Positions 1 to 64,000 of a stretch of DNA of 64,000 nucleotides are shown here, one piece after another. Made by a program: the position numbers and the translations under genes. The stretch spans positions 32,001 through 96,000 of the forward strand of contig CAVTHK010000003.1 in the NCBI GenBank assembly GCA_963734495.1, given 5' to 3'. The notes beneath the pieces are model-generated. The model saw only the letters and a list, made by a program, of their open reading frames with translations. It ran no database searches and was not told the origin of the DNA. The stretch is from an uncultured Spirochaetota bacterium. Lineage in GTDB: Bacteria; Spirochaetota; Spirochaetia; SZUA-6; CAVTHK01. The number at the start of each line of letters is the position of its first letter. The first letter of the stretch is position 1.

Positions 1-1762
1 GCGGACAAGATTTGAGAGATTTGTAAAGGATCATGGATTCTACGGATTCTCAGGTGATCACATTTATTTCAGAGTTGACAGTTCTATAGGTCACAGGCAG
101 GTTGATATAACATACGGGATAAGAAAATTCACAAAAATTGATGAATCAAGCAAGGTCAGCCTTATCCAGCACCCAATTTACAAGGTGAAGAATATTTATA
201 TATATCCCGATTTTATCCCCAAGAACGCTCTTGAAGGAGGTGATTCTTATCTGAAAAGCCTCGATACTACCTTCTACAAAGGTTATTATTTTGTGAGCTC
301 CGGGAAAAAAGAGAGGGTTAAATATGACCTGATACTTCAATCCATGTATCTGAAGCCCGGAGCCACCTATAATTTTACAAATACAGAACAATCACAATCC
401 CACCTTCTTACATTAAAAGTTTACAGGCTTGTAAATATTTATTATAATGAATCATCTCCACCCGGGCCACCACAGGACATTCCGCTCGATCTTAACTGCA
501 ATGTTCAGCTGACCCCGCTGAGCCAGCAGTCATACAAGATTGAACTGGAAGGAACAAATTCTGCCGGCAACATAGGAGGTGCGGTAAACCTGATTTATCA
601 GCATAAGAATCTGTTTCATGGCGCCCAGCTTTTCAGCATGAAGCTTAAAGGCGCACTCGAAGCCCTGGCACAACAAAACACCGAGCTGAAAAAATCAAAA
701 GAATTCGGACTTGAGACAAGTCTCAGGTTTCCTGAATTTCTGCTCCCTTTTATTGAGAAGGAAAAGTTCATTAAAAAGTATAATCCCTCAACAATCATTC
801 TTGCTGCCTATAACTATCAGGATCTTCCCTTCTACACAAGGCTTATGTCTAACGCTACATTTGGGTACGACTGGAAAGCGGGTCCCTATCAGGAACATAT
901 AGTCAGTCCTCTTCAGTTCAACATTGTCAAGATGCTGTCAATTGATCCGGCGTACGAGGCTCAGATTGAATCATCTTCATACCTTGCATATAGCTATAAG
1001 GATGTGATGATACTCGGCGGCAAGTATTCATATATCTATAATAACCAAAAGATAAACAAATCGAAGGATTACTGGTTTCTCAGGGTGAATGCCGAATCAT
1101 CGGGTAATTTGCTTGGATTGGTAAAGAGAGTATCAGGAGCGGCAAAGAATGAGGATGGTACTTATGATTTTCTCAAACAGCCATTTGCTCAGTACATACG
1201 AACGGATCTTGATCTAAGGTACAATTACAAATTCAATTCTGCTGCATCAGCAGTATACAGAGGCTTTTTCGGAATAGGCATTCCATATGGCAATTCAAAG
1301 GCACTACCCTTTGAAAAACAATATTTCAGCGGAGGTTCAAATGGAATACGGGCATGGCAGGTTAGAACCCTGGGTCCGGGATCATTTCTCCAGAGTGATA
1401 CTGTCACGTTCATCAACCAGACAGCTGATATCAAACTGGAGGCCAACGCGGAGTACAGGTTCAAACTTTTCTGGATCCTTGAAGGAGCAGTCTTCGTCGA
1501 TGCTGGCAATATCTGGACCTATAAGGATGATCCCTCAAGACCTGGTGCACAGTTTAAATTAAACAAGTTCTATAAGGATATAGCTGTCGGAACAGGGGCA
1601 GGTCTGCGGTTTGACTTCAATTTTGTGCTGGGAAGAGTTGATCTCGGCATGAAGCTGCGCGATCCGTCTATTCAGAGCGGCTCCAGGTGGATTCCTGTTA
1701 ACGGGGATATTAGCTTCAGAAGAGACTTTGCCATCGTAATAGGAATAGGTTATCCATTCTGA
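1..1762 (+). CDS. BamA/TamA (Omp85) family outer-membrane protein, 5' partial
   Basis: ORF 185-1762 has Omp85 beta-barrel motifs (YFSGGSNGIRAW, VFVDAGNIW, GAGLRFDF) and ends IGIGYPF; upstream sequence looks coding to the window edge. Confidence 0.88.
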   Translation, partial: RTRFERFVKDHGFYGFSGDHIYFRVDSSIGHRQVDITYGIRKFTKIDESSKVSLIQHPIYKVKNIYIYPDFIPKNALEGGDSYLKSLDTTFYKGYYFVSSGKKERVKYDLILQSMYLKPGATYNFTNTEQSQSHLLTLKVYRLVNIYYNESSPPGPPQDIPLDLNCNVQLTPLSQQSYKIELEGTNSAGNIGGAVNLIYQHKNLFHGAQLFSMKLKGALEALAQQNTELKKSKEFGLETSLRFPEFLLPFIEKEKFIKKYNPSTIILAAYNYQDLPFYTRLMSNATFGYDWKAGPYQEHIVSPLQFNIVKMLSIDPAYEAQIESSSYLAYSYKDVMILGGKYSYIYNNQKINKSKDYWFLRVNAESSGNLLGLVKRVSGAAKNEDGTYDFLKQPFAQYIRTDLDLRYNYKFNSAASAVYRGFFGIGIPYGNSKALPFEKQYFSGGSNGIRAWQVRTLGPGSFLQSDTVTFINQTADIKLEANAEYRFKLFWILEGAVFVDAGNIWTYKDDPSRPGAQFKLNKFYKDIAVGTGAGLRFDFNFVLGRVDLGMKLRDPSIQSGSRWIPVNGDISFRRDFAIVIGIGYPF

Positions 1763-1827
1763 TCTGATACTTCCTGATCAAAATATTTTTTATTCCATGC
1801 AGCTTTTTGTCCCTGTAATTTTTTAAA

Positions 1828-2620
1828 TTGCAGTCAGTCGGACTGCATTCTGTGAGAAAACTATTGAACATTCAGCCGGTCAATGACTGGTTTGGGTACA
1901 CGCGTCGTGAGAGGAGATCAACTTTTATTCTGCTGATCATAATCCTTTTAGTAATCCTTGTAAGGTATGCGGTTCCTGAAAAAAACATTGATATTGTGAA
2001 TGCAGTTCCCGGCTATTCTGACAGCTTATGGTTTGCAAAAATTGACTGGGAAGAACAGGCTCATGAAAATATGCCCCTGGGTTTTGATCCCGGTACAGCC
2101 TCATATGATACCCTGTTAAAGATTGGGCCCGTTTCAAGGGAAGTCAAAATCCCTGTCAGCTACAGGAGCGGGGGAGGAAAACTCAGTAAGTATGATTCCG
2201 GGACTTCCCGGCAGTTAAAGATCCGGCTCAATATAAACACCTGTGATACCTCAGCGCTGATTGCTCTTCCGGGGATTGGTCCGGTTCTATCAGTCAGGAT
2301 TATAAAGTACAGGAATCTGCTGGGCGGATTTGCAAGGGTGGAACAGCTTATGGAAGTTTACGGTTTGCCGGAAGAGACTTATCAAATGATCAGGGAAAGA
2401 GTATTTGCTGACAGTTCCGAAGTCAGGAAGACCAGGATTAATTCATCTGATTATAAGGGATTAAGCCGCATCCCTTATATTGAAAAATATGAAGTATCGG
2501 CTATTCTCAAGTACAGGGAGTTGGCTGGCAGGATAAGACAGCATGGATGATCTGAAGGAGAATAAGATTCTTACTCCGGAAAAGGGGAAGAAGATCGGGG
2601 CATATATTGATTTTCAATAA
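1828..2620 (+). CDS. ComEA-like helix-hairpin-helix protein (frameshift near 2535)
   Basis: N-terminal TM, INTCDTSALIALPGIGPVLS..IIKYR..LGGF HhH motif; second frame continues DSMDDLKENKILTPEKGKKIGAYIDFQ to TAA 2618-2620; start uncertain. Confidence 0.8.
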
Positions 2621-2673
2621 ACGGAGTCACCCCATGACCCTCTCTGCTGAGGACACGAACTCACCCCCTGCCC
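2620..2673 (+). repeat. Left REP/BoxC-like repeat family A: partial copy plus 5' part of the interrupted copy
   Basis: AACGGAGTCACCCCATGACCCTCTCTGCTGA then CGAACTCACCCCCTGCCC; continues at 4228 after removing the inserted element; inverted counterpart at 4735-4816. Confidence 0.8.
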
Positions 2674-2779
2674 GATAGCCGTCAACCTAAGGTATCTTAA
2701 AAAAGCTTTGTAGGAGGATCAGTAAACGCAAACGGATCTAAAACTGAAGCTTTATTTATAACTCTCCCCTCCTTTTGAA

Positions 2780-3728
2780 AGTAATTTCCTAGTTTATGGC
2801 AAAATGATTATATTATGGGAAAAAAAATGACATGGAACTAATCAAAATTACTGAGAAGCTTAACACTAAAGGAAAGTGTATGGCTTATCTTGAGAAACAA
2901 AGATGGTCTGATTTGCCCATTTGTCCCTATTGTAATTCAACGAGAAGCTCGAGGAAGACACAGGAGTTCAGGCATACTTGCCATAACTGTAAGAGATCTT
3001 ATAGTGTACTGGTAGGAACAATTTTTGAATCTACCAAGCTTCCAATTACAAAATGGTTTTTTGCCATATGTCTTATATTAAATGCAAAAAAAGGAATATC
3101 ATCTCTTCAACTAGCTAGAGATTTGGATGTTAATAAAAATACTGCCTGGTTTTTGCAGAAGCGAATCCGTAAAGCAATGAAGGATGACAATTCAATCTTA
3201 AGTGGAATAGTAGAGATTGATGAGACCTATGTTGGCGGAAGTATTTCTAATAAGCACTATTTAACAAAGCTTGAATCTGGCAAATATTATAAGTCTGGAA
3301 TGGAGCATATGGTCCCCGTATTGGGGATGATTCAACGAAAAGGTAAAATAATACTAAAAGTACTAGAGAAGGCATCTGGTAAAGAAATAAAACCTTATAT
3401 AAAATCAAAGATCGCATCAGGCAGCACAATAATCACTGACGGGTTTGGTGGATATTACGGGTTAAATGATCATTTTGAAAATCACATAATATTAAATCAC
3501 AAACAAAGCAAAAGAAGTATTAATCAATATAATACGAGTACTCTTGAAGGATTTTGGACCTTAGTCAAAAGATCGTTATTCGGTCAATATCATAAGATTT
3601 CAAAAGTCCATTTACAAGAATATTTAAATGAGCTGGCATTTAAATACAATTATAGAAAAATAAATATGTTTAAATTATTGCTTAACAATCTATTAGAACC
3701 AAAGTATGCCTTTAGCTAGGAAATTACT
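2780..3728 (+). mobile_element. IS1595-family insertion sequence, 949 bp
   Basis: TIRs AGTAATTTCCTAG (13 bp perfect, 21/26 extended) at 2780 and 3728; 8-bp TSD CTTTTGAA at 2772-2779 and 3729-3736. Confidence 0.95.
2832..3719 (+). CDS. IS1595-family DDE transposase
   Basis: Zn ribbon CPYC..CHNC, HTH, VEIDETYVGG, ITDG, NTSTLEGFW, YLNE..F.YN. Confidence 0.95.
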   Translation: MELIKITEKLNTKGKCMAYLEKQRWSDLPICPYCNSTRSSRKTQEFRHTCHNCKRSYSVLVGTIFESTKLPITKWFFAICLILNAKKGISSLQLARDLDVNKNTAWFLQKRIRKAMKDDNSILSGIVEIDETYVGGSISNKHYLTKLESGKYYKSGMEHMVPVLGMIQRKGKIILKVLEKASGKEIKPYIKSKIASGSTIITDGFGGYYGLNDHFENHIILNHKQSKRSINQYNTSTLEGFWTLVKRSLFGQYHKISKVHLQEYLNELAFKYNYRKINMFKLLLNNLLEPKYAFS

Positions 3729-3806
3729 CTTTTGAAGGAGGGGTGGCCGGAGTACTATGCTATTAAAAGAGTTGCAATGCACTGTACCGGCCGGGGTGGT
3801 TGATTT
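3729..3806 (-). repeat. REP-like repeat family B, left copy (hairpin split by IS1595; other arm 2764-2779)
   Basis: Reconstructed minus strand: AAATCAACCACCCCGGCCGG-N36-CCGGCCACCCCTCCTTCAAAAGGAGGGGAG. Confidence 0.85.
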
Positions 3807-3811
3807 GATAT

Positions 3812-3999
3812 TCATATTGATGCTTTTTTATGCTTTTCATTATTGATAACTTTCCTTATCTCATTTTTTAAGTATTGAGGGTCTTTAAACACAAATCTGT
3901 TTTCAAACCTTAATACTGTGAATCCTAAGTAGACCTGTTCCTGAGAGATGATCTGAAGGATTTAAGGCCTTTTATGTTGAAGAGATTTTTGTCTTTCAT
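3812..3999 (-). pseudogene. Internally deleted DUF559 endonuclease gene
   Basis: Minus strand MKDKNLFNIKGLKSFRSSLRNRST joined out of frame at ~3928 to LGFTVLRFENRFVFKDPQYLKNEIRKVINNEKHKKASI*; these match the N- and C-termini of the intact paralog (LKSIRSLARGLR..., GLHILRIKN); catalytic core missing. Confidence 0.8.
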
Positions 4000-4024
4000 A
4001 GATATGAAGGTAAGAAAAAGAAAT

Positions 4025-4166
4025 AAATCAACCACCCCGGCCGGGAAATAAACTTTGTAAACATAAGATAATCAATTGTCCCGGCGCCTTCCCTGCAGCC
4101 TGGCTCCTCCCTAAAATTGCCCACTGGGCAATTTCTTAACGGTCAGCCCCCTTCAAAAGGAGGGGA
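4025..4166 (+). repeat. REP-like repeat family B, right copy with internal palindromic insert
   Basis: AAATCAACCACCCCGGCCGG (4025-4044) is the perfect inverse of 3787-3806; N36; CCGGC; insert; CCCTTCAAAAGGAGGGGA. Confidence 0.85.
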
Positions 4167-4217
4167 AACTTTTTCTAATCTACCCGTTTTAATAATACCC
4201 TTAAGTTGACGGCTATG

Positions 4218-4253
4218 CCCCCTGCCCCCTCTCTGCTGGCGCAAAGAGGGGGT
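4218..4253 (+). repeat. Left REP/BoxC-like repeat family A, hairpin part
   Basis: CCCCCTCTCTGC-TGGC-GCAAAGAGGGGG hairpin. Confidence 0.85.
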
Positions 4254-4319
4254 AAGAACGCTGTGAAAATAGTTCTGGTTAGCCAAACTGGCTGATGTAA
4301 CAATTATAAATTAACATTG

Positions 4320-4712
4320 ATGTCATTAAGAACCTATAATCGGTTAAAGTCAATAAGGTCCCTTGCGAGAGGATTAAGGAAAGAGGCAACTGAATCTGAA
4401 AAACTTTTATGGAAGAGGCTCAGAAACAGACGACTTGCATGCTATAAATTTCTACGTCAGCACCCTGTGATATATAAATCAGATTACACTGGAATGCAAT
4501 TCTTTATTGCAGATTTTTATTGCCACGCTAAAAGAACAGTAATTGAGATAGATGGTCAGGTTCATCTGGAACAGCAGGAATATGATCAGTTCCGGGACGA
4601 AGTTATGGCCGAAAAGGGACTGCATATTTTAAGAATTAAAAATGAGGGGTTATCAGATATGGAAAAGGTCCTTGAAAAAATCGAATCATTTTTGGATTCC
4701 GTCTCTTCATAA
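4320..4712 (+). CDS. DUF559 / Vsr-like (PD-(D/E)XK-type) endonuclease domain protein
   Basis: ARGLRKEATESEKLLW..LRNRRL..YKF.RQHP..FIADFYC...VIEIDG..H...D..RD...GL.ILR..N pattern. Confidence 0.92.
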   Translation: MSLRTYNRLKSIRSLARGLRKEATESEKLLWKRLRNRRLACYKFLRQHPVIYKSDYTGMQFFIADFYCHAKRTVIEIDGQVHLEQQEYDQFRDEVMAEKGLHILRIKNEGLSDMEKVLEKIESFLDSVSS

Positions 4713-4734
4713 CAATATATTAATCAGCCATGTA

Positions 4735-4816
4735 TCCCCCTCTTTGCGTCAGCAGAGAGGGGGATTAAGGGGGTGAGTTCGTTGGACTTAAAGGGATTAA
4801 GGGGGTGAGTCCGTTG
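4735..4816 (-). repeat. Right REP/BoxC-like repeat family A (full plus partial copy), inverted relative to the left copy
   Basis: Revcomp CGAACTCACCCCCTTAATCCCCCTCTCTGCTGACGCAAAGAGGGGG; second partial GGGATTAAGGGGGTGAGTCCGTT. Confidence 0.85.
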
Positions 4817-4978
4817 ATCCCGAAGCCTTATTTGGCTGATCCGTTAAAAATTGTAAATTATTTGGAAACAGTCTTATTATTTCGTAATTTTAATACACAG
4901 AAAACCAAAAAGGGATAAACAGAATTTAATAATCTATTATAAAAAAGAGCATCATGATTAATTTTAATCCATAAAAGT

Positions 4979-5009
4979 TTTGAAAAGAATTTTTCTATTT
5001 CTAACTTTG
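4979..5009 (+). promoter_or_regulatory. Bacteroidota housekeeping promoter for rpsU
   Basis: TTTG (4979-4982), 19 nt, TAACTTTG (5002-5009), matching the -33/-7 consensus. Confidence 0.75.
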
Positions 5010-5038
5010 CGCCTCGTTTAAAAACAGAATTTTAGATT

Positions 5039-5230
5039 ATGATTATTGTACCATTAAAAGAAGGCGAGAATATTGAACGGGCATTAAAGAAGTTCAAGAG
5101 AAAGTTTGAAAAGACTGGAGTAATTCGTGAACTAAGGTCACGTCAGGCTTTTATTAAGCCTTCAGTACGCCGGAGAGAAGAGATCAAGAAGGCTATGTAC
5201 GTTCAGAAGCTGCAGGAAACCGAAGAGTAA
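5039..5230 (+). CDS. rpsU: 30S ribosomal protein S21
   Basis: MIIVPLKEGENIERALKKFKRK...F.KPSV.RR. Confidence 0.97.
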   Translation: MIIVPLKEGENIERALKKFKRKFEKTGVIRELRSRQAFIKPSVRRREEIKKAMYVQKLQETEE

Positions 5231-5284
5231 TTCGGTTGTCCGTGCTCTCATTTATTATTAACAAACAGATACGGGGGTTCCTTC

Positions 5285-6175
5285 ATGAGTTATAAGGAAT
5301 CGTTCTTACAATATCTGCAAATCGAAAAGCGGTATTCACCTCATACTGTCAGGTCTTATTTGAATGATCTGGATCAGTTTTTTTTGTTTTTAACCTCGCA
5401 GGGACAGCCTGCATGATCCGTTTCTGTGACTTCCCATGATATCAGGGCATGGGTGGTCAGCATGCTCGACGGCAACTATTCTGCGGTAAGCGTTCACAGG
5501 AAGATCTCCTGTCTGAGGGTTTTCTACCGTTATCTGAGAAAAGAGGGTGTCATGAAGAGTGATCCGCTTGAAAAGGTGTCCCTGCCAAAAAGGAAAAAGA
5601 GTCTTCCGGTGTTTGTTGAGGAGGGTGCTCTCGATGAATTGCTTGACAATTACAGTTTTGGTGATGATTTTGCAGGCATAAGGAACAGGACAATAATTGA
5701 GATGCTTTATCTGACAGGGATGAGGAGGGCAGAGCTGATTGGTCTCAGGAACAGCGGATGTTGACCTGGCTGAAGGTTCCGTAAAGGTGACCGGAAAAAG
5801 GAACAAGCAGCGGATCATACCTGTTGTGAAGCCGTTTATGGAAAGGCTTAAGGAATATATTAGCCCTGAGGGATAAGGAGATACGCATCAGCGTCTGAAG
5901 GCTGGTTTTTTGTCACCGATCGAGGGAACAAGTTGTATGATAAATATGTTTATAATGTAGTTAACAGGTATCTCGCGATGGTAACTACGATAGAGAAAAA
6001 GAGCCCTCATATACTAAGGCACACTTTTGCCACACACATGCTCAACAGGGGCGCTGATCTGAATTCGATAAAGGAGTTGCTGGGTCATGCAAATCTTTCT
6101 GCGACACAGATTTATACTCATAATACATTTGAGAAACTCAAGAAAATATATAAACAGGCTCATCCGAGAGCTTAA
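5285..6175 (+). CDS. xerC: Tyrosine recombinase XerC (several apparent sequencing frameshifts)
   Basis: [78 protein letters not shown]; rpsU-xerC-hpf context. Confidence 0.9.
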
Positions 6176-6204
6176 ATATTAATCAAAAAAGAGGAGGAAC
6201 TACT

Positions 6205-6505
6205 ATGAACATTCAGATTCATTCAGTTAGGTTTGATGCTGACAAGAAGCTAATCGACTTTGTTCATCAGAAACTGGATAAACTTGCCCAGTTTGGTGAG
6301 GATATTGTAAATGCCGAGGTATATCTCAGGCTTGACAAGGATCAGGATCGTGAAAATAAAATCAGCGAAATTAAGGTGGAGATATCGGGTAGTTCCTTAT
6401 TTGCAAAGAAGCAGAGTAAAACGTTTGAAGAGGCGACTGATGAGGCTATTGATGCTCTTAAGACAGCAGATAACCAGGTATAAGCAAAAGAAGAGAGGTA
6501 TCTGA
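6205..6505 (+). CDS. raiA: Ribosome hibernation factor HPF/RaiA (frameshift ~6460)
   Basis: MNIQIHSVRFDADKKL...LFAKKQSKTFEEATD; tail LRQQITRYKQK in the next frame. Confidence 0.9.
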
Positions 6506-6536
6506 AAAATCTCCTTACAAAAATACCTTGATTTAT

Positions 6537-6568
6537 TTTGAATAATAAAATTTAAATTCATACATTTG
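6537..6568 (+). promoter_or_regulatory. Bacteroidota promoter for the tRNA-tuf operon
   Basis: TTTG (6537-6540), 20 nt, TACATTTG (6561-6568). Confidence 0.75.
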
Positions 6569-6619
6569 CAAACCGTTTTTTGAGGGTTTTTTATGCTCTT
6601 CCGGTGCGTTCTTTAAATT

Positions 6620-6693
6620 GCCGATGTAGCTCAGTTGGCCAGAGCAGCTGATTTGTAATCTGCAGGTCGGGGGTTCGAATCCCTTCATCGGCT
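6620..6693 (+). tRNA. tRNA-Thr(TGT)
   Basis: GCCGATG/CATCGGC acceptor stem, TT-TGT-AA loop, GGTTCGAAT; one anticodon-stem mismatch. Confidence 0.92.
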
Positions 6694-6742
6694 CTTGAAA
6701 GACTTGTAAAAGTGTGTCTTAAGAGTACGACTCTGTTTTATT

Positions 6743-6825
6743 GGGGAGATACCAAAGCGGCCAACTGGGGCAGACTGTAAATCTGCTGGCAAATGCCTTC
6801 GTAGGTTCGAATCCTGCTCTCCCCA
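6743..6825 (+). tRNA. tRNA-Tyr(GTA)
   Basis: GGGGAGA/TCTCCCC stem, GCAGA-CTGTAAA-TCTGC, long variable arm. Confidence 0.96.
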
Positions 6826-6894
6826 CATAAAACAGGATTAACCCGGCAGCAAGGCTGGAATAATTGAAGGAGAGGCTCTTTTGGACGATATTAA

Positions 6895-6967
6895 GCGGGA
6901 GTAGCTCAGTTGGTAGAGCATTAGCCTTCCAAGCTAAGGGTCGCGGTTTCGAGTACCGTCTCCCGCT
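6895..6967 (+). tRNA. tRNA-Gly(TCC)
   Basis: GCGGGAG/CTCCCGC stem, TTAGC-CTTCCAA-GCTAA. Confidence 0.94.
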
Positions 6968-6978
6968 CACTTTTTGAG

Positions 6979-7050
6979 GCCAGAGTAGCTCAGGGGTAGA
7001 GCACTTCCTTGGTAAGGAAGGGGTCGGGGGTTCAATTCCCCCCTCCGGCT
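6979..7050 (+). tRNA. tRNA-Thr(GGT)
   Basis: CTTCC-TTGGTAA-GGAAG anticodon arm, GGTTCAATTCC; one acceptor-stem mismatch. Confidence 0.92.
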
Positions 7051-7110
7051 CAACAGGAAAAAATGATTATGATTGATTATAGATAAACTAAATTTAATAC
7101 GCTTGGAGTT

Positions 7111-8298
7111 ATGGCAAAAGAAAAATTTGACAGGTCGAAACCGCATGTAAATATTGGTACAATTGGTCACGTTGACCATGGAAAAACCACTTTGACGGCA
7201 GCGATCACTATGGTCCTTGCCAAAAGAGGCCTCTCTGAGGTCAGGGATTTTGACTCAATTGATAATGCACCTGAAGAAAAGGAAAGGGGTATTACCATTA
7301 ACACTGCTCACGTTGAATATCAGACTGCGACACGTCACTATGCACACGTTGACTGCCCGGGTCACGCTGACTATATCAAGAATATGGTTACAGGTGCTGC
7401 CCAGATGGACGGTGCAATTCTTGTGGTTGCCGCTGATGACGGTCCAATGCCTCAGACACGTGAACATATCCTTCTTGCACACCAGGTTAACGTACCAACA
7501 GTGCTTGTATTCATGAATAAAGTTGATATGGTTGACGATGAAGAGCTTCTTGAGCTTGTTGAGATGGAGGTTCGTGATCTTCTTAATTTCTATAAATTTG
7601 ACGGCGACAATGCTCCTGTTATCCGTGGTTCTGCTCTTGGTGCAATGCACGGTGAAGCAAAATGGGAAGAAAAAGTTATGGAGCTTATGAATGCTGTTGA
7701 TTCATATATTCCTATTCCTCCGCGTGAAAATGAAAAGCCTTTCCTTATGCCGGTTGAAGACGTATTTTCAATCACCGGCCGTGGTACTGTTGCAACAGGA
7801 CGTATCGAAACAGGTGTTGTTCTTACAGGTGATGAACTTGAACTGATCGGACTCGGTGCTACCAAGCGTAAATCAGTATGTACAGGTGTTGAGATGTTCC
7901 GTAAGATCCTTGACAGGGGTGAAGCTGGCGACAACGTTGGTCTGCTTCTCCGCGGTGTTGACAAGAAAGAGATTAAAAGGGGAATGGTACTTGCCAAACC
8001 AGGTTCAATCACACCTCATACAAAAATCAAGGCTGAGGTTTATGTTCTTAAGAAAGAAGAAGGCGGACGCCATACTCCATTCCATAATAAATACCGTCCT
8101 CAGTTCTACGTAAGGACACTTGATATTACTGGTGAGATCACTCTTCCTGAAGGAACAGAAATGGTTATGCCTGGTGATAATGTTACAATTACAGTTGATC
8201 TTATCTATCCGGTTGCTATCAATGTTGGACTTCGTTTTGCTATCCGCGAAGGCGGCAGAACAGTTGGTGCCGGCCAGGTGACTGAAATTCTGGAATAA
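7111..8298 (+). CDS. tuf: Elongation factor Tu
   Basis: [39 protein letters not shown]. Confidence 0.99.
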
Positions 8299-8320
8299 TA
8301 GGTTTTGGGGATATACCGCT

Positions 8321-8346
8321 AGCGTCACGGTACCGACCGTGACGCT
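8321..8346. other. 11-bp perfect hairpin between tuf and tRNA-Trp
   Basis: AGCGTCACGGT-ACCG-ACCGTGACGCT; no U-tract. Confidence 0.6.
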
Positions 8347-8355
8347 GCAACATAA

Positions 8356-8428
8356 ACGGGTGTAGCTCAGTTGGTAGAGCACTGGTCTCCAAAACCAGGT
8401 GTCGGGAGTTCGAGTCTCTCCTCCCGTG
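8356..8428 (+). tRNA. tRNA-Trp(CCA)
   Basis: CTGGT-CTCCAAA-ACCAG anticodon arm; canonical tuf-trnW-secE position. Confidence 0.95.
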
Positions 8429-8444
8429 CTAAATTACTAGTAAT

Positions 8445-8636
8445 ATGAATATAAAAGGATATTTTCAGGAATCATACACAGAACTCATGCACAAGGTAAC
8501 CTGGCCTACATGGAGCGAGCTTCAGAACAGCGCTGTTCTGGTTATGGTGGCTTCTCTGATCTTTGCTCTTATTGTAGCAGGCATGGATTTTATCTTTAGC
8601 AGGGCAATGCAATTTATTTACAGTTTGTTATACTAA
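8445..8636 (+). CDS. secE: Preprotein translocase SecE
   Basis: ELMHKVTWPTWSEL followed by one TM helix. Confidence 0.96.
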   Translation: MNIKGYFQESYTELMHKVTWPTWSELQNSAVLVMVASLIFALIVAGMDFIFSRAMQFIYSLLY

Positions 8637-8651
8637 CAGGAGAAGATTGCA

Positions 8652-9201
8652 ATGAGTGAGAATATAAAAAGGTGGTATGTGCTTAAGAGCTATCGGCGGG
8701 AAGGAAAAAAAGGTAAAGGAATATATCGATAGTGAAGTTGCACGCCTTAAACTTGAGGAGTATGTCTCACAGGTTCTTATCCCTACCGAAAAGGTTTATC
8801 AGATAAGGGCAGGCAAAAAAATAAGCAAGGAAAGAACATTCTTTCCCGGCTATGTTCTTGTAGAAGCTGTCCTTGTAGGAGAGATTCCGCATCTTCTCAG
8901 AAATGTTCCGAATGTTATCGGATTTCTGGGATCGCAGGATGGAGAACCGGTACCGCTCAGAAAGCCTGAGATAAACCGTATTCTCGGAAAAGTTGATGAG
9001 CTGAATGCAAGCGATGAGGAGCTGAATGTCCCATTCTTCGTAGGCGAATCGGTGAAAGTTATAGATGGTCCGTTCAACAGTTTTACAGGAATAATTGAAG
9101 AGGTGAATGATGAAAAGAAAAAGCTCAAGGTGATGGTTAAGATTTTCGGCAGAAAAACACCTCTTGAGCTTAGTTTTATGCAGGTGGAAAAAGAGAATTA
9201 A
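8652..9201 (+). CDS. nusG: Transcription factor NusG (+1 error near 8683)
   Basis: [11 protein letters not shown] from ATG 8652; FPGYVLV and [14 protein letters not shown]. Confidence 0.96.
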
Positions 9202-9284
9202 CAGAAGATATTGATAGTTGTAATATTCATAATGCTTCCTGAATAACTATCAAGCTCTCGCAATAAATAAGCAAATTTAAAATT

Positions 9285-9725
9285 ATGGCAAAAGAAGTTG
9301 CTGGACTAATCAAGTTACAGATTCGTGGCGGAGGAGCCAATCCATCTCCACCTGTAGGACCCGCACTGGGTTCGAAAGGTGTGAATATTATGGATTTCTG
9401 TAAGCAATTTAATGCGAGGACTCAGGACAAGGCTGGAAAAGTAATACCGGTTGTTATTACGGTTTATGCAGATAAATCGTTCGATTTTGTTACAAAAACA
9501 CCACCGGTTGCCGTACAGCTTCTTGAGGTTGCTAAAGCTAAGAAAGGTTCTCAGGAACCTAACAGAGACAAGGTAGCATCTATTTCCTGGGACCAGGTCA
9601 AAACAATTGCTGCAGATAAAATGGAGGACCTGAACTGTTTTACAGTTGAGTCCGCTATGCGAATGGTAGCTGGAACAGCCAGAAGTATGGGAATCACCGT
9701 CAGAGGAGAATTCCCGGTAAAATAA
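9285..9725 (+). CDS. rplK: 50S ribosomal protein L11
   Basis: [19 protein letters not shown]. Confidence 0.99.
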
Positions 9726-9741
9726 TTAATTAGGAGAAAAA

Positions 9742-10437
9742 ATGACTAAACTTACCAAAAACCAGAAGTCTGCTCTTGAAAAACTCGACAAGGACAGGCT
9801 TTATACATTGAAAGAGGCTTCCTCTCTGGTTAAGGATATGACCAAAACCAAATTTGATGCTTCTGTCGATTTAGATGTAAGGTTAGGAATAGATCCAAGG
9901 AAATCCAATCAGATGGTTCGCGGCGTTGTATCACTTCCTCATGGAACAGGTAAAGAGACACGTGTACTCGTTCTCTGCACCCCCGATAAGGAGGCTGAAG
10001 CAAAGGAAGCCGGAGCCGATTTCGTTGGTCTTGACGATTTTGTCGAAAAGATCAAGGGCGGTTGGACAGATATGGATGTTATTATAACCATGCCATCTGT
10101 TATGGGAAAGGTCGGTCAGTTAGGTCGGATACTCGGTCCGCGCGGACTGATGCCGAACCCGAAAAGTGGTACTGTTACCATGGAAATTGGTAAGGCTGTT
10201 AAAGAAGTGAAGCAGGGTAAGATTGATTTCAAGGTTGATAAAACAGGAATCATTCACGCCTCTATCGGAAAAGTCTCATTTGAGCCTCAGAAGATCGTCG
10301 AAAATGCCAGGGAGTTTATCTCTATTGTAAACAAACTTAAACCGGCTGCTGCAAAAGGAACCTACATCCGTAGCGTATTCCTTTCAAGCACTATGAGTCC
10401 GGGAGTTAAGATCGATCCAAAAGGTCTTGATGATTAA
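9742..10437 (+). CDS. rplA: 50S ribosomal protein L1
   Basis: [21 protein letters not shown]. Confidence 0.99.
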
Positions 10438-10465
10438 TTAGTTATGTTAAATACTTGAAAGAAAA

Positions 10466-10988
10466 ATGAGACGGGAAGAAAAAAATGCTATCATAGACAG
10501 CCTTGCTGAGAGATTCAAAGAGTACAGTCACTTTTATCTGACTGATACTGCTCAGCTTAATGCAGCTGATACAAGTGACCTGAGAAGAAAATGCTTTGAC
10601 AACGATATTAAACTTGTCGTTGTAAAAAACACCCTCCTCAAAAGAGCACTTGAGCAGTCTGAAGTGAACTTTGAAGAACTTTATCCGGTTCTTAAAGGTA
10701 CTACGTCCATCATGTTTACACAATCCGGAAATTCTCCTGCAAAGCTTATTAAGGAATTCCGCAGAAAACATGATAAACCTGTGCTTAAAGGCGCATACGT
10801 TCAGGAATCAGTGTATGTCGGCGATAATATGCTCGACTGCACTTATTTCAGTGAAAACTAAACAGGAACTCATAGGAGATGTTATCATGCTCCTGCAGTC
10901 ACCTGCCAAAAACGTTATTTCAGCCCTGCAATCAGGTGGAACTAAAATTCATGGTGTTCTTGAAACACTATCAAAAAGAGAAGAATAA
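10466..10988 (+). CDS. rplJ: 50S ribosomal protein L10 (+1 error ~10838)
   Basis: VVKNTLLKRAL; C-terminus ELIGDVIMLLQSPAKNVISALQS in the second frame. Confidence 0.96.
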
Positions 10989-11019
10989 TTAAAGTATAAT
11001 CAATTAAAAATCAATAAAA

Positions 11020-11397
11020 ATGGCAGATCTTAAGAAATTTGCAGAAGAACTTGTTAACCTGTCTGTAAAAGAAGTAAACGAACTGGCTAAAATACTTAAA
11101 GATGAGTATGGCATCGAACCTGCAGCCGCAGCTGTTGCTGTTGCCGGACCAGCTGCAAGTAGCGAAGCTGCTGCTGTTGAAGAAAAATCATCATTCGACG
11201 TTATCCTCAAGGCAGCTGGCGGACAGAAATTACAGATTGTTAAACTCGTGAAAGATATCACCGGACTCGGACTGAAAGAAGCCAAGGCAGTAGTTGATGC
11301 TGCTCCTTCTCCGGTTAAGGAAGGTGTTTCAAAAGATGAAGCTGAAGCAATAAAAAGTCAATTAGTAGAAGCAGGAGCTGAAGTTGAACTTAAATAA
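11020..11397 (+). CDS. rplL: 50S ribosomal protein L7/L12
   Basis: [19 protein letters not shown]. Confidence 0.99.
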
Positions 11398-11420
11398 GTT
11401 ATACCTGATTGCTGGGTTAT

Positions 11421-11457
11421 AGGTTTAGTCCCGATTTCACGGGACTAAGCCTTTTTG
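11421..11457 (+). terminator. Intrinsic terminator/attenuator between rplL and rpoB
   Basis: AGGTTTAGTCCCG-ATTTCA-CGGGACTAAGCCT followed by a T-run. Confidence 0.8.
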
Positions 11458-11493
11458 TTCTTTAAATTATAAGTTCACTTAATCTTTTAATAA

Positions 11494-18379
<6,886 letters not shown>

Positions 18380-20795
18380 TGTCGATCGCGTGGAGTTTCC
18401 TGAAGGAGTCGAGGATCTGGAACATCAGGCTTTCGAAGTCGGCGCCGGCCTCGGCGCACTGTCGGCGCAGCGCGACCCATCGGTCGTCCTTGACCCGCTC
18501 TTCCCACTTCTCGTAGGAGATCCGCACGAGACCGCACGCCTCCAGCCCCGGCAGGTTGACACGCCAGGCGTTACCCAGGTCGGAGAGGAGGAGGTATTTC
18601 AGGAGGGTCTTCATGATCTCCTGGAGCGATCTGACGCGGGAATCGAACACCTCTCCGGACTCGGGGATCACCGCATAGTCCGCCAACTTCAGCCCGAGAC
18701 GATCGAAGACTTCGGACTCGACCATGGAGAAGGGGATGGGCCCCTTCTCCCGCAACGCCTTCACGAGGGCGGCTCGGAGTCGGACGGTTGAGATGAAGTC
18801 GTTGAAATGTCCCGACTGCAGGGAGGAATCCTGGCGGTTGTCGGAGAAGCTGAGGAGCTTGGTGTCCTTGTCGGCGAAGCCGAGCCCTTTCATGGCGTCC
18901 AGAATGGCAAGGGAGATGACGGTGGTGGTGGTGGACCTCCCCTCGAGCCCGATGCGGGAGAGTTTGGCGAACTCGCTGGTCTGATGGTGGTAGAGGTCGC
19001 CACTCGTGGGGTCATAGATGAACTTCACGGGGAGGTACCACCCCTTGAGGCCACTGCCCGTGTCAGTGGCGAATCCGTCCCGATACGCGCCGTCGACGAA
19101 GTAGGTAATCTCGGAAGGGAACTTGCCCGAGGTACTCCTTTTTCAGCGTGAGAACACCACCGACCTCGCGCGTGTACTCCGCCGGCAGATTGGCGAGGTC
19201 CTCGTCGGGCCTGCCATGCGTGCTCGTCGCAGAGAAGGTACCCGTACTCGCGACTGTCTTTCTCCTCCTCGGGGAGGCTGTCGTCGCTGAAATCCCGCGC
19301 CTCGAGTCTGCCCTCCGCAAGGTTCTTCTTGACGCAGAGGAACGGCTTTCCCGAGGAGCGGTTGAAAACCACGGGGTACAAAGGATATGTCGTTTCCGCG
19401 ATTGTTCGGGACGGGACCGCCGTCAAAGTCGATCAGCCTCTCGCTTCCCCGGTGGAGAGACACCGAGAGAGAGGCGGTCTGCGCGATGAACTGGTGGAGC
19501 TTGAAGGGCAGGACGAATGCAGGCCGGGAGGTCGGGTCGGTGTGTTCCCTCGCAATCCTCTCGTTCACCGCGGCAATCCGAGTGAACAGGGATTCGAGCG
19601 ACGCGCGACATGCGGTCTCATTCCGGCCCGACGCCTCCCGAAGGAGCAAGCACATCTCGCTCGCGGTCCTGGCAGGTCCGCGCTGATAGCCGCTACCATC
19701 CGGCGTCAGGGCCACCACACGCTCGACCCACCGAAAGAGGGGGGCGGCGCACAGCTCCTCCGCGCTTGCCGCGGCCGTCGGTGTGTCGATAGCCGCCGCG
19801 AGCTCCTCGGACCCGGGGTTCGGATGGCGGACCGAGATGGCCGTCAGCGATTCCTCGATCACCTGAGCCGGCGTAAAGCGGTCACCGAAGAAGGTTGTTG
19901 CCACTTCGGCGACACGGGTCTTGCGATCCGCCGAGGTCGCGCCGCCGGTCATCGTGGCCGATGTTCCGATGCAGACGATCGGATGCGCGCACTCCGCCTT
20001 GATCCGGCGGATGAGCAGCGCGACGTCCGCGCCCTGCCGACCTCGGAAGGTGTGAAGCTCGTCGAATGCGATGAACTTCAGATTCTTGAAGATAGCTTCC
20101 CTGATATCGGAGTCTCTCTGCCGAGTCAGGATCAGCTCGAGCATCATGTAGTTGGTGAGGAGGACATGGGGAGGCGCGTTCCGCATGGTGTCCCGCTTGT
20201 CCTCCTCCTCCTGCCCGGTGTACTGGCCGAATGAGAAGGGGAAATCCCGATGCGTACTCGCCTTATAGCGCTCCGCGTACTTTTCGATCTCACCCGTCTG
20301 CGAATTGATGAGCGCATTCATGGGATAGCAGACAAGACCGACGACGCCCGGGCCGGGGTGTCGCAGTATCTCGTTGAAGATCGTGCCGAAGAACGTGAGC
20401 GACTTGCCCGAGCCCGTGCCCGAGGTCACGACGAAACCTTTGCCGGCAGCCCCCAGGCGAAGCGCTTCCTCCTGGTGTCGGTGCAACGTAAACCCCGAGA
20501 AGACAGATGCCATTGCGGGCTCAAGAACCCCCTCGGTCACCAGGGACTCGATGCGTGCGCCGGGTTCATACGACGGATTGAACTGGATCAAGGGCTCGGG
20601 CCACATCGTCTTGAGCCTGCCCTCATCCTGCAAGGCAGCTTCGATCTGAGGGTCGTCGATGTCGATGAAGCTACGGGAGAACGACTGGTACCGGTCCATC
20701 ACGTCCCGGTGGAACCGGAAGACGTCGGTTGTTGGAGTCACGGCCGGATTCTCCTTTGGCGCCACATCAGCTTCGTTCACTGCCCGTCCGGGCAT
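18380..20795 (-). CDS. Large SF2 DEAD/DEAH-box helicase (MrfA/DUF1998/DruE-like family), frameshifted and 3' truncated at the junction
   Basis: [59 protein letters not shown]; spread over ORFs 19143-20795, 19025-19426, 19063-19320 and 18240-19028. Confidence 0.85.
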
Positions 20796-20803
20796 GGCGC
20801 GAC

Positions 20804-22531
20804 CTATGCCCCTCCCTTTCTCACGACGAATTCGTTCATCTTCGCCGATAGAGCCGCACGTCGGGTCTTGAGAAACTCGCGATACGCGTCAATGTTCCAG
20901 AAAGAGGGATCCACGGGGACCGCCTGCGATTCGAGCGCACCGGCGCCCTGCGTGTCGATGATCGCGGGGATGTATTCCGCAGGGCTCTTGTTGCTGATCC
21001 GCCGGTTAGTCTGTCCCGTAATGAAAGCCATGTTGGCGATCTCGTTTATCTCGCCGGTCTCAAAACCTTTGTCCTTCAGGATAGACTTGGGGAAGATGTG
21101 ATGCCACTGTATGAAGTGAAGCCGCCCCTGGTGCGTAAGGGACAGACCAAGACCGCTGAACCAGTCGCGAGCACCAGCATCTTTGAGTGCCAGGTACGCC
21201 AGAGAGAACAGAGGACTATTCGCGCCACGCGAAGCAAGGTCTTCTGGCTCTATCGTCAGGCGCCCAAACTGCCTCTTGAGCGGTTCCATCAGCGACTCAA
21301 CCGACCCGGACCGGAACACTATCGAAAGATCCTCGTTGAGGAGCGTCTCGCTGGAGCCGCGAGAATAACGTCCGCGTGCGTTTGCGACGAGTAGCCAATG
21401 CATCAAGGCCTGCTGCTCCGCCTGACTCAGCTTGTTGTCTTTTTCCCTGCTCACCGCCGCCAGCAAGACGATGAAGAACGGTGAAGACAACAGCGACTCG
21501 TCTTCAATTCCAGCGTTGGTTCTCAGGAAATTGATCGCAAAGCGCAGGCCTTCTCTTGCCTCAGTCCACCCATCCTTGAGCCTGGATATCGGAGTAGAGC
21601 CGACTGTGCGAAAGAGGCACTGATGAGTCGCCTGCACTACCATGGATCTCACCAAGAGACCGAAGTCCAGGGTGAACCAGCTCTGCTCGCATTCCTCCTG
21701 AAAGGCCTCGAAATCCGCAAGCAGATTCGGCCACCGGGACGTTATTTGGGCTAGCGCGAGGTCTGACGACCTGAGTTTTGCCCCAAGTGAGTTCACTCGG
21801 ACAAAGATCTCGGTGACCTCCTCGTAGCTCATCGATCGCTCGAGCACGTGGACCACGTAGGTGTAGTCCTTGATCTGCCTCAGCCTGTTCAACCGCTGCG
21901 TGTATTTCTCGTATCGAGGGTCATCGAAAGTCGTGACGCCTGCTTTGCGGAGGAACTCTGAGTCGCTCGCGCTCTTGAACACTCGGCTTACCGAAACCCA
22001 CTTCGGAGACGCGGCTATGCTCTTGCTCGCGACTATGAAAGTTCTCGATGAAAAGCGTGCCGCCACGTCAACTTCGTTTTCGCCGTTTTCTTCCTCGTCG
22101 TCCGCAATTTCGTCCTCCGACAAGGTCGGCGAATCATCGTCCGTCTCCACCTCCGCGACTTCAACAGGAGGGCCATCCGGGTGGTCAAGGTTGAACAGAA
22201 TGTCGATCGGTTTCTTGCGACGCCGAACGGTGACGTGCTCTCCGTTGATTACCGCGGTCAAGGATGTCAGGCGCTGCTGACCGTCCAACAGGAGCTTCCG
22301 ACCGACAAAGGCGTTCGTGTCCTGAGCGACGGCCGAATCTCGAGTGGGGATTGGCTCGTCGGTTTCCCACATGAGAATCGAGCCACTTGGGTAGCCGCGG
22401 TAGAGAGAATCCAGCAGGTCCCGCACCCTCGTGGAGCGCCACACGAAATGCCGTTGTATCTCGGGCAGCCGCAACTCGCCTCGCTTGTACATGTCAACCA
22501 GAGTGCTGATTGGGATGTTTTGCTGCTGCAA
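20804..22531 (-). CDS. DUF262 (ParB-like NTPase) plus C-terminal HNH-type nuclease, GmrSD/SspE-like
   Basis: LPEIQRHFVW, LLDSLYRGYPSG, LLDGQQRLT, IFVRVNSLG; C-terminal HHIFPK..IANM..N..ISNKSP; GGAGG 8 nt before TTG 22531. Confidence 0.9.
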   Translation of the reverse strand: MQQQNIPISTLVDMYKRGELRLPEIQRHFVWRSTRVRDLLDSLYRGYPSGSILMWETDEPIPTRDSAVAQDTNAFVGRKLLLDGQQRLTSLTAVINGEHVTVRRRKKPIDILFNLDHPDGPPVEVAEVETDDDSPTLSEDEIADDEEENGENEVDVAARFSSRTFIVASKSIAASPKWVSVSRVFKSASDSEFLRKAGVTTFDDPRYEKYTQRLNRLRQIKDYTYVVHVLERSMSYEEVTEIFVRVNSLGAKLRSSDLALAQITSRWPNLLADFEAFQEECEQSWFTLDFGLLVRSMVVQATHQCLFRTVGSTPISRLKDGWTEAREGLRFAINFLRTNAGIEDESLLSSPFFIVLLAAVSREKDNKLSQAEQQALMHWLLVANARGRYSRGSSETLLNEDLSIVFRSGSVESLMEPLKRQFGRLTIEPEDLASRGANSPLFSLAYLALKDAGARDWFSGLGLSLTHQGRLHFIQWHHIFPKSILKDKGFETGEINEIANMAFITGQTNRRISNKSPAEYIPAIIDTQGAGALESQAVPVDPSFWNIDAYREFLKTRRAALSAKMNEFVVRKGGA

Positions 22532-23051
22532 CTTGTTCGCCTCCGGAGCTGGATTCCTCCCCACGGCCTGCAACGAAATAGTTTCGGGTTCACGGGGTTG
22601 TGATCCGATACCCGACAGAACTGCTGAAGTAGAATAGACCAGCTTCCTCCAACCTGCAAGAATATCAGCTCGCGGACGCCGCCGAGCGCCAATCCATCGT
22701 TGGTCTGGCCACCTTTACCCAGTTTCCTCCGAGCGATCCCGAAACACCATCGCAGTCCGAGGCTCCGCGGCGCCCACTCCCCGTACTGGCTCGTTCGGTG
22801 AAGCATTTTTCCGCTCCAGGCCCCTGGACGCCACCTTCAGCGTCTACTTCCACGACAACCTGATGGGCGCCTGGCCTTGCACGACTTTGCCGAGATGATC
22901 AGGAGGCGCTTCGGGGTGGACACGGTGCGCCTTGAGCTTTTCGACGAGGCAGTTGTGTTCCGCAGCCGTGCGGTCCCGGACCTTCTGACAACAAGAGCTC
23001 CGGCCGGAACGCCTGACCCTCCCCCGGAGAGGACCTATAGGGCGCCTCAGA

Positions 23052-23090
23052 GGTTGGGGAGCCCGGGCGTCCTGCCCGGGCTCCCCAACC
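23052..23090. repeat. Perfect 17-bp inverted repeat
   Basis: GGTTGGGGAGCCCGGGC-GTCCT-GCCCGGGCTCCCCAACC. Confidence 0.85.
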
Positions 23091-23332
23091 AAAGGACTCG
23101 CGAGCGTGGGACACATGGAGGTGGCCCACGCGTCTGCCTGGGGCGGGATGCCCCGTGTGCGGCGGGCGCCTACCGCCGAAGGGCCAGCCGCTTGCGGAAG
23201 GCGCTGTGCCGAAGGCACACGCCGCGCTCGGTGAGGGCTCCCTGCGGCCGTCGGCACCATCGGCACCGGCGTTGACCTGGGGTTACTGCATGATATCCTC
23301 GGCATCGAAGGCTTGACCTGCAAGGAGCGATA

Positions 23333-23631
23333 GTGGGCCGGCAATCATAACGACTTTCGGGCTCTTGTGGGACAACAGGTTGGTGTTCTGGAAGGGCAAG
23401 AAGGGACCTGGCGGTGCGCCATTTCAGTTGCTGGGCTCAACACGGCCGAATGGCAAAGCGGACGGTGCCGTAGATTTCTATGGACAGATCGGATTCTATG
23501 CGCTCTACGATGACAACTACAACATCGTCTATGCTGGTCAGGCCGGGGGAGCGAACCACAAACATAGTAGTCGTCTTCGCAACCATGTGACAGACGTGCT
23601 CATGGGTCGTAGGGTGGGTCCCACCTGCTAA
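23333..23631 (+). pseudogene. Truncated GIY-YIG nuclease-like gene
   Basis: IITTFGLLW...VDFYGQIGFYALYDDNYNIVYAGQAG..SRLRNH = G(I/F)Y-x-Y(A)G plus R..H; ends abruptly; RBS AAGGAG before GTG 23333 (out of frame by one). Confidence 0.6.
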
Positions 23632-24180
23632 GAGCATCCTCGGGGCTGATGGGGTCGAAGAGGTGATCCGTTGGCGACCGCGCGCCACCCGCCTGACTGC
23701 GATGCTACAGGTCGGTCGGCGGCGAACTGGCTGTCCCGCAGATGGTAGGTACCGCACACAAGGTGGAGGCTGGGTTTGGTGTGCGCTCAGGCTCGCATAC
23801 GGGCGTCATGGACACGACGTCGGCCGGCGTACTCGCGTAGCGAGCCCAGGCGAAGTAGTCCGGAATGCCGCGTGCAGCCATCGTTTTCCTCCCGCTCCTG
23901 CTACTGGCTCGGCCGTCGCCAAAGTGCCGAAGTACGGGGCCGGCGGCCGGCGCGCGTGAGCGGGCGCAGGGGCCGCGAGGCCTGGCGTACTCGCCAGGCC
24001 CCCACGGGTCCGAGGCGCCGGGCCCAGAAAAGCCATCGGTCGCCACAGGGCGGCGCCGAGGACGGAACCCCCGAAGCACGCGACCCCGAGCCCGTGCGGG
24101 GCAGTCTCGCCGCCACAGGCGCACCTCGCTCGGCCTGCAACACAGGCCAGCTCGGGGGCACGCCCAATCCGTGAAGACGC

Positions 24181-24209
24181 AAAAAAGCCCTCGCCGCGCG
24201 GCGAGGGCT
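24181..24209 (-). terminator. Intrinsic terminator for 24233-24718
   Basis: Minus strand AGCCCTCGCC-GCGC-GGCGAGGGCT followed by a T-run. Confidence 0.85.
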
Positions 24210-24232
24210 CGCATGGCGCGACGGGAGCCCGC

Positions 24233-24718
24233 CTACATCCAGAGCAGCACCTGCGCTCCGAGTATGCCGGAACTGGTAGTAAGGTCGAAGCCCGTGAAGT
24301 CCATGATGTAGCTCAACCCCACCGAGAGCTTGCCGAGCTTGACGTCGGCGCTGAGCTTGGCGTTCAGGCCGGCCTGCAGCGGGCTGCTCTCGCCGAAGTT
24401 GTACACGAAGTTGGGGCCGACCCCCGCGGACAGCCGCAGGAGCGGGAGGTCGAGCGCGACGCCACCGTCGAGGTAGATGTTCAGGCTCTGGACATCGCCG
24501 GCCGCGTACATGACGAGGGCCTCGCCCTGGAAGAGGCTCAGCTTGAGCCTCGCGTCGCCGCCGAACGTGAACTGGTTCACGTTGAGGTCATCCTTGCTCA
24601 CGCTCTGGCCCAGAAGGTACGGCGACTTCATCATGGCCGCGCCGCCGATGCCGAGCTCCGCGAACGCCGCCGCCGGCAGCAGGGCGATGAGGACGCCGAT
24701 CAGGAGCGCTTTCTTCAT
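24233..24718 (-). CDS. Exported small protein, probable outer-membrane beta-barrel
   Basis: Signal peptide MKKALL...AAAFA, alternating beta-strand pattern, aromatic near the C-terminus (LLWM). Confidence 0.7.
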   Translation of the reverse strand: MKKALLIGVLIALLPAAAFAELGIGGAAMMKSPYLLGQSVSKDDLNVNQFTFGGDARLKLSLFQGEALVMYAAGDVQSLNIYLDGGVALDLPLLRLSAGVGPNFVYNFGESSPLQAGLNAKLSADVKLGKLSVGLSYIMDFTGFDLTTSSGILGAQVLLWM

Positions 24719-24817
24719 ACCCACCTCTCTCGATGCAATGTAAGCGCGTCTTGTTGACGGCTTCAGTCAGGAATGTAGCACCTTTCCGGGTCCCGACAAC
24801 CCGCCGGCGGCGGCCGG

Positions 24818-25775
24818 TCACGCGAAGAAGCGCGACACCCAGTGGCCGGCGGAAACCTCCCGCAGGCCCGGACGCGGCTGCGCCGCCTCCGCCGCTTCGT
24901 CCGCGGAATCGATCGGCGGCACCGTCGGGTCAGGCGGCTCGCCGAACCGGCCGGCGCCGCGCCCGCGGCTCCCCTTCGCGCCGAGGCGCGGGATGGAGCC
25001 GTAGAGGGCGCGCGTGTACGGGTGCGCGGGAGAGCGCGCGAGCTCGCGCGCGGGCGCCTCCTCGACCAGCAGGCCGCGGTACATGACTCCGACGCGGTCG
25101 CACGCGTAGGAGACCACGTTCAGGTCGTGAGCGATCAGGAGCATCGACAGGCGGTGCTGCCCCTTGAGGTCCGTGAGCAGGTTCAGGATCTGGCCCTGGA
25201 TCGAGACGTCGAGCGACGAGACCACCTCGTCGCAGATGAGGAGCTCGGGCCGCGTGATCAGGGCACGCGCGATGGCGATGCGCTGCCTCTGCCCGCCGGA
25301 GAAGTCCGGGGGCCTGCGCTCCAGGTCGTCCGGGCTGCAGGCCGACCTCCCGCAGGGTCGCGGCCGCCCGCTCGGCGGCCTCCCGCCTGCCCGGCCACAG
25401 GGGCGACCAGCGGTAGCCCGCGGTGAGCACCTCCAGGACGGTCATGCGCGGGTTGAGCGAGCGGGCCGGGTCCTGGAAGACGTAGCGGATCCTCGAGCGC
25501 AGCCGCCGCAGGGCCTCGCCGCGCGCGGCGCGGGCATCGTGCTCGCGGCCTTCGCGGTCGGCATAGCGGATCGCGCCGCCGTCCGCGTCGTACAGCCTTA
25601 CGATCATGCGCGCCGTCGTGGTCTTGCCGCACCCGGATTCGCCGACGAGGCCGTAGGTCTCTCCCGGCAGCACGTCGAAGCTCACTCCGTTGACCGCGTA
25701 GATGAAGCGTCCCGACCGCGCGAAAAAGCCCGCCTCGAGGGCGAAGCGCTTGCGCACGCCGCGGAGCGTCAGCAT
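24818..25775 (-). CDS. Oligopeptide ABC transporter ATP-binding protein (OppF/DppF-like), frameshift ~25335
   Basis: GESGCGKTT, FSGGQRQR, ICDE..SSLDVSIQ, HPYT. Confidence 0.88.
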
Positions 25776-26801
25776 CGGCCCGGCTCCCCGAAGCGGCCGA
25801 GGCGCCCCGGCTTGACGCCCGGAAAGATGCAGGCGTGGGCGTGACCAGGCGCGGCGTCGGGGTCGGACGCCAGGCGGGGCGCCGTCTCCCGGCATCGCGC
25901 CGCGGCAAGCGCGCACCGCGGGGCGAAGGGACAGCCCGCCGGGATGTCGTGCGGGTCCGGGACCGCGCCGGGGATCGTCGCGAGCCTTCGCTCCGAGTAG
26001 TGGTCGCCCGGCCGCAGCAGCGCGTCGAGGAGCGCGCGCGTATAGGGGTGGCGCGGCTTCGCGAGCACCTCCTCGGCCGGCCCGCTCTCGAGCGCGAGCC
26101 CCGCGTACATGACCAGGATGCGGTCGGCGATGCTGCCGACGAGCGCCAGGTTGTGGGAAATGAACAGGATCGCGAGCCCGCGCTTCTCCCGCAGCTCGAG
26201 CAGGAGGTCCACGACCTGCGCCTGGATGGTCACGTCCAGCGCCGTGGTCGGCTCGTCGGCGACGAGCAACCCGCGGACCCGAGGCGAGCGCGAGCGCGAT
26301 CATGACCCGCTGCAGCAGCCCCCCCGAAAGCTGGTGCGGGAAGCTGCCGAGGCGCTCCTCCGCGCGGGGCAAGCGCGCCTCGCGCAGCAGCTCGAGCGAG
26401 CGGGCGCGGACCTCCGCCCGGGAGAGCCCCGGGCTGTGGACCGCGAGCGTTTCTTCGAGCGCGCCGCCGATCGAGGCGATCGGGTCGAACGAGCGGCCGG
26501 GCTCCTGGAAGATGATGCTCACCGCGCCGCCGCGGTAGCGCCGCAGCTCCGCGGGCGTCATCGCCAGCACGTCGCGGCCGCGGTAGCGGATCTCGCCCCC
26601 CGCGATGCGGCCGTTTCCCGGCATCAGGCGCAGCAGCGCGTGCGCGGTCACGCTCTTGCCGGAGCCGCTCTCGCCGACGACGCCGAGCACCTCGGCCTCG
26701 CCGACGGCGAGGTCCAGCCCGCGCACGGCGCGCAGCACGCCGCGCTGCGTCGCGAACTCCACGCGCAGCCCGCGCGCCTCGAGGAGAGGCTCCCGGCTCA
26801 C
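25769..26801 (-). CDS. Oligopeptide ABC transporter ATP-binding protein (OppD/DppD-like), frameshift ~26272
   Basis: GESGSGKS, PHQLSGG, ADEPTTALDVTIQ, HPYT, GCPFAPRC. Confidence 0.88.
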
Positions 26802-27901
26802 GGGCTGCTCCGGTCGCGGTGGTACGGGTCCAGCACGTCGCGCAGGAGATCGCCGAGGAAGTTGAAGGAGAGCGTCACGAGCAGCAGGAAGAGCCCCGGG
26901 AGCAGGAACCACGGAAAGCTCTGCAGGTTGCTCACCGAGGTGATCTCGCGGTTCAGGAGCGAGCCCCACGACACGGCCGGGTCGACGATGCCGAGGCCGA
27001 GGTAGGAGAGCACGGTCTCGCCGAGGATGAAGCCCGGTATCCCGAGAGTGACGCTCACGATGAGGATGGAGGACATCTGCGGGACGATCTGGCGAAAGAT
27101 GATCGCGAGCGCGGGGATGCCCTCGAGGCGCGCCTCTTCGATAAAGTCCTCGCGCTTGATGGAGTGGACCATGCCGCGGACGAGCCGCGCGCTCCCCGGC
27201 CAGCCCACGAAGGACAGGATCACCGTGATGACGAGAAAGGACTGCCCGGGGTCCATCTCGCGCGACAGGATCGACCGCAGGAACAGGATCATGTACAGAC
27301 CCGGAACGAGGATGAAGAACTCCGCGACCCGCATGATCACCCAGTCGACGCGTCCGCCGTAATAGCCGGCCAGGCCGCCGAAGAGGATCGCGAGCGAGAG
27401 CGAGATCGCGATGCCCACCAGGCCGATCGTGAGCGAGACCCGCGAGCCGTAGAGCACGCGGCTGAAGAGGTCGCGCCCGAGGCCGTCCGCGCCGAAGACG
27501 AACACCGGCCGGTTGCGGCCCCCCCGTTCCCAGCCCGGCCCTCCCGGCCCGTACGGCTCGTTGATGCCGAACAGGTGCAGGTCCGACGGGATCAGGCCCC
27601 AGAGCCGGTAGCTCGGGCCGTGCACGAAGAAGCTCACGGGGCGGTAGGAGCCGGCGACCGGCAGGTAGCGCCAGTTCGCCTGGTCGACCAGCGCCCACTC
27701 CTGCACCTGCGGCCGCAGCCCCAGCTGCCGGGAGTAGAGCCGGAGCGACGGCGGATGGTAGCTCGAGTCCCTGAACGCGGTGCCCGCCCCGTAAGGGGCG
27801 AGGAACTCCGCAAACAGCATCGTCGCGTACAGCAGGCAGAGCACCGCGAGCGACGCGAGCGCGATGGGCCTCCCGGCGAGCGCGCGCGGCAGGCGTTTCA
27901 C
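26798..27901 (-). CDS. Oligopeptide ABC transporter permease (OppC-like)
   Basis: GADGLGRDLFSRVLYGSRVSL, EAA loop FIEEARLEG. Confidence 0.92.
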   Translation of the reverse strand: MKRLPRALAGRPIALASLAVLCLLYATMLFAEFLAPYGAGTAFRDSSYHPPSLRLYSRQLGLRPQVQEWALVDQANWRYLPVAGSYRPVSFFVHGPSYRLWGLIPSDLHLFGINEPYGPGGPGWERGGRNRPVFVFGADGLGRDLFSRVLYGSRVSLTIGLVGIAISLSLAILFGGLAGYYGGRVDWVIMRVAEFFILVPGLYMILFLRSILSREMDPGQSFLVITVILSFVGWPGSARLVRGMVHSIKREDFIEEARLEGIPALAIIFRQIVPQMSSILIVSVTLGIPGFILGETVLSYLGLGIVDPAVSWGSLLNREITSVSNLQSFPWFLLPGLFLLLVTLSFNFLGDLLRDVLDPYHRDRSSP

Positions 27902-28950
27902 CGGCGACCGTACCTGATGCGCGGGTCGACCAGCGCCAGCGTGACGTCGGCCGCGACCATCCCGAGGAGGATCAGGAAGCTGATGAACATGACGTTCGCG
28001 AGCACCAGGTTCACGTCCTCCTGTCTCACGGCCTCGTACATCAGGCGGCCGATTCCCGGGTAGGAGAAGATGATCTCGAGGATGAGCGAGCCCGAAAAGA
28101 GGCCCGCGAGCAGGTTGGCGCTGCCTGTGATGTACGGGTTGAGCGCGTTGCGGAACGCGTGCGCGAAAGTGATGCGGCCCTCGCCCACGCCCCGCGAGCG
28201 GATCGAGGTGACGTAGGGCTGACCGAGCTGGTCCAGCATCGTGGCGCGGATCATCCTCATCGTCCCCCCGATGCCGCCGAGAAAGGCCCCGAGGACGGGC
28301 AGCGCGATGTGGTGGAGGTAGGAGCCGACGAAGCGCAGCGGGGCCTCCCGGTACGGGAAGTCGGGCCAGGCCGTGACCGGGAAGAGCCCGGTCGCGGCCG
28401 CGAACAGCTGGAGGAGGATCAGCAGCAGGATCCCGGGAAACGCGTGGAGCGTGAGCGAGACGAACGCCGCGACCGTGTCGACGCGGGTGCCCGCCCGGGT
28501 CGAGAGGGCGATGCCGATGGCGAACGAGACGACCGTCAGGAAGAGGAGCTCGATGACGTTGAGGACGAGCGAGTTCAGCATGCGCTGGCGGATCAGGAAC
28601 AGGATCGGCGCCCGGGAGATGAGCGACCGGCCGAGGTCGTGCTCGACGAAGACCTGGTGCAGCCAGCGGAAGTACTGGGCGTAAAAGGGCAGGTCGAGCC
28701 CGAGCCGGTGCTTCGCCTCGGCGACGGCTTCGGCGCTGTACACGTTGTCGCGCGTGCGGAAGCCCGGCTCCATCATCATCTGGCCGCGGACGTAGCTCTC
28801 CACGACGTCGCCGGGGGCGAGCTTCATCAGGCCGAAGACCGCCAGGCCGAGGAAGAAGAGCATGAGGGCCATGGACGCGACGCGGCCGGCCACGAACGCG
28901 GCGAGGGGGTGCCGCCGCTGCAGGGCCGCCAGGAGACCGCGGGCCGTCAT
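27898..28950 (-). CDS. Oligopeptide ABC transporter permease (OppB-like)
   Basis: LGLDLPFYAQY, YVTSIRSRG, HAFRNAL, E.IFSYPGIG. Confidence 0.92.
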   Translation of the reverse strand: MTARGLLAALQRRHPLAAFVAGRVASMALMLFFLGLAVFGLMKLAPGDVVESYVRGQMMMEPGFRTRDNVYSAEAVAEAKHRLGLDLPFYAQYFRWLHQVFVEHDLGRSLISRAPILFLIRQRMLNSLVLNVIELLFLTVVSFAIGIALSTRAGTRVDTVAAFVSLTLHAFPGILLLILLQLFAAATGLFPVTAWPDFPYREAPLRFVGSYLHHIALPVLGAFLGGIGGTMRMIRATMLDQLGQPYVTSIRSRGVGEGRITFAHAFRNALNPYITGSANLLAGLFSGSLILEIIFSYPGIGRLMYEAVRQEDVNLVLANVMFISFLILLGMVAADVTLALVDPRIRYGRR

Positions 28951-30833
28951 GGCTTGAGGAACACGTAGGTGCTGTCGAGCCCGTTGAGTGTGTCGTAGAA
29001 CACGTTGTCCCATTTGTTGCGCACGGCCGCGAACTGCAGCGGGTGCACGATGTAGATCACGGGGAGCTGCTCGAGCAGCAGCCGCTGGTACTCGTCGTAG
29101 ATCTTCTTCTGCCTGTCCCTGTCGAGCGTAAAACGGCCCTCGTTGTACAGGGCGTCGACGCGCGCCTCCCAGTCGGTGGCCGGCTTGTCCTGCAGCGGCC
29201 GCCAGACGTGGAAGTTGCCGCTCGACTGCCAGACGTTGCTCCCGCCGTCCGGCCAGTAGTTGGACCCGAGAGACACGCTCACGCACTGCCAGTCGTAGGT
29301 GCTGATCAGCATCTCGACCAGCTTCTGAAAATCGATCGGCTTCACGTGCGCCGTGATGCCGACCTGGGCGAGCTCGTCGGCGAACACGCTGGCCACGTCG
29401 ATCGAGACGTTGTTCTCGGCCGCGACGTCGATCTCGAACTCGATGGGGTTTCCCTCGGCGTCGGCCATCCTGCCGCGGGCATCGGGCCTGATGCCGATGT
29501 CCGCCAGCAGCCTGCGGGCGCGCGGCGGGTCGTAGGTGTACGGCAGGCGGATGCTCTCGTCGTAAAAGGGATTCGGCCTGGCGAAGAAATGGTGGGCGGG
29601 CACCGCGAGCCCGCGGTAGACCTGCGCGACGATGCGCTCCCGGTCGAGGAGCGAGCTCATGGCCTGGCGGAACTTGGTCTGGCTGAACCACCGGTAGCGC
29701 ACGGGGTCCATGTGGGCGGGGTTCTGGTTGAAGGTGAAGAAGGCGCTCCCCAGGCTCTCGCCCCCGTTGTACACCGTGTAGTCGGGGTTCTTCGCGTCGA
29801 GGAGCTCCCTGAGCTCCTCGGCGCGCACGTCGTAGCTGTCGCGGTTGCCCTGCTTGAACAGCAGGTACTCGGTGTTCTTGTCGGGCACGATCCTCACGAT
29901 CACGGTGTCGACGTAGGGGTAGCCGTTTCCGTTCTCGTCCTTCTTCCAGTAGTTGGGGTTGCGCTTGAGGACCACGCGCTGGCCCGGCGTGTACTCGACG
30001 ACGTGGAACCTCCCGATCGAGGGGATCGTCCCGGGGTCGGTGTCGACGGAAAGCAGGTCGAGCATCCCCTGGACGCCCTTTGCCTTCTTGGCCGGCTCGT
30101 ACAGGTAGCGCGGCCCGAACTCCATGTTTGTCTGCAGCACGGGGTTGCTCACGATCCGCGGGAATCGGAACGCGAACCGCCGCGCGTCCAGCTTCTCGAT
30201 CTCGATCCGCCTGCGGCTGCCGTCCGGCATGTCGACGAACTGGCCGGCGTAGCCCGGCTGCTGCGCGGCCCGGTCGCCTTCGACCTCGTTGTACCAGAAC
30301 ACCACGTCGTCGCTCGTGACCTTGACTCCCTGGCGGCGGCCCTGGCCCGGCGTGGTCCAGTACAGGTCGTCCCTCAAGGTGTAGATCACGGAAAGCCGGC
30401 CGGCGGACTGGTCCGCCGCGACCTCGAACGAAGCGAGGTCAGGCTTGAACGTGCGGGTGTAGGGGTCGTAGTCGGCCAGCGTATCGAACAGGGCGTCGAT
30501 GACGCCGCGGGTCTCGCTGTCGCGGGCGGTGAGCGTGTTGAAAGTCTTGGGGTCGTTCGTGATCGAGGTGAGCCACGTGCCGCCCACCTTCCCGGCCTTG
30601 AACGCCTGTCCGCCGGGCTTCCTGACCGTCTTTGCGAGCACCTCGTCCCGAGCCTTCGAGCGAAGGGCTTCGGCCTCGCCGCGGGAAAGCTCGCGCCTCG
30701 GCGCGCAGCCGGCGAGGACCACCGAAAGACCGACCCCCAGCGCGACGAGAGCGTCTCTCAGCTCGGGAGTCCGGAGGACGATCCTGTCTCTTCCGGTCGT
30801 CTTTCCGGGCTGGATGAGCGCTCTTCCCTGCAT
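28947..30833 (-). CDS. ABC transporter substrate-binding lipoprotein, family 5
   Basis: Lipobox LAGC, DPKTFN, VTSDDVVF, LKRNPNYW, FRQAMS; start uncertain. Confidence 0.9.
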   Translation of the reverse strand: MQGRALIQPGKTTGRDRIVLRTPELRDALVALGVGLSVVLAGCAPRRELSRGEAEALRSKARDEVLAKTVRKPGGQAFKAGKVGGTWLTSITNDPKTFNTLTARDSETRGVIDALFDTLADYDPYTRTFKPDLASFEVAADQSAGRLSVIYTLRDDLYWTTPGQGRRQGVKVTSDDVVFWYNEVEGDRAAQQPGYAGQFVDMPDGSRRRIEIEKLDARRFAFRFPRIVSNPVLQTNMEFGPRYLYEPAKKAKGVQGMLDLLSVDTDPGTIPSIGRFHVVEYTPGQRVVLKRNPNYWKKDENGNGYPYVDTVIVRIVPDKNTEYLLFKQGNRDSYDVRAEELRELLDAKNPDYTVYNGGESLGSAFFTFNQNPAHMDPVRYRWFSQTKFRQAMSSLLDRERIVAQVYRGLAVPAHHFFARPNPFYDESIRLPYTYDPPRARRLLADIGIRPDARGRMADAEGNPIEFEIDVAAENNVSIDVASVFADELAQVGITAHVKPIDFQKLVEMLISTYDWQCVSVSLGSNYWPDGGSNVWQSSGNFHVWRPLQDKPATDWEARVDALYNEGRFTLDRDRQKKIYDEYQRLLLEQLPVIYIVHPLQFAAVRNKWDNVFYDTLNGLDSTYVFLKP

Positions 30834-30939
30834 GGATCCCGTCCCCGTCCGCCGCTGCTCAATCGCTCGGTCCGTCACCTGGCGAGCGCCTCGTCGGTTT
30901 TGTTGCCAATATAACAAAAAGGTCCTAAAGTGGCGCGGA

Positions 30940-32031
30940 GTGACCCACTTCAAGGAAGGCGGCGGGATCGCGCGGCAGCGCGTGGAGGCCTGGTGGTCGG
31001 GCGAGGTGCTCGACCGGGCGCCGCTGCTCGTCACCGCGCCCCGCGCGGGCGCCCGCGGCTACGAGGGGCCCGACTCCGAAGACCTGCACCGATACTTCAC
31101 GGACCCCGCCCTCGTTCTCGCGCGGCTGCGACACCAGCTCGAGTCCACGTGGTGGGGCGGAGAGGCCTTCCCCGTCGTCTTTCCGGTTTCGGTGGCGCTC
31201 GTCGGCATCCTCAGCAAATTCCTCGGCGCCCCCAACCGCTATCTCACCAGGCACACCGCGTGGTCGAGCCCGATCATCGACGACTGGAAGCATCGGCGGA
31301 GCCTGCGCGTGGACCCCGACAACGAGTGGCTGCGCATCGCGCGGGGGCTGCTCGAAGCCGCCGCGGAATGGGCGCGGGCCGGAGGGCTCGACTGCGCCAT
31401 CGGGCTCCCGGATCTCAACGGCCCGACCGAGATCCTCGCCGAGCTGCGCGGCGCCGAACGGCTCGCGCTCGATTTCTACGACCACCCCGAGGAGATCAGG
31501 CCCGCGCTCGAGGAGATCAATGCCGCGTGGCTCGACTGCTGGCGCAGCCTGAGCGCGATCTGCCACCGCCTGGGGGGCTGGTTCTTCTGGATGCGCATCT
31601 GGTCCGAGCGGCCCGCGATCGACCTGCAGTCCGACGTCTCCTGCCTCCTGTCGCGCGAGCACTTCGACGCGTATTTCCTCCCGTTCATCGAGCAGCAGAC
31701 CCGGTGGGCCGAGCGCACCGTCTATCACCTGGACGGTCCCGGCGCGATCCGCCACCTCGATTCGCTGCTGGCGCTGCCGCGCCTCACGGCGATCCAGTGG
31801 GTCCCGGGCGCGGGCGCCGCGCCGGCCGCGGCCTGGGTCCCCCTGGCGCGGCGGATCCTCGCCGCCGGCAAGCGGCTGACGCTCGCGTGCCGCCCCGGTG
31901 AGGTCGAAGAGCTGCTGAGCGAGCTCGGGCCGGAGGGCCTCCTGCTCTCCACCGAATGCGCGAGCGAGGATGAGGGACGCGCGCTCCTCGCGCGCCTGCG
32001 CGGCGGAAACGCGGGCCCCGGGCGGGTGTGA
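30940..32031 (+). CDS. URO-D/methylcobamide methyltransferase-like protein
   Basis: R.EAWW.GEVLDR, LRG.E.LALD..D.PE, LQSDVSC..S, YHLDGPGA..HLD, IQWVPG. Confidence 0.75.
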   Translation: MTHFKEGGGIARQRVEAWWSGEVLDRAPLLVTAPRAGARGYEGPDSEDLHRYFTDPALVLARLRHQLESTWWGGEAFPVVFPVSVALVGILSKFLGAPNRYLTRHTAWSSPIIDDWKHRRSLRVDPDNEWLRIARGLLEAAAEWARAGGLDCAIGLPDLNGPTEILAELRGAERLALDFYDHPEEIRPALEEINAAWLDCWRSLSAICHRLGGWFFWMRIWSERPAIDLQSDVSCLLSREHFDAYFLPFIEQQTRWAERTVYHLDGPGAIRHLDSLLALPRLTAIQWVPGAGAAPAAAWVPLARRILAAGKRLTLACRPGEVEELLSELGPEGLLLSTECASEDEGRALLARLRGGNAGPGRV

Positions 32032-32061
32032 GCGGGACGACATCGCGAAGGAAAAAATTGC

Positions 32062-32090
32062 TTGACCGCAGGAACGGGCCATGATAGCGT
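32062..32090 (+). promoter_or_regulatory. sigma70-type promoter for the RRM gene
   Basis: TTGACC-17-TAGCGT with extended -10 TG and an upstream A-tract. Confidence 0.6.
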
Positions 32091-32346
32091 CCGGCAATAC
32101 CTCAAGTTGAGGCGTATCGATCTGGCTTTCGGTCTGCTGAATTCGAAAATTTCCCCCTGCCTGGGCAGCGTCGAGCTCTCAGATGCCGTGGCCGGTCTGG
32201 CCGCGGTCGCGCAAGCACAAGGATCGTCTGTCTCCGCGTGTCTTCCCTGACCCTGCCCCTCTCAACAGCCGCCGAATTGCTCTCACCGTTCTCGAGGAGG
32301 CCATAAGCACGGCTTTCGAGGCCGTGATATGGAAAGGAGTAGGGAC

Positions 32347-32646
32347 ATGGGCAACAGGATTTACGTCGGCAACATGAACTACGCGACGACCGAAGACGAG
32401 CTGCGGGACCTGTTCGCGCAGTACGGCGAAGTCAAGCGCGTGACGATCGTCACCGACAAGGTGACCGGTCGGCCCAGGGGCTTCGCGTTCGTCGAGATGT
32501 CGAGCGACGATCAGGCTTCGGCCGCGATCGCGGGCCTGAACAACTCGCAGTTCGCCGGCCGGCAGCTGCGCATCGACGCCGCGCAGGAGCGGCCGCGCAG
32601 GGGCGGCGGCGGCGGCGGCGGCGATCGAGGCGACTACGCCCGATAG
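32347..32646 (+). CDS. RNA-binding protein (RRM, Gly-rich tail)
   Basis: RNP2 IYVGNM, RNP1 RGFAFVEM; RBS AAGGAG. Confidence 0.95.
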   Translation: MGNRIYVGNMNYATTEDELRDLFAQYGEVKRVTIVTDKVTGRPRGFAFVEMSSDDQASAAIAGLNNSQFAGRQLRIDAAQERPRRGGGGGGGDRGDYAR

Positions 32647-32838
32647 CTGAACGCCGGGGCGCCGGCGCTCGTCGCGGCCGGCGCCCCCTTCTTCCGCAAT
32701 CCCCTCCCCGGGAGACCGGGGTCCCCCCTGCCCGGAAAGCCTGTATTCGACGCACCTCCGCAGATCGTACGTTCCCCATGACCTGGCGAACCCCCCGAGT
32801 ACAGGGGGTCTACGAGACGCCAAGTCTGAGGGGGAACC

Positions 32839-33751
32839 ATGGCAGCAAGCGCTCTGAGCGAGCTTTCGAAGGCAATGGCGGACGCGGTCGAGCGGGCGGC
32901 TCCGGCCACCGTCCTCGTGGACGGCCGCGACGGCTATCCCGCGAGCGGCGTCCTGTACGGGCCGGGCCTGGTGCTCACGGCGGACCACGTCGTCGAGCGC
33001 GACGAAGGCATCCGCGTGATGCTGGGCGATCGCAGAGAGGCCTCGGGCAAGGTGGCCGGCCGCGACCCGACGCGCGACCTCGCGCTCGTGCGCCTGGCCG
33101 AAGCCGCCGGACAGGCCGCCGGCGTGGCGCCCGAGGCGCCGCGCGTCGGCGAGCTGGTGCTGGCCCTCGGCAGGCCGACGGACGAGGGCATCCAGGCAAG
33201 CGTCGGCGTGGTGGGCATCACGGGCGGCCGCTACCAGGGCTGGCGCGGCGGCTCGGTCGAGGGCGTGATGCGGACGGACGCGGCGCGGTTTCCCGGCTTC
33301 TCCGGCGGGCCGCTCATCGACGTCGAGGGACGGGTCGTGGGCGTGAACACCTTCGGCTTCCGGTTCGGCTCCTCGCTGACCATCCCCGTCGCGTCGGCGT
33401 GGGAGATCGCGTCGCGGCTCGAGCAGGGGCGCGGCGTGCGCCGCGGCTATCTCGGCATACGGAGCCAGCCCGTCGAGGTGCCGGAGAGCGTTTCCCTCGG
33501 CCGCAGGCAGGAGACCGGCCTGCTCATCATCGGGCTCGAGAAGGCGAAGCCCCGCCGATCGCGCGGGCCTGATGGTGGGCGACCTGATCGTGGGCCTCGG
33601 CGGGGAGCCCACGCCCGACCACCAGTCGCTGGTCTCGAAGCTCAACGCGGACCTCGCGGACAAGGAGATCAAAATTGAAGTCGTGCGCGCGGGCAGGGTC
33701 GAGACGATCGCCGTGACGCCCGGCGCTGCGACCGGACCGAGGCGGCGATGA
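32839..33751 (+). CDS. S1C trypsin-like serine protease with PDZ domain (frameshift ~33550)
   Basis: LTADH, DLAL, PGFSGGP triad; RRGYLGI PDZ start. Confidence 0.85.
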
Positions 33752-34363
33752 TCGCCGCCTCCCGCGACCTGTCGCTGCTCGCGGCCTCGCTCTGCCGCGG
33801 CGTGGTGGTGGTGCGCACGTCCGCGGGCGCCGCGGGGGCGGGGATCGCGTGGGACGGGCTGGTGCTCACCAACCGCCACGTGGTCACCCGCGGAGAGCCC
33901 GTGGTTATCTTGGAGGACGGGACGGAGATGGAGGCGCGCATCGAGATCGTGGACGAGGCCCGTGACCTGGCGCTGCTCCGCGCCGCGGGGCCGGACGGCT
34001 TTCCTCCGATCGCCCTGCCGCGCGCCGCGCCCGGCGCGGTTCGCGTGGGCGAGCCAGTGCGTCGCGATCGGGCACCCCTGGGGCAGCCCGGGCGTCGTCA
34101 CGATCGGCGTCGTCAGCGGGCTCGTGCGCGCCGACTCGGCCGCCGGACCGATCACGCTGATCCGCACGGACGCCGTGCTCGCGCCCGGCAACTCGGGCGG
34201 CCCGCTCGCGAATCTCCGCGGCGAGCTGGTGGGCGTAAACACGATGGTCGCGGCAGGGCGGCCAGGGTCTCGCGATCCCCGTGTGGGAAGCGGAACGGCT
34301 CCTCGGCCGCGCGCGATCCGCGCGCGCGCTGAGCCGGCTCCGGCCGAGGAGATGCTCGTCTGA
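33748..34363 (+). CDS. Trypsin-like serine protease (frameshifted)
   Basis: LTNRH, DLAL, then AIGHPWG and PGNSGGP in the second frame. Confidence 0.8.
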
Positions 34364-34980
34364 TCCGCGTCGGCCTGGTGGCAGCCAGCCTCGCCGTGCG
34401 CGCCGGCCTCCACGTGCTCGTCGCGGAGCGCCGCAGGATCGAGGTCACCGGCGAAGCGGCGTCGTTCGCGGAGGCTGCCGACCTGGTGCGGCGGTGCGAC
34501 GTCCTGCTCGCCGCCGATCCGGGCGCGCCGGTCCCGGCGGACGCGCTCGCCGGGCTCGAGCCGCCGCCCGCGCTGCTCGTGCTGGCGCGCGGCCCCGCGG
34601 ACGTCGCGCCGCTGCTCGAGCTGCCGCCGCGCGCCCTGCGCGCCTGGGGCGCGGTCGGGCTGGACGCGCCGGCCGCCGAGCTGCGCGCCGCCGTGGCGGC
34701 GCTGGCCGAAGGCCTGAACGTGGCCCCGCGGCCGCTGCTGCAGGGGCTGCTGCGCCGCCCGCGCGCGGCCGACGGCCCCGCCGCGCGCCTCACGCCGCGC
34801 GAGGTCGAGGTGCTCGGCCTCCTCGCCGAAGGCCTCGCCAACAAGCAGATCGGCGCCGAGCTCGGCATCAGCGACCACACCGTCAAGTTCCACGTCGCCT
34901 CCATCTACGCGAAGCTCGAGGCCGCCAACCGCATCGAGGCAGTGCAGGCCGGGCTGCGGCAGGGCCTCTTGAGCGTCTGA
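34360..34980 (+). CDS. NarL/LuxR-family response regulator
   Basis: LTPREVEVL.LLAEGLANKQI...L.ISDHTVKFHV; degenerate receiver; start uncertain. Confidence 0.88.
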   Translation: MIRVGLVAASLAVRAGLHVLVAERRRIEVTGEAASFAEAADLVRRCDVLLAADPGAPVPADALAGLEPPPALLVLARGPADVAPLLELPPRALRAWGAVGLDAPAAELRAAVAALAEGLNVAPRPLLQGLLRRPRAADGPAARLTPREVEVLGLLAEGLANKQIGAELGISDHTVKFHVASIYAKLEAANRIEAVQAGLRQGLLSV

Positions 34981-35047
34981 AAGGCGCGACCCGACTTGAC
35001 GACGGCGTCGCGACGGCCGGCGATCGGGGCAGGATGCTCGAAGGGAG

Positions 35048-37616
35048 GTGACGCGGGCGAGCGAGCGACGAACCGGGCGCTGCGCGTGATCGGCCCCGCG
35101 GTGGGACTGGGCTCTTCGCGGCGGCCGTCGCGGTCCTTCACCGCGAGCTGCGCTCCTTCCAGATCGCGCAGATCACGGCGGCCCTCGGGACGGTCCCGCG
35201 GCGGCCGGGTCCTGCTGGCCTGTGCCGCGGCGGCCGCGAGCTACCTGGCGGCCGCCCTCTTCGACGCGCTCGCCATGCTGTCCGTAGGCAGGAGGCTCGG
35301 TTTCGCCAGGGTGGCGTTGGCCTCGTTCATCGCGACCTGCTTCAGCAACAGCATGGGCTTCGGCCTGCTCACGGGCGGCTCCGTGCGCTATCGGCTGTAC
35401 TCGTCCTGGGACCTGTCGCTCGCGGAGATCGCCCGGGTCCTGCTCTTTTTCTCCAGTCACGCTCTGGCTCGGTTTCCTCGCGCTGACCGGCGCCGTCTTC
35501 ACCTTCGAGCCCCTGGCGCTTCCGCCCGGGCGTGAAGCTCCCGTTCGCCGCGGCGAGGCCCCTCGGCATCGTCTTTCTCGCCCTCGCCGCGGGATACCTT
35601 CCCCTTGCTCTCCTGGTCAGGAAGCCGCTGCGCGTCGGCGGCCTGGAGATCTCCCTTCCCTCGGCCCGCTTCTACCCCTTCCAGCTCGGCGCCTCGATCG
35701 CCGAGTGGGCGCTGGCCGGCGCCACGCTCTATGCGCTCCTGCCGCGCTCGATGGGGCTGTCCTTCGCCGCGTTTCTCGGCATCTACCTCCTCGCGCTCAC
35801 GGCCGGGATGCTGAGCCAGGTGCCCGGCGGGCTGGGCGTCTTCGACACGATCCTGCTGCTGCTTCTCTCCGGGCGCGCCGACGTGCCGAGCATCCTCGCG
35901 GCGCTCACGTTGTACCGCGTGGTCTACTACCTGGCGCCGCTGGGAATAGCGGCGCTCTCGCTCGCGCTGTACGAGCTGCTGCACAGGCGGGAGACCGCGG
36001 CGCGGGCGGCGCGCTTTTTCAGCCGGTGGAGCGCGACCATCGTGCCGCCGTTCCTCTCGCTGGCCACGCTGTTCGCCGGCGCCGTGCTCCTGTTTTCGGG
36101 CGCGACCCCAGCGGTCAGGGACCGGATGCGGCTTCTGGGCCGGCTCGTTCCTCTCCCCGTCATCGAGGGATCCCACTTTCTCGGAAGCCTGGCGGGCCTC
36201 GGCCTCCTGCTGCTCGCGCGCGGGCTCCAGCGCCGCGTGGACGCGGCGTACGTGGCGGCGGCGATCCTCCTGGCCGCCGGGATGGTCTTCTCGCTGCTCA
36301 AGGGCTTCGACTACGAAGAGGCCGCGATCATGGGGATCGTCCTCCTCGCGCTGCTGCCGTCGCGGCGGCATTTCTACCGGGTGTCCACGCTCTCGAGCCG
36401 GACGTTCAGCCCCGCGTGGATCGCGGCGGTGGCGGCCGTCGTGGCCGGGACCGTCTGGCTCACGCTGTACTCGCACAGGCATCTGGAAGTCTCGCAGCAG
36501 CTCTGGTGGCGGTTCACGCTGCGCGGAGACGCGCCGCGCTCTCTGCGCGCGCTCACCGGCGTCGTCGTGACCCTCATCGTGTCGGCGGTGTGGGTGCTGC
36601 TGCGGCCGGGGCCGTCGTACCCGGAGCCGCGGCCCGTGGATTGGGGGCTGATCGAGGGCGCGGTGCGCGCGTCGCCGCGGGCGCTGGCCAGCCTCGCGTT
36701 TCTGGGCGACAAGCGGTTCCTGCTCTCCCCCGCGGGCGATGCCTTCATCATGTACGGGGTGGCGGGGGCGTACGTCAGCATGGGCGACCCGGTGGGGCCC
36801 GAAGAAAGGTGGCGCGATCTGGCCTGGGAGCTCCGCGCGCTCGCGGACCGTCACGGCGCGCCGGTCGCTTTCTACGAGGTGGGGGCCTCGAGCCTGCCCT
36901 TGTACCTGGACCTCGGGCTCACGGCCATGAAGATCGGCGAGGAGGCCCGCGTGGCTCTTCCGGGCTTCACCCTCGAGGGCGCCGAGCGCAGGGGGCTGCG
37001 CTACGTCGTGAACAGGCTCGAGCGGGACGGCTGCTCGTTCCAGGTCGCGCCGCGCGAGGGAACACGGCAGCTGCTCCCGGAGCTCGCGCCGGTTTCGAGC
37101 GCATGGCTGGCGGCGAAGCGGATACGGGAACGGGCGTTTTCGCTGGGCAGCTTCCGCGAGGACTACCTCGCCCGGTTCCCGGTGGCCGTCGCGCGGCAGG
37201 GGGAACGGGCCGTCGCTTTCGCGACCATCTGGGCGTGGGACAACAGGGAGGAGGCATCGGTCGACCTCATGCGCCACGTTTCGGACGCGCCCAACGGCAT
37301 CATGGACTACCTCTTCGCGAAGCTCATGCTGTGGGCCCGCGAGCAGGGCTACCGGTGGTTCAACCTGGGCATGGCGCCCTTCGCGGGTCTCGAAGAGCAC
37401 CCGCTGGCGCCTTTCTGGAGCCGGGCCGGAGCCTTCCTCTTCAGGCACGGCGAGCAGTTCTACAATTTCCAGGGCCTGCGGCAGTACAAGGAGAAGTTCG
37501 GCCCCGAGTGGGCTCCAAGGTATCTCGCGGCCACCGGAGGGATGGCGCTGCCCGCCGTGCTCACCGGGCTGGCCACGCTTTCCGCAGGCGGGGTCGCCGG
37601 CGTCGTCAGGCGCTGA
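35048..37616 (+). CDS. mprF: Bifunctional aminoacyl-phosphatidylglycerol flippase/synthetase (5' part frameshifted)
   Basis: GGSVRYRLYS.WD, VPGGLGVF, GDK, GDPVG, K.GEEA, VDLMR, LGMAP, FYNFQGLRQYKEKF.P.W.PRY. Confidence 0.92.
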
Positions 37617-37680
37617 TATAAAGGGTCCTCCTGGCGGCGCGCGTGCGCGTGCGCTATCCTGCTCCGAGGGGGTGCGGGCC

Positions 37681-38409
37681 GTGCCATTCGACGTGATCGT
37701 GCTCGCGGGTACGCACCTCGTGCGCCAGCAACTGGGTCACTGCCTCGTTCCGCTCGGCGCGCGCATCCGGGAGTTCGCCGCCGCCGAGGAGCTGCTGCCG
37801 CGCATCGAGTCGCTGCCTGCGGACCTCCTGGTCATGGACGCCGACGGCATGGGCCGCTCGTGGAGGCTGCCGGCGCGCGCGGCGCAGCTGCGCGGGAGCC
37901 CGCCCGTCGTGCTGCTCGGCGCGCGCTTCGGCTTCGATGAGGCGCACGACGCTCTCGCGTTGGGAGTCTCGGCCGTCGTGCTCAAGCCGTTCCGCAGGGA
38001 AGAGCACACCGGGCGGCTCTACGATCTCGTGCTCAAGCACAGGCGGATCAAGCCCCGGCGCTCCGAGCCGCGATTCGTGCTGGACGACGGCGCCCCCGTG
38101 CGACTCGATTACCAGGACCGTGACGGCGAAGGGTCGGGGCTCGTTGCCGAGGCGAACCGCGGCGGCATCAGCGTGGCCGTCGCGAGCGGGCGCGAGGACC
38201 GCCTCCCGGCGGGCTCCTTTGTGCCGGAAGCGACCCTCTCCGTCGGCGACACCGTGGCGCACCTTTCGGCCCACGTCGTCCACCGGGCCGACGACAGGGC
38301 GGGCCTTCGCGTGCACGAATGGGGGGAGGGCAGGCAGAAGATGCTTCGACTCTTCGAAGAGCTCGCGTCCCGCGCCTTCGGCGCGAGGAGGGACAAGAGG
38401 AAATGGTAG
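37681..38409 (+). CDS. Atypical receiver domain plus PilZ-like domain protein
   Basis: DLLVMD...LKPF receiver; RRSEPRF followed by EANRGG. Confidence 0.65.
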   Translation: MPFDVIVLAGTHLVRQQLGHCLVPLGARIREFAAAEELLPRIESLPADLLVMDADGMGRSWRLPARAAQLRGSPPVVLLGARFGFDEAHDALALGVSAVVLKPFRREEHTGRLYDLVLKHRRIKPRRSEPRFVLDDGAPVRLDYQDRDGEGSGLVAEANRGGISVAVASGREDRLPAGSFVPEATLSVGDTVAHLSAHVVHRADDRAGLRVHEWGEGRQKMLRLFEELASRAFGARRDKRKW

Positions 38410-39203
38410 GACTCGTGGCTTTCGTTCCGCCCCTGCTGGCCGCCGCGCTGCTCGTCGCCGAAGTCGCGCTTCCGGGCGACCTCATCGTGCCGCTGGCTTC
38501 GTCGTGGCCGATGTATGTCGGCCTGTCCGCGGCTGTGCTCGCGGCCATCCTCGTCGCGGCCTGGGGCCGGCGGGACAGCGCGGTCCTCGCGAGCGCCTGG
38601 CTCTTCCTCTTCTGCGGCATGATGCTGCTGTCGCTCTCCGAGCTGGTCGAGCTGGTCGGTTTCCGGGGCGACGCCTGGGTGTCCGACCTCTTCGAGACCG
38701 CCGCGTTCTTCCCCCTGCTGATCTTTACGGGATATGTGGCCGCCCCGCTGCGCATCCTCGTCGTCGGCCGCAGGCGCACGGCCCTCTATGCGGTCCTCGC
38801 CATCGTGCTGATCCTCGTCGTCGCTCTGCTCACTCTGGCCCCCTGGCTGAGGCCGGGCCCCGGGGCGCACGGCGGCCCGCGCGTGCTCCGTGTCGTCAAG
38901 CCCGAGCTCGACGCCGTGCTGCTGATGCCGCTGGCGCTCCTGCTGCTCGCGCTCGGCGCCGCGCGTCACGCGGCTCCGTACGTGTTCGTCGGCCTGGGGC
39001 TGCTGGCGATGCTCCCGACCGACCTGCTCAATCACTATCACCTCGCGAACGGCCTGGCGATCGAAGAGGAGCTGGCCGCGCTGCTGTCGCTGGTGTCGCA
39101 GCTCTACGTGCTGATCGGGGCCGTTTCGTGCGCGATGGAGGGCATGCGCCGGGCGCAGCGCCTCGACGACGCGCCGGCGGAACAGCCGGCGCGGCCCCGA
39201 TGA
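38403..39203 (+). CDS. Hypothetical integral membrane protein
   Basis: About seven hydrophobic segments; overlaps both neighbours. Confidence 0.7.
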   Translation: MVGLVAFVPPLLAAALLVAEVALPGDLIVPLASSWPMYVGLSAAVLAAILVAAWGRRDSAVLASAWLFLFCGMMLLSLSELVELVGFRGDAWVSDLFETAAFFPLLIFTGYVAAPLRILVVGRRRTALYAVLAIVLILVVALLTLAPWLRPGPGAHGGPRVLRVVKPELDAVLLMPLALLLLALGAARHAAPYVFVGLGLLAMLPTDLLNHYHLANGLAIEEELAALLSLVSQLYVLIGAVSCAMEGMRRAQRLDDAPAEQPARPR

Positions 39204-40084
39204 TCCTCGCGCTCGCCGCGGCGCTCTGCATCTCCTCGGCGGCGGCGGCTGCCGCCGACGTTTCAGTGGACTTTGCCGAGCTTCTGCATTTCGACGAGGT
39301 CTACCGCGCCGTCCGTCACGAGACGGTCGCGCAGGTCCTCTCGAAGTGGAGCGGCTACTACAGCAGCCTGCAGGTCGTGGAGCTCGCGGCGACGAGGAAC
39401 CGCTACCTCGTCGGCATCGCCGCCGCCACGGGAAACCAGGAAGTCGTGGTGCGCGGCACGGCGAACATCGTGAACGCGCTGTACGATGCCGAAGCCCGCA
39501 TGGAATGGATGCCGGAGCTCGGCATGAGGGTGCACCGCGGGTTCGCGTCCATGGCGCGGGTGATCTACCAGGACCTGCGGCCGCGCCTCGACGGCAGCCG
39601 TCCCCTCGTGCTGTTCGGGCACTCTCTCGGCGCCGCGGAGGCGGTCCTCGTCGGACTGCTGCTCGCGCGCGACGGCTACCCCGTGCGCCGTGTCTACGGC
39701 AGCGGGCAGCCGAAGATCACCGACGCGGAGGGCGCGGCCAGGTACGCCGGCTTTCCCGTGCTCCGTGTCTCATGCGAGCTCGATCCGGTCCCCCTGCTGC
39801 CCCCGCGCCTTGTGGCGCTGGAGCATCCGTACGTGCACTTCGGTCCGGAGATCATCCTCCTCGACGGGCCCTACTACGCCGAATCGCCCGTGCGCCGCGA
39901 GGCGGAAGCGCGCGCCGGCTCTGTCTGGGCCGTGCTCAAGCAGACCGGAGCGCGGGATGCGATCCGGGACCACCTGATCCCCAACTACCTGGACAAGGTC
40001 CGTGGCAAGCAGAGCGGCGCCGTCGAGGTGCCTTACGCGGACCGGCTCCGCTACACGCGGCCCGAAGGCGCGCCGGCCCCGTGA
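39200..40084 (+). CDS. Exported class 3 lipase
   Basis: Signal peptide, VVRGT, VHRGF, GHSLG, GQPK, DPVP, DH. Confidence 0.85.
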   Translation: MILALAAALCISSAAAAAADVSVDFAELLHFDEVYRAVRHETVAQVLSKWSGYYSSLQVVELAATRNRYLVGIAAATGNQEVVVRGTANIVNALYDAEARMEWMPELGMRVHRGFASMARVIYQDLRPRLDGSRPLVLFGHSLGAAEAVLVGLLLARDGYPVRRVYGSGQPKITDAEGAARYAGFPVLRVSCELDPVPLLPPRLVALEHPYVHFGPEIILLDGPYYAESPVRREAEARAGSVWAVLKQTGARDAIRDHLIPNYLDKVRGKQSGAVEVPYADRLRYTRPEGAPAP

Positions 40085-40099
40085 GCGGGTGCGCGCGGG

Positions 40100-41005
40100 T
40101 CACCCGGCGGGCTCCGGCGTCGCGGGCACGAGCAGCACCGGGCACGAGCAGGCCGCGCAGACGCGGCTGCCGACGCTCCCCGCCCAGAACGCGCCCGTTC
40201 CGGCCTTCCCGTGCGTCGCCATCACGACCAGGTCGCTGCGCAGGGAACGCGCGGACTTGAGGATGCGTCTCGCCGGGTCGCCCCGGAGGACGCGCGTCGC
40301 GGCCGCCAGGCCCGCGGCGTTCATTTCGGCCGCCCGCGCGGCCAGGTAATCGCGAGCCTGCGACTCCGACAGATCGAGCACCCGGGCCGCGGTGCCGGGC
40401 AGGAGGCGGCTCGCGGCCCAGCTGCCGCCGCGCAGCGAGCCGAACGTCGGGACAACGGTCAGCAGGTCCATCCTCGCGTCGAACGCCCGCGCCAGCTCGG
40501 CCGCCGAATCGAGAGCCGGCACGTGGGAGGGCTTGCCGTCGAGCGGCACCAGGATGGACCGGCACGCAAAGGGCCCCTTCCAGGCGGGCCGCACCATGAG
40601 CACGGGGACGCGGCCGAGCGCCAGCGACTTCTGCGCGAGGCTTCCGAACAGGGCCTCGCCCACGCCTCTTCGGCCGTGGACGCACATGACGAGCATGTCC
40701 GCGTTCAGCTCGCTGCCGTGCTCCGCGATCCCCCGCGCGACGTTCACCACCTGGCCCGTATCGACGTGGAACCTCACGGTCAGCCCCCCGGGAAAGCGCG
40801 AAGCCGCGAGGCCGGCCAGGTAGCGCTCGGCCGTCTCGGCTGTGTGCAGGTGAGGCTCGCCGTGGATGGTCCGGGGCGGCTCGCGCTCCAGCAGGTGGAG
40901 CAGCGTGACCGACGCCCCGAGCCGCGCCGCGATGGCCGAGGCGAGAGGGAGCGCCGCTTCGGCGGAGTGCGAACCGTCCAGCGGGACGATCAGGTGAGCT
41001 GTCAT
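40100..41005 (-). CDS. Tandem universal stress protein
   Basis: Two IVPLDG...VM..HG..G....GS USP domains. Confidence 0.92.
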   Translation of the reverse strand: MTAHLIVPLDGSHSAEAALPLASAIAARLGASVTLLHLLEREPPRTIHGEPHLHTAETAERYLAGLAASRFPGGLTVRFHVDTGQVVNVARGIAEHGSELNADMLVMCVHGRRGVGEALFGSLAQKSLALGRVPVLMVRPAWKGPFACRSILVPLDGKPSHVPALDSAAELARAFDARMDLLTVVPTFGSLRGGSWAASRLLPGTAARVLDLSESQARDYLAARAAEMNAAGLAAATRVLRGDPARRILKSARSLRSDLVVMATHGKAGTGAFWAGSVGSRVCAACSCPVLLVPATPEPAG

Positions 41006-41010
41006 TCAGT

Positions 41011-42309
41011 CTACCTCCCGGTGATCAGCTGGACGAGCAGAAAGATGTTGAGCGCGATGATCACCGCGGCGACGATCGATGCGATCGCCGTGGTCAGGGG
41101 CCTGTTGCGCAGCGGGCCCATCAGGTCGCGGTTGCTGGTGAACACGACGAGCGGGACGACCGCGAACGGCAGGCCGAAGCTCAGGACGACCTGGCTGATG
41201 ACGAGCGTGCGCGTCGGGTCGAGGCCCGAGGCGATCACCGCGAGGGACGGAGCGACCGTCACGAGGCGGCGCAGCCAGATGGGGATGTGCCGGCGCAGGA
41301 ATCCCTGCATGATCACCTGGCCCGCGCTGGTGCCGACCGTGGACGAGCTCAGGCCGGAGGCCAGCAGCGAGACCGCGAAGATGGCGCTCGAGGCGCGGCC
41401 GAGCAGCGGTTCGAGCGTCTTGTGCGCCTCCTCGATCCCCGCGACGTTTGTCATCCCGCCGGCGTGGAACGTGGCGGCCGCCATCATCAGCATCGCGGCG
41501 TTCACGAGCCCGGCCACGCTCATGGCGATCACGACGTCGACCAGCTCGAAGCGGAAGAGGCGCCGCAGCTGCGGGGCGCCGCTCGTCTTGATGCGGTCCT
41601 GCATGAGCGCAGAGTGCAGGAAGATCGCGTGAGGCATGACGGTCGCGCCGAGGATCCCGGCGGCCAGGATGATGCTCTCGGTGCCGGCAAAGGCAGGCAC
41701 CACCGCGTGGTAGGCGACCTTGCCCCAGTCCGGCCGGTCGAGGATGGTCTCCACGAGATAGGAGAGCGCGATGATGCCCACCAGGACCGTGATCGCGATC
41801 TCCAGGGGCCGGAAGCCCCGGCTCTGCAGGCCCAGGATCAGGAACGTGACGATGGCGGTGAGCAGGCCTCCGAGCCACAGCGGGACGCCGAGCAGCAGGT
41901 TGAACCCGATGGCCGCGCCGAGGAACTCGGCGAGGTCCGTCGCCATGGCCACGGCCTCCATCAGCACCCACATGCCGATGACGACCGGCCGCGGGAAGCT
42001 GATGCGGCACTGCTCGGCGAGGTTCGTCCCGGTCGCGATGCCCAGCTTGGCCGACAGGGTCTGGAGCAGCATCGCCATCAGGTTGCTGGCGACGATGACC
42101 CACAGCAGCGTGTAGCCGAACTCGGAGCCGCCCTGGATGTTCGTGGCGAAGTTGCCGGGGTCGACGTAGGCGACGCTTGCGATAAAGGCTGGGCCGAGAA
42201 AGGGAAGAAGGCGGGCGAGGCCGCGGCGGCCTCCTCCTTCCAGCGCCTGGCGGGCCGCGCTCCTGGTCGCACTGTCAGCCTGGTCAGATGCTCGCTCGTC
42301 CACGGACAC
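41011..42309 (-). CDS. mntH: Nramp-family Mn2+/Fe2+ transporter
   Basis: AYVDPGNFATN, GATVMPHAIFLH. Confidence 0.95.
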   Translation of the reverse strand: MSVDERASDQADSATRSAARQALEGGGRRGLARLLPFLGPAFIASVAYVDPGNFATNIQGGSEFGYTLLWVIVASNLMAMLLQTLSAKLGIATGTNLAEQCRISFPRPVVIGMWVLMEAVAMATDLAEFLGAAIGFNLLLGVPLWLGGLLTAIVTFLILGLQSRGFRPLEIAITVLVGIIALSYLVETILDRPDWGKVAYHAVVPAFAGTESIILAAGILGATVMPHAIFLHSALMQDRIKTSGAPQLRRLFRFELVDVVIAMSVAGLVNAAMLMMAAATFHAGGMTNVAGIEEAHKTLEPLLGRASSAIFAVSLLASGLSSSTVGTSAGQVIMQGFLRRHIPIWLRRLVTVAPSLAVIASGLDPTRTLVISQVVLSFGLPFAVVPLVVFTSNRDLMGPLRNRPLTTAIASIVAAVIIALNIFLLVQLITGR

Positions 42310-42354
42310 GATCCTGGACCCTCGCGGGCACTTCGATCAACGGGTCGGGCGCGG

Positions 42355-43419
42355 TCACTTCGCCCAGCACTGGAGCGGCTGCTGCCGCTTGAGGCACTCG
42401 TTGCAGGAGATGCAGGTCGAGGCCTGAGTCTCGCCCCGCTGCAGGCTGCGCACCAGGCCGGGCTCCCGGATCAACGGGCGGCAGAGCGAGACGAGATCGA
42501 CCCTGCCCGAGCCCACGGCCTCCCGCATCCGGCCGATGGAGCGCCAGCCGTTGACCGAGGCGACCGGGATGCCGAGCGCCGCCTTGAAGGCCTGAGCCTC
42601 CTCGAAGAAGAACCCTTCCTTGTCCGGCCCCGTCGGCCGGCGCATGTTCATCCCGGGCCGCATGCCGCCCGACACCTCGACCGCGTCGAGGCCGAGCGCC
42701 TCGGCCGCCTTTGCCGCCTCGATCGCGTCCGCGACCGCGAGCCCCGCGGGGACGCCGTCGTGCGCGGCGATCTTGAGCAGCAGCGGAAAGCCGCGGCCGA
42801 GGCGGCGCCGGATGCCGGCGACGACGGCCAGAAGCAGGCGGGCGCGGCCGCCGATGCTGCCTCCCCAGCCGTCGGTCCTGCGGTTGGTGAGCGGCGAGAG
42901 CGTCTGGTTCACGAAGTAGCCGTGCGCGCCGTGGATCTGCACGCCGTCCAGCCCCGCCTCGGCGGCGCGGCGGGCGGCCTCGACGTAGCCCTCGACGATC
43001 GCGGCCGCCTCCTCGTCGGTAAAGGCGCGGGCTTCGGGCACGTCCTCCCGCGGCGACGGGGCGAGCAGCGGCCCGCCGCGCAGCCCCTGTCTGACGTTGG
43101 CGCCTCCGAAGTTGATCTGCGCGACCAGCCGCGCCTCGCCGGCGCCGTGAACCGCCGAGGCAAGGCGCGCGAGCCCCGGGATCCTGTCGTCTTCGTCGAT
43201 TCCGAGCATCCCGGGGGAGCACTTGCCGTCGCGCCGCACGTAGGCGTGGCCCGTCACGATCAGCCCGGCGCCGCCGCGTCCGAGCGCGCCGTAGAGCTCC
43301 ACCTGCCGGTCCGTCACTCCGCCGCGTTCGTCGGCCGAGAAGTCGTGGGTCGCCGAGCGCATGACCCTGTTGGAGACGCGCAGCGTCCCGATCCGGATCT
43401 CGGAAAAGAGGTCAGTCAT
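42355..43419 (-). CDS. NADH:flavin oxidoreductase (Old Yellow Enzyme family)
   Basis: NRVMRSAT, GLDGVQIHGAHGY, SPLTNRRTDGWGG, CISCNEC. Confidence 0.92.
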   Translation of the reverse strand: MTDLFSEIRIGTLRVSNRVMRSATHDFSADERGGVTDRQVELYGALGRGGAGLIVTGHAYVRRDGKCSPGMLGIDEDDRIPGLARLASAVHGAGEARLVAQINFGGANVRQGLRGGPLLAPSPREDVPEARAFTDEEAAAIVEGYVEAARRAAEAGLDGVQIHGAHGYFVNQTLSPLTNRRTDGWGGSIGGRARLLLAVVAGIRRRLGRGFPLLLKIAAHDGVPAGLAVADAIEAAKAAEALGLDAVEVSGGMRPGMNMRRPTGPDKEGFFFEEAQAFKAALGIPVASVNGWRSIGRMREAVGSGRVDLVSLCRPLIREPGLVRSLQRGETQASTCISCNECLKRQQPLQCWAK

Positions 43420-43458
43420 CGCGCGGTGAGTATAGCACCGGACGCGCGCCCGTTTCCC

Positions 43459-43527
43459 TTGACGCCCGCAGCGGGCCAAGGTTATCTTGGTGGAAACTAT
43501 GGAAACTAGACGGGTTTCCAAAGTGTC
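43459..43527 (+). promoter_or_regulatory. Promoter and probable TetR operator overlapping the start codons
   Basis: TTGACG-18-TATCTT; inverted repeat GAAACTATGGAAAC-N7-GTTTCCAAAGTGTC (12/14). Confidence 0.65.
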
Positions 43528-44167
43528 GAGGCCTTCGGTCGTCCGGCCGGGCTCGCTGCCCGACGCGCTGCTGGCCCGGGCCGCGGACCTCTTTTTCGAC
43601 CGGGGCTTCGCCTCCGTCACGACCGCGGACGTGGCGTCGGCCGCGGGCATCAGCAAGAAGACGCTCTACCGCCTGTTCCCGACCAAGGAGGCGCTGCTGC
43701 TCGCCGCCGTGCGCCGCGAGATGGAGGCGTTCTCCGCGAGGCTCGATGGAATCATATCCTCGCCGGGCGCGGGCCCGCTCGCGGTCATGCGCGAGTTCCT
43801 GCGGGCGCTCGCGGGGCAGATGGCCCGCGTCGGCAAGGTCCTCGCGAGCGATGTGCGGCGCCTCCCGGCGCTCTGGCAGACGATCGACCGGCTGAGGCAG
43901 GACGTCCTGGTCGGCCGCCTCGGCCGGCTGCTGGAGCGGATGGTCGCCGACGGGATCGTGCGCGACGACATCGACCGCAGGCTGATCACCGAGCTGCACT
44001 TCGTACTGATCCAGAACCTGATCACCCCCCAGCAGATCTTCCGTCTCGAGATGTCTCCCGTCTCGATGCTCGAGGGAGTCGTCAAGATCGTCTACGGGGG
44101 CATTCTCACGGGGCGCGGGCGGCGCGGGATGGCGCGGGAGCTCGCACAGGGAAAGGAAAGCACATGA
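43499..44167 (+). CDS. TetR/AcrR family regulator
   Basis: LFFDRGF..VT.ADVA.AAGISKKTLYR.FPTKE.L. Confidence 0.92.
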   Translation: METRRVSKVSRPSVVRPGSLPDALLARAADLFFDRGFASVTTADVASAAGISKKTLYRLFPTKEALLLAAVRREMEAFSARLDGIISSPGAGPLAVMREFLRALAGQMARVGKVLASDVRRLPALWQTIDRLRQDVLVGRLGRLLERMVADGIVRDDIDRRLITELHFVLIQNLITPQQIFRLEMSPVSMLEGVVKIVYGGILTGRGRRGMARELAQGKEST

Positions 44168-45127
44168 GGATCCTGCTGCTCGCTGCTGCCGCCGTCGCCG
44201 TGCTCGCCGCGTGCCGTCCGGAGGACGGCAGCATCGGCGGATCGGGCACTCTGGAGGCCACCGAGGTGAGGGTGGCGAGCGAGGTCGGCGGCCGCGTGGC
44301 CTCCCTGTCCGTCCGCGAGGGCGACCGGGTGCAGAGGGGCCAGGTGATCGCGCGGCTCGACGACACCGACCTGCGCCTCGCGAGCGATCAGGCCCGCGCC
44401 GCCGCGGACCTGGCCCGGGCGCAGCTCGACCTGACGCTCAAGGGCGCGCGCGAGGAGGACATCACCCAGGCCGTGGAGAACTTGGCGCAGGCCGACGAGA
44501 ACGCGAAGCGCGCCGGCGAGGACCTCGCGCGGATGCGCGACCTGTTCGCCGGCGGCAGCGTCACGCAGAAGCAGCGCGACGACGCCGAGACGCGCGCGAC
44601 GGTGGCGGCCGCCCAGGCCCGGGCGCGCGCGGGCTGCACTGGACAAGCTCCGCACGCTCGTGCGTCCCGAGGAGGTCCGCGCGGCCCGCGCGCGGCTGGA
44701 CCAGGCCGACGCCGCGCTGCGTCTGGCCGAGCGGCGGGTCGGCCAGGCCGCGGTCGAAGCCCCGATGGACGGCGTGGTGGCCAAGCGCGTCGTGGAGGAG
44801 GGCGAGATCGCCGCGCCCGGCTTCCCGCTGGCCACGATCGACGACCTCTCCGTCGTGCGCCTGGTCGTGTACGTGCCGGAGCCCGACCTCTCGCGCGTGC
44901 GGCTCGGGGCGGAGGCGCAGGTGAGCGTCGACGGGCTCGAAGGCCGGACCTTCGGGGGACGGGTCACCTTCATCTCGCCGGAGGCCGAGTTCACGCCCCG
45001 CAACGTCCAGACCAAGGAAGAGCGCGCCAAGCTGGTCTTCGCGGTCAAGATCGAGCTCCCCAACCCCGACGGCCTGCTCAAGCCGGGAATGCCGGCGGAC
45101 GCCCGCATCGCGGGGGCAGGGCGATGA
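44164..45127 (+). CDS. HlyD/YbhG-like membrane fusion protein (frameshift ~44632)
   Basis: Lipobox LAAC, V.EGDRV.RGQ, AEFTPRNVQT.EER, LKPGMPA. Confidence 0.9.
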
Positions 45128-46111
45128 GCGACCCCGACGGGCGGCCCGCGCGCGGCGGCCGCCCGGCCGTCGAGATCGACGACGTGTCCCGCAGCTACGG
45201 CGAAGCGACAGCACTGCGGGGCCTCACGCTGGAGCTCGACGAGGGCCTGAGCCTGGCGCTCGTCGGTCCGGACGGCGCGGGCAAGACCACGCTCTTCCGC
45301 CTGCTGACCGGCCTCGCTGCCCGCCGAGCTCCGGGAGGCTCCGCGTGCTCGGGCTCGACCCGCGGAGCGAGGGGGCGCGGCTGCGCCCGCTCCTCGGCTA
45401 CCTCTCGCAGGGCTTCAGCCTCTACGGCGACCTCACGGTCGGACGAGAACATGCAGTTCTTCGCGGAGATTCACGGCGTCCGCGGCTACCGCGCCCGCCG
45501 CGACGAGCTGCTCGAGCGCATGAACCTGGTCGAGTTCCGCCGCAGGCTCGCCGAGCGCCTCTCGGGAGGGATGAAGCAGAAGCTCGCCCTCGCCTGCGCG
45601 CTCGTCCACTCGCCGCGGCTCCTGCTCCTCGACGAGCCCACGACCGGAGTCGACCCGGTGTCGCGGCGCGAGTTCTGGCTGCTGCTGAGCGAGCTGCGCG
45701 TGCGAGGGCATGGCGATGGTGCTGGCCACGCCCTACCTCGACGAGGCCGAGCGCTGCGACCGGGTGGCGCTGCTGAACAGGGGCGAGCTGCTCGCGAGCG
45801 GCCGCCCGCTCGAGCTCACGTCGGCCCTGGCCTCCCGCTTTGTCGAGGCGGTCTGCCGGGAGCCGCGCCGGGCCAGGCGCGAGCTGCTGGCCGCGGGATG
45901 GCGGGACGTGCAGCTCTTCGGGGACCGCGTGCACGTGGCCGTGAGCGACGCGGACCGCGAGCTGCCCGGGATCCGCGAGCGGCTGGAGGCTGCCGGCGTG
46001 GGGGTCTCGTCCGCGCGCGTCGTCGCCACGAGGCTGGAGAACGTGTTCGTGAGCCGGCTCACGGGGGCATCCGCGCCCGAAGCCGGAGCGTCCGGTCGAG
46101 GAGGGGCTTAA
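45124..46111 (+). CDS. ABC transporter ATP-binding protein (frameshifted)
   Basis: GPDGAGKTT, LSGGMKQKL, LLDEPTTGVDPVSR. Confidence 0.88.
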
Positions 46112-47467
46112 GTGAATCTCCGGTTCCTTCGCCTGTGCATGCTGCTCGCCGCGGCTTCCGCCTGGGCCGGGGACGAGCTTCCCGCCTCCCTCGACGCGTG
46201 CCTGGACCTCGGCCTGCGCGCGCACCCCAACTTGCGCGCGGCGCGGCTCGCCCTGGACGCGGCCGACGCGGCAGTGGGCGAAGCGCGCGCGGCGCAGCTG
46301 CCCGCCCTCGTGCTGAGCGGCTCGGCCACGCGGTTCAGCGACGAAGACACCGGCACTCTCGCCACGCCCTTCGGCCCGGTCGCGCTCGCGCCCTGGATCC
46401 AGGATCGCTTCTCCATGGGCGCCAGCCTTCGCCAGAACCTCTTCTCGGGGTTCGCGGTGCGGTCCCGGATACAGGCGGCCGCCGCCGCAAAGGAGGCGGC
46501 GCGGCGCGACCTCGCCGCGGAGACCGGCCGCATCGCCTACGAGATCGAGGCCGCATGGTGGGGGCTCGCCGCGGCCGTCGAGGCGCGCGGAGTCGTCGAG
46601 GAGAGCCGCCGTCTTCTGCGGGTCCACGTGTCCGAGACCGAGCAGTTCCTCTCGCAGGGGCTCGCCACGCGCGAGGAGCTGCTGCGCGTCCAGAGCGAGC
46701 TGGCCGCGGCCGAGCTGCGCGTGACCGAGGCGGCCAGCACCGAGCGCCTCGCGCGATCCCGGCTGGCCCTGATGGTCGGCCTGGGCCGCGACGCCTCGGG
46801 CGGCCCGACCTCCGTGCCGGCGGTGCCCGATCCCGCGGCGGCCGTCGAGCGGCTCGGTCCGCTGGACTCGCTGGTGGCCGGGGCCCTCGGCGACCGCGCC
46901 GAGCTCGCGGCCATGGACGAGCGGATCCGCGCCGCCTCGGCGGCGGCCACAGGCGCCCGCTCCGGCTTCTTCCCGAGCGTGTCCCTCGACGGCGCTCTCG
47001 TCTGGGCGCGGCCCAACCCGCTGCTCTTCCCGCCGCAGGACCGCTTCGACGCGACCTGGCAGATCGGCGTGTCGGCCTCGGTGAACGTGGGCGGATACGG
47101 GGCGGTCGAGCGGAGGGTCCGCGGGGCGGAGCTGGAAAAGGAGCGCCTCGCCGCGCAGCGCGACGGCCGCGCGACGCAGGTCACGCTCGAGGTCGCCGAG
47201 AGCTACGAGACGGTGCGGCGCGCGGCCGAGCGCATCGTGAGCGCGCGGGCGGCGGCGGCGCGGTCGGACGAGGCGCTGCGCGTCGTCCGCGACAAGCGCG
47301 CGGCCGGCCTCGCCCGCGCGACGGACCTGCTCGACGCGGAGCTCGATCTCATGCGCGCGCGGCTGGACGGGAGCCGCGCCGCGATGGACCTCCGCGTGGG
47401 GCTGGCCGCGCTGCGGCGCGCCGTGGGCGGCGGGCCGCCGGCACCCGCAACGGAGGCCGCGCGGTGA
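46112..47467 (+). CDS. TolC-family outer-membrane efflux protein
   Basis: Signal peptide, two OEP repeats (AQLPAL.L, GFFPSVSL, GLA...DLLDA). Confidence 0.88.
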   Translation: MNLRFLRLCMLLAAASAWAGDELPASLDACLDLGLRAHPNLRAARLALDAADAAVGEARAAQLPALVLSGSATRFSDEDTGTLATPFGPVALAPWIQDRFSMGASLRQNLFSGFAVRSRIQAAAAAKEAARRDLAAETGRIAYEIEAAWWGLAAAVEARGVVEESRRLLRVHVSETEQFLSQGLATREELLRVQSELAAAELRVTEAASTERLARSRLALMVGLGRDASGGPTSVPAVPDPAAAVERLGPLDSLVAGALGDRAELAAMDERIRAASAAATGARSGFFPSVSLDGALVWARPNPLLFPPQDRFDATWQIGVSASVNVGGYGAVERRVRGAELEKERLAAQRDGRATQVTLEVAESYETVRRAAERIVSARAAAARSDEALRVVRDKRAAGLARATDLLDAELDLMRARLDGSRAAMDLRVGLAALRRAVGGGPPAPATEAAR

Positions 47468-48397
47468 GCGAGGTGCGGCCGCCCGCTCCCGCGGCCATCG
47501 CGGCGGCGGGGCTCACGCGCCGGTTCGGGCCCTTCGTGGCCGTGGATGCGGTCGACCTGTCGGTCCCCCGCGGCGCGGTCTTCGGCCTGCTCGGCGCCAA
47601 CGGCGCCGGCAAATCGACGCTGATCCGCATCTTCTGCGGCCTGCTGCTGCCTTCGCAGGGGACCGCGACGGTCGCCGGCATCGACGTGGCCCGCGACCCG
47701 GAGCGGGTCAAAGCCCGGATCGGCTACATGTCGCAGCGCTTCTCGCTGTACCTCGACCTGACGGCGCGCGAAAACCTCGCGTTCTTCGGCGGCGTGTACG
47801 GGCTGAAGAACTCACGGCTCGCGGAGCGGATCGCGTGGGCGATCGAGAGGACCGGGCTCGGCCGCGACGCCGATCGGACCGCCGGCAGCCTCCCGCTGGG
47901 CTGGAAACAGCGCCTCGCGCTCGCCTGCGCCCTGCTGCACGAGCCGGAGATCCTCTTTCTCGACGAGCCGACCTCGGGAGTCGATCCGCTGGCGCGCCGC
48001 GCCTTCTGGGACGAGATCGACGGCTTGTCCGAAGAGGGGCGCACCGTCGTGGTGACCACGCACGTCCTCGAGGAAGCCGAGTACTGCCACAGGGTCGCCC
48101 TGATGCACCGGGGACGGATCGTCGCCGAGGGCACGCCGTCCGACCTCAAGCGTTCGGTCCCCGGAGTCTTCGAGGTCGATTGCGAAGATCCCCTCGGCGC
48201 GCTCAAGCTGATCCGCAGGCTGGCGGCCGGCAGCGCGGCGCTGTTCGCCGGGGGGCTCCACGTCACGCCCGCGCAAGGGCGTGTCCATCGACGACATCGT
48301 CGAGCGGCTGCGGGCGTCCGGGGCCGCCGTGCGCTCGGTGCGGGCCGCCGAGCCCGGCCTCGAGGACGTGTTCGTGCGGCTGGTCGAAGGAGCGTGA
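47464..48397 (+). CDS. ABC transporter ATP-binding protein (frameshift ~48272)
   Basis: GANGAGKST, GYMSQRFSLY, LPLGWKQR, FLDEPTSGVDP. Confidence 0.9.
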
Positions 48398-48400
48398 TCC

Positions 48401-49534
48401 GTGATCGGCAGGGTGTGGGCCGTGGCGCGGAAGGAGCTGCTTCAGTTGGGGCGTGACACGCGGTCGCTCGCGGTTCTTTTCTTCACGCCTGCCTTCCTTC
48501 TCGTGATGTTCGGCTATGCCGTGAGCCTCGACGTGAAGCACGTGCCCCTCGCGGTCGTCGACCTCGACCGGACGCCCGAGAGCCGGGCCTTCGTCAGGGC
48601 GTTCACCGCGACCGAATACTTCAGGGACTCCGGGGCCAGGCCGCAGGCCCCGCGCGAGGTGGACTCGCTGCTCGCTTCCGAGCGGGCGCGGCTGGCCATC
48701 GTGATCCCGCGGGGCTACGGCCGCGACGTGATCCGCGGCCAGCGGCGCGTCCGTGCAGGTGATCATAGACGCGGCCAACGCCTCGGCGGGCGCGGCCATG
48801 CTGGGCTACGTGGCCGGCATCTCCGAGGCGCAGGCGCTCGCGGCGGCGCCGGCCGGGGCCTCGCAGGCCGCCGCGGCCGGGCGGCCGCGCATCGAGCTGC
48901 GGCCCCGCATCTACTACAACCCGGAGCTTTCGAGCGCGGTTTACCTCGTGCCCGGCCTCGTGACGCTCATCATGATGATCACGGGCGTCGTCACGACCGC
49001 GCTCACCATCGTGCGCGAAAAGGAGCGGGGCACCATGGAGCAGGTCCTGGTGTCCCCCCTGAGGCCGGCGGAGCTCATCCTCGGAAAGACACTGCCCTAC
49101 ATGCTCGTCTCGCTGGTTTCCGCGGGCGCGGTGCTGACCGCGGGCGTGCTGCTGTTCCAGGTCCCCGTGCGGGGCAGCCTCCTCGGGCTGCTCCTGGTCA
49201 CGATCGTGTTCCTGGCCGCCTGCCTCGGGCTCGGGCTCCTGATCTCGAGCGTGGCGGCCACGCAGCAGGCCGCGTTCCTCATCTCGATCATCTCGACGCT
49301 GCTGCCGAGCTTCGTGCTGTCGGGCTTCGTCTTTCCGATCCGCAACATGCCGGTTCGCCGATCCGGCTGCTGACCTTCCTGATGCCGTCGCGCTACTACC
49401 TCGCGGCCATACGCGACATCCTGCTCAAGGGGGCGGGCGTCGCCGTGTGGTGGGACCAGGCGCTCGGGCTCGTGCTGTTCTCGGCCGCGGCCCTGGCCCT
49501 TTCGTCCGCGCTCATGCGCAGGAGGACCCTGTGA
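48401..49534 (+). CDS. ABC-2 permease, YbhS-like (frameshifted)
   Basis: KELLQL.RD, YYNPEL, VREKERGTMEQ..VSP, LSGFVFPI.NMP. Confidence 0.88.
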   Translation: MIGRVWAVARKELLQLGRDTRSLAVLFFTPAFLLVMFGYAVSLDVKHVPLAVVDLDRTPESRAFVRAFTATEYFRDSGARPQAPREVDSLLASERARLAIVIPRGYGRDVIRGQRRVRAGDHRRGQRLGGRGHAGLRGRHLRGAGARGGAGRGLAGRRGRAAAHRAAAPHLLQPGAFERGLPRARPRDAHHDDHGRRHDRAHHRARKGAGHHGAGPGVPPEAGGAHPRKDTALHARLAGFRGRGADRGRAAVPGPRAGQPPRAAPGHDRVPGRLPRARAPDLERGGHAAGRVPHLDHLDAAAELRAVGLRLSDPQHAGSPIRLLTFLMPSRYYLAAIRDILLKGAGVAVWWDQALGLVLFSAAALALSSALMRRRTL

Positions 49535-50653
49535 GCGGCCTCGGGCGGATGATCGTCAAGGAGCTGCAGCAGATCCGCAGGGACCGCAGGTTCCTCGCGA
49601 TCCTCTTCGTCTCGCCCGTGATCCAGCTCATCCTGCTCGGCTACGCCGCCAACCTGGACGTGAGGCAGATCCCGACCGTGGTCTGCGACTTCGACCGGAC
49701 CGCGGAGAGCCGGGAGCTCGCCGCGGGCCTGACCGCGTCGGGGTTCTTCGAGGCGACGGGCTCGCGTCGCCACGCTCCGCGACGCGGAGCAGGTGCTGCG
49801 TTCCGGCCGCGCGTGGCTGGTCCTGGTCATCCCCAGCGGCTACGGCAGGGACATCGTCGCCTCGCGGGCGGCGACGGTGGAGCTGCTGGTCGACGGCAGC
49901 GACTCGAGCGCGGCCACGATCGGCTCGAGCTACGCCGCGCAGGCCGTCGCGTTCGCGAGCCGGAAGCTCTTGTCCGACGCGCCCGCAAGGCTCCCGGGCA
50001 TCGCCCCCGTCATCGAGGTGCAGCCGCGGATCTGGTACAACCCGGAGCTGCGCAGCTCGCATTTCATGGTTCCGGGCATGCTGGGCCTGCTGCTGATGCT
50101 CGTGACGATGGTCCTCACCGCCCTCGCCATCGTCAAGGAGAAGGAGGCCGGCACGATGGAGCAGCTCGCGGTCACGCCCATCCGGCCCGCGGCGCTGATC
50201 CTCGGCAAGCTCATCCCCTTCGTGATGATCGGGCTGATCGACGTGCTCCTGGTGGTCGCGGCGGCGACGATCGTGTTCGGCCTTCCCATCAAGGGGAGCC
50301 TCTTCCTCCTGCTCGCGCTGTCGCTGCTCTTCATCCTCACGTCGCTCGGGCTCGGCCTGTTCGTCTCGACCCTGGCCCACACCCAGCAGCAGGCCATGAT
50401 GATGGCAGTCTTCTTCGTGATGGTGCCCATGGTCTTCCTCTCCGGCTTCGTGTTCCCCATCGAGAACATGCCGCCTTCGATCCAGGCCGTCACGTACCTG
50501 ATGCCCCTGCGCTACTACTTCACGATCGTGCGGGGGCTCTTCCTCAAGGGGGTGGGGCCCGCGGAGCTCTGGGACGAGGCCGCCGCCCTCGCGGTCTCCG
50601 GCGCCGTGGTCTTCGGGCTGAGCGTGCTGCGCTTCCGCAAGCGCCTGCAGTAG
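49531..50653 (+). CDS. ABC-2 permease, YbhR-like (frameshift ~49765)
   Basis: KELQQIRRD, WYNPEL, KEKEAGTMEQL.VTP, SGFVFPIENMP. Confidence 0.88.
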
Positions 50654-50681
50654 CGGCCGGGCGGCGCGGCCGCCGGCGGGC

Positions 50682-51287
50682 TCACGCCTCGATCCGGAGG
50701 ATCCGCCCCCAGCGCGAGCGCGGCCGCGAGGCGGTCCAGTCGAAGACTTCGCCGCGGCCGCTGCGGGTAAAGGAGCGGGCCAGCCGCTCGAAAGGGCTGC
50801 GGCCGGGATCGGCGATGAGCACCAGCCTGACGCCGGCCGCGAGAGCTTTGCGGATGACGCCGCGCAGCGTCGGCACGAGCGAATCCCAGAAGCAGATGTC
50901 CGACCCGATGAGCACGTCGGTCCGGGCGAGGTAGGCGGGAGCGAGCGAGGCGAACCCGACCTGCAGCTCCCGGATGCGCACGCCGTTCGCGGATGCGTGC
51001 AGGCGCAGGAACTCGAAGACGTCGGGATCCTTGTCCACGGCGGTCACGCGGGCCCCGTACTTGCGCGCGCAGTAGATCCCGGTGAGGCCCCACCCGGCGC
51101 CGAGCTCGAGCAGACGGCGGCGGCGCGGCAGCGGCCGCCGGCTCAGGTAGTCGATGAGCAGCCAGCTCGAGGGCCAGTGCTTGTTGCCGTGGATGGAGGG
51201 CACCGCGGAGCGCTTGAGCTTGCGGACTTCGGGATGGGTGGAGAGGAGGGCGCGCACCCCGTAGGCGCGGATCATCGTCCTGGGCAT
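50682..51287 (-). CDS. Class I SAM-dependent methyltransferase (Methyltransf_16-like)
   Basis: WPSS..L, LELGAGWGLTG, IGSDICF, IADPGR. Confidence 0.85.
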   Translation of the reverse strand: MPRTMIRAYGVRALLSTHPEVRKLKRSAVPSIHGNKHWPSSWLLIDYLSRRPLPRRRRLLELGAGWGLTGIYCARKYGARVTAVDKDPDVFEFLRLHASANGVRIRELQVGFASLAPAYLARTDVLIGSDICFWDSLVPTLRGVIRKALAAGVRLVLIADPGRSPFERLARSFTRSGRGEVFDWTASRPRSRWGRILRIEA

Positions 51288-51382
51288 ACGCGCACGATAG
51301 CGGCGCGGCGGGACGCTGGCAACAGGCGCGTGCCGGACCCGCGCCTTGCGGCCGCGCTCCCGCGCGCTGTAGTCTTTCCCGC

Positions 51383-52454
51383 GTGTTCGCGCTCAAGCCG
51401 GACTACGAGCAGGTGCTCGGCCGCTTCTCCGCCTGGTGGGAAGGGGCGGTGCTCGACCGCGCCGTCGCCTCCGTCAGCTATCCGAAGCCGCCGCGGGAGC
51501 GCGTCCCGCTGCCCGAGTCGCGGCATGCGAGCCTGCGCGACCGCTGGATGGACGCGGGCTACCAGGTCGCGCTGGCCGAGGCGACGTTCGCCAACACGGT
51601 GTTTGCCGGCGACGCCCTGCCCATCGTGCACCCCAACCTCGGGCCCGAGGTCTTTTCCGCCTTCTACGGCTGCCCGCTGGAATTCGGCGAGACCACGTCC
51701 TGGAGCCGGCCGCATCCTCGAGAGCTGGAGCGACGCCGCGTCGCTGCGGCTGGACGCGAGGAACGAGTACTTCCGCGCGATCCTCGAGATCACGGACGCC
51801 CTGATCGAAGCGGGCCGCGGCCGCTTTATCGTGGGGTACACCGACATCCACCCCGGCGGCGACGCCGTCGCGGCGTTCCGCGACCCGCAGCAGCTCTGCA
51901 TCGACCTGCTCGAGCAGCCGGGAGCCGTCCGCGACCTGGTCGAGCGCGTGACGGACGACTTCATTTTATTGTTCGACCTCTACCATGAGAGGCTCGCGGC
52001 CGCCGGAATGCCGAGCACGACCTGGCTGCACGCCGTCTCGCCCGGCAGGATGCACGTGCCGTCCAACGATTTCTCCTGCATGATCTCGCGCGCCGCCTTC
52101 GAAGAGATCTTCCTGCCGGGCCTGTTGCGCGAGTGCGGGCACATGACCCACAACATCTACCACCTGGACGGGCCCCAGGCGCTCCGTTTCCTCGACCTTC
52201 TTCTCGAGATCCGCGAGATCCACGCGATCCAGTGGGTGGCGGGCGCGAACAGGGACCGGTGGAGCGACTGGATCGACGTCTATCGCCGCATCCAGAGGGC
52301 GGGCCGCTCGTTCGTCGTGACGCTGCCGGCCGCCGATCTGGGCCTCGCCTTCGAGGTGCTGAGGCCCGAGGGCGCGTGGCTCTCGATCACAGGCGTGCGC
52401 GACGCCGCGGGTGCCGAGGCGGCGCTCGCCGCGGTGAGGCGCTGGAGCCTGTAG
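51383..52454 (+). CDS. URO-D/methylcobamide methyltransferase-like protein, paralog of 30940 (frameshift ~51708)
   Basis: AWWEG.VLDR, NLGPE, PSNDFSCMIS, YHLDGP.A, IQWV.G. Confidence 0.75.
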
Positions 52455-52542
52455 GCCGCGTCCCCGCCGACTCCGCGGGGCAATCCATGCAATCCATGAC
52501 AGGCCCGCCGGTTTAGTAGCTTAGCAGGAGAGGAATGCCTCG

Positions 52543-53562
52543 ATGAGAACCGAACCTGCGACCGTCGTCGACCCGGGCTCGTCCGACGAAGCCTGCATGC
52601 GCGACCTGGCGCTCCGCAAGCGCGAAGCGCTCAAGCCGCTCTTTGCCCGCTACGCGCCCCTCGTGTTCCACATCGCGGCGCAGAGCCTCGGATCCGATGC
52701 GGCCGAGGACATCGTTCAGGACGTCTTCCTCTCCGTGTGGCGCAAGGCGGAGACCTTCGATCCGCGCCGGGGCGCTTTCCGCCCGTGGCTGCTGCAGATA
52801 GCGCACTACCGCGTCCTCAACGAGCTGCGATCGCGCAGGCGCAGGCCGCGCCTCGATCCCGCGGTCGACGGCGAGGCGCTCGACGAGATCCCGGGCGTCG
52901 ACGGCGAGCCGGTCGAGGCGGTGTGGCGCTCATACCGCAGCGAAGCGGTGCGCGCCGCCGTGGAGAAGCTGCCGCCGCAGCAGCGCCAGGCCCTGAGCCT
53001 CGCCTTCTTCGAGGAGCTCAGCCACGACCAGGTCGCGGCGGTCCTCAACCTCCCGCTGGGGACGGTCAAGTCCCGCATCAGGGCCGCCCTGCACAGGCTG
53101 CGATTCCGGCTCGCGCCGCTGAGCGCGGCGGTCCTCGCGCTGGCGGTGCTCGGAGGGGCGGGCGCGTGGCTCTTTGTGCAGCGCCCCGCGCAGCAGCGCG
53201 CGGGCCGGGCGCTCGCCATGGTGACGGCAAGCGACATCACGACGATCCACGTGCCGCCCGCGTCGGGCGCCCCGCCCGCGACCCATGGCTCCTACAGGGG
53301 CAGGCCCGGAACGCCGACGGCCGTTCTCGCGCTGCACAGCTTCGCAAAGGCTCCCGCCGGAAAGACCTACCAGGCGTGGGTCTCCAGCGGCGGCCTGTGG
53401 ACCTCGATGGGCACGGCGACGCCTGATGCCGAAGGGAACGCGGTGGTCGTGGCCGAGGGCGAGGCGTTCACGCAGCTGCCTCTTGTCGTCGAGGTCACGG
53501 TGGAGCCCAGAGGCGGCAGCGCGCAGCCGACGGGACCGGCCATCATCCTCTGGACTCGATGA
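52543..53562 (+). CDS. ECF sigma factor fused to a TM helix and RskA-like C-terminal domain
   Basis: sigma2 AEDIVQDVFL.VWRKA..FD; sigma4 LP.QQR.AL.LAFF...LPLGTVKSRIR; TM AVLALAVLGGAGAWL; YQAW...EVTVEPRGGS.QPTGP. Confidence 0.88.
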   Translation: MRTEPATVVDPGSSDEACMRDLALRKREALKPLFARYAPLVFHIAAQSLGSDAAEDIVQDVFLSVWRKAETFDPRRGAFRPWLLQIAHYRVLNELRSRRRRPRLDPAVDGEALDEIPGVDGEPVEAVWRSYRSEAVRAAVEKLPPQQRQALSLAFFEELSHDQVAAVLNLPLGTVKSRIRAALHRLRFRLAPLSAAVLALAVLGGAGAWLFVQRPAQQRAGRALAMVTASDITTIHVPPASGAPPATHGSYRGRPGTPTAVLALHSFAKAPAGKTYQAWVSSGGLWTSMGTATPDAEGNAVVVAEGEAFTQLPLVVEVTVEPRGGSAQPTGPAIILWTR

Positions 53563-53686
53563 ACGCGCGGGACGCAGCGAACGTCCGGTGATCCGATCGC
53601 GCGCTCGCGGTGTAGACGGTGGTGTAAGGCACGCCGGCTCGCACCGCAGTGGCAGACACAAAGAGCGCGGCGTGAGGAAGGACGCC

Positions 53687-54961
53687 ATGAGATTCCCAAG
53701 GAAGCTCTCCTTGAAGGTTTCGGCACGGATGGCAGGCCTCGCGTTCGGCCTGGTCCTCGCCGTTTTCGCGACTGCCGGCGCGAGCGCCGCCGGGCCCAAG
53801 GCGTACGTGGGCCTGTTCAAGGACAACGCCGTCGCCGTGATCGATACGGGCACCGACCGGCTGCTGAGCACCATCCCGATCCCGCCTGGTCCGCACGGCC
53901 TGGTGATGGCCCCCGACGGTTCCACCGTGTACGCGAGCAGCGACGGCGACTCCACGGTAAGCGTGATCGATACGGCGCGGGACGCCGTCACCTCCAGCAT
54001 CCAGGTCGGTCAGTCCCCACACGGCCTTGCGATCACCCCGGACGGCGGGACCGTGCTGGCCGCCGTGTTCGGCGCGAGCCAGGTGGTCTCCATAGACACG
54101 GCGACGCGGACGGTCTCCGGTTCGGTCGCCGTGGCCAGTCCCCACAACATCGCGATGAGCCCCGACGGCCGGACCGCTTACGTGGCCGCGCAGGGCAAGG
54201 GCGCCCTGGCGATCGTCGTCCTGGACGTCGCGACGCTGCGCCAGACGGGAATCGTGCCGCTGGACAAGACCCCCCGGGCCCTGAGCGTGAGCCCCGACGG
54301 AAGGGACCTCTACTTTACGCTCGCGGGCTCCGACGCCGTGCAGGTGCTCGACACCGCGACGAACGCGATCGTCCACCGCGTGCCCGTGGGCGCCTCGCCG
54401 CATCTCCCGCTCGCCGACGCGAGGGAGGTGCTCGTCGTGAGCCAGGGCCCCGGGACGCTGTCGCTCATCGACCCGGCGACCGAGAAGGTGAGCGGAATCG
54501 TGAAGGTCGGCACCCTCCCGCACTGGATCGCGCCGGCGCGCGGCGGCCACTCCGCATGGGTCACCGACGAAGGCTCCAACGACGTCTCGGTCGTGGATCT
54601 CGACTCGATGACCGTGGTTGCCACGATCCCGGTGGGCAACGCCCCCCGCAAGATCGTCGTGCAGCCGGGCGCGGCGGTGAGCTCGCTCGCCCCGCGGTCC
54701 GTGGTCGCGGTGCAGACGAGGATCTCGGGGTTCGCCTTTGACGACACGGTCGCCGTCACCGCCGGCGGCTCCGTCACCTGGACCAATGCGGACCCCGTGC
54801 CGCACACGGTCACGAGCGACACGGGGCTCTGGGCTTCGGGCGACATCGCCGCGGGGGCGCGCTTCTCGATGCGCTTCACTACCCCCGGCAGCTACGGCTA
54901 CCACTGCGAGAACCATCCCTCCATGCAGGGTACCGTGGTCGTGAATTCCGCGGCCTCATAG
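53687..54961 (+). CDS. Exported YVTN beta-propeller protein with C-terminal type-1 copper (plastocyanin-like) domain
   Basis: Repeats of VSVID.....I.VG..P.G.A..PDG; N.D.VPHTV...YHCENHPSM.G ligand set. Confidence 0.88.
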   Translation: MRFPRKLSLKVSARMAGLAFGLVLAVFATAGASAAGPKAYVGLFKDNAVAVIDTGTDRLLSTIPIPPGPHGLVMAPDGSTVYASSDGDSTVSVIDTARDAVTSSIQVGQSPHGLAITPDGGTVLAAVFGASQVVSIDTATRTVSGSVAVASPHNIAMSPDGRTAYVAAQGKGALAIVVLDVATLRQTGIVPLDKTPRALSVSPDGRDLYFTLAGSDAVQVLDTATNAIVHRVPVGASPHLPLADAREVLVVSQGPGTLSLIDPATEKVSGIVKVGTLPHWIAPARGGHSAWVTDEGSNDVSVVDLDSMTVVATIPVGNAPRKIVVQPGAAVSSLAPRSVVAVQTRISGFAFDDTVAVTAGGSVTWTNADPVPHTVTSDTGLWASGDIAAGARFSMRFTTPGSYGYHCENHPSMQGTVVVNSAAS

Positions 54962-55203
54962 TCGAAATTGAAGGAAGGCTCGCCGCCGGCGACGGCTGAT
55001 GATCGGCCGTCGTCGACGGCGGCGCCGCCTCGCAGCCGCACCCGCCGCATCTCCGCGCCGGGGCCGGCCGCACTGCGTCGTCCGACGCCGCTGCGGGCTG
55101 GGCACGCCGGCGAGGGCTCGCTACTCTTCCCGGTATGGGCACGACTTCCTGTCACGGAGCGGGAGACAGCCCCGACGCCTCCCGGCCTCTCGAGGGAGCA
55201 CGA

Positions 55204-55734
55204 ATGAACGCGCTGTTCTCCGCCGGCAGGTTCACGGTGCGGCCCGTCGCGAGCGGCGACGTGGCATCGACGCTGCAGGTGTACGAGCAGTGCGAAGACT
55301 TCCTGTCGCTCGGCCCTGTCCCGAAGGCCTCGCGCGCCATGGTCCTCGCCGACATCGAACACTCCGCGCAGGCAGGCGGCGTCTACTGCGGCATCTGGGA
55401 CGAAGCGGGGACGCAGATCGGAATCCTCGACTTCGTTCCGGAAGCGGGCGAACGAACCAGCTTCCTCTCGCTGCTGATGATCTCGGGGCCGCACAGGCGC
55501 AAAGGTCTTGGAAGCGCGGTGCTCGCCGCTCTCGAGTCCCATCTTGCGACGAGGTATGGGACGCTTGTGCTCGAATCCGGGGTGCAGGTCAGCAACGGAC
55601 CGGGCATCGCGTTCTGGGAGAAGCACGGCTTTCGGATAGACCGCGATCCCAGGCCGATGAGTGACGGAACGACGGCCTACGCGATGTCCAAAAGGGTCTC
55701 CGCGGGTTCGGTGCCTGCGTCGGCGCCGCCGTGA
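55204..55734 (+). CDS. GNAT acetyltransferase
   Basis: LMI...RRKGLG, N..GIAFWEKHGF. Confidence 0.88.
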   Translation: MNALFSAGRFTVRPVASGDVASTLQVYEQCEDFLSLGPVPKASRAMVLADIEHSAQAGGVYCGIWDEAGTQIGILDFVPEAGERTSFLSLLMISGPHRRKGLGSAVLAALESHLATRYGTLVLESGVQVSNGPGIAFWEKHGFRIDRDPRPMSDGTTAYAMSKRVSAGSVPASAPP

Positions 55735-55830
55735 ACGTGATTTCGTGGCCCAGGCCGGACAAGGAGGCCGGGCTGCGGCGGTTGACGCGGCGGGCGGGCG
55801 AATGATACGGCGTGACGCGGAGGAGGGCGC

Positions 55831-56205
55831 ATGGCAGCGGAAACGGAGTACTCGATCAACCTCGCTGAGAGGTTCGGTCCCCTCGAGCTCATCGACGCCG
55901 CGAAGCTGGCGGCCGAAGTGAAGGACGAATGGTTCAACCAGACCCTGTGCCGCGTCAACGATTGCGTCGTGCGCCTGGGAGTGTTCAAGAAGGGGGAGTT
56001 TCACTGGCACAAGCACGACAAGGAGGACGAGTTCTTCCTTGTCCTGCAGGGGACCTTCATCATTGATCTCGAGAAAGAGCGCGTCATCCTCGGACCTCAC
56101 CAGGGCTTCATGGTCCCGAGAGGCACGGTCCACAAGACGAGCGTCGCGGAGCCCGCCGTGGTCATCATGGTGGAGGCGGCCACGGTCAAGCCGACCGGGG
56201 ACTGA
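55831..56205 (+). CDS. Cupin domain protein
   Basis: GEFHWHKH..EDEFF.VL.G, VPRG..H. Confidence 0.92.
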   Translation: MAAETEYSINLAERFGPLELIDAAKLAAEVKDEWFNQTLCRVNDCVVRLGVFKKGEFHWHKHDKEDEFFLVLQGTFIIDLEKERVILGPHQGFMVPRGTVHKTSVAEPAVVIMVEAATVKPTGD

Positions 56206-56223
56206 CCGAGGAGGGCCGAGGCG

Positions 56224-56832
56224 ATGGACGACGAGAGCCTTCGCGTGATCCTCGTCGGCGGCACATCCCACACCGGGAAATCGACGCTGGCAGACGGGCT
56301 CGCGGGCCGGCTGGGCTGGGAGCACCTGTTCACCGACACCCTGAAGCGTCACCCTGGCAGGCCGTGGAAGACGCCGCAGCGCGAGGTGCCCGAACACGTC
56401 GCTGAGCACTACCTGTCGCTGCCGGTCGAAGAGCTGCTGGCGGACGTTCTCAGGCACTATGGGAGCCTTTGGCCCCGCATTCAGGACATCGTCTCGGCGC
56501 GCCTCGCCGACCGATCGCAGCCCGGCCTCGTGATCGAGGGCTCGGCGGTCTGGCCGGAGAGCGCGGCATCGCTGCCGTCGCGCCGCGTCGCCGCCGTCTG
56601 GCTCACGGCGGGCGACGGCTTCCTGCGGGAGCGAATCCGGGCATCGAGCGGATTCGCGGCCGCGTCGCCCCGCGAGCGGGCGATGATCACGAAGTTCGTG
56701 GAGCGAGCGATCGCTTTCAATTCCCGCATGATGGAAGCCGTGCGGCGGCTCGGGCTCGGCAGCCTGAACGTCGAGGGTCTTTCCCCGGTCGGTCTGTGCG
56801 CCGCGTGCCTCGAGCTCGTCGGATGTCGCTGA
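56224..56832 (+). CDS. P-loop kinase-like protein (2-phosphoglycerate kinase-like)
   Basis: VILVGGTSHTGKSTLA, LVIEGS. Confidence 0.75.
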   Translation: MDDESLRVILVGGTSHTGKSTLADGLAGRLGWEHLFTDTLKRHPGRPWKTPQREVPEHVAEHYLSLPVEELLADVLRHYGSLWPRIQDIVSARLADRSQPGLVIEGSAVWPESAASLPSRRVAAVWLTAGDGFLRERIRASSGFAAASPRERAMITKFVERAIAFNSRMMEAVRRLGLGSLNVEGLSPVGLCAACLELVGCR

Positions 56833-56841
56833 GCCGGCGAC

Positions 56842-57402
56842 CTACGCCGCCGGCTCGTAGCAGAGCAGCACGTTCCCGTTGGCGAAGGCCCGCGTCTTCG
56901 TCAGCTTGAGAGGCAGCCTTTTCGAGACGCCGTCGAACAGAAGCTTTCCCTGGCCGAGGACGACCGGGTAGACGACGATCTGGTATTCGTCGATCAGGCC
57001 TTCGCGGGCGAGCTGAGAGACGATGCTGCCGCTGCCCAGGATCGCCATCCCCCTTCCGTTCTCTTTCTTCATCCGGCGGACCTCCGCAGCCAGGTCGCTC
57101 TTGACCACCCGGGTGTTGCTCCATGTCGCCTCCCCGAGCGTCTTCGAGAACACGACCTTCGGCAGCGCGTTCATCCGTTCGGCGACCACGGGCTCGTTCC
57201 GCATCGCCATCGGCGTCGGCCAGTATTGGATCATCAGCTCGTACGTCTTGCGCCCGAACAGCAGCGTTCCCCCGCCGCTGGCGTTGCCCGCCACGAACGT
57301 GTTCCACTCGGGGTCGCTCCTGTGAGCCCAGCTCAAGTCGCCGTCCGCGCCGGCAAAGAAGCCGTCCAGCGTCACCATGCTGAAAGCAGACAGTCTCTGC
57401 AT
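56842..57402 (-). CDS. Dihydrofolate reductase/RibD C-terminal family protein
   Basis: TLDGF, LFGRKTYE, GSGSIV, LIDEY...YPVVLG.G. Confidence 0.92.
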   Translation of the reverse strand: MQRLSAFSMVTLDGFFAGADGDLSWAHRSDPEWNTFVAGNASGGGTLLFGRKTYELMIQYWPTPMAMRNEPVVAERMNALPKVVFSKTLGEATWSNTRVVKSDLAAEVRRMKKENGRGMAILGSGSIVSQLAREGLIDEYQIVVYPVVLGQGKLLFDGVSKRLPLKLTKTRAFANGNVLLCYEPAA

Positions 57403-57445
57403 GTCACTCCTCCTTGGTCCCCGATCGCGGGGCTCTGCCATGACA

Positions 57446-58226
57446 TCACACGTCCGGGTGCGGACCCAGGTACTGCAGCGAGCCGGGCGTCGTCAGCAGC
57501 TCGCCCGTCTCCAGCAGGGTCTTCAGCCCGGACAGGACCATCGGCCAGCCGCCGTAGAGCTCGGGGCGCGCCCCGTCGCGAAGCTGGTCGTGGGTGACCG
57601 TGAGCCGGCACGAATCGCCGACCGGCTCGATCTCCCAGGTGACCCGCGAGGTCCCCTCGCTCTTCGCGTCGTCGCTCCAGAGCGCCCGATAGCTCTGGAC
57701 GAGCCTGCGCGGCGGATCGACCTCCAGGTTCTCGCCGTCGAAGATCGTCATGTCGGGCCGCTGGCGCGGGATGCCCTTGTAGCGCGAGCCGGGCTTCCAG
57801 TCCGATATCACCTCCACCCCGAAGTTGTACTTCCGCCTCATCCCGGGGTCGGTGATCGCCTGCCACAGGCGCTCCGGCGTCGTCTTTATGTAGATCTCGA
57901 AGACCTTCTCCATAGATCCCTCCTCGATCCGTTTCTTGAGCCCGGTCAGCGTCTGCCGTCCAGGGCTCCGTGTACTTGTCTATCCATCGATCATGGATCA
58001 GGCGGATCGGCACCGGGTTCAGGAAGTGCAGCTTTTCGCGGCCGCGCCGCTTCGTGACGATGAGGCGCGCCTCCTCGAGCACGCGCAGGTGCTTCATGAC
58101 GCCGAACCGGGTCATGGTCGCCCGCCGCCCGAGCGCGCTGAGCGTCTGCCCGTCCCGCTTGAACAGCTCGTCGAGGAGCCTTCGGCGCGTCGGGTCGGCG
58201 AGGGCGCGGAACACCGCATCATCCAC
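57446..58226 (-). CDS. ArsR-SRPBCC (Aha1-like) protein, probably fused (frameshift ~57953), with internal RBS/ATG at 57913
   Basis: VFRALADPTRR.LL..MKHLRVLEEA..GREK.HFLNPVPI; removing one base gives EPWTATLTGLKKRIEEGSMEKVFEIYI in frame with SRPBCC. Confidence 0.82.
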
Positions 58227-58232
58227 GCGGGA

Positions 58233-58262
58233 AATATATGTGACCAATTGGTCACCTGTCAA
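58233..58262 (-). promoter_or_regulatory. Promoter with ArsR-type palindromic operator
   Basis: Minus strand TTGACA-18-TATATT; perfect palindrome GTGACCAATTGGTCAC (58240-58255) in the spacer. Confidence 0.75.
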
Positions 58263-58776
58263 GCGCGGACTCGACGACGGAGGCTCGGGCGTGAGGCGGG
58301 CCGCCCGCGCGGGCTGATCCGATGGGGACAACCGGCGGGAGAAGAAGATGCCCCTGGGGTACCTGGTCCGCAGCGACGCGGTCACCGCGGTGCCTCCCAC
58401 CTCCACGGGCTGGTCCGGACCGGGGAACTGCCAGATTCCCGGCGTCGCCGGCGTCGACGTGCAGCGCCACATACAGGAAGGTAGCGGCCCGTGCGTACGC
58501 GAGGCCTGTATTGTCGATGTTCACCCTGACCCATCGGTTGAGGCCGGGCTTGACCGCAGCGTGCCCGACCACCGATCCGGCTTCGTCGTCTCGCTTGGTG
58601 TAGACAGCGATCCAGCCGGGTCCAGGGCTCACGACGTCCTGCACGAGGATCGAATCGTTCTGGAGTCGCTGGTCGAAGAGCACGATCGAGGGCCTGGTCG
58701 GGTCCGGCGTGCTCTGACACCCCGTGACCGCCGCTGCCAGGGGGAGGAGGGCACAGAGCGCAAGCGCGACTTTCAT
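58252..58776 (-). CDS. Hypothetical lipoprotein (frameshifted; 3' end uncertain)
   Basis: Lipobox VTGC, GPGWIAV, LHVDAG..G...FPGPD.PV. Confidence 0.55.
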   Translation of the reverse strand: MKVALALCALLPLAAAVTGCQSTPDPTRPSIVLFDQRLQNDSILVQDVVSPGPGWIAVYTKRDDEAGSVVGHAAVKPGLNRWVRVNIDNTGLAYARAATFLYVALHVDAGDAGNLAVPRSGPARGGGRHRGDRVAADQVPQGHLLLPPVVPIGSARAGGPPHARASVVESALDR

Positions 58777-58825
58777 GGACATAGTGTACGCCTCTCGCCC
58801 GCACCGGGGAAGGGGAGGGGCGTCT

Positions 58826-59698
58826 TCACTGGCCGGCGGCGGAGACGAGGTCGCCGTAGGCCTCCTGAAACCCGGGGTCGAGCCACAGCCCGTTGTGGTC
58901 GCCGCCGCGCACGATCACCAGCTTCTTGTCGCGGGCGGGCGACGCCTCGAAGAGGGCGGTCGCCATCCTCGGCGAGGTGATGCGGTCGCGCGCGCCGCCG
59001 GCGATCAGCGTGGGAACGCTCACGCCCCGGATGCGCAGGAGGTTGCTTTCGGCGAGCAGCGACGGCTCGACGTCGAAGCGCACGAAAGGCTTCGCGTACC
59101 ACGGCACCAGGTAACGCAGCGTCTCTCGGCCGTCCGTCGCCGGGTTCTGGAGCACGAGCGCGCCGACGGGCCGTTCGGAGGCGACGAGGGTCGCCGCGAA
59201 ACTGCCGAGCGAATGGCCGTGCGCGATGATGCGGCGGGGGTCGGGCTCGAAGCGCTCGCGCAGCACCTGGTAGGCGCGCAGCGCGTCGGATCTGAACGAG
59301 GCCACGGTCGGCGTCCCCTGGCTCCTGCCGTAGCCCCTGTAGTCCATCATGAAGAGGTTCACGCCGTGGCCGGTGATCGCCTCGGCAAAGCCTTTCGAGT
59401 CCGCGAGGAAGAAGGCGTTGCCCCCGAAGAACAGCACCGTCGCCCGCGCGGCCGGCCGCCGGATGTACCACGCGTTGAGGCTCGTTCCGTCGTCCGCCGC
59501 GAAGAAGAAGTCGTCGGCCGCGACTCCCGCGCCGGACGCGGTCACGGTGCCCGGGCGCGCGAGAAACAGCGACTGCTCCCCGACCGCGATGCGCGCGCAG
59601 GCGCCGATCGCGAGCGCGGCGGACGCCGCCGCCGCGGCGCGTCCGAAGCTGCGTGACCTCACGCCGACGAAGCTACGGACGCCTCGGCCGCCCGTCAA
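58826..59698 (-). CDS. Alpha/beta hydrolase
   Basis: FFGGNA, DYRGYG.S.G.P, GHSLG, G.RD, GDHN; start uncertain. Confidence 0.88.
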   Translation of the reverse strand: MTGGRGVRSFVGVRSRSFGRAAAAASAALAIGACARIAVGEQSLFLARPGTVTASGAGVAADDFFFAADDGTSLNAWYIRRPAARATVLFFGGNAFFLADSKGFAEAITGHGVNLFMMDYRGYGRSQGTPTVASFRSDALRAYQVLRERFEPDPRRIIAHGHSLGSFAATLVASERPVGALVLQNPATDGRETLRYLVPWYAKPFVRFDVEPSLLAESNLLRIRGVSVPTLIAGGARDRITSPRMATALFEASPARDKKLVIVRGGDHNGLWLDPGFQEAYGDLVSAAGQ

Positions 59699-59780
59699 GG
59701 GGGCGCACCGGCGTCGCGCGGGCTTGTAGCCGGCTGGAGCCGGGTGGTAAAGTCGGATCGTCGCGCTTCGGGAGGGCAGT

Positions 59781-61539
59781 GTGAAGGTACGGATCGGCGA
59801 CCGCGAGATCGAAGCCGAGCCCGGAGCTCATCTGCGCGAGCTGCTGCTGGCCAACGACTTCCTGTTCGATTTCCCCTGCGGCGGCAGGGCCTCCTGCGGC
59901 CAGTGCACCGTCGACGTCGAGCCCGGCTCGGCGGTCACGGGCCCGCAGCGCCACGGCCGCCCGCTCGCCTGCAAAGCCGTGCTGTGGTCCGACTGCACCG
60001 TGCGCCTGCGGGAGCAGGCGAGCGCGTGGGCCGCCGCGGCCGCGACCGAGGAGGCGCTGACCGACGAGGCCGACCGGCTGGTCCGCAGGCTCGCGGTCCA
60101 GCTGCCGGAGCCGTCGCTCGCCGACCAGCGCTCGGACTGGCGGCGCCTGAGCGACGCCCTCTCCGCGGCCGGAATCCAGGCCGACATGCCGGAGCCCTCC
60201 GCGCTCGAAGGCATCGCCGCCGCCCTGCGCTCCGGCGGCTGGAAGGCGCACTTTCTCGTCGAGGGCTCGCGCCTTCTCTGCCCGTGGTCCGCGGCCGATG
60301 GCTACTACGGCTTTGCGGTCGACCTGGGCACGACGACCGTGGACGTGGCGCTGTACGACCTGGAGACAGGAAGGCAGAAGGCGAGGCGGACGCTCTTCAA
60401 CAAGCAGGCCGCCTACGGCGCGGACGTCATCTCGCGCGCGCAGGCGTTCCGCACCTACCGCTCCGCCGTGCGCCGGGCCGCGGCATCGACGATCGCGGAG
60501 GCGGCCGAGGCTCTCCTCGAGGAGACGGAGGTCGCGGCGGCGAACGTCGTCCGCACGGTCGTCGTCGGCAACCCGATCATGATCCACATCCTGCTCGGGC
60601 TCGACCCGGTGCAGCTCACCCACGCGCCATACATCCCGCTGGTCACGGAGCCGGTGCGCCGGCCGCCGGCCGATTTCGGCTGGGGCTTCCAGGGCAGAGG
60701 GATGGTCGAGACGCTGCCGCTGATCTCCGCTTTCGTGGGGGCGGACACGGTCGGCGTGATCGTGGCGCTCGGCCTGCCCGCCGCCGACGGGACCTCCCTC
60801 GCCCTGGACATCGGGACCAACGGCGAGATCGTGCTCGCGCGCGGGGGCGTGCTCGCCGCGACCTCGGCGGCCGCCGGCCCGGCGTTCGAGGGGGCGCAGA
60901 TCGCCTGCGGCAGCCGTGCCGTGGCCGGGGCGATCACGCACGTCTCCTTCGAGGCCGGCGCGGTCGCCTGCCGGGTCCTCGGCGGAGGGCCGGGCCGCAG
61001 CATCTGCGGCACGGCGCTCATCATGGCGGTGGCGGGCATGCTCGAGCACGGCGTCGTCGACGAGACCGGCCGCATCGTCGCGCGCCGAGGAGATCCCGGC
61101 CGCGGCCCTGCGCGAACGGGTGTTCGAGCGCGAGGGGCAGGCCGCCTTCGCCCTCACCGACGACCGCGCCGTCTTCGTCACGCAGAAGGACGTGCGCGAG
61201 CTGCAGCTCGCCAAGGCCGCCATCCGCACGGCGATCGAGAGCCTGCTCGCGGAGAGCGGCACCGCCTGGTCCGAGGTCGACCGCGTGCACCTGGCGGGCA
61301 ACTTTGGCGCGGGCATGAGCGTGACCGCCGAGATGAGGATCGGTCTGCTGCCGCGGATGCCGGTCGAGCGCGTCGACGCCGTCGGAAACGCCGCGCTGCG
61401 CGGCGCCGCGCTCGTGCTCCTGTCCCGCTCCAGCCGCGAGGCTGCCGCGGAGGCGGCTCGCGCCTGCCGCTTCGTCGAGCTCGCGGGCAGGCCCGAGTTC
61501 CAGGACCGCTTCGCGGACGCGATGCTCTTCCAGGACTGA
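59781..61539 (+). CDS. ASKHA-family reductive activator of corrinoid proteins (RACo/RamA-like) with N-terminal 2Fe-2S (frameshift ~61085)
   Basis: PCGG..SCGQC..LAC, DLGTTT, N.Q..YGADVISR, DIGTNGE, AGPAFEG, TQKDVRELQLAKAA, LAGNFG, GNAAL.GA. Confidence 0.9.
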
Positions 61540-61709
61540 GCTCCCGCCCGGCTGGGCCCATCCCCCGCGGCCCGAATTGTGTCTATCCGTTTTGCCTCCC
61601 CCAGGTGTTCCATTGAGGGTGCCGCGCCGCAAGAATCGGGTGGATCGCGGCGCCGCCTTCGGTGATCTTGTTCACCTGATGCGGGTGCGGGCCGCACGAG
61701 GAGACGGGG

Positions 61710-62187
61710 ATGCACAACTGGTACGAGATGTACGTCGTCGGACGGGAGCGGGCCGCGGACAGGCTGCGGCACGTCGCGGCCCTGCGCCGGAGCGACGAGG
61801 TCCGGGCGCAGCGCGCGCATCCTCGCGGCGGGCAGCGCGCCGGATTTCTCACGTTGATGCCGGGCCTGCGGCAGCGCGGACAAGGAGGCCGAGGCGTGAG
61901 GGCTACGCTCGTGCTGGCGGCAAACGAGGTGATTTCGATGCAGGCGCGCGGCCTGCCCTGCCAGGTCACGTGCGTGGCCGGGACGGCTGTGGGTGACGGT
62001 CGAGCGGTCGCGCGTCGATTACGCGCTCGAGGCCGGAGAGCGGGTCACGTTCACCGCACGCGGCAAGGTCGTCGTCCAGGCTCTGCGCACCGCGACGGTC
62101 AGGCTCGAAAGCCCGGGCATCGGCCCGCGTCGCCGTGGGCTCGGCGCTGAGGCCGGAGCTGCTCCCGGGGTAGCCCGCCCCGGGTAG
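61710..62187 (+). CDS. DUF2917-like protein (frameshift ~61990)
   Basis: VTCVAG..WVT......DY.L.AGE.......G.VVVQAL; RBS GAGGAG. Confidence 0.65.
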
Positions 62188-62213
62188 CCCGGGAGCAGGG
62201 GCCTCGCTCGCGT

Positions 62214-63086
62214 TCAGGCCGCTCCCACCGTCTCGCGCAGCGTGAGCGCCGCTTCCCAGCCGAGGATCGCCTTCTTCCGCAAGGGGCCTTCGCCGTAGTT
62301 GCCGAACTCGCCCATCTTGCGGATGACGCGGTGACAGGGGATGAGGAACGGGATCGGGTTGCTGCCGACGGCGTTGCCCACGGCGCGGTTGGCGCCGGGA
62401 GCGCCGATGTGCCGCGCGATGTCCTCGTAGGTGACCGCCTTGCCGAGGGGGATTCGCAGGAGCGCCTCCCAGACCTGGATCTGGAAGTTGGTCCCCCGGA
62501 CGAACAGGTGCAGCGGGGCGGGCTCGTGGTCTGGCGAAAAGGAAAAGACCTGCGCCGCCGTGTCCGCCGTGGCTTCGGCGTCCTGCCTGATCGTGGCGCC
62601 CGACCAGCGGGCACGCAGGTCCTCCACCAGCTTCGTCTCGGGCGCCTCCTTGACGAACGAAAGGCCGCAGATCCCGCGCGGGGTGAGCGCCAGCAGGCAG
62701 CGGCCGAACGGGGAAGGGTGAAAGCCGTAGGCGATCTCCAGCCCCTCGCCGCGCCGCTTGATCTCACCGGGGGTTACCGCCTCGCAGGTGACGAAGAGCT
62801 CGTGCAGCCTGCCCGGGCTCGACAGCCCCGCCTCGTACGTGGCGCTGAGCACGTCGTGGGACTCCTCGAGGAGCCTCCTCGCGTGCGCCTTGGTCACGAA
62901 CTGGAGGAACCGCTTGGGGCTGATCCCGACCCAGCGGCTGAACAGCCGCTGGAAGTGGAACTCGCTCAGGCCCACGGCCGCGGCGATCTCCTCCAGCGAT
63001 GGCTGCCTCGCCGCCCGCGTCTCGATGAACCGGATCGCGGCCTCGACCCTCGCGTAGTCCTCGGCAAGCTGCTCCATGATCGTCAT
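62214..63086 (-). CDS. AraC-HTH plus methylated-DNA-protein-cysteine methyltransferase (Ada/Ogt-like)
   Basis: HFQRLFSRWVGISPK, GTNFQ..VW..L, RAVG.A...NP....IPCHRV. Confidence 0.93.
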   Translation of the reverse strand: MTIMEQLAEDYARVEAAIRFIETRAARQPSLEEIAAAVGLSEFHFQRLFSRWVGISPKRFLQFVTKAHARRLLEESHDVLSATYEAGLSSPGRLHELFVTCEAVTPGEIKRRGEGLEIAYGFHPSPFGRCLLALTPRGICGLSFVKEAPETKLVEDLRARWSGATIRQDAEATADTAAQVFSFSPDHEPAPLHLFVRGTNFQIQVWEALLRIPLGKAVTYEDIARHIGAPGANRAVGNAVGSNPIPFLIPCHRVIRKMGEFGNYGEGPLRKKAILGWEAALTLRETVGAA

Positions 63087-63190
63087 TGTTCCAGCTCCGC
63101 GGCGGGCGGTTCGCCCCCGCCGCGACTCCAAGTATTGCGACGCGGGGGCCGGCGGGCAACCCGGTTCTTGCTGCGGGGTTGGCGGAGGCC

Positions 63191-63944
63191 TTACCCGTTT
63201 TCCGCGCGGATGATCTCGTCCCAGTCGTAGACGCCGGCGATCCGCTGCCCCGGCTCCAGGACCAGGAAATCGCGGGCCCCACTCGCCGTCGACGAGCCTG
63301 CGCAGCAGCTCGAGGCTGCCCGCGAGGCGGGTGTATTCGCGGCCTTCGGCGCGCGCCCGCTCCTCGCATCGGACCGCGGCGCCGAGGTGCGCCGTCTCGG
63401 GCACGTCGATGAACACGAGCCGGTTGCCCTTGCGGGCCGGGGCCGACATCGCCTCGCAGATGTAGCGCGCGTTCTCCTCGCCGTACTTCTCGACGTACTC
63501 GCGGTACACCGCGTCCGAGGGTCCGCCTTCGAGCCCTTCGTGGAAGGGGGCGACGGCGCGCTCGCCGTATCCGGTCGAGGAGAAGGGCTGGCTCGGGTTG
63601 TCGCGGAAGAGGCGCTTGAACTCCTGCCGCGAGCCGAGGAGGAGCGTGCAGCAGTCGTGCGCGCGCGGGATCACGACCCGCGTGGCGCCGGCGCGCAGCC
63701 CCGCGGCGGCGTTGCCGCACAGCCCGTAGCCGAGCAGGATCGCGTCGTAGCCGGCGCCGTCGGCGGCGGCGATCTTCTGCTGGATGAGCGCGCGCAGGCT
63801 CTCGCTGTGGCGGTGGGCGTCGAGCTCGTTGAAGTCGAGGTCGAAGATGTTGGGGCTGCGCGACACCAGCCAGCAGAGCTCGCGCAGCAGCGCGTTGCAG
63901 GCGAGGAGGCGGAGCTTGAGCGGTCGGCCGGTCACGGCCGCCAT
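63191..63944 (-). CDS. DUF1638 family protein (frameshift ~63272)
   Basis: LACNAL.RE, YDAILLGYGLCGN, IPRAHDCCTLLLGS, YVEKYGEENA.Y; C-terminus DFLVLEPGQRI..YD in the next frame. Confidence 0.85.
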
Positions 63945-64000
63945 GCTAACGAGCGGCGCGTCCCCGTTCAAGCCCGGGCGCGCTGTCGCCGCTGCCGGCG

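Follow-up and report, generated by a model that had tools for sequence, protein, structure and literature searches.

Nested DUF559 nuclease cassettes framed by inverted hairpin-and-tail repeats: a candidate family of small selfish units in a Spirochaetota genome

Results

The window analysed here, 64,000 nucleotides of a contig from an uncultured Spirochaetota bacterium (CAVTHK010000003.1, positions 32,001 to 96,000), contains a repeat complex that fills the spacer between comEA and rpsU (2621-4816) as nested elements. Neighbouring open reading frames identified by Pfam include comEA (HHH_3), an IS1595 transposase and rpsU (S21). The true 3' end of comEA lies at 2543-2620 on the forward strand, in a frame that differs from that of the open reading frame 1828-2550; its translated C-terminus resembles the C-termini in relatives' spacers, and because its stop codon is the TAA at 2618-2620, the repeat complex begins at the immediately adjoining base. 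The arrangement exceeds chance: across the 50.4 kb of the contig that are low in GC, the repeat motifs are confined to this spacer, and the module finder gave no hit in 20 shuffles of window positions 1-18000. Since the host contig is chimeric, all genome-wide repeat counts given below come from related genomes and none from the host assembly.

The best explanation of the spacer is a four-level nest of insertions. Its outermost level would be an old hairpin, now in two halves, together with its tails (2621-2650 and 4790-4814). The left partial module (2621-2650) holds C-rich tail #1 (2621-2633) and a half-hairpin limited to the C-arm (2638-2650); the right one (4790-4816), which mirrors it, holds a G-arm remnant (4790-4795) that is joined through an ATTAA loop to G-rich tail #1 (4801-4814), and together these outer partial copies of repeat A form the inverted pair 2617-2633 and 4802-4818.

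Cassette A, the putative second level, consists of tail, hairpin, intact DUF559 gene, hairpin and tail. Its left end (2655-2673) is made up of C-rich tail #2 (2655-2669) and loop-2 bases, and in its left hairpin A (4225-4252) a C.A mismatch interrupts the stem of 12 bp. The gene, on the forward strand at 4320-4712 (start at 4317 or 4320; 130 amino acids), is followed by the right module (4736-4782), which runs from hairpin A' (4736-4763), where the mismatched pair is T.G, through an ATTAA loop 2 to G-rich tail #2 (4768-4782), and which is the sole strict triplex-type module that the module finder reported in the low-GC segment. The two tails #2 are complementary at 15 of 15 positions, the hairpin copies are inverted about the gene (4225-4263 and 4725-4763, 39 nt, 85% complementary), and each hairpin copy folds as single-stranded DNA (z -2.6 to -5.2). 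The earlier note's description of an intact DUF559 gene between inverted copies of repeat A, with partial copies outside, holds at every position; repeat A does bracket the gene on both sides, but on the left the 1.5 kb of element B intervene between tail and hairpin. An uninterrupted tail-TG-hairpin form of this left module is present at two other homologue loci (L037 and L019).

Element B (2674-4217), a decayed B-type DUF559 cassette, would form the third level. It has terminal inverted repeats of about 19 nt (2674/2675-2692 and 4199-4216/4217; 18 nt inverted at 94%) and is inserted in loop 2 of A's left module, where the 10-bp duplication CCCCCTGCCC is found at 2664-2673 and 4218-4227. A 144-nt relative in a related genome (G413:C229) has identical ends, and exact 10-bp duplications are present in both complete copies, that of the window and this one; near-identical copies of element B occur in other contexts in metagenome runs X1-X4. 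In its terminal inverted repeats and 10-bp duplication, element B bears the usual marks of an insertion of the transposase type.

The fourth level would be the IS1595-family insertion sequence (2780-3728, forward strand) in the loop of B's left hairpin. Its ends, 2780-2801 and 3707-3728, are inverted over 22 nt at 86%, and its transposase (open reading frame 2832-3719) matches Pfam DDE_Tnp_IS1595 (E 2.1e-37) and an N-terminal zinc ribbon (E 1e-6). The insertion is flanked by the 8-bp target duplication CTTTTGAA at 2772-2779 and 3729-3736, of the length typical of this family, and splits left hairpin B into its 5' arm and loop (2766-2779) and its 3' arm (3735-3743). The remainder of B's left module (3729-3802) continues from that arm through a 45-nt spacer, which folds into a small hairpin of its own, to G-rich tail B (3793-3802); this tail mirrors the purine arm of hairpin B, a layout shared by the intact B-type cassettes at L135, L136 and L141. 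On the far side of the gene remnant, the B right module (4030-4166) has C-rich tail B (4030-4038), from which a 105-nt spacer leads to a degenerate hairpin B' (4148-4166) whose fold is no better than that of shuffled sequences (z -0.42).

The DUF559 remnant of element B (3812-3999, reverse strand), recognisable over no more than its 30-45 C-terminal residues, is real: B-type homologues match 3836-3961 by tblastn with E values down to 4e-9. Relative to copies in other metagenomes it has a deletion of about 203 nt at 3926, and contig record 29 of run X4 has 203 additional letters at 3925/3927. The remnant is framed by a perfect 20-nt inverted pair (3787-3806 and 4025-4044), with the hairpin B copies outside it (2766-2779 with 3729-3743, and 4148-4166), as expected from the claim that a divergent remnant lies between inverted copies of a second repeat. 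The repeats that the earlier note named A and B are therefore both real, and both combine a hairpin with a tail as it proposed, but it overlooked the IS1595 element, and the orientation is not shared, the B layout being the reverse of A's, with tails facing the gene and hairpins outside.

The cassette A protein matches Pfam PF04480 (E 6.6e-27; 94 bits against a cut-off of 20.6) over residues 13-126 of 131. It also matches PDB entry 3hrl (E 7.8e-10), which comes first in a Foldseek search with the AlphaFold2 model (pLDDT 86; E 4e-5), ahead of the Vsr-like homing endonuclease I-Bth0305I (3r3p), and the protein is thus predicted to have a Vsr-like, PD-(D/E)XK-type nuclease fold. Among 22 homologues 22 columns are invariant, including D65, E76, D78 and H82, which we take from the family motif to be candidate catalytic residues. 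The modelled fold, together with the label "very-short-patch-repair endonuclease" that JGI gives to several homologues, would suit an ordinary Vsr-type repair enzyme lying amid unrelated intergenic repeats. We consider this reading, which the earlier note also set aside, very improbable: the Vsr family PF03852 gives no hit to the protein at E <= 0.1, no cytosine-5 methyltransferase is found among the four neighbouring open reading frames scanned, and the reading is contradicted by the enrichment of flanking repeats at homologue loci and by the empty sites in relatives, both described below.

The framing of DUF559 genes extends well beyond the window. Flank inverted-repeat scores reach at least 40 at 51 of 70 homologue loci (median 55; shuffled flanks average 17.5) and at 3 of 47 control open reading frames from the same contigs (median 19). 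The homologue loci have one architecture in common, inverted hairpin-and-tail modules that bracket the DUF559 gene. Among 97 DUF559 genes with flanks of at least 150 nt, the module finder placed a strict module within 350 nt of 72 and a canonical inverted pair at 44; the 267.5 kb of sequence situated beyond 500 nt of every DUF559 gene holds 9 modules. The majority of divergent DUF559 genes in host-family genomes carry modules too, each with its own sequence, and protein similarity tracks flank similarity (Mantel r 0.767; none of 499 permutations as high), in line with the proposal that each nuclease variant has its own cognate repeat. These comparisons support the view that the DUF559 genes of the cassette A clade are regularly framed by inverted hairpin-and-tail repeats, and that each protein lineage has a repeat sequence of its own. 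Gene and repeats have diverged together. Co-variation of this sort is also what simple linkage predicts for gene and repeats that are inherited together.

The modules keep short, nearly fixed distances from the gene, about 45-60 nt upstream of the start and about 25 nt downstream of the stop. Such spacing, along with a downstream hairpin whose 12-bp stem is paired throughout on the sense strand when G.U counts as a pair, could mean that the modules act in cis on expression, for example as insulators, terminators or mRNA-end stabilisers, and isolate a potentially toxic nuclease gene from surrounding transcription, with mobility incidental. We regard this as improbable, because no T-runs follow the modules of the window, gene-less pairs, solitary modules and arrays occur at a distance from any DUF559 gene, the mirror tail would be left without a role, and, as quoted in the available text of Holder et al. 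(2015, PMC4666352), earlier work found PIT elements to lack promoter or terminator activity.

Two features of module design stand out. At 117 hairpin-A sites the fourth pair from the loop is a C/A or T/G mismatch in 109, and the second pair alternates between G/C (63) and A/T (50); a switching second pair beside a kept mismatch suggests a structural constraint on hairpin A. B-type hairpins are perfect, with no mismatch, so that a T.G mark would not be universal. As for the tail, a mirror-tail rule accounts for 122 of 556 readings, against 62 for a direct-copy rule and 28 for a displaced one, a modest margin. The right module of cassette A (4736-4782) has the class II purine-motif layout, in which C-arm and G-arm are followed by a tail in mirror order to the G-arm (G.G, A.A or T.A), and by eye so does hairpin B, with G-arm AAGGAGGGG and tail GGGGTGGTT. 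The resemblance to BoxC repeats that the earlier note pointed out extends to the class II triplex layout of TM_ECO, but the exact TM_ECO pattern, given in the available text as CCCTCNCCC N3-6 GGGNGAGGG N3 GGGNGAGGG (PMC4666352), has no match within the window. In E. coli K-12 the gene ycjD, the sole DUF559 gene annotated in the 8-kb stretch examined, is followed after 167 nt by one exact TM_ECO motif.

The unit has been gained and lost at otherwise conserved sites. The comEA-rpsU spacers of five relatives, sought out as the earlier note had advised, are empty (270-330 nt), and that of G478 holds a different DUF559 cassette; the empty sites are too diverged to define a target. Similarly, G413 carries a mini-cassette upstream of gmk that G498, G501 and G494 lack. 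Gene-less miniature copies and tandem arrays exist as well: mini-cassettes, solitary modules and tandem arrays occur in related genomes far from any DUF559 gene, and G451 has a 285-nt element, also gene-less, that shows duplications of about 11 bp. The duplications of element B and of this G451 element are of a kind typical of a transposase acting in trans. Target duplication is absent at A-type ends, where across 67 tail-bounded spans the longest direct repeat in the flanks averages 5.18, against 4.87 for permuted pairs. Neither cassette A nor cassette B encodes an HUH or DDE transposase, the sole local transposase being that of IS1595.

Repeat copies number tens per genome in relatives, not hundreds, with 26 dispersed sites in G413 and 10 in G451. 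The 10 genomes that hold an A-type gene have more repeat matches than the 20 that lack one (Mann-Whitney p 0.0017, kinship and genome size uncorrected), as the earlier note expected, but repeats also occur where no DUF559 gene is hit: hairpin-A repeats at 7 sites in G419, where both the Pfam model and the window protein find none, and 17 and 15 mini-cassette matches in G488 and G502, where the window protein has no hit at E <= 1e-8. These genomes fit a rather unlikely alternative in which the nuclease is a passenger and the modules are repeats, prone to recombination or mobilised by a transposase (MITE-like, or H-DNA hotspots), that host or other enzymes spread, with DUF559 genes accumulating between modules or riding along while they do another job such as defence, repair or addiction. 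The inverted ends and 10-11 bp duplications of element B and the G451 element point the same way, as does the position of all three nested insertions of the window in module loops, which implies that unrelated elements, IS1595 among them, use modules as targets; in the available text of Holder et al., TM_ECO sites are tied to local rearrangement, with no mobility genes reported nearby (PMC4666352). Against a passenger role, however, the gene between modules is always a DUF559, modules are nearly absent away from DUF559 genes on the same contigs, module sequence is specific to each protein lineage (including the two adjacent in the window), A-type ends lack target duplication and the candidate catalytic residues are invariant.

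Discussion

Taken together, our analysis favours placing both cassettes in a widespread and apparently undescribed family of small selfish units, and literature searches found no paper that reports a pairing of DUF559 with hairpin repeats. The unit would be a Vsr-fold DUF559 gene that travels with two inverted structured modules, each a G/C-rich hairpin with a tail mirroring its purine arm, in the intrastrand-triplex design of BoxC/PIT/TM_ECO repeats. Close to the earlier note's proposal that DUF559 mobilises or amplifies this repeat class, we infer that the nuclease works on the repeats of its own cassette and would recognise the folded ends of its own lineage; the link of nuclease to repeat is one of association. 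Vsr-type enzymes nick at T:G mismatches, and for this reason the conserved T.G/C.A mismatch in the extruded A-type hairpin is a candidate recognition mark, at which the nuclease may nick. Host break repair or recombination could then copy, delete, duplicate or relocate the unit, the outcome being a homing-like, nuclease-only spread that would resemble REP-RAYT in layout and differ from it in chemistry. We give this explanation as a whole, from own-lineage nicking through spread by host repair to the nest, an even chance of being right.

A broader reading, which we advance only tentatively and regard as doubtful, is that, throughout the bacteria, DUF559 nucleases are the missing partners of BoxC/PIT/TM_ECO repeats, nicking their own folded repeat, driving nuclease-only mobile elements and leaving loops that become landing sites. 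Each lineage would recognise its own hairpin, mirror tail and, in A-type units, the maintained T.G mismatch; spread through host repair would seed gene-less miniature copies; and the single-stranded loops of the modules would receive further insertions, as in the four-level nest. If true, this would define a new type of selfish element that uses a hydrolytic Vsr-fold nuclease in place of a transposase, and would help to explain rearrangement hot spots at sites with repeats of this type. At a practical level, DUF559 cassettes inflate intergenic regions, lie nested within each other and, when annotated as "very short patch repair" genes, can be misleading.

Among known systems, RAYT HUH transposases are likewise flanked by inverted REP repeats. 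The REP/REPIN-RAYT system shares with the cassettes one small enzyme gene bracketed by inverted copies of a short imperfect palindrome, a separate repeat for each enzyme lineage, scattered gene-less copies that are often inverted pairs (a dispersal seen here in related genomes) and, at A-type ends, the absence of target duplication. In contrast, the enzyme here is a DUF559 protein with a predicted Vsr-fold, a hydrolytic nuclease and not an HUH Y1 transposase, so that strand transfer by the nuclease alone would be impossible; the repeats carry a mirror tail of triplex-type design, and copy numbers stay in the tens. A-type cassettes also resemble IS200/IS605 elements in their subterminal imperfect hairpins without target duplication, but encode neither an HUH nor a DDE transposase, while the miniature gene-less derivatives recall MITEs, as does element B with its terminal inverted repeats and 10-bp duplication.

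The Vsr-like EDxHD homing endonucleases, represented by I-Bth0305I, the second-best structural match of our model, offer a precedent for a nuclease-only selfish gene that spreads by host break repair, and spread of that kind would fit the absence of target duplications at A-type ends. We know of no homing endonuclease gene with a structured inverted-repeat frame or miniature gene-less copies, both of which the cassettes have.

Repeats of the BoxC/PIT/TM_ECO type have been known since the 1990s, and DUF559 is a very large nuclease family to which, to our knowledge, no role has been assigned. In the available text of Holder et al. (2015, PMC4666352), these repeats occur in hundreds of genomes without a known origin, function or associated protein; the main text contains neither "endonuclease" nor "ycjD", and reports no associated gene and no mobility functions nearby. 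The modules described here differ in their 12-bp stems with a conserved mismatch and are triplex-type by sequence. They share, in the same text (PMC4666352), the succession of C-rich arm, loop, G-rich arm, short loop 2 and mirroring G-rich stretch, the occurrence as inverted pairs with a patchy distribution among close relatives, and the loop-2 sequences TTA (here at L008) and CCG (at L007). The cassette family may thus supply a long-orphan class of bacterial repeats with a partner enzyme, and a specific, co-varying pairing would give DUF559 nucleases and BoxC/PIT/TM_ECO-type repeats each a testable function.

Anatomy of the comEA–rpsU spacer

The DUF559 cassette is a real unit, one that recurs and, on an evolutionary timescale, is mobile. 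Dissecting the nested layers of the comEA–rpsU spacer (2621–4816) confirms and refines what the earlier note had observed. comEA ends at a TAA stop (2618–2620), past an apparent frameshift near 2540, and the repeat complex begins at the next base. Cassette A, the intact unit, is bracketed by inverted modules, each made of a hairpin, a loop 2 and a G/C-rich tail: it runs from a left tail (2655–2669) and left hairpin (4225–4252) through the DUF559 gene (4320–4712) to a right hairpin (4736–4763) and right tail (4768–4782), with the two tails mutually complementary at 15/15 positions. Around it lies an outer layer that comprises, on the left (2621–2650), a C-rich tail and only the C-arm half of a hairpin, mirrored on the right (4790–4814) by a G-arm remnant, a loop and a G-rich tail. 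From these two mirrored halves we infer that cassette A was inserted in an older hairpin. Mirrored half-hairpins with tails also lie outside cassettes at loci L018, L041, L056 and L058; together with the window pair, they give the appearance of cassettes inserted into older hairpin loops, or of palindromes extending outward step by step.

Between the left tail and left hairpin of cassette A sits element B (2674–4217), a decayed second DUF559 cassette with repeats of its own. It has inverted ends of roughly 19 nt and lies between two identical 10-bp sequences in direct orientation, CCCCCTGCCC (2664–2673 and 4218–4227); the intact target form, tail-TG-hairpin, is present in loci L037 and L019. 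Its interior holds one hairpin B per side, inward-facing G- and C-rich tails (3793–3802 and 4030–4038) and, on the minus strand, a DUF559 remnant of which only the C-terminal 30–45 residues are recognizable (E 4e-9). An IS1595-family element (2780–3728) has in turn inserted into the left hairpin B, within its loop, and is flanked by 8-bp duplicates, CTTTTGAA. By our reading, all three nested insertions (n = 3) lie in module parts predicted to be unpaired, namely a hairpin loop, loop 2 and again a hairpin loop. Separately, a 14-nt exact direct repeat, GATGATCTGAAGGA, has one copy in the comEA frameshift region (2546–2559) and the other in the DUF559 remnant (3947–3960), close to the remnant's deletion; the estimated chance expectation is about 0.01–0.03 occurrences in 2.7 kb.

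The DNA that carries this complex differs from the rest of its assembly. The window's first ~18.4 kb have about 40–46% GC and hold Bacteroidota-type housekeeping genes (comEA, rpsU, a xerC/D-like gene, tuf and rpoC); the remainder, and every other assembly contig, have 66–69% GC. The switch, from about 0.45 to about 0.62–0.7, falls at 18200–18600 (about 50,200–50,600 of contig C3, from which the window is taken) within a truncated rpoC whose match to Rpb1 domain 5 stops at position 120 of the 267-position model. C3, low-GC and Bacteroidota-like only over its first ~50 kb, therefore appears to be a chimera joining DNA of two organisms; the assembly does not represent the host in which the finding lies and is useless for genome-wide repeat counts. 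Within the 50.4-kb low-GC part, the comEA–rpsU spacer is the sole site of these repeats. The nearest genomes among those searched, all in the family of genome G001, share 62–67% identity with the window over the comEA C-terminal domain. Reading frames are split in comEA near 2540, in the xerC/D-like recombinase (three ORFs, 5285–6175) and in rpoC (16640/16645), and both comEA and the recombinase are intact in relatives, which suggests assembly indel errors or decay and calls for caution over single-base details of the repeats.

Recurrence of the bracketed layout

The idea that DUF559 genes are bracketed by inverted hairpin repeats extends well beyond the window. Our sample combined 6 genome loci, from a single-protein search of genome contigs, with the best 80 of 478 confirmed metagenome loci from an alignment-based scan, the closest metagenomic relatives of the window protein reaching 85% identity. 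For the 70 loci (69 plus the window) with at least 120 nt on each side, the best inverted-repeat score between 250-nt flanks had a median of 55, against a mean of 17.5 for shuffled flanks and a median of 34 for mismatched locus pairs; scores of at least 40 were reached by 51/70 DUF559 loci vs 3/47 control ORFs of the same contigs (control median 19). The consensus cassette reads CATGAACTCACCCCC, 2–6 nt, a 12-bp hairpin, about 45–60 nt, the gene, about 25 nt, the inverted hairpin, 2–5 nt and GGGGGTGAGTTCATG.

A module finder that required 8-nt triples with at most one mismatch and a loop 2 of 1–8 nt placed a module within 350 nt of 72/97 DUF559 genes with flanks of at least 150 nt, and a canonical outward-facing pair at 44/97. 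Only 9 modules turned up in the 267.5 kb lying >500 nt from any DUF559 gene, of which 8 belong to arrays adjoining two DUF559 genes and 1 lies beside a partial gene. DUF559 genes are present in 43/81 sampled genomes of G001's family, at 1–8 per genome, and most of the roughly 30 loci inspected there carry inverted hairpin-and-tail modules of lineage-specific sequence; at a few of them (L090, L121, L130 and L143) there is no signal beyond that of shuffles. Intact units of the B-type lineage, whose modules face inward and whose loop 2 holds a small additional hairpin, occur at L129, L132, L133, L135, L136 and L141. Two DUF559 homologues (P0013 and P0020) are labelled 'leucyl-tRNA synthetase' by JGI.

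Nuclease lineages and their repeats

Each nuclease lineage has its own repeats, as the earlier note had proposed: over 85 genes, each encoding a unique protein, the more alike the proteins, the more alike the flanks (Mantel Spearman r 0.767, reached by 0/499 permutations, shared ancestry being ignored). Such co-variation is also expected from simple linkage, which the Mantel test cannot separate from co-adaptation. The corresponding expectation, that repeats should be more numerous where the gene is present, holds in part. In the genus of genome G413, with this query genome left out and an A-type gene defined by at least 49% identity to the window protein, repeat matches number 4–51 in the 10 genomes with such a gene vs 0–17 in the 20 without (Mann–Whitney p 0.0017, shared ancestry ignored). 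However, repeats also occur in genomes that yielded no DUF559 match: G419 has 7 hairpin-A sites and no match with either query, and G488 and G502, with 17 and 15 mini-cassette matches, have none to the window protein at E <= 1e-8.

Gain, loss and insertion in related genomes

Comparison of comEA–rpsU spacers uncovered the empty sites that the earlier note had proposed to look for: in five relatives (L111, L112, L117, L118 and L119) the spacer is empty and repeat-free, spanning 269–326 nt from the aligned comEA end to rpsU, comEA tail included. In a further relative (L114) it is 729 nt long and lacks DUF559. In genome G478 (L110, C2), the same spacer holds a different DUF559 cassette (35% identity) with its own repeats, which include triplicated tail units on both sides, and the whole cassette is flanked by a 23-nt direct repeat, TTAAGAAACCCATGCCCGGTGTT, that is also the 5' arm of a long hairpin occurring once in L114.

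The repeats have spread unevenly. The hairpin-A pattern is found in 8/81 family genomes (G413, 26 sites; G451, 10; G001, G407 and G419, 7 each; G482, 5; G468 and G483, 1 each), and a reversed control pattern in none of the 81. Gene-less mini-cassettes (tail, hairpin, 10–55 nt, hairpin, tail) lie at many sites (L150–L155, L167 and L168), with 0 to 51 matches per genome across the 31 genomes of G413's genus. G451 carries at least 6 near-identical gene-less elements of ~285 nt with a module pair (L157, L159, L160, L162, L163 and L164), which have outer inverted ends ATGAGTATC..., extra inserts at both loop-2 positions and, in some copies, AT-rich duplications of about 11 bp. Tandem arrays occur in G419 (L156, C1:35300–37100), with 7.3 copies of a 167-nt unit bearing one module each, and in G482 (L169, C13:177900–180500), where a complete DUF559 cassette of 510 bp is present four times in a row (98.9% identity at this period) and its left and right modules are unlike in sequence. 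The spacer upstream of gmk contains a mini-cassette in G413 and none in G498, G501 or G494, and is too diverged between species to resolve the insertion site to the exact nucleotide. Four public metagenome runs (X1–X4) cover IS1595 and element B at 88–100% identity in other contexts, and one run contig has 203 extra letters precisely at the deletion point of the DUF559 remnant. All of these contigs are short, with some joints seen on a single contig, and their coverage excludes the cassette A gene, comEA and rpsU, which makes the runs uninformative on whether populations carry or lack cassette A.

Direct repeats at A-type ends reveal no target duplication beyond chance (mean longest flank repeat 5.18 over 67 spans vs 4.87 for permuted pairs), which argues against staggered-cut transposition and fits repair-mediated or single-strand routes. 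In the window, cassette A has GGAC next to each end; at 4 nt, this is too short to be called a target duplication. Element B is marked differently: inverted ends and a perfect 10-bp duplication are found in the window copy as well as in a 144-nt relative (G413:C229), and both were inserted in C/G-runs of a module. These features suggest that some derivatives may be moved in trans by a transposase, and they are the main support for the rival view that the nuclease is a passenger that merely rides along.

The alternative, that the nuclease acts on the repeats, is the best-supported reading, and we give it about an even chance. The window protein matches DUF559, while the Vsr family model is not matched; it also matches PDB 3hrl, and its AlphaFold2 model (pLDDT 86) has 3hrl as its first structural match and the Vsr-like homing endonuclease I-Bth0305I as its second. 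The candidate catalytic residues D65, E76, D78 and H82 are invariant across 22 homologues. DUF559/YcjD has been placed in the Vsr branch of the PD-(D/E)XK nucleases (Steczkiewicz et al., PMC3424549; PMC1189080). Since an enzyme of the DUF559 type cuts DNA by hydrolysis and is unable to join strands, any movement must rely on host repair.

Repeat design and comparison with E. coli triplex-type repeats

The window hairpins fold on both strands (z −2.6 to −5.2). Across 117 hairpin-A sites, from 80 metagenome loci and the window, the fourth pair from the loop is C/A (61) or T/G (48), the same mismatch on either strand, and Watson–Crick C/G at only 2/117; the second pair is G/C (63) or A/T (50), an alternation indicating that pairing is held by compensatory change. 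Hairpin A nevertheless retains one mismatch that a single mutation would repair. A T.G mismatch as a universal recognition mark is ruled out by the B-type hairpins, which are perfectly paired. The tail mirrors the purine arm under a G.G / A.A / T.A rule and varies together with it, arm AGAGGGGG going with tail GGGGGTGA, GAAGGGGG with GGGGGATG and AAGGAGGGG with GGGGTGGTT. Counted hairpin-first, the mirror rule fits 122/556 strand readings; a direct-copy rule fits 62 and a displaced window 28, the excess being modest because G-runs fit several rules together.

The exact pattern of TM_ECO, the E. coli triplex-type repeat, has 0 matches in the window, and Rfam returned no family match for 2400–5100 at E <= 1. 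In E. coli K-12 itself, ycjD is followed at a distance of 167 nt by an exact TM_ECO (L097, NC_000913.3 1351030–1351840); with 23 such motifs reported in 4.64 Mb (PMC4666352), simple arithmetic puts the chance of one within ±350 nt of a given gene at about 0.005. The same paper counts 29 motifs in one E. coli strain but a single one in another. The last ~50 nt of ycjD are duplicated once downstream and its stop codon overlaps a partial hairpin, which together look like what is left of a second cassette end. In the main text of Holder et al. (PMC4666352), a term search finds 'endonuclease' and 'ycjD' 0 times, and the authors state that they found no mobility functions near TM_ECO. Among the papers listed in literature searches confined to non-subscription sources, none mentions a DUF559–repeat link in its title or abstract opening.

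In its design, the window's tail-mirrors-purine-arm layout is that of the class II purine motif described for TM_ECO, also known as BoxC or PIT (Holder et al., PMC4666352). The likeness extends to loop 2, which often reads TTA or ATTAA on one side and CCG or CGG on the other (L007, L008 and others): T-T-A and C-C-G are the loop types by which TM_ECO is divided into types A and B, and these also pair as A+B in E. coli.
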